Source: an uncultured virus (IMG/VR IMGVR_UViG_3300023097_000002) (lineage: Duplodnaviria; Heunggongvirae; Uroviricota; Caudoviricetes). Taken from it: a stretch of 20,000 nt of DNA. Positions 1 through 20,000 of the stretch are shown here, piece by piece (the first letter of the stretch is position 1; each line of letters begins with the position of its first letter). The notes under the pieces are model-generated. The model was not told the DNA's origin and made no database searches. It saw only the letters and a list, made by a program, of their open reading frames with translations. The position numbers and the translations under genes are program-made. The stretch lies in IMG/VR virus record IMGVR_UViG_3300023097_000002, positions 52,270 to 72,269 of that record, one strand, 5' to 3'.

Positions 1-486
1 CGCCTGACCCGCCTGGAAGAGCTGCTGAAGTGCGTCGACAAGGGCCTCGCCTGCGAAGCCCACATGCACGAGGAGAACCTGGAAGACCTCCGGCAGCACG
101 CCGTTCTGGTGTCGCACCGGAGCCAGCAGTGGCAGACGGCCCGGCGGCTGCTCAGCATCTACGTTCAGACGCTCCGTAAGGACGCGGAAGGGGAAACCAC
201 CAGGGGCCACGTGGCCGACAAGCTGGAGCTGTTCCTGACGTCGGGCGAGGAGAAGGTGGACAGCCGGTGCCGCCGGGTTCTCTGCGGTCACACCTGGACG
301 GAGGCGGGCCGGACCTTCGAATGCGCTGAGCCGGTCGGACCCGACGGCGGTCACTTCGGCGAGCACTACGCGTACGTGCGTGAGGGATCGGCGGCCGATG
401 AAGAGCTGCGGATGCAGTACCTGGAGGAGGAGAACCGTGAGCTTCGTGCCCGTCTGGGTCTCCCGCCGAACCCCGCCAGGACATGA
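1..486 (+). CDS. Hypothetical phage protein, 5'-truncated by the window edge
   Basis: Frame 1 is open from position 1 (RLTRLEELLKC...) to TGA at 486. Codons are GC3-rich. It has a C..C..C..H..H cluster and a C-terminal coiled coil (LEEENRELRARLG). Confidence 0.75.
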   Translation, partial: RLTRLEELLKCVDKGLACEAHMHEENLEDLRQHAVLVSHRSQQWQTARRLLSIYVQTLRKDAEGETTRGHVADKLELFLTSGEEKVDSRCRRVLCGHTWTEAGRTFECAEPVGPDGGHFGEHYAYVREGSAADEELRMQYLEEENRELRARLGLPPNPART

Positions 487-739
487 ACCCGCGCTGGACC
501 GCCTGACCGAGCTGTGGTGGGCGGTGTTCCGCTGGCCGGAGAGCGAGAGGGAAGCGGCCCGGCGTGACGTCAACCAGCAGCAGCGCGAGAGGGAAGCGCG
601 CGATGGGTGAACACGCCGCACCCCGGACGTACGGAGTGCGCTCCGCATGGATGAAGCTGATGCGCTGCTTGCGGTGGCGTACGGCGAAAGAGCTTTCAGA
701 GAGGTGGGGCGGCTGGCGCCGCCCCTGAGAAGGGAAGAC

Positions 740-949
740 GTGGAGAGCTTTACGGCGCAAGGGCGCTGGAACGAGCAGGGCAAGAAGTGGGTCGTCTCGG
801 TGGACAACCCGCCGCACTTCGGGGCGGCAACCGCAGAGGGGCACAGCAGGACCGAGGCGAAGGACGGAATCACCGACCTGCTCGCCATGCTGCTGGGCCA
901 CCGCAACTTCAACGTGCAGGTGTCGTTCGAGGAGGAGCTTCGTGGCTGA
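740..949 (+). CDS. Small HicB-like (N-terminal alpha/beta domain only) protein, about 69 aa
   Basis: GTG at 740 follows a purine-rich RBS (GAAGGGAAG). The pattern FTAQGRW..KKWVVSVDNPP..AATAEGHSRTEAKDGITDLLAMLL resembles the HicB N-domain. The ORF track start at 647 is an alternative. Confidence 0.55.
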   Translation: MESFTAQGRWNEQGKKWVVSVDNPPHFGAATAEGHSRTEAKDGITDLLAMLLGHRNFNVQVSFEEELRG

Positions 950-1370
950 CGTCAGAGATCCCGAGAGGGATCAGCCCGCACCCAAGCCGGGCAAGCTGCC
1001 GGTCCAGGAGATCATGATCCTGGCGATCCAGGAGCGCCGCGCCTACGGCAAGAGGAAGTACGGCCGGATCCTGGAGACCGACAATGGCCGCGACGCCCTG
1101 AAGGACGCCTGGGAAGAAGCTCTCGACCTGTTCACGTACCTCACCCAGGCCCGCCTGGAGCGCGGGGATCACATCGAGGGCATGGAGAATCTGGCCGGAT
1201 CACCTGAGCTGGAGTTCGATCCCGACCAGGGTCTGGCCGATCAGCGCGTCGCTTCCGAGGCGAGGGCCCTGATCCCGGAGAGCTGCGCCCTGTGCAGGCA
1301 TGAGCCCCACGTTCCGGGCCGCTGCCGGTTCCGGCCGCCTGGCCGACTGGCGTGCACCTGCGGACTGTGA
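942..1370 (+). CDS. MazG-like all-alpha nucleotide pyrophosphohydrolase-type phage protein with a Cys/His-rich C-terminal tail
   Basis: Strong RBS GAGGAGGAG before GTG. The motif GKRKYG..L.T.NGRDAL.DAWEEALD..YL.Q contains EExxD. The C-terminus is CxxCxHxxH...C...CxC. Confidence 0.6.
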   Translation: MADVRDPERDQPAPKPGKLPVQEIMILAIQERRAYGKRKYGRILETDNGRDALKDAWEEALDLFTYLTQARLERGDHIEGMENLAGSPELEFDPDQGLADQRVASEARALIPESCALCRHEPHVPGRCRFRPPGRLACTCGL

Positions 1371-1374
1371 GCAT

Positions 1375-1420
1375 GCCGAAGGCCCGACCTGTAGGAACAA
1401 GGCCGGGCCTTCGGTGTCTT
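1375..1420. terminator. Intrinsic (probably bidirectional) terminator between convergent genes
   Basis: 12-bp stem GCCGAAGGCCCG/CGGGCCTTCGGT lying between the stops at 1370 (+) and 1426 (-), followed by GTCTT. Confidence 0.75.
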
Positions 1421-1425
1421 CCGGG

Positions 1426-2241
1426 TCAGGCGGTGAACGGAACCGTCACGGCCTGGCTGCCGCCACGGGTGGCGTTGTCGTCGTCGGTGACCACGAGGGT
1501 GTAGTCGCCCGGCGCCGCGTAGGCGTGGGTGACCGGCGTGCCGTCGCCCGGGTTGGCCAGGACGCCGCTGCCGTCACCCGGATCCACGGAGACCGAACCC
1601 TCGCCCTTGTTGTCGACGGTGACGGTGACCGTCATGCGCGAGGCGTCGGTGGTGTCCTCGGTGACGGTGAGCGCCAGCGGGTCGGGCTGCGGGTCCTGCT
1701 CCGGCACGGCCGGACCGGCGTTGATCTGGACGGTCGCGGTACCGGCGGGCACCACGTCCACGGCCAGGGTCGCCTCCAGCGGCGGCTCGACATCGGTGAC
1801 GCGCACGGTCAGTACGGTGCTGCCGGGGGCGCCGGAGATGACCCAGCCCTTCTGGTCGTCGCCCGCGTCGAGCTGGACGGTCGCCACGGTCTCGTCGGCC
1901 ACCGACCACTCCACGGTGGCGTCGGTCGGGTAGCCCGCCGCGTCCCGGGTGTCGATCGCGACGCTGAACTTCTCGCCAGTGTTGATCTGCACGGTTTCTC
2001 CCTCTTCGGCAGTGTGCTTCGGCCAGGTCACGTCGGAGTCTTCGCCGACCGCTGGGCCGACTCTGAGGATGAGCCGGGTTACGCCAACGAGCCAGCCGTA
2101 GAAGCGGTTCGCCCTCTCCAGCATCACCTGCGTCGCCGCGTCGGTGTACTCACCCGGCTCTGGCAGGGTGGTGGCGAAGGTGCCCGCCGCTTCCCGGAGA
2201 GCTGCGATCCTGAGATCCCGCGTCTCGTCGGGTGTTGCCAC
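1426..2241 (-). CDS. Ig-like (Big_2-type) plus PKD-domain protein, likely virion/capsid decoration
   Basis: AAGGAG RBS before GTG at 2241 (MATPDETRDL). Ig motif VEWSVADETVATV...G..PGSTVLTV. PKD motif DPGDGS...THAYAAPGDYTLVVTDD. It lies just downstream of the major capsid gene. Confidence 0.8.
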   Translation of the reverse strand: MATPDETRDLRIAALREAAGTFATTLPEPGEYTDAATQVMLERANRFYGWLVGVTRLILRVGPAVGEDSDVTWPKHTAEEGETVQINTGEKFSVAIDTRDAAGYPTDATVEWSVADETVATVQLDAGDDQKGWVISGAPGSTVLTVRVTDVEPPLEATLAVDVVPAGTATVQINAGPAVPEQDPQPDPLALTVTEDTTDASRMTVTVTVDNKGEGSVSVDPGDGSGVLANPGDGTPVTHAYAAPGDYTLVVTDDDNATRGGSQAVTVPFTA

Positions 2242-2304
2242 GGTCACTCCTTGTCTCTCAGGAGGAGCGTACGGCATCTCGGACCAACGGCAGAAAAATG
2301 GCCC

Positions 2305-2347
2305 AGAAAATCCGGAAGCCCCCACCTTGCGGCGGGGGCTCTTCGGA
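2305..2347 (-). terminator. Rho-independent terminator
   Basis: Minus strand reads TCCGAAGAGCCCCCGCC-GCAA-GGTGGGGGCTTCCGGA-TTTTCT. The GNRA loop and a G-U pair fit only the minus orientation. Confidence 0.8.
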
Positions 2348-2434
2348 AAGGAGAAGAAACGTGGCCGTGACGGAGTCCTGGGGACTCGCACAAGGACGGT
2401 TCCTTCTTGGGCGGGGAGGGTGAGTCCTCGCCAC
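2305..2434 (-). ncRNA. Candidate ~130-nt small RNA
   Basis: Promoter-like TGGCGT-N18-TATCTT upstream. 5' GUGGC/GCCAC closing stem with internal GGACUC/GAGUCC and AAGGA/UCCUU stems. Ends in a GCAA-tetraloop terminator followed by UUUUCU. Confidence 0.55.
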
Positions 2435-2440
2435 ACCCAT

Positions 2441-2470
2441 AAGATACCCGAGGTGGGGGGCTTTACGCCA
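2441..2470 (-). promoter_or_regulatory. Putative primary-sigma (HrdB/SigA-type) promoter
   Basis: -35 TGGCGT (2470-2465), 18-nt spacer, -10 TATCTT (2446-2441). Confidence 0.5.
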
Positions 2471-2503
2471 GTTCCTGCTGGCCTCGTCGTGCAATTGCAC
2501 GCG

Positions 2504-2539
2504 AAGAGGGCCCCCCAGTCGCACATGGGGGGCCCTCTT
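2504..2539 (-). terminator. Perfect 14-bp hairpin downstream of the major capsid gene (terminator or mRNA stabiliser)
   Basis: AAGAGGGCCCCCCA-N8-TGGGGGGCCCTCTT. A second long imperfect hairpin lies at 2561-2607. Confidence 0.7.
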
Positions 2540-2616
2540 GCTGCCCGGCAGGAACGGGGACCGGGCAGGGGCGGTCGGGATCAATCCCGGGTCACCCGCC
2601 GCCCGGCTTCATCGGT

Positions 2617-3930
2617 TCAGGAACCCGAGGGACCCGAGACCGAACCGCCGCCGATGGAGGCCATGGACAGCGCCGCCTCTTCGCCCGTACCCAGCGAGAC
2701 CGCCACCGCCGAGGCGTCGATACCGGCAGCGCCGATGATCGAGCGGACCCGGTACTGGATGTCGTCGTGGGAGAACGAGCCCTCGAAGGCGTTGATCTCG
2801 CCACCGCCGAGCGCACGGCCCGTGTCGCCCATCACGCGGACCTCGGGGGTCTCGTGACCGCGCAGGAACGCGGTGACGATGGCCGGGCCGCGCTCCGTCT
2901 GGCCACCGGCCGGAACCAGGTACCAGGTCGAAGCGGCGTTCGCCGAGGTGTCGATGAGCGGCAGCCACGGGGACTCCACGACCGTGAAGCGGCCCGCGAC
3001 CGGCGAGGAGACGTTCTGGCGCATCTCCGTGCCGTCGGGAAGCTGGCGCACCCGCAGGTACGTGGTTCCCTGGGCGATCTCCTGCGCCGTGAGCGCGAGA
3101 GACGGCGGAACGAGGAGCACGAAGTTCTGCACCCGGACCTGGCGGCCGTTGACCTGCCGCATCCCGATGTAGTTGATCGCGTGCTCCAGCGCGTCGAGCG
3201 TCAGCGGCGGGTTGCCCGGCACGTAGTTGCCCGCCGGGGCCTGACCGCCGAAGTCCTCGGTCGTGTTGAAGAAGTCCGCGTTCGGGCCCGTTGCCGTGGC
3301 CAGAACACCGGTCGTCAGCACGTCCTCGGTGTCGCGCGCCCACCGTGCCATCTCGGTGGGGAGCTGCTGGAGAACCCGCAGCTCGTCGTTCATGAACGCT
3401 TCCCACGAGAAGGGGAAACGCGCACCGTACTTGTTGACGAAGTAGTCCGTGCCCTCGGTCGTGAGGTTGAAGGTCGGGTACTCCGTCAGCTCCGGGATGC
3501 GCGGCAGGGCCCGGACGTGGCGCTCGGCGCCGCCGTTGTAGTCGGTCGTCTGCGACTGACCGGCCACGGTGTCCCAGCGGACCATGCGGGCCGGACGGAA
3601 GTCCGGAACCGTGGTGCGCACCGAGAAGGTCGGCCACTGCTGCGGAAGATCCGCATACTGGCCGAGCATGCTCGCCTGCGAGATCGACTGGAACAGCAGC
3701 GGGAAGTCGCCACTGGAGACGGCCTCGCGCAGGCGGCCCATTGCGACCGGGGAGCCGAACTCCGCCTCACGCTTGAGGCGCAGGAACTCGACGGCCTTGT
3801 TGAGCTTCAGCAGGCGGGAGTCCGCCGACTCGCGGATGGCGACCCGACGCTTGTTGTGGGCCTCGGCGATGCGCTCGAACTCGGGGTTCGTGGTCGCCTT
3901 GATTCCGTCGAGGAAGGTGATCGCGCTCAT
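2617..3930 (-). CDS. Major capsid protein (HK97 fold, Mu gpT-like family)
   Basis: Motifs DFRP, LPRIPELTEYP, KYGARFPFSWEAFMNDEL, LLVPPSL and WYL..., typical of gpT-like capsids. RBS GAGGAGG. Position downstream of portal, protease and cement genes. Confidence 0.92.
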   Translation of the reverse strand: MSAITFLDGIKATTNPEFERIAEAHNKRRVAIRESADSRLLKLNKAVEFLRLKREAEFGSPVAMGRLREAVSSGDFPLLFQSISQASMLGQYADLPQQWPTFSVRTTVPDFRPARMVRWDTVAGQSQTTDYNGGAERHVRALPRIPELTEYPTFNLTTEGTDYFVNKYGARFPFSWEAFMNDELRVLQQLPTEMARWARDTEDVLTTGVLATATGPNADFFNTTEDFGGQAPAGNYVPGNPPLTLDALEHAINYIGMRQVNGRQVRVQNFVLLVPPSLALTAQEIAQGTTYLRVRQLPDGTEMRQNVSSPVAGRFTVVESPWLPLIDTSANAASTWYLVPAGGQTERGPAIVTAFLRGHETPEVRVMGDTGRALGGGEINAFEGSFSHDDIQYRVRSIIGAAGIDASAVAVSLGTGEEAALSMASIGGGSVSGPSGS

Positions 3931-3947
3931 GTCTCAGATTCCTCCTC

Positions 3948-4436
3948 TCAGGAACCGGTGGCCAGCTTGTCGGCCACTGCGTTGGCGTCGCCCGGCGTGG
4001 GCTGGACGACTCGGACGATCGGAACTCCGGCCGTGGTCTGGCCGACGATGACGCCGAACCACCCGTCGGCCTCGGAGTTCGCAACCAGCGTGGCGCGCGT
4101 CGAACCGGCGGCGACGTTGATGCCGACCGGCGTACCCGAACCCATCTCCTCCGCATCCCAGCCGGTGACCGGGAAGGCGAAGGCACCGGTGAGGGCGATG
4201 GACGCCCAGCCCGGCTCCAGCGAGTTCGCGGTGTTGCGCGCGATGGAGACCGTGGTCATGCCGGTCGTGTAGGAAACCGGCTTGCCGCCGACCTCCTGCG
4301 CGAAGCCGACGATCGAACCGATCTTGACCGGGTCCCCGTTGATCGTGGGGTCGTCGTTGACCGCCGGGTCACTTCCCCGGAGCGGCAGCGGAAGGGAGAT
4401 CCAGTCCGCGTACTTGAAGATCTCGTTCGTGGCCAT
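3948..4436 (-). CDS. Capsid cement/decoration protein (DUF2190-like)
   Basis: MATN...I.L...GDPVKIGSIVGFA...ASIALTGAFAFPV pattern. Located between protease and capsid genes, with a TGATG overlap. Confidence 0.8.
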   Translation of the reverse strand: MATNEIFKYADWISLPLPLRGSDPAVNDDPTINGDPVKIGSIVGFAQEVGGKPVSYTTGMTTVSIARNTANSLEPGWASIALTGAFAFPVTGWDAEEMGSGTPVGINVAAGSTRATLVANSEADGWFGVIVGQTTAGVPIVRVVQPTPGDANAVADKLATGS

Positions 4437-5512
4437 CAGTAGGCACCCCCGCCCAGCAGGCTTCGGATCTCGGCGAGATCGCTGTCGCCCGCAGAGGAGA
4501 AGGTCGTCGAGGACTCGGTCAGACCGAGACCCGACGGCTCGCGGCCCTCGTTGAGTGCGCCGCGCTCGGTCTCCCGGCGGAGCTGCTTCAGGTACTCGCG
4601 CTCGTGGGTGATCGACTCGTGCAGGTCCTGGTCCGGACGGTAGGACTGCGCGATGCGGATCATGGAGGGAAGCGGCAGCTTCGCCTCCAGGAGTTCGGTG
4701 AGAACGTCACCGGTCGTCTTGCTCTCCTTGAGCGCCTTGTCGGCGGTCTCGGCGCGGTCACGCAGGAACGTGATCGCTTCCTGGAGCTTGGCGTTCTCGG
4801 CTGCCTGCTTCTCGGACTGGCGGCGCGACTCCTGGATCTGCGAAGCCATGCGCGCCACGTCGACGGAAAGCTGCTCGACGCGGTCGGAGAGAGTGTCCTT
4901 GAGGGCTGCCACCTCGCTGAGGAGGGCGCCCGTTCCGATGGTGGACGGAATCGCGGTTGCGGCCTGAGTGGCGGCACTCGCGGTCTGCTCGGCCGGAGGG
5001 GACTCCGGCGTGGCCGACTCGGTCATGGTGACGAGCCTTCCTCCCGCTCCAGCGCGGGTGACGAGGTCAACAGAGAGACCTTGCTGAATGCTGCGCACAA
5101 TACGCTGCCCAGCGGTCTCCTCGATCTGGCCTGCTGCACGGATCGAGAGACCGATCACGCTGTGCAGCTCCTTGGCGATCGGCTTGGCCTTCTCCGTGAA
5201 CTGGATTCGGGAGAAGAGCCCGCGCCCCTCCGGTGTCTCTTCGAAGGTTGCGTCGTCGAGAAGGTACCCGGCGATTTTCAGGACGCTGCGTTCGGGCAGG
5301 TCCATCTCTTCCGACTCGGAAGGATGGTCGAAGTAGATGTGAGTCCCGGCAGGAAAGGCGCGAGCGCCATCCCGCTTGAGTACTTCGGCGGGGTAGTACC
5401 CGCTGGAGCCCTGCACGTCGGCAGCGATGAGGAGTGCTCGCCAGATGCCCTTCTCCGGCGACTGGGCGTCCTCGGAGAGGATCGCGGTTTCCCGCAGTGT
5501 TTCCGTGGACAT
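4436..5512 (-). CDS. Capsid maturation protease fused to a coiled-coil scaffold domain
   Basis: GSSGYYPAEVLKRD, FDHP, GLSIRA.G and SVDLVTRAGAGG are motifs of actinophage prohead proteases. The C-terminal half is helical and coiled-coil. ATG at 5512 has RBS GAGGGG. Confidence 0.88.
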   Translation of the reverse strand: MSTETLRETAILSEDAQSPEKGIWRALLIAADVQGSSGYYPAEVLKRDGARAFPAGTHIYFDHPSESEEMDLPERSVLKIAGYLLDDATFEETPEGRGLFSRIQFTEKAKPIAKELHSVIGLSIRAAGQIEETAGQRIVRSIQQGLSVDLVTRAGAGGRLVTMTESATPESPPAEQTASAATQAATAIPSTIGTGALLSEVAALKDTLSDRVEQLSVDVARMASQIQESRRQSEKQAAENAKLQEAITFLRDRAETADKALKESKTTGDVLTELLEAKLPLPSMIRIAQSYRPDQDLHESITHEREYLKQLRRETERGALNEGREPSGLGLTESSTTFSSAGDSDLAEIRSLLGGGAY

Positions 5513-5580
5513 GAGCCCCCTCACTGATCATCGACGAGCACAGCGTAATAGCATCCGAGGCCAAAAGTCTCGGCAGGATG

Positions 5581-7320
5581 CTATGAAGTTGATTCGTCTC
5601 GCAGTTCGTGGTCCGCGTAGGACATCGGTTCCGGCTGCTTCGGTGCGTCAGTTGAACGCGAATTTCCTGCCTTCAGCGGGGATGGGGCACCGGGTCCACC
5701 GGTTCCTTCGGTGCCACTTCCTTCTGAATTACCGGGGGTTTCTGAGGAATTAGGCTCCTCCGTCTTCGGAGGTTCACCCTGTCCACTTCCGCCCGCAACA
5801 TAGGGAAGATCCTCGACATCGGGCGCCTCGCGGTCGAAGTCCTGCCACTTGTCACCCCATGCGTCGACCACCATGGCCCGTGCCTCATCGGCGGAGAACA
5901 GTCCGAGCCGGATCGCCATGTCGAGCGCCTGGAGCCTGCGGTGCACCGGCTCCTCGGAGATCTCCGGCCAGCGCAGGCGGACCTTCAGACCCAGCGTCTT
6001 GAAGATCTCCTTGAACATCTCGTCCATGACCTTCTGCCGGGCCTGCATCACGAGAATCGTGGAAGTGTCCAGCGAGGTGGCAGCCGCGTTGTTCGCGATC
6101 GAGGGATCCTCCAGCAGGGCCGGAAGTGGAACGTCGAGAGCTGCGGCGATCATGGCGGCGAGCGGGCGACCGGCGTCGAAGTCCACCTTCGTGTTGCCGC
6201 CGACGGCCGACAGATCCTGCCCGGCGCCCAGAACGGCCGAGGCTCCCACGTTCAGCGGCTGGCCGGTGGAAGGGTCGGTGCGCGGGGCCTGCGCCATCGC
6301 GGCGGCCGTACGGCGTACGGACCGAGAGCGGTCCGACGTGACCTTCCAGGCGAACCGTGCGTACGCCTTGGTCAGGGTGGCGCAGTTCTCCAGGTACTCC
6401 TTGTACGCCTTCGTCCACCAGACGGCAGGCAGCACGTCGGGGATTCCCCAGCGCCAGCCGGTGAGCCGGTTGAAGGGAACATGGACGAGCACCTTCGTGT
6501 GGTCGACCTTGTCGCCTGCGATCTGCGCGGCACCCCGGTTGCGGCCGAGCGCCCGGATGCCAGCGGGTGTCGGGTACCAGACGTCCCGGAAGGAGAACCC
6601 GGCCCGGGTGGACCCGCCCGACACGCTGTCCCGGTCGGCCTTCATCCAGGTGCGCCCGCGCGCCGCCGCCTTCGGTGACGTGATCGGGTTCAGCTCGATG
6701 TTCGCCTCGAAGTCCAGCTCCAGATCCCAGTCGTTCCAGGTGCGCCGGATGTACAGCAGGCGTTCCCGGTTGCCGCGCTGGCTGACGCCTTCCGTGATCT
6801 CCTCGAACGGCACACGCAGGACTTCCTTGGTCCGGCGGTCCACCAGGAAGAAGAGATTCCCGTCGGTGCCGGAGGTCCGCTCCAGTTCGAGCTGGGCGAG
6901 TGTCCCGGTCAGCACCTCGTTGATTCCCTCGGGAAGCTCGGGCTCCAGGTTCACCGTCCTCGGACGGCCGGGTCCCTGGATGAACTCCTTCGGTACCACA
7001 GAGACCCCGGACCCCCACACGTAACCGGTGCGCACCCTCAGCCCCCGGCCGACGAGCGGATTCACGGTCGCCACGGCCCGGCACAGCTCGCTCGCGTGAT
7101 GCAGGGCGTCGAGTGTGAAGGAGTTCGCGCTGTCGGAGAGGCCCATCAGCGGGCGCCACCCGATGTCCTCGATGGCGAGCTGGGCCCGGCCGAATTCACC
7201 GGCTTCCCGCATCTCGTCAGAGACCAGACCCATCAGCTCCTCGTTGCGCGCTTCGAGGTTGCTCACGAAGGTCGTGATTTCCGTGTGAGACATCTCTTCG
7301 AGGGGCTTGGGCATCTGCAT
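5581..7320 (-). CDS. Portal protein
   Basis: 579 aa, between terminase and protease. Motifs NPLVGRGL.VR..YVWG.G, DGNLFF, HV.FN...GWRWGIPD...A..W..AYK.YLE. Disordered C-terminal tail. Confidence 0.88.
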   Translation of the reverse strand: MQMPKPLEEMSHTEITTFVSNLEARNEELMGLVSDEMREAGEFGRAQLAIEDIGWRPLMGLSDSANSFTLDALHHASELCRAVATVNPLVGRGLRVRTGYVWGSGVSVVPKEFIQGPGRPRTVNLEPELPEGINEVLTGTLAQLELERTSGTDGNLFFLVDRRTKEVLRVPFEEITEGVSQRGNRERLLYIRRTWNDWDLELDFEANIELNPITSPKAAARGRTWMKADRDSVSGGSTRAGFSFRDVWYPTPAGIRALGRNRGAAQIAGDKVDHTKVLVHVPFNRLTGWRWGIPDVLPAVWWTKAYKEYLENCATLTKAYARFAWKVTSDRSRSVRRTAAAMAQAPRTDPSTGQPLNVGASAVLGAGQDLSAVGGNTKVDFDAGRPLAAMIAAALDVPLPALLEDPSIANNAAATSLDTSTILVMQARQKVMDEMFKEIFKTLGLKVRLRWPEISEEPVHRRLQALDMAIRLGLFSADEARAMVVDAWGDKWQDFDREAPDVEDLPYVAGGSGQGEPPKTEEPNSSETPGNSEGSGTEGTGGPGAPSPLKAGNSRSTDAPKQPEPMSYADHELRDESTS

Positions 7321-7329
7321 GCGATCACC

Positions 7330-7578
7330 TTAACTGCTCGATTGACCTGGCGACCTGCGTCTGGCGGAGGGGTTTCCCGGGGATTGGCGAACCTTTTCCA
7401 CGAGGGAGATTGCATTGTCGCAGGAGTCCGCCAGCTTCTTCAGTGCGCTCGTTCTGATCGGTGAATCAGGGGCGGTCATAAGGAGGTTCGCCAGTTCGGC
7501 ATACTTTCGGCCGACCGGTCCGGCGTGCTGAGATCTGGTGAGGATCCTCCGGCGAGCCGCTTCGGCGTGGTCGTACAT
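7330..7578 (-). CDS. Small helical-hairpin protein resembling the Acb2/Tad1 family
   Basis: ATG at 7578 overlaps the upstream stop (TGATG). The core YAELANLL..APDSPIRTSALKKL.DS.DNAI resembles LA..I...P.S.E.S.AL.KL.E....A. Confidence 0.6.
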   Translation of the reverse strand: MYDHAEAARRRILTRSQHAGPVGRKYAELANLLMTAPDSPIRTSALKKLADSCDNAISLVEKVRQSPGNPSARRRSPGQSSS

Positions 7579-8021
7579 CACACGGATCCGTTGCCGGGTA
7601 CCGGATCCTCCGGTGCGATCCGCATGAAGAACGGCAGCACGTAGAAGTGCCCGGGGTAGGAGACCTGCATGATCTGGCGGTTGTAGAGATCGATGAACTG
7701 CTGCTGCTGGGCTCCGGACAGATGCTGGTAGTAGAACTTCGCCTGAATCTGCGCGGAGCCGTCGGACTCCGAGCGCGGCGGGTGCAGGTACGCCTTGTAG
7801 TTCTTGTCGGTCGGTCCGACCGACCATCCCTCGGCGACCAGCTTCAGGAACTTGCCCGGGTGCAGTGATCCGCAGAACGAGCAGTACGGCACCGCCTCTC
7901 CGGCGCGGCGCGGCTCCTCGCGCCACTCGTCCTGGCCCTCTGATCTGTCCCAGGGACCCATCTCCCGCATCCGGCGCGGGCAGGTCTGGATGTCCACTTG
8001 TCCTCCTTGAGTTCCATGCAC
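7578..8021 (-). CDS. Hypothetical phage protein with CSFCGSLHP zinc-binding motif
   Basis: Codon bias. RBS before GTG at 8021 (alternative GTG at 7997 with AAGGAGG). Motifs CPRR, CSFCGS, TDKNYK.Y, KFYYQH. Confidence 0.8.
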   Translation of the reverse strand: MHGTQGGQVDIQTCPRRMREMGPWDRSEGQDEWREEPRRAGEAVPYCSFCGSLHPGKFLKLVAEGWSVGPTDKNYKAYLHPPRSESDGSAQIQAKFYYQHLSGAQQQQFIDLYNRQIMQVSYPGHFYVLPFFMRIAPEDPVPGNGSV

Positions 8022-8060
8022 ATGGTGCTCCTGGAACTACAGCTCACTTTGAGGATTCCG

Positions 8061-10430
8061 TCAGTAGGGTGAGATCATTTCCTCCTCCCAGTAGTCGTTG
8101 TCCTCGATGAGGGAGCTGGCCATCGTCTCGGCCGTCTCGGTCAGAACATCACCCTGGCGAAGACCCTCGGCCACCGGGGCGACCGCGTACGCGATGGCGT
8201 CGGCGTAGTCGGGGGACTTGCCGTACTCCTTGCGCATCTCCTCCTTGGAGGCGATGAGCAGGCGGCCGTTCTTGATCGAGTAGAAGACCATCTTCAGGTC
8301 GTCGGCGATCAGCTCGTCAGGGTCGATGAACTTCGCCGAGCCGTTGCGCATCTTCTGGCGAAGCTGCTCGAACCAGTAGGCACGGGCGTTGTAGAAGCCG
8401 TAGACCGAACCACCGACATCCGCCGGAGGGGCCGCCGATCCGTGCATCTCGTAGACGGTGAACCACGGATCCGGCAGCAGCGTCGCACGGGCGTTCAGGG
8501 TGTCGACGACACCGGCACCGAGACCAACGGCGTCGACCCGGATCTCCACCCAGGGCGCCTTGCGCTCCTCCTTCAGGCGTTCGGCGATCTGGAGTACCTT
8601 GTGGGCCGAGGACACCGTGTCGGTCCCTGACCAGGATTCCTCGATCTGCGCGGTCACGCCGGAGTACGAAGCGACCACCGTCTTGTCAGCACCGAAGCGC
8701 GCGACGTCGACACCCAGGCGCAGCACCGAGTACAGCGAAGGCTTCGGAGTCTCGTCGATCGCGTCGGCCACCAGCGACGGGGCGAACAGCGACGACATGC
8801 TCTGCTCGGGGAATTTGGCCAGCACCTTCGCGATGTAGCGCGGGTCCTTCTCGCCCCAGTCGTCGAGGCGTTCCTGCACCCAGTCACGTGAGACGAGGAC
8901 TTCGTTCAGGAGCTTGGGCACCGGCTCGCCCGTGAAGTTCGGAGTGCTCGACGCGGGGATCGAGATCCGATTCCACAGGTGCGCGGTCTTCGACTCCATG
9001 AAGTTCTTGCCGAAGTCCGTGTTCCGGTCGTCGGGGTTCCCGATGGCCAGGATGCGGCAGCCGACGTTCGTGGTGATGGCCTCGACGCCGGTCCAGATCT
9101 CCTCGGGAATGCCGCACGCCTCATCCAGGAGGGCCAGTACGTACCGGCGGTGAATACCGTGGAAGGAGTGGCGGTCGCCCTTGGCGGGCTTTCGGCCGAA
9201 GCCGACGATCTGCCCGTCGCCCAGCTTCCACTCATCCGCCTGCGTCACGCGGCCCGGCATCGGATACTCGCCACGCAAGGCGTTCGAGTGGTGCTTGCGG
9301 ATCTCCTCCCAGAGGATCTTGTTGACCTGCGCGTAGGTCGGTGCGGTCGAGACGACGATCGCCTGGCCCGGGGGCTTCGTCGAGACCCACCAGCAGGCCA
9401 GCACCGAAGCGATCATCGAGTTGTGGGTGGGAATCCCGCGCTCGCCGCAGAGGTACAGGTGGTCGGGCGAGTCGACCTGGATGCACTGCACGTCCCGCTC
9501 ACCCACCGGCTTCACGGAGGTGATGCGCCAGCCGTCATCACCCCAGGACCCTTGCGTCAGCAGCAGATGCGACAGGGCGATGGCCCGCTGGTTGGCATCC
9601 GGAAGAAGGGTCGGAGCGTGAGATCCCATCAGGGCCAGGTGCCGCATCGTGATGCCGTACTGCCGCTCGCGCCGGTAGATCGTCTGAACGCCCGCCTCGC
9701 GCATCCGGTCCCTGACCGAGAAGATCTCCTCCGGCTCACCCTGGCGCGTCTTCCAGAGCAGCGCGGTGCGCCCGTGGGGATCGAGTCCGCCGCGCTCGGC
9801 CAGCAGTGCCTGCATCGCTTCGTCGGCCGTCCACGCGAGTCCGCGCGGAATGATCTCCGGTGCCCGCCCGGGAACGACGACCGTGCCGGGCCGCAGCTTG
9901 GCGATCTGCTTGGTGGTCAGGGTCTTCGCCTTGTGCATCCACAACCCGGTCTCCACCGGTACGCCCGCCCGGTCGGACTTGAGCTGGATGTCGGCCAGGC
10001 CCTGAAGGTCGAGCACTGGCCACAGGTGATCGGCCGAGGCGATGATCTCCTCGCAGGCGCCGCCCCTCTCCAGACGGACGACGTAACTCTCGGCCTTGTG
10101 CTCGCCCGTGACGGCCACCACCTCGACCGGCGAGCCATCGGAGCCCAGCACCTTCATGCCCTCGGTGATCTCACCCATCCTCACCGGGCCCGACGGGGTG
10201 TGAACCAGTTCGTCCAGCCCGAGCGCCTTGCCGGTGCCGTGACAGGAGGCGACGACCGTGCGCTTGTTCCGGATGAGAGAGGAGCAGATTTCCTGCTGCT
10301 TGCTCCACAGGTGGACGCCGAGAACGTCCCTGGCCCACCCCACCGGATCGTTGACCCATCCGGCCTGCCGCGCCTGATTGCGGAAGTATGCCTCCGCCTC
10401 GGCGGCGATCCGCTCTTCGTGTGAGGACAT
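8061..10430 (-). CDS. terL: Terminase large subunit, intein-containing (789-aa precursor, ~520 aa spliced)
   Basis: Walker A SCHGTGK|S split by the intein, Walker B LALLDEA, GNP coupling motif, nuclease LGVDVARFGADKT and SPDYADA. RBS GAAAGGA before ATG at 10430. Confidence 0.95.
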   Translation of the reverse strand: MSSHEERIAAEAEAYFRNQARQAGWVNDPVGWARDVLGVHLWSKQQEICSSLIRNKRTVVASCHGTGKALGLDELVHTPSGPVRMGEITEGMKVLGSDGSPVEVVAVTGEHKAESYVVRLERGGACEEIIASADHLWPVLDLQGLADIQLKSDRAGVPVETGLWMHKAKTLTTKQIAKLRPGTVVVPGRAPEIIPRGLAWTADEAMQALLAERGGLDPHGRTALLWKTRQGEPEEIFSVRDRMREAGVQTIYRRERQYGITMRHLALMGSHAPTLLPDANQRAIALSHLLLTQGSWGDDGWRITSVKPVGERDVQCIQVDSPDHLYLCGERGIPTHNSMIASVLACWWVSTKPPGQAIVVSTAPTYAQVNKILWEEIRKHHSNALRGEYPMPGRVTQADEWKLGDGQIVGFGRKPAKGDRHSFHGIHRRYVLALLDEACGIPEEIWTGVEAITTNVGCRILAIGNPDDRNTDFGKNFMESKTAHLWNRISIPASSTPNFTGEPVPKLLNEVLVSRDWVQERLDDWGEKDPRYIAKVLAKFPEQSMSSLFAPSLVADAIDETPKPSLYSVLRLGVDVARFGADKTVVASYSGVTAQIEESWSGTDTVSSAHKVLQIAERLKEERKAPWVEIRVDAVGLGAGVVDTLNARATLLPDPWFTVYEMHGSAAPPADVGGSVYGFYNARAYWFEQLRQKMRNGSAKFIDPDELIADDLKMVFYSIKNGRLLIASKEEMRKEYGKSPDYADAIAYAVAPVAEGLRQGDVLTETAETMASSLIEDNDYWEEEMISPY
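9420..10226 (-). mobile_element. Class 3 (Ala1, WCT motif) intein, 269 aa
   Basis: Starts ALGLDELVHTPSG, block B ADHLW (W), block F VQCIQV (C), block G IPTHN/S (T). Confidence 0.92.
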
Positions 10431-10497
10431 GCCGTTCCTTTCTGCTGCGACGCGTACAGCATTCCTCACCGGGGAACATTTTCGGTAACCTTGTGAT

Positions 10498-10587
10498 GCC
10501 CCACCCGCGCAGCACTGGGCAGCGCGGACTCCACTTCCTGGGGCTGAGACTCACGGGGACCCGGCCAACTGGCCGGGTCCCCTTCCT
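10498..10587 (+). ncRNA. Candidate ~90-nt structured RNA (sRNA or regulatory leader)
   Basis: -10 TAACCT at 10486-10491. The stem GCCCCA/TGGGGC begins 6 nt later and encloses a CCGCGC/GCGCGG hairpin. A perfect GGGGACCCGGCC/GGCCGGGTCCCC hairpin and TTCCT follow. Confidence 0.4.
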
Positions 10588-10602
10588 CATGGGGAGGCAA
10601 GG

Positions 10603-10770
10603 ATGGCTTCTGAACTGGGACGTGTGGCCTATGAGGCATACGGAGAAAGCGTCGGCTGGACCACGTTCTCGGGCACTCGGATGCCCACATGGGAAGAGCA
10701 GAATGAACGGCTGAAGCAGGCATGGAACTCGGCCGCCGCAGCCGTGGAAGCGCGAGTGCGCGAAGAGTAG
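10603..10770 (+). CDS. 55-aa phage hypothetical protein (absent from the ORF track)
   Basis: RBS GGGGAGG. Translates to MASELGRVAYEAYGESVGWTTFSGTRMPTWEEQNERLKQAWNSAAAAVEARVREE, with an AYEAY...MP.W...AW.AAA pattern I recognise from phage proteins. Confidence 0.8.
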   Translation: MASELGRVAYEAYGESVGWTTFSGTRMPTWEEQNERLKQAWNSAAAAVEARVREE

Positions 10771-10839
10771 CGAGTTCCCTGAACTTCCCGCCCCCAATCG
10801 GACTTTCCTTTTGCGGCACTCTGTGTCATCCTCAAAAAC

Positions 10840-11211
10840 ATGAGGAATATGTACCCGAAACCATGTGGCGTCTGCCAGGGACGGGTGCCAGCCGGAGAGG
10901 GCAACGTCCAGGGGTCGCACGCATCCGGCTGGACCGTCACGCATGACGTCTGCCCGCGCGAATCGGTCCGTCACGGCCACGCCCAGGCGTACGCGCGCCG
11001 GGTGATGGGCGTGCTGCGCCGCAAGGAGTCCACCGCCAACGACATCTCCGAGGCCCTGGCCGGTCTCGCCGCCCTCATGCGCACGGGATGGACCAGCCGT
11101 GAGGGGTGCGAGAAGGTCATCCTCCGGGCCCCGGCGTTCAGTGATCTGGATCGCCTGGAAGTCGAGGAGATCCTGAACCGGTCCCTCTCCGAGGAAGGAA
11201 CGCGCTGCTAG
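10840..11211 (+). CDS. Hypothetical protein: N-terminal Zn-binding module plus helical domain weakly resembling a primase C-terminal domain
   Basis: MRNMYPKPCGVC...PAGEG...HDVC at the N-terminus. No SD; CATCCT lies 7 nt upstream, so possibly leaderless. Confidence 0.75.
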   Translation: MRNMYPKPCGVCQGRVPAGEGNVQGSHASGWTVTHDVCPRESVRHGHAQAYARRVMGVLRRKESTANDISEALAGLAALMRTGWTSREGCEKVILRAPAFSDLDRLEVEEILNRSLSEEGTRC

Positions 11212-11399
11212 TCACGCAGCCCAAGAGCATCGAGAAGTTCAGAGAGGGCGGCCTTCTGGTCGCCCTCTTCTGCTTCTCCGCGCAGTGCGTACGACGCCAT
11301 GTTCAGCATCGCTCGACGACGGCAGGGCTGGCACTGCCCGCAGGGTACGGCACCGCAGGTTCGGGGAATGGTGATCGTGCTGACCGGGGCGATATCCAT
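11208..11399 (-). CDS. Small Cys-rich hypothetical protein
   Basis: CxxxxCxxCxxC motif, purine-rich RBS, and a stop overlapping that of the convergent gene. Confidence 0.6.
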   Translation of the reverse strand: MDIAPVSTITIPRTCGAVPCGQCQPCRRRAMLNMASYALRGEAEEGDQKAALSELLDALGLRD

Positions 11400-11491
11400 G
11401 GTTTCTCTCTTTCGTGGAACTTGAATTTGGCCTAGGTCATGTGGTCTGATGGATACAGCACGTCCCCACTTCGGAGAGGAACCCCGAACAC

Positions 11492-11926
11492 ATGAACAAG
11501 ACGAGCATCGCGGCCGGTGCCGCCGCCATCGCGCTGACCGGATCCCTCGCCCTCGCGGGCACCGCCTCTGCCGACTCCTGCAAGCCCGGCCAGGTGCAGA
11601 CCGCCTACGGCTGCGGCGACGTGACCGGCGAGATCAAGGGCGAGCAGGGCAAGTCCACCGGCATCACCTCCTTCGTCACCCCGGCCGTCGGCGTGGACTT
11701 CCGCGACGAGAACGGCAACAAGACGGGCTCCGGCTTCTACCCGGCGAACGGCTTCGAGTACCTGGGCAAGAAGAAGCACGGCAAGAACGGCGACGGCACG
11801 CTCATCCTGGTGCGCCAGATGACCAAGTCCCAGGACGGCGCCAGCATCACCCAGTCCGGCTACGGCAACCTCTACAAGGGCTGGATCCCGGTGAAGTACA
11901 CCCAGCTCCCGTCCATGTTCGACTGA
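11492..11926 (+). CDS. Secreted protein with Sec signal peptide and SH3b-like beta domain
   Basis: Signal peptide MNKTSIAAGAAAIALTGSLALAGTASA|D, two Cys, and a C-terminal GWIPVKY. Extreme C-ending codon bias. RBS GGAGAGG. Confidence 0.85.
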   Translation: MNKTSIAAGAAAIALTGSLALAGTASADSCKPGQVQTAYGCGDVTGEIKGEQGKSTGITSFVTPAVGVDFRDENGNKTGSGFYPANGFEYLGKKKHGKNGDGTLILVRQMTKSQDGASITQSGYGNLYKGWIPVKYTQLPSMFD

Positions 11927-11929
11927 CCC

Positions 11930-12160
11930 GTGCAGGTCTCCTGGAGCAAGGCGGCGGCGTTCGACGCATCCGAGTCCGTGGACTGGAAGCAAGCCGAATC
12001 GGAAGCGCTGACGATGTTCGCCGACGACTCGGTTCTGGGAATGGCACGACGGTCCTCCCTCAACCTCCTGTCGCTGGAACTTCCCTGCGGCCTGGAGGTG
12101 GACTTCGAAGTCGTCGAAGGGGAGGACCGCGTCCATATTCAGTGGGCGGGCCGAGCCTAG
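11930..12160 (+). CDS. Hypothetical protein with a RelE/ParE-like secondary-structure pattern
   Basis: MQVSWSKAA... and LEVDFEVVEGEDRVHIQWAGR. GTG lies 3 nt after the previous stop. Confidence 0.6.
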   Translation: MQVSWSKAAAFDASESVDWKQAESEALTMFADDSVLGMARRSSLNLLSLELPCGLEVDFEVVEGEDRVHIQWAGRA

Positions 12161-12282
12161 CTTTTCAGCGACGGTCGCTTCACCCATGGCTTCACGGCCG
12201 TGCATGACGGCGCCTGGACGGTGCGCCACCAGGGGGCATGGTGCCTCCCGCAGATGCACCGCCAGCGCGTCATCGTCCACAT
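12157..12282 (-). CDS. 41-aa Trp/Arg-rich peptide
   Basis: TGATG overlap with the upstream gene and RBS AAGGAG. Sequence MWTMTRWRCICGRHHAPWWRTV... Confidence 0.5.
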   Translation of the reverse strand: MWTMTRWRCICGRHHAPWWRTVQAPSCTAVKPWVKRPSLKS

Positions 12283-12587
12283 CACAGCTCCTTCGAAGTG
12301 GCCCCGCTCACGAGCGGGGCCACCGGCTTTTCCGGCCAGTGCCAGGTGCCCGGAGTCGCTTCGCCATTCAGGGCCAGACCTTCGACGTCGAAGGCGACAT
12401 CCTTGGCGAACTGGAAGCCTTCGGGGTTCATGACGGTGAGGTGCACGATCCCGGCCGACAGGTCGACGACCTCGGTGATGGTGGCCGCCCGGCACTTCGA
12501 CGGGTACTGCTGCACTCCGTCCTGCGGCGCCGAGCCCAGCGACGTGTAGTGCACGGCGCGGCCGACGGAGGCGATGTCCTTGCTCAT
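12282..12587 (-). CDS. Conserved phage hypothetical protein (SVGR.VHY...CRAA.ITEV...GTWHWP family)
   Basis: Recognisable motif set. ATGA overlap with the methyltransferase stop. RBS AGGAG. Confidence 0.85.
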   Translation of the reverse strand: MSKDIASVGRAVHYTSLGSAPQDGVQQYPSKCRAATITEVVDLSAGIVHLTVMNPEGFQFAKDVAFDVEGLALNGEATPGTWHWPEKPVAPLVSGATSKEL

Positions 12588-13144
12588 GAGATCTCCTGGA
12601 CGAGGATGTCGCGGGTGTCCCACGGGGTATGCCGCTTGCGCAGCTTGAAGTTCGCGCCGTCCTCGCGCAGGAAGGGGATCAGCACCCGGCCCTTGCGGAC
12701 CTCGCGATGATCGGTGTTCATGTCGTCGCCCATGATCAGGCCAGGGTGCTCGATCAGGTCGAGCGCCAGCAGGTACTCCCGCATGGTGGCCGCGCCGTCG
12801 TTGTCGGCATCCAGGTAGATCACGTCGAACTTCTCGCCGTCGATCTTCAGCTCTTCCATGGTGGCCACGGAGTCCCCGGCGTAGAAGTCGCAGAAATCCC
12901 CCAGCCCTTCGGAGTCCACGGCACGCCGTGCCTCATGCGGCTCCAGGTCGATGCCGACGTACTCGCTCCCTGGATGCTCCTTCAGGAGGCGGGCGAAGGC
13001 GAGAGTCGAATGCCCGTCACCCTTCAGGTGGTCGTCGTCGAGATTCCGCAGAACGCCGACCTCCAGAACGCGTAGGGTTTTCTTGCCCGTACGCTCCATG
13101 AAAGCGGGCAGCTCTTCATAGATGATTTCACCGATGGTCGTCAC
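12584..13144 (-). CDS. Class I SAM-dependent methyltransferase (Methyltransf_24-like)
   Basis: VLEVG...G.ST, YVGID, GDS, FDVIYLDA and GLIMGDD motifs. GTG at 13144 lies 6 nt after TATCCT (leaderless geometry). Confidence 0.85.
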   Translation of the reverse strand: MTTIGEIIYEELPAFMERTGKKTLRVLEVGVLRNLDDDHLKGDGHSTLAFARLLKEHPGSEYVGIDLEPHEARRAVDSEGLGDFCDFYAGDSVATMEELKIDGEKFDVIYLDADNDGAATMREYLLALDLIEHPGLIMGDDMNTDHREVRKGRVLIPFLREDGANFKLRKRHTPWDTRDILVQEIS

Positions 13145-13183
13145 CAGAAGAGGATACAGCTCAGCCCCGGAGAGGAGAGAGGC

Positions 13184-13438
13184 ATGGTCAGCGAAACACC
13201 CGAACGCGTACACAAGAGCTGCCCGACCTGCACCTGTGAAGAGGTGCGCGAGCGGACCATCGTGTACCCGCCGAACCTGATCCTCTACGGCGCCTGCGGG
13301 GGTGCTGACGGCTGCGGAAAGGTGAAGTGGCAGTCGGAGACGTGGACGCGGCGCAACGGGTCCTGGACGCCCACCAGGAAGACGCACTGCGACTGCTGCC
13401 GGGAAGGATGCCACGGCCACACGAGGGAGAAGCGATGA
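13184..13438 (+). CDS. Cys-rich zinc-binding hypothetical protein
   Basis: RBS GGAGAGGAG. Motifs HxxCxxCxC, CxxxxxC and CxCC. Confidence 0.75.
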   Translation: MVSETPERVHKSCPTCTCEEVRERTIVYPPNLILYGACGGADGCGKVKWQSETWTRRNGSWTPTRKTHCDCCREGCHGHTREKR

Positions 13439-13662
13439 ACAAGCGGTACCGGAAGGCGATGCGCCTGAAGTCCCGGCACTACCGGCAGGGACACAACCAG
13501 TTCTGCAAGTGCTGGGAACTCTGGCAGAACTTCGGCCTGGCGCTGAAGCGTCGACTGGAATCCGGCGAGCCCCTGCCGCGCCGCCGGGTCAGGATGAGGA
13601 CTTCGGAGCCAGCTTCGCCACGTACTGGTGCGAGCACCCCAGCATCGCCGCCACATCCCTGA
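13435..13662 (+). CDS. Basic hypothetical protein, 75 aa
   Basis: ATGA overlap with the previous gene and RBS GAGGGAG. Its 3' end overlaps the convergent HicB-like gene by 74 nt. Confidence 0.55.
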   Translation: MNKRYRKAMRLKSRHYRQGHNQFCKCWELWQNFGLALKRRLESGEPLPRRRVRMRTSEPASPRTGASTPASPPHP

Positions 13663-13981
13663 CGGTCATCCGCTTCGTGAGGGCGCGGGCCGCAGCACCC
13701 ATGGCTGCGTCGTAGTGGAACTTGGCATCCCTCAGAGCGGCTTGCCTGTGGTGCACCTCGTCGACCAGCTCCTGAAGTTCGGCGTCTTCCAGCTTGAGGT
13801 CGACGACTACCGAACCCGGTGGCGCACTCAGTGCCATCTCGGCGGCTCGCTGAAGAAGCTCTTGCGCCTGCTTCCAGGTCTTCCCCATCGAGAGTGCCTG
13901 CTTGCCGTCAGGCAGGCCCTGCGTGCTGGTCAGCCAGGAGTCTTCCCCGCGTGTCGCGAGTCCGTTGACTATCTGCTTCAT
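13589..13981 (-). CDS. hicB: HicB-family antitoxin-like protein with C-terminal HTH
   Basis: ATR...W....GLP.....S.GKTWKQA..L...A..MAL..PPGSV.VDL N-domain, helical linker, then HTH MTVRDVAAMLGCSHQYVAKL. This is the typical actinobacterial HicB layout. Confidence 0.8.
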   Translation of the reverse strand: MKQIVNGLATRGEDSWLTSTQGLPDGKQALSMGKTWKQAQELLQRAAEMALSAPPGSVVVDLKLEDAELQELVDEVHHRQAALRDAKFHYDAAMGAAARALTKRMTVRDVAAMLGCSHQYVAKLAPKSSS

Positions 13982-14007
13982 GCATTCTAGTCAACCGCAT
14001 GCGACAC
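13951..14007. promoter_or_regulatory. Inverted repeat straddling the hicB start codon
   Basis: GTGTCGC..GTTGACTA-N16-TAGTCAAC..GCGACAC. Confidence 0.55.
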
Positions 14008-14331
14008 AGTCTGTCCATTCGGCTCGCGGATGCAGTCGCCGCCGCAGGGGCACGAAGAGATTTTCTCTGCGCAGCACCGGCAGAAGTACCAGAACGACTC
14101 GGGGCAGTCGTCGAAGAGGCCGACCAGCCCCTCCCAGAAGAACGTGATCGAGCAGGTCTCGCACTCCATCATGTCGCTCGGGCAGGACACCCCCTTCCGG
14201 CGCGGCAGCCAGGCGTTGCTCAGCGAAGGGCAGTCCTGGTCATGTGTCTGGATCAGGTCCCGCTGGCCGGTGAAGCAGCCACCTCCGTCAGGGTTCTGAG
14301 TCCAGCGCTCCACGTACGGATCGAGGGGCAT
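13987..14331 (-). CDS. Cys-rich hypothetical protein, 114 aa
   Basis: TGATG overlap with the putative terS and RBS GGAGGAG. Multiple CxxC motifs. Confidence 0.75.
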   Translation of the reverse strand: MPLDPYVERWTQNPDGGGCFTGQRDLIQTHDQDCPSLSNAWLPRRKGVSCPSDMMECETCSITFFWEGLVGLFDDCPESFWYFCRCCAEKISSCPCGGDCIREPNGQTVSHAVD

Positions 14332-14909
14332 CAGTCGAACTCCTCCATCACGGGCTCCAGCTCTACCGGCCCGGTGCTGCCGCCACCCACCTTGACGATC
14401 GCGGCCGAGTTGCGGGCAATGGCGTCGGCGGCCATGGCGGGAAAGACTTCGCCCCACATCTGCTCGACCGCCTCCCTCGACTCCTCGGGCAGTATGTCGA
14501 CGACCTTCTCCAGCATGCCGACCCGGATGGCGTCGATGGCCGTGGTGACGAGCTGGGTCTGCGCCTGGGTGAGGCGGATCTGCTCGTCGCGCAGGCGGTC
14601 CTTCTTCAGGTCCATCAGCTCGGTGATCTCACGGACCGTCTCGATGAGGTTCTTCGCGTTGCGGCCCTGGGTCAGGAGGTCGCCGTCCATCACCTGCTGC
14701 CACAAGGCGCCCAGGATCCGTTCCAGGCGGGCGAGCTGAAGCATGCGCATCTGCACGATGGACATCGACGTCGCCTGGTCTTCCAGGTACGTGTTCATCC
14801 GCTCGTGGACGGCCTCGATTTCCATCCCGGTACGGGCGGCGATCTGCGCAAGCGTCATGCCCTGCGCGGCGTAGTCCACCATCACCTGGGCGAGCGAGTC
14901 GTGTGCCAT
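14331..14909 (-). CDS. Putative terminase small subunit (HTH plus helical oligomerisation region)
   Basis: N-terminal HTH GMTLAQIAARTG....VH, followed by R.LQL.RLE..L..LW.....GD, as in actinophage TerS-like proteins. Same strand as terL and upstream of it. Confidence 0.65.
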   Translation of the reverse strand: MAHDSLAQVMVDYAAQGMTLAQIAARTGMEIEAVHERMNTYLEDQATSMSIVQMRMLQLARLERILGALWQQVMDGDLLTQGRNAKNLIETVREITELMDLKKDRLRDEQIRLTQAQTQLVTTAIDAIRVGMLEKVVDILPEESREAVEQMWGEVFPAMAADAIARNSAAIVKVGGGSTGPVELEPVMEEFD

Positions 14910-14952
14910 ACCCTCATCTCCTGAACGTCTGATAAACGCGCAGGCCAGCGCG

Positions 14953-15069
14953 TCATTCCTCGGTGTCGACGGGTCCGATGATCTGGATGCCGCCCTGGTA
15001 CTGAGGATGCCTTGCCTGGCTCTGGATCTTCTCGAACCAGATGCGGACCGCCTCGCGTTCCATGTCCAT
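14953..15069 (-). CDS. 38-aa hypothetical peptide (absent from the ORF track)
   Basis: MDMEREAVRIWFEKIQSQARHPQYQGGIQIIGPVDTEE. TGATG overlap with the PnuC-like gene and GC3 bias. Confidence 0.55.
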   Translation of the reverse strand: MDMEREAVRIWFEKIQSQARHPQYQGGIQIIGPVDTEE

Positions 15070-15350
15070 CACGACGATGATCTCTCGGGTTTCTGCCATG
15101 AATCCAGACCATCACGGCCCTCGCCGGATTCAGGAGAAACGGGCCTGCGCCACGCACGGAAGTTCTTCAAATACACCCATCCGTACGCACCGGCCGAGAC
15201 GAGGAAACCGTACTGTCTCGTACTGATGGCGTACGCGAGCCAGAGCCCCTGCGCACCAAGTCCGACGGCCCAGCCCCAGGGGCTCTTCCTGCCAGCCAGC
15301 CACAGGCCGAAGACGCCCACGGCCGTCAGCACCCAGCTCCACCACTGCAA
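15069..15350 (-). CDS. Half-size PnuC-like (nicotinamide riboside transporter-like) membrane protein
   Basis: About three TM helices with the pattern WSW.LT..G..GLWLAGRK..WGW.VG...Q.LW..YA....QYG....Y..V...N...W. TTG start. Confidence 0.75.
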   Translation of the reverse strand: MQWWSWVLTAVGVFGLWLAGRKSPWGWAVGLGAQGLWLAYAISTRQYGFLVSAGAYGWVYLKNFRAWRRPVSPESGEGRDGLDSWQKPERSSS

Positions 15351-15399
15351 CGCAACACCCCGATCTGTTGCCGCGCCGTTCCACGCGCCAACGGAAGTT

Positions 15400-15426
15400 G
15401 TTCGGTCCGGCTCCGGGAAACCGAAC
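15400..15426 (-). terminator. Hairpin just downstream of the M4 protease stop
   Basis: GTTCGGT...ACCGAAC outer stem with a CCGG/CCGG inner stem. Confidence 0.45.
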
Positions 15427-15429
15427 CGG

Positions 15430-16329
15430 TCAGATCGAGATGCCGACCTCGGTCCACGCCTCGCGCACCGCAGGGTTCAGGCCGCCCGAGTGCGTCCAGG
15501 TGGCCAGCGCGAGCTGCTTGAAGGTCGAGCGCGGCCCGAGGTCTTCCATCGCCCGACGCCACATCGCCAGCGGCCGTCCCCAGCTCGGCTCCCCGGTCTT
15601 CTCGCAGAGCAGGGCGAAGGCCCGGTTCGGGATGCCCGAGTTGATGTGGACGCCGCCGTTGTCGGCCCGGATCTTCTTGTACTGGTCCATGTGGCCAGGC
15701 TGCGGATCCCGGCCGAGGACGTCGTTGTCGTACGCGGTGCCCGGGTGCAGCATGTGCCGGACCGCCGAGGCGCCGTCGACCAGGATCTCCTCCCCGATCC
15801 GCCAGTCGTGCTGGTCCTGCTTGACCCACTGCTGGACGCAGGCGCCGAAGACGTCGGCCAGATGCTCGTTCAGGGCGCCGGACTCACCGGAGTAAATGAG
15901 CCCCGGGCCGAGCGAGACGAGCGCGTGGCCGAACTCGTGGGCCATGATGTCGAGCGCCTTGGTGAAGTCGCCGAACACGGCCCCGTCGCCTTCGCCGAAG
16001 ACGAGGTAGTTGCCGTTGAAGAAGGCGTTCGCGTAGTCGCGGCCGTAGTGCACGACTCCGTCGGGAAACTCGTCGGTCCCCAGGAGCTGGCTGATCAGGT
16101 AGGCGTTGCCCTTGACGCGTTCGGCCGCCTCGTCGTTGCCGCCCTGGACGAGCGCGCCGGGGATGGCCACCTTGTTCGACGCGGTGTAGACGCGGATCGG
16201 ACCGGAGGGGGCGACGGCGCTCTGCCGTTCTGCCCGGAGAGTGGTGTCGACCTTGATCCCGGCATTGAAAGACTTGTCGGTCTCGGCGACTTTCTTCGAC
16301 ATGTGCGGAGGGATGAAAGTGCAGATCAT
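15430..16329 (-). CDS. M4 family (thermolysin-fold) metalloprotease, protealysin-type
   Basis: NAFF.G...FG.GDG, HEFGH, SGALNEHLAD and DNGGVHINSGIPN motifs. Short propeptide CTFIPPH. No signal peptide. Confidence 0.93.
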   Translation of the reverse strand: MICTFIPPHMSKKVAETDKSFNAGIKVDTTLRAERQSAVAPSGPIRVYTASNKVAIPGALVQGGNDEAAERVKGNAYLISQLLGTDEFPDGVVHYGRDYANAFFNGNYLVFGEGDGAVFGDFTKALDIMAHEFGHALVSLGPGLIYSGESGALNEHLADVFGACVQQWVKQDQHDWRIGEEILVDGASAVRHMLHPGTAYDNDVLGRDPQPGHMDQYKKIRADNGGVHINSGIPNRAFALLCEKTGEPSWGRPLAMWRRAMEDLGPRSTFKQLALATWTHSGGLNPAVREAWTEVGISI

Positions 16330-16388
16330 GACGGCAGTCTACGCACCCCCTCTCACCGGTAGAATCCATCCGTGGAAAGGAGTACTTC

Positions 16389-16844
16389 GTGGCTCTGGAG
16401 AAGTCGTTCCGGGTGAGCACCCGCCATTCCGGCAGCCGCCGGTTCGTGCGGGTCTCCCTCTACTCGGATGCCGGTTCGATGCGCGCGGCGGCCCTGCGGC
16501 ACAGCCAGCGCGAGGGGTACATCCGCGACGACGAGTACAGCGGTGCGCATGGCGTCACCCACACCTTCGACGTCCTGCACATCGGCGCCGACGGCAGTGA
16601 GAAACGCAGCCCCACGGCAGCCCACATCCGCATGTACGACGGGGCGCTCGGCACCAGCGTGGTCACTCACGAGGTGGTGCACGCGGCCATGAGCATCTAC
16701 AACCAGGACTGCCTGAAGGACGGCACGGCCCACGAGGACATGAACCGTGAGGAGATCCTGGCGTATCTCGTCGGCGACCTGGCGGCCCGCATCGTGAACA
16801 AGATCTACGAGTTCGGCTACTACGGGAAGGACGACGATGCCTGA
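16389..16844 (+). CDS. Small HEXXH zinc-metallopeptidase-like protein
   Basis: VVTHEVVHAA...EEILAY motif. RBS GAAAGGAG. -10 TAGAAT at 16360-16365. Confidence 0.8.
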   Translation: MALEKSFRVSTRHSGSRRFVRVSLYSDAGSMRAAALRHSQREGYIRDDEYSGAHGVTHTFDVLHIGADGSEKRSPTAAHIRMYDGALGTSVVTHEVVHAAMSIYNQDCLKDGTAHEDMNREEILAYLVGDLAARIVNKIYEFGYYGKDDDA

Positions 16845-17283
16845 CGTGAACGGCGAGGACGAGCGGATGCTCCAGGCGGGCATGAAGACCAGGCCCACCC
16901 CCGAGGACAAGGCGGATTTCTTCCTGGAGGAGCAGCTTCGCGAAGCCCGCAGGCAGCAACGTGAACTGAACCAAAAGTACCCCTACATGGACGGTGGCAA
17001 GACGGTCCTGGGACCTGGGGTCTTTACCGACGGTGCGGTGATTTCCTGGAAGGGTGAGAACTACGTCCCGCAGTCCCACCTGAAGGCGTATCGGGACGTA
17101 CGTGCGGTCGCCGCAATCCACTGTTCGGCCCTGATGGAGCTTCTGCACGACGAAGGGATCCGTCTCCCCGAGAACGCCCTACGGGTCTATCAGCTCCTCT
17201 ACGACGAACTGACGCTGACGATGCCTGCCTTGGCTAAGGCGCATCCCGCCGTGCTGCCCCGACTTCCGGAGGGAATGGAATGA
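16837..17283 (+). CDS. Hypothetical phage protein
   Basis: Overlapping start and stop with both neighbours, and codon bias. Confidence 0.75.
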   Translation: MPDVNGEDERMLQAGMKTRPTPEDKADFFLEEQLREARRQQRELNQKYPYMDGGKTVLGPGVFTDGAVISWKGENYVPQSHLKAYRDVRAVAAIHCSALMELLHDEGIRLPENALRVYQLLYDELTLTMPALAKAHPAVLPRLPEGME

Positions 17284-17642
17284 TCCTGCTCGACGGCTAC
17301 TGCCCCACCTGCGGAAACCAGACCCTCTACGCGGAGGAGATGCGGGTGGTTAACCGCATCATCTGCATGGGCGACGACTGCCCGGATCCGCACTCGGTGC
17401 ACCGGATCCTCCAGGACGCGCAGACCGACCACATCGTGCACTTCTCCGGCTCCGGGTTCACCATCCGGCACCCGCTGCGCGAGCGCATCGACGACGCCCT
17501 GATGGACTGCGAGCTGCACCTGGCCCTGATGGGCATGCCCGGCCCGCCGGAGGGCAGGCCCGGCCGGTTCCGGATGTTCATGAAGGACGGCCGCTGGGGC
17601 ATGGAGCGACTGGAAGAAACGGAACAGGCGGATACCGCATGA
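17280..17642 (+). CDS. Zn-ribbon-containing conserved actinophage protein (DUF6085-like, recalled from memory)
   Basis: GYCPTCG...C....CPDP...HIV.F...F.I.HPLRER......C.LH motifs. ATGA overlaps. Confidence 0.8.
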   Translation: MILLDGYCPTCGNQTLYAEEMRVVNRIICMGDDCPDPHSVHRILQDAQTDHIVHFSGSGFTIRHPLRERIDDALMDCELHLALMGMPGPPEGRPGRFRMFMKDGRWGMERLEETEQADTA

Positions 17643-17989
17643 CGAGACAGAAGAAGACCCCCGAACAGAAGCTGGCCCGGCTGATCCAGGCGGGCACTTC
17701 CAAGCAGTACAGCGTCTGCCTCGCCGAGGCCAAGGTGATCCTCGCCGGTCGGGAAGAGGGTGCCGACGTTCTCGACATGAACTGCGGGGACCGCCTCACG
17801 GACTGGGTCTGCTCACTCCCTCCAGGTCCGCACCCCGGGTGGCGACACCTGGAGACCCTGACGGGCATCTGGTGGTCTCAGTCGAGGGCCTTCCCCTACT
17901 CGAACGCCGTCAAGGAAGAACCCGCCCCGAAGACCTTCCGGGGTCCGTCGGCCGATCTCGTGATCCTCGACGAAGCGGTGAAGCGATGA
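17639..17989 (+). CDS. Hypothetical protein
   Basis: ATGA overlaps on both sides. C.....C.LPPG.H...H module. C-terminal FRGPSADLVILDEA. Confidence 0.7.
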   Translation: MTRQKKTPEQKLARLIQAGTSKQYSVCLAEAKVILAGREEGADVLDMNCGDRLTDWVCSLPPGPHPGWRHLETLTGIWWSQSRAFPYSNAVKEEPAPKTFRGPSADLVILDEAVKR

Positions 17990-18696
17990 TGCCTGGGCAG
18001 TCACAGGACATGAAGCTCTTCGATTCCGGGCTGCTCTCGGCCGCTCTGGATGACGCCGCCTTTCCCCTCCTGGACGAACTCATGGAGTACTTCGTTCCCG
18101 AGGGGCCCTTCCTGACCTTCGGAGCGCCCGGGGCGGCCCGTGCCCTCAGCCTCTACGGCCGGACCGTCCTGGCCGACCGTGACCCTTTCGCCGACCCCTT
18201 CAACGGCGCTCGCGAAGAGGGCATCGAGGTGCGTGTGGCTGGACCCGAGGATCCGATGGTCTTCCCGCCGCGCCGGTTCGGCCTCGTGCATGCCCGCTGG
18301 CTTCCCTCGTTCGCGGGAAGCGTCCTGTCGAACATGACGAGGTGGCTGAAGCCCGGCGGAGTGCTGCTGATCGAGGCACCCGACGACTACCCGGCCCGCA
18401 ACCTGCCGCGCGGCCCGTACCAGGCCGTCTCCCAGGCGCTCGCCGACCGGCTGAACCTGGCGTCCACGGCCCCGCTGCCCGGCCTGCTGGTGAGACACGG
18501 CCTCACCCACATCGGAGTACGCCACCAGCTCCCGCTGACCTCCGCCTTCCATGTGCTGTTCCAGCATCTGGTGGAGCGGGGCGCCCCGTGGCCGGAGGTG
18601 GAGGACGCGGACCTGCGCGACTGGCCGCACGACCCGGTGGCCCAGACCCCGGCACTCACGAATGTGATGGCGTGGGGGCTGAAAACCCAGGAGTAA
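17986..18696 (+). CDS. Divergent class I SAM methyltransferase-fold protein
   Basis: FGLVHAR...VLSNM.RWLKPGGVLLIE motifs. Motif I is degenerate (FLTFGAPG). Confidence 0.7.
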   Translation: MMPGQSQDMKLFDSGLLSAALDDAAFPLLDELMEYFVPEGPFLTFGAPGAARALSLYGRTVLADRDPFADPFNGAREEGIEVRVAGPEDPMVFPPRRFGLVHARWLPSFAGSVLSNMTRWLKPGGVLLIEAPDDYPARNLPRGPYQAVSQALADRLNLASTAPLPGLLVRHGLTHIGVRHQLPLTSAFHVLFQHLVERGAPWPEVEDADLRDWPHDPVAQTPALTNVMAWGLKTQE

Positions 18697-18790
18697 TCTG
18701 CGGAAATACGCAGCAAGGTGCGAAGATGTATCCTCACGCCGCTGAACGGACAGATCCGGCAGGAAGAGCCGGGCGGAGAAGGAGAAAGAC

Positions 18791-19573
18791 GTGCAGAGTG
18801 TGCAGCCCCGGGTGTACCTCATCAGTGCCCCGGCACTGGACTACGACGAGATCGAGGAGTACCTGAACGAGGTCGGCGGCGGAAGCTGGCTCAGGCGGAT
18901 CGACGAGGACGACGACGCCCAGAACCTCGTCGAGTTCGCGGGCCGGTTCTGCTACCGGAGCTGGGAACCCGGGCTGAACCCGAACGTGACGCGCATCCGT
19001 GAGGATCAGGGCAAGTACCTGGAGAACATCCTCAGCTCCCGGCACGGCTCGGTCCTGGAGCACGCCCAGTTCACCTTCGCCCTGCACAACGTGAGCCGCG
19101 TCTTCACACACGAGCAGGTCCGCCACCGGGTCGGCACGGCGATCTCCCAGGAGTCGCTGCGGTTCGTGCGTCTGACCGATCTGCCGTTCTGGTTCCCGGA
19201 CTGGACGGACGAGGACGAAGAGCTGAAGAGCCGGGCCGTGAAGCTCCTGGAGCAGATGGAGGAGTTCCAGGGCTGGATGGCGGAGCGCTTCGGGCTCGAC
19301 AACCCGGGCGTGCCGTTCTCCGAGAAGAAGGCGAAGACGTCCTTCATGCGCCGCTTCGCCCCGGAAGGCGTGGCGACCGGCATGGTCTGGAGTGCGAACA
19401 TCCGCACCCTGCGGCACACCATCGAGTCCCGTACGGCGAAGGGCGCCGAGGAGGAAATCCGGATCATCTTCGACCGGATCGGCCGCATCATGCAGCAGGA
19501 GTGCCCGCTGCTCTTCGGTGACTACGAGGTCAGCGACGAGGGCGAGTGGATCCCGGGCTGGAGGAAGGTGTGA
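18791..19573 (+). CDS. thyX: Flavin-dependent thymidylate synthase
   Basis: AGRFCYRS, HGSVLEH, VSR.FTHEQVRHR...SQESLR (RHRx7SxR), N.R.LRH....R...A.EEIR. RBS AAGGAG. Confidence 0.96.
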   Translation: MQSVQPRVYLISAPALDYDEIEEYLNEVGGGSWLRRIDEDDDAQNLVEFAGRFCYRSWEPGLNPNVTRIREDQGKYLENILSSRHGSVLEHAQFTFALHNVSRVFTHEQVRHRVGTAISQESLRFVRLTDLPFWFPDWTDEDEELKSRAVKLLEQMEEFQGWMAERFGLDNPGVPFSEKKAKTSFMRRFAPEGVATGMVWSANIRTLRHTIESRTAKGAEEEIRIIFDRIGRIMQQECPLLFGDYEVSDEGEWIPGWRKV

Positions 19574-19716
19574 GTCCCTGGCTGCTTCTGCTGCTGGCGT
19601 GCCTGATCGGCGCGGTCTCCGGTGTGGTGACCTCGCTGCTCAGCGAGAAGACCATCCGGGCCCACGAGCGGGCGCGCTACCGCAGGGAAACCCTGGACGA
19701 CCTGGGGGACGGATGA
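19570..19716 (+). CDS. 48-aa single-pass membrane protein (absent from the ORF track)
   Basis: MSPWLLLLLACLIGAVSGVVTSLLSEK... GTGA and ATGA overlaps on both sides. Confidence 0.75.
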   Translation: MSPWLLLLLACLIGAVSGVVTSLLSEKTIRAHERARYRRETLDDLGDG

Positions 19717-19985
19717 GGCGCTACGAGGGCGAGGTGCTGGTCGTGGCCGGTGACGCCCTGCTCAACGCGAAGGCGTACCTGCTGGCGGTGGACGGATTCT
19801 GGGGCGGCTTCCTGACGATGCGCTCGACGGCCGGGGCGGAGCTGGTGATGGAGGCGCAGTTCAACAACCGCTTCCTCACCTTCAACACCCGCGACCCGTA
19901 CCCCTTCACCCCGCGCCGCACGAACGAGGAATCCCCCGTTCTCAGAATCACCGGCCTGCGGTCCGTCCCTCCGGAGCTGAAGTGA
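19713..19985 (+). CDS. 90-aa beta-rich hypothetical protein (DUF4873-like pattern)
   Basis: YEGE.LV......A.A.L.....WGG.L...RITG...PP pattern. ATGA overlap. Confidence 0.7.
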   Translation: MRRYEGEVLVVAGDALLNAKAYLLAVDGFWGGFLTMRSTAGAELVMEAQFNNRFLTFNTRDPYPFTPRRTNEESPVLRITGLRSVPPELK

Positions 19986-20000
19986 TCCTCGACCGGTACG

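Follow-up and report, generated by a model that had tools for sequence, protein, structure and literature searches.

The window, a 20,000-nt stretch of the uncultured Caudoviricetes record IMGVR_UViG_3300023097_000002, has on its minus strand a gene for the major capsid protein, so annotated in the related phages Frankenweenie, Satis, and JustBecause. The next gene on this strand, previously called an Ig gene, has a weak match to a PKD domain (25 bits, below the cut-off of 27). Between these two genes lies a short series of conserved elements, which are given here in the 5′ to 3′ order of the minus strand:

2617–3930, minus strand: major capsid protein gene, the upstream neighbor
2466–2471, minus strand: −35-like block CTGGCG, invariant in four of four phages beside a spacer that varies
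2441–2446, minus strand: −10-like block TATCTT (TAnnnT) with a conserved GG just 5′ of it; GGTATCTT is invariant across the four phages
2305–2434, minus strand: predicted sRNA of ~130 nt, with putative start and 3′ end
2411–2434, minus strand: 5′ hairpin H1, GUGG-C-GAGG paired with CCUC-C-CCGC around the loop ACUCAC
2352–2407, minus strand: long irregular hairpin consisting of outer helix H2 and inner hairpin H3, with compensatory pairs
2345–2363, minus strand: CU-rich tract CACGUUUCUUCUCCUUUCC, with the family-invariant core UUCUCCUU at 2355–2348
2305–2347, minus strand: intrinsic terminator predicted from the fold, with basal helix UCCG/CGGA, an 11-bp GC stem, a GCAA loop, and UUUUCU
1426–2241, minus strand: downstream gene, outside the unit

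The preliminary description had recognized TGGCGT-N18-TATCTT as promoter-like, and this sequence is indeed found at 2471–2441 on the minus strand, where it can equally be written CTGGCG-N19-TATCTT. The window contains a single match to CTGGCG-N17-21-GGTATCTT, and 200 shuffled sequences contained none. A generic sigma-70 scan (TTGACA/TATAAT) of positions 1800–3000 called no promoter, and we read 2441–2471 as a putative promoter because of its conservation rather than a consensus score. Among four phages both blocks are invariant, the spacer between them varies in sequence at a fixed length, and the body that follows is almost invariant. More distant relatives have TTGGCA or TTGGCG as the −35-like block and, at equal distance from it, TACATT, TACAGT, TACTGT, or TACCTT as the −10-like block; of 23 distinct family sequences, 20 contain NTG[GA][CT]N-N17-19-TAnnnT. 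The −10-like block would also fit the −10 consensus of Streptomyces HrdB. Transcription would start at ~2434, 7 nt past the −10-like block, where conservation begins.

At the opposite end, the linker GUUUCUUCUCCUU leads on the minus strand to the hairpin GCCCCCGCC-GCAA-GGUGGGGGC and a U-rich tail, as previously described. The GC-rich hairpin directly precedes the U tract, and its stem is kept with compensatory changes, consistent with an intrinsic terminator; the RNA would end within the U tail. The sole call of a simple terminator scan (1800–3000) was a small overlapping hairpin (2316–2302). Over ~135 nt the sequence hardly varies between phages that have indel differences in the flanks, and conservation ends after the U tail. 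A covariance model (R1) found full-length matches in all 17 sources searched (E ≤ 1e-6). Comparison of these sequences supports the view that 2305–2434 is a separate, non-coding unit of the minus strand, with its own promoter footprint and terminator.

The search for related capsid loci found 39, and a repeat search yielded identical contigs. The unit sits behind the capsid gene in 31 of the 36 related viral loci examined. Two of the other five end at the capsid gene, and three (L038, L039, and L043) have sequence there and no unit. All seven matching phage records, which are of cultured Streptomyces phages, carry it; JustBecause and Kela keep the RNA unit and have no downstream gene. No B-type unit was found in the cultured phages searched, and a C-type query matched cultured phages within the capsid gene only. 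One further copy is located on a 185-kb S. cucumeris scaffold, beside a capsid gene of 89% identity that belongs to a co-assembled phage. By blastn, no host-gene copy of the unit turned up among 401 Streptomyces genomes: there was one real match (G011, E 3e-12), and the other 19 matches were short (E ≥ 1.9e-4), two that were inspected being coding sequence. The exact complement of the 19-mer had 15 matches among genome contigs, the only one in Streptomyces being the RNA gene of the co-assembled phage.

The unit matched none of the RNA classes searched. An Rfam search had been proposed earlier, and Rfam 15 (4,227 models) gave no match at the gathering threshold in the whole window. At E values up to 10, positions 2150–2700 gave 13 weak matches, all ≤18 bits and far under threshold, with no row for 6C RNA (RF01066). 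Two hairpins with C-rich loops characterize 6C RNA, and the unit has a C-rich motif in one 5′ hairpin only. ARAGORN found no tRNA or tmRNA gene in the window. The predicted RNA belongs to an undescribed family that is carried, immediately after the major capsid gene, by large siphophages of Streptomyces, both the group of Satis, Frankenweenie, and JustBecause and many uncultured relatives.

The position of the unit, behind the capsid gene in nearly all relatives, is also what would be seen if it had no function in trans and formed a structured 3′ end of the capsid mRNA, serving as stabilizer and final terminator, with the apparent promoter being some other conserved RNA or DNA feature. A hairpin without a U tract lies directly after the capsid gene, which makes read-through from that gene plausible. 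In keeping with this, when four of 19 RNA-library runs (X1, X2, X4, and X8) were compared with positions 1700–3300 at 85% likeness, a 189-nt contig of a relative in X4 covered 2364–2552, from the capsid 3′ region into the unit, its strand and ends not being readable. A 187-nt contig of a relative in X8 covered 2299–2437, and contigs of relatives in X2 spanned nearly all of 1706–3291, with ends, strand, and level not readable from either; a contig of a relative in X1, which is probably DNA, covered 2380–2528. However, a pair of conserved blocks whose intervening spacer changes in sequence but not in length is a usual mark of a promoter, and in L023 and L033 the unit is ~1 kb from the capsid gene, beyond inserted DNA. 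A mere terminator, moreover, needs no 11-nt CU tract that stays invariant from 100% down to 71% capsid identity. We therefore consider a capsid-mRNA end without further function unlikely.

The unit might alternatively encode a small protein, either in the 58-codon leaderless frame of the minus strand or in a 20-codon frame of the plus strand (GTG at 2361), the latter perhaps a type I toxin opposed by an antisense RNA. The plus-strand sequence is GGAAAGGAGAAGAAAC-GTG, ideally spaced and just like real gene starts in these genomes. Against this, we found no conserved ORF on either strand among the relatives compared. In 8 of the 23 sequences the opposite-strand SD sequence has no start codon after it, and elsewhere the peptides are unrelated and vary from 6 to >55 amino acids, which is not the conserved small ORF of a type I toxin-antitoxin system. 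The plus-strand frame ends after six codons in L005, whose 177-nt stretch of promoter and RNA is 98.3% identical, and is frameshifted in JustBecause-type copies. The 58-codon frame, singled out beforehand as the alternative to an RNA, is not conserved: minus-strand frames shift at loop indels, even in close relatives, and continue across the terminator, while in L035 no frame reaches 10 amino acids. Third codon positions in the unit vary among the four phages in a manner unlike a coding gene. A protein product is extremely unlikely.

A 141-nt stretch folds at −67.3 kcal/mol, as compared to −48.8 ± 4.0 kcal/mol for shuffled sequences (z −4.7), and none of 200 shuffles was as good. The inner stems first proposed were poorly supported on the family alignment, with compensatory change in 0 of 5 pairs of GUGGC/GCCAC and 1 of 6 pairs of GGACUC/GAGUCC. 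In an alternative fold, 92.2% of alignment cells are paired, a value that none of 500 shuffles reached (84.6% in shuffles), and 24 of 46 pairs have compensatory changes, against 7.1 in shuffles and 7–11 in slid controls. The alignment behind these counts was fitted to the alternative fold, and for this reason the comparison of folds leans toward it. Structural conservation among relatives had been suggested earlier as a check, and the compensatory changes support a predicted fold unlike that of the preliminary description.

Within this fold, hairpin H1 has compensatory changes in 4 of 8 pairs and 92% of its cells paired. It carries the conserved C-rich motif ACUCACCCUCCCC (2425–2413), a conserved block in 13 subfamily-A sequences; the C-rich run reported earlier is present, although not simply as a loop, the motif falling partly in the stem. 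Helix H2 pairs AGAAGG with UCUUCU, the 5′ half of the CU tract, and shows compensatory change in 4 of 6 pairs. Hairpin H3 is variable in sequence, with compensatory change in 12 of 17 pairs. In L018, L019, and the S. cucumeris copy the sequence of this inner hairpin is wholly replaced and the hairpin retained. For the main stem of the terminator, 96% of cells are paired and compensatory change affects 4 of 11 pairs; for the basal helix UCCG/CGGA it affects 0 of 4. G-U pairs are common; columns 37/94, for example, have one in 12 of 16 sequences, and columns 113/154 in 11 of 16.

Nucleotide conservation near 100% would suit any sequence-specific element, including one that acts as DNA, for instance as a binding site for a protein or a signal in replication or packaging. 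The many G-U pairs would, however, be A-C mismatches on the other strand, which makes the fold specific to the minus strand. Together with the compensatory changes that keep helices intact, and with the promoter footprint and terminator that bound the unit, this renders a DNA-level element very unlikely.

The plus strand at 2345–2363 is exactly GGAAAGGAGAAGAAACGTG, confirming the earlier observation that the minus strand here is the complement of a ribosome-binding site plus start codon. The invariant tract UUCUCCUU(UCC) adjoins the terminator and is the exact complement of (C)GGAAAGGAGAAG. Of 36 loci, 31 have the pattern T[CT]TCCTT[TC] with a following hairpin and T run (judged by eye), at capsid identities as low as 71%. 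The tract had been described as exposed, which does not hold for the better-supported fold: its 5′ half is paired to AGAAGG, a purine strand within the RNA, and UCCG joins CGGA to form the terminator base, leaving CCUU (2351–2348) as the sole unpaired part in subfamily A. In the B-type members L028, L034, and L036 the tract is mostly unpaired (mean unpaired probability 0.67–0.89).

The phage genomes contain an over-represented extended SD sequence, GGAAAGGAGAAG, at 6–28 gene starts per genome. The longer GGAAAGGAGAAR has 8–12 copies in each of G003, G004, and G005, against 0–1 for the control and ~0.2–0.5 expected per genome by arithmetic if positions are independent. All copies inspected in G004 and G005 are at gene starts, save the reverse complement in the RNA itself. 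Allowing up to one mismatch to the 13-mer, there are 28 sites in G004, 29 in G005, and 7 in Frankenweenie (controls, 0–1), and the single copy away from gene starts in G005 and Frankenweenie is the RNA's own tract. Five orthologous gene pairs with 28–52% protein identity retain the motif. In the lineage of the window itself few genes bear it (six in Frankenweenie). The L025, L026, L028, L035, and L036 contigs (11–29 kb) have almost no copies besides the RNA. The motif resembles the start-associated sequences (SAS) of Cluster K mycobacteriophages in being over-represented, asymmetric, located before start codons, and extended past 16S pairing, more weakly so in the window's lineage.

A complement of strong SD sequences might simply imitate the 3′ tail of 16S rRNA, and the RNA would then be a general SD sponge that shuts off the host, or a decoy for factors directed at the anti-SD sequence, for example MazF-type toxins of a defense system. 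The motifs ACUCACCCUCC and CUCCUUUC together resemble GAUCACCUCCUUUCU, which we take to be the 3′ end of Streptomyces 16S rRNA, and a mycobacterial MazF, which reportedly (in a 2025 paper, PMC12274833) removes the anti-SD sequence, would fit such a decoy. Yet the tract fits the phage motif GGAAAGGAGAAG better than the 16S tail would, with 11–12 Watson-Crick pairs that include an AAG the rRNA is unable to pair, and a general sponge would strike the phage's own strong SD sequences as well. Positions flanking the motif, beyond the reach of 16S rRNA, also shift with phage lineage. The base 5′ of the motif is C or T in a ratio of 167:18 in A-type genomes and 21:17 in the B-type genome G001 (p 1.6e-6), and the ratio of AAG to AAAG after GGAG is 133:4 in the former and 25:13 in the latter (p 4.7e-7). 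These positions vary between genomes in step with the RNA, in what is a single lineage contrast. A weight-matrix test over all SD-led starts was not diagonal, and each genome's own RNA was not its best fit: the A-type complement scored top in four of five genomes, including G001, and second in G002, where G002's own C type scored lowest. We judge mimicry of 16S rRNA improbable. The comparative evidence supports complementarity between the most conserved part of the RNA and ribosome-binding sites, chiefly those at genes of the phage itself.

Candidate targets were ranked among the 533 SD-led starts in the 72-kb record. The best is a 93-amino acid gp53-like ORF at record position 47165, with 21 contiguous bp at −37.8 kcal/mol. 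This predicted pairing has a z of −4.8 in Frankenweenie and is retained, at −34.6 to −37.8 kcal/mol, in five of five genomes with an orthologue, the protein being down to 54–61% identity. The gp53-like gene was not found in G001, G002, G003, G004, G005, and G011, and is therefore not a target common to the whole family. The site proposed earlier at thyX, AAGGAGAAAGACGTG (18779–18793), does exist and pairs at −24.9 kcal/mol; it ranks only 21 of 533, and thyX does not stand out as a special target. The ranking as a whole is weak evidence, because any anti-SD-like tract matches strong SD sequences. Of the trans-acting riboregulator first envisaged, what stands is a separate non-coding unit on the minus strand whose conserved part is complementary to ribosome-binding sites, and what falls away is the focus on thyX and the free tract.

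Several small RNAs that mask SD regions have C- or CU-rich seeds, such as RsaE/RoxS in Firmicutes and 6C/B11 in Actinobacteria (RF01066). Like these, the predicted phage RNA is small, bounded by a terminator, and equipped with pyrimidine-rich conserved motifs complementary to G/A-rich ribosome-binding sites, and by analogy it would likely block initiation without Hfq. It differs in being phage-encoded and in having no sequence or structure match in Rfam, and its main motif is linear, adjoins the terminator, and is largely masked, unlike the C-rich apical loops of those RNAs. Phages also have RNAs that mask ribosome-binding sites, namely c4 RNA of P1 and P7, sar of P22, and DicF of prophage Qin. 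These share with the RNA described here, for which pairing is predicted, a small size, phage origin, and a block to translation through pairing over the ribosome-binding site. However, c4, sar, and DicF act on one or a few defined genes within temperate immunity or prophage modules of enterobacteria, whereas the Streptomyces-phage RNA belongs to the head module of large phages and faces a motif common to many genes. A similar logic is seen in phage T4, where the RegB endoribonuclease recognizes the GGAG of SD sequences and thereby silences one class of phage mRNAs. The recognizing factor there is a protein with nuclease activity; here it would be an RNA, with no cleavage implied.

The closest parallel to the motif is the SAS of Cluster K mycobacteriophages, which is described in two papers as asymmetric, AGGAG-containing, and exceeding 16S pairing (PMC3203893, Pope et al. 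2011; PMC11373665). It stands 3–9 nt ahead of the start codon in some of the non-structural genes and is retained by orthologues (PMC3203893, PMC11373665). The SAS as portrayed there and the Streptomyces-phage motif are alike in this placement and in their asymmetry, in having an AGGAG core that reaches beyond 16S pairing, in being retained by orthologues, and in having one reverse copy away from gene starts. They differ in sequence (CGGAAAGGAGAAG here and GGGATAGGAGCCC in SAS), as well as in host genus and phage group, and the reverse copy here lies in a promoter-to-terminator RNA unit, unlike the SAS in those descriptions. The text searched in the Cluster K papers, including PMC3203893 and PMC11373665, names no RNA partner for SAS and describes its role as unknown.

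In Adephagia, the single reverse copy of SAS (58682–58694) falls exactly in the 10-nt loop of a ~20-bp hairpin, which is located in a 432-bp gap downstream of a conserved TAGACT box. The loop is an exact SAS complement in four of the seven Cluster K phages sampled (Adephagia, Anaya, Validus, and Mdavu), agrees with it at ~8 of 10 positions, as judged by eye, in both Amohnition and Unicorn, and bears no relation to it in ShedlockHolmes. Forward SAS does not vary among the five genomes searched, which have 13–16 copies each, and there is consequently no covariation between loop and SAS in Cluster K.

Taken together, the most likely reading, although to our minds an evenly balanced proposition, is that the unit is a stand-alone gene for a ~130-nt trans-acting sRNA that masks phage ribosome-binding sites. 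As its conserved tract mirrors the strongest ribosome-binding sites of the phage, such an RNA would probably switch translation of a set of phage genes. Host RNA polymerase would transcribe the unit, and read-through from the capsid gene may contribute. The tract would then pair with ribosome-binding sites, first among them those of gp53-like and gp55-like genes ~7–8 kb away. Since most of the tract is masked by an SD-like strand within the RNA, pairing would begin at CCUU, the short junction left free, and extend from there through strand displacement. By keeping 30S subunits off, it would lower the expression of a group of non-structural phage genes; strongly SD-led host mRNAs are also possible targets.

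More tentatively, and with considerable doubt, we suggest that actinobacteriophages may have a dedicated 'anti-start-site' riboregulator, in which one small RNA tract reads the start-associated sequence of up to ~28 phage genes and thereby provides RNA-based global timing of translation; the same logic may hold for SAS in Cluster K. To our knowledge, hardly any regulatory RNAs have been described in phages of Actinobacteria. The available text of a 2025 review of phage-derived sRNAs mentions c4 RNA and contains neither 'Streptomyces' nor 'Mycobacteri' (PMC12197685). The family described here, kept from 100% to 71% capsid identity, points to a defined regulon, the genes that bear the extended motif CGGAAAGGAGAAG, and can be tested in the cultured phages Satis, JustBecause, and Frankenweenie. 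If the pairing is real, these phages would time their own translation with a single RNA aimed at a shared ribosome-binding motif, and the 15-year-old puzzle of SAS in mycobacteriophages would become directly testable.

The window, the final 20 kb of a 72-kb viral record, contains a candidate minus-strand small RNA gene downstream of the capsid gene. This region (2200–2660) is matched by seven cultured Streptomyces phages: Frankenweenie (96.5% identity); Satis, Kradal, Quantum, and EhyElimayoE (79.5%); and JustBecause and Kela (87.1%, from 2300 onward only). The unit occupies 2305–2471, and the cultured phage records annotate no feature between its two flanking genes, which are as follows in the annotation of these relatives.

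2617–3930, minus strand, major capsid protein gene
1426–2241, minus strand, next gene, hypothetical

The hypothetical gene has a weak PKD-domain match (25 bits, cut-off 27), which fits the "Ig gene" label of the preliminary description. JustBecause and Kela lack this gene, having converging genes in its place, and keep the unit; hence the unit is not the leader of the downstream gene. The capsid 3' untranslated region (2488–2620, minus strand) contains a long hairpin and a 16-bp GC hairpin with no U tract (–79 kcal/mol, z –5.0), and is highly conserved among relatives. As judged by eye, a hairpin is kept there in distant relatives, with CGUUCC or CCAUUCC in its loop.

All strings quoted in the preliminary description were found in the window. 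The combination CTGGCG-N17–21-GGTATCTT occurs there once and matched in 0 of 200 shuffles, and a 141-nt stretch of the unit folds at –67.3 kcal/mol (z –4.7). A generic sigma-70 scan called no promoter at the unit, and the one terminator that it called was a small hairpin at 2316–2302. Rfam yielded nothing at gathering score, with weak, chance-level matches only at E values up to 10, and no tRNA or tmRNA was detected by ARAGORN. When the window was aligned with Frankenweenie, Satis, and JustBecause, the following conservation footprint emerged, listed in minus-strand order.

Hairpins 3' of the capsid stop codon, conserved
A patch containing indels
CTGGCG, invariant
A spacer of fixed length and variable sequence
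GGTATCTT, invariant
Six variable bases
A body of about 135 bases with almost no variation, to just past the U tail, where similarity stops

A capsid-protein search returned 39 viral loci (100–51% identity), of which 36 were examined for the unit, three with truncated capsid matches being left out. The sequence T[CT]TCCTT[TC] lies downstream of the capsid gene in 31 of the 36; as judged by eye, a GC hairpin and then a run of T residues come after it. In two loci (L021 and L022) the sequence ends at the capsid gene, and in three (L038, L039, and L043) no unit was seen in the sequence downstream of it; in L023 and L033 the unit is ~1 kb from the capsid gene. The promoter-like pattern NTG[GA][CT]N-N17–19-TAnnnT occurs at a fitting distance in 20 of 23 distinct sequences, and the corresponding pair in L041 is TTGAAG-N18-TACAGT. 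In distant members, the CU-rich tract (2345–2363), which is complementary to ribosome-binding sites, can be aligned, whereas the bodies of the units cannot. The tract reads UYUUCUCCUUUCC in most members and UUUCUCCUUC in L040 and L041. An additional copy of the unit adjoins an 89%-identical capsid gene near the end of scaffold 14 (L140/L152; 185,382 bp) of Streptomyces cucumeris NEAU-Y11. This scaffold has the size of these phage genomes and probably represents a phage genome that was co-assembled or carried. A search of 401 Streptomyces genomes gave no further convincing match, with two of 19 weak hits checked.

Neither strand appears to encode a protein. On the plus strand, a start codon follows a perfect Shine-Dalgarno (SD) sequence in 15 of the 23 sequences, and the ensuing peptides range from 6 to more than 55 amino acids; the 177-nt promoter-plus-RNA stretch of L005 is 98.3% identical, yet its peptide has just 6 amino acids. 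Plus-strand coding was rejected, as the peptides are unrelated and the start codon occurs in only this subset. The 58-codon minus-strand frame, offered earlier as an alternative, is altered by loop indels, has an early stop in L016, and is missing in L035; it was likewise rejected, not being kept across relatives.

A covariance model, constructed from 13 subfamily-A sequences and the minimum-energy fold of the window, identified 17 full-length members at E ≤ 1e-6. In an alignment fitted to this model, 92.2% of cells are paired versus 84.6% in shuffles, and 24 of 46 pairs have compensatory changes versus 7.1 in shuffles and 7–11 in slid controls. The fold has four parts, from 5' to 3'.

5' hairpin with ACUCACCCUCCCC
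Long hairpin with outer helix AGAAGG/UCUUCU, the second strand being part of the tract, and a freely variable inner hairpin
CCUU, free
Terminator with base UCCG/CGGA

Frequent G-U pairs make the fold specific to the minus strand. Although its pairing partner varies, the tract does not, and it is therefore constrained by more than pairing; in single-sequence folds of B-type members it is mostly unpaired. The different stems proposed in the preliminary description scored lower in this alignment (86.8% paired, with compensatory pairs 0/5 and 1/6 in the two main stems), and because the alignment favors the other model, these may still be alternative conformers. The model also gave a second, weak hit in the window at 12237–12333 on the plus strand (27.9 bits, E 6e-5), 3' of a plus-strand gene, consisting of CAGCUCCUUCGAAG, a GC hairpin, and CUUUUCC. 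This hit may represent one more CU-tract-plus-terminator module, or a mere terminator whose reverse complement resembles a gene start.

The complement of the tract recurs at phage gene starts. GGAAAGGAGAAR is present in 8, 9, and 12 copies in three complete relatives (G003, G004, and G005, respectively), versus 0–1 for the control and ~0.2–0.5 per genome expected if positions are independent. Inspection covered G004 and G005, in which all inspected copies are ribosome-binding sites of genes, save the reverse complement of the small RNA itself, and often belong to the first gene behind a TAnnnT box. The 13-mer CGGAAAGGAGAAG was also counted.

Sites matching CGGAAAGGAGAAG with at most one mismatch (controls, 0–1)
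G004, 28
G005, 29
Frankenweenie, 7
G001, 5
G002, 0

In G005 and Frankenweenie, the sole copy away from a gene start is the small RNA. The motif is retained in five orthologous pairs at 28–52% protein identity. Its trailing AAG and leading C would have no pairing partner in the 16S 3' end. Several promoter-like regions of motif-bearing first genes in G004 and G005 have TGGCCTAGG between –35 and –10, which may represent an operator or a promoter element specific to the phage.

Duplex energies were calculated for the 25-nt tract region against all SD-led starts. The top predicted target in the record is a 93-amino acid ORF (record position 47165), with 21 contiguous pairs at –37.8 kcal/mol; starts at –30.7 kcal/mol and weaker come next. 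The thyX gene, earlier singled out as a target, ranked 21 of 533. The ORF is homologous to Frankenweenie gp53 (z –4.8 in Frankenweenie), and its orthologues keep the predicted pairing in Satis (54% identity, –36.2 kcal/mol), JustBecause (61%, –34.6 kcal/mol), and the L007 record (–37.8 kcal/mol); no gp53-like gene was found in G001–G005 or G011. A gp55 homologue (record position 46511) has the exact 13-mer CGGAAAGGAGAAG behind a TACTGT box. Immediately 5' of the ribosome-binding site of the gp53-like gene (record positions 47100–47165 and orthologues L171–L173), the preceding gene's stop codon lies within a hairpin that differs by compensatory substitutions between phage groups, as judged by eye.

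RNA and sites also differ in concert. The B-type RNA has CCUUUCC-A and CUUUCUCC, and the A type CCUUUCC-G and CUUCUCC. In a single lineage contrast between one large B-type genome (G001) and three A-type genomes, the base preceding GGA[AG]AGG is T at 17 of 50 versus 18 of 274 sites (p about 1e-6), and AGGRG is followed by AAAG versus AAG in 13 versus 25 and 4 versus 133 cases, respectively (p 5e-7). In a weight-matrix test over all starts, a genome's own RNA did not come out as the best fit in every case.

The literature searched yielded no paper that deals with Streptomyces phage small RNAs, and the words "Streptomyces" and "Mycobacteri" are absent from the text of a 2025 review (PMC12197685). 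A possible parallel is the start-associated sequence (SAS) of Cluster K mycobacteriophages, as described by Pope et al. 2011 (PMC3203893), where its unknown reader is "either RNA or protein". One SAS copy is reverse-oriented and away from gene starts (PMC3203893), as is the small RNA tract in G005 and Frankenweenie. The role of SAS is still called unknown in a 2024 paper (PMC11373665), and the text of a 2025 Cluster K paper lacks "antisense", "sRNA", "opposite", and "reverse" (PMC12699233). In Adephagia, the 16 forward copies mark gene starts, whereas the single reverse copy (58682–58694) lies within an unannotated 432-bp gap between gp92 and gp93. The predicted fold of this region (58560–58760; L164:8560–8760) puts the reverse SAS precisely within the 10-nt loop of a ~20-bp hairpin (z –7.0). 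Conservation extends to 179 phage records, and in seven sampled Cluster K phages the region lies behind an invariant TAGACT box and has compensatory changes in the first hairpin. The loop is the exact SAS complement in only four of the seven, and forward SAS is unchanged in the five genomes searched. We regard the Cluster K parallel as a lead rather than a result.

In Frankenweenie, gp147, encoding a Ro-like RNA-binding protein, adjoins an unusually long (91-nt) "tRNA-Pro(tgg)" (90673–92620, L057), which could be a Y-RNA-like partner of that protein. A "tRNA-Sec(tca)" is also annotated in this phage, at 70465–70537.

Contigs from soil and rhizosphere RNA libraries include relatives of the unit and, being contigs, are silent on transcript ends and strand. 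Sequence comparison makes it highly probable that this is a genuine transcription unit, conserved and non-coding. The most likely of its possible roles, which we put forward tentatively, is that it would yield an RNA acting in trans to mask the extended ribosome-binding motif that a set of phage genes carry.
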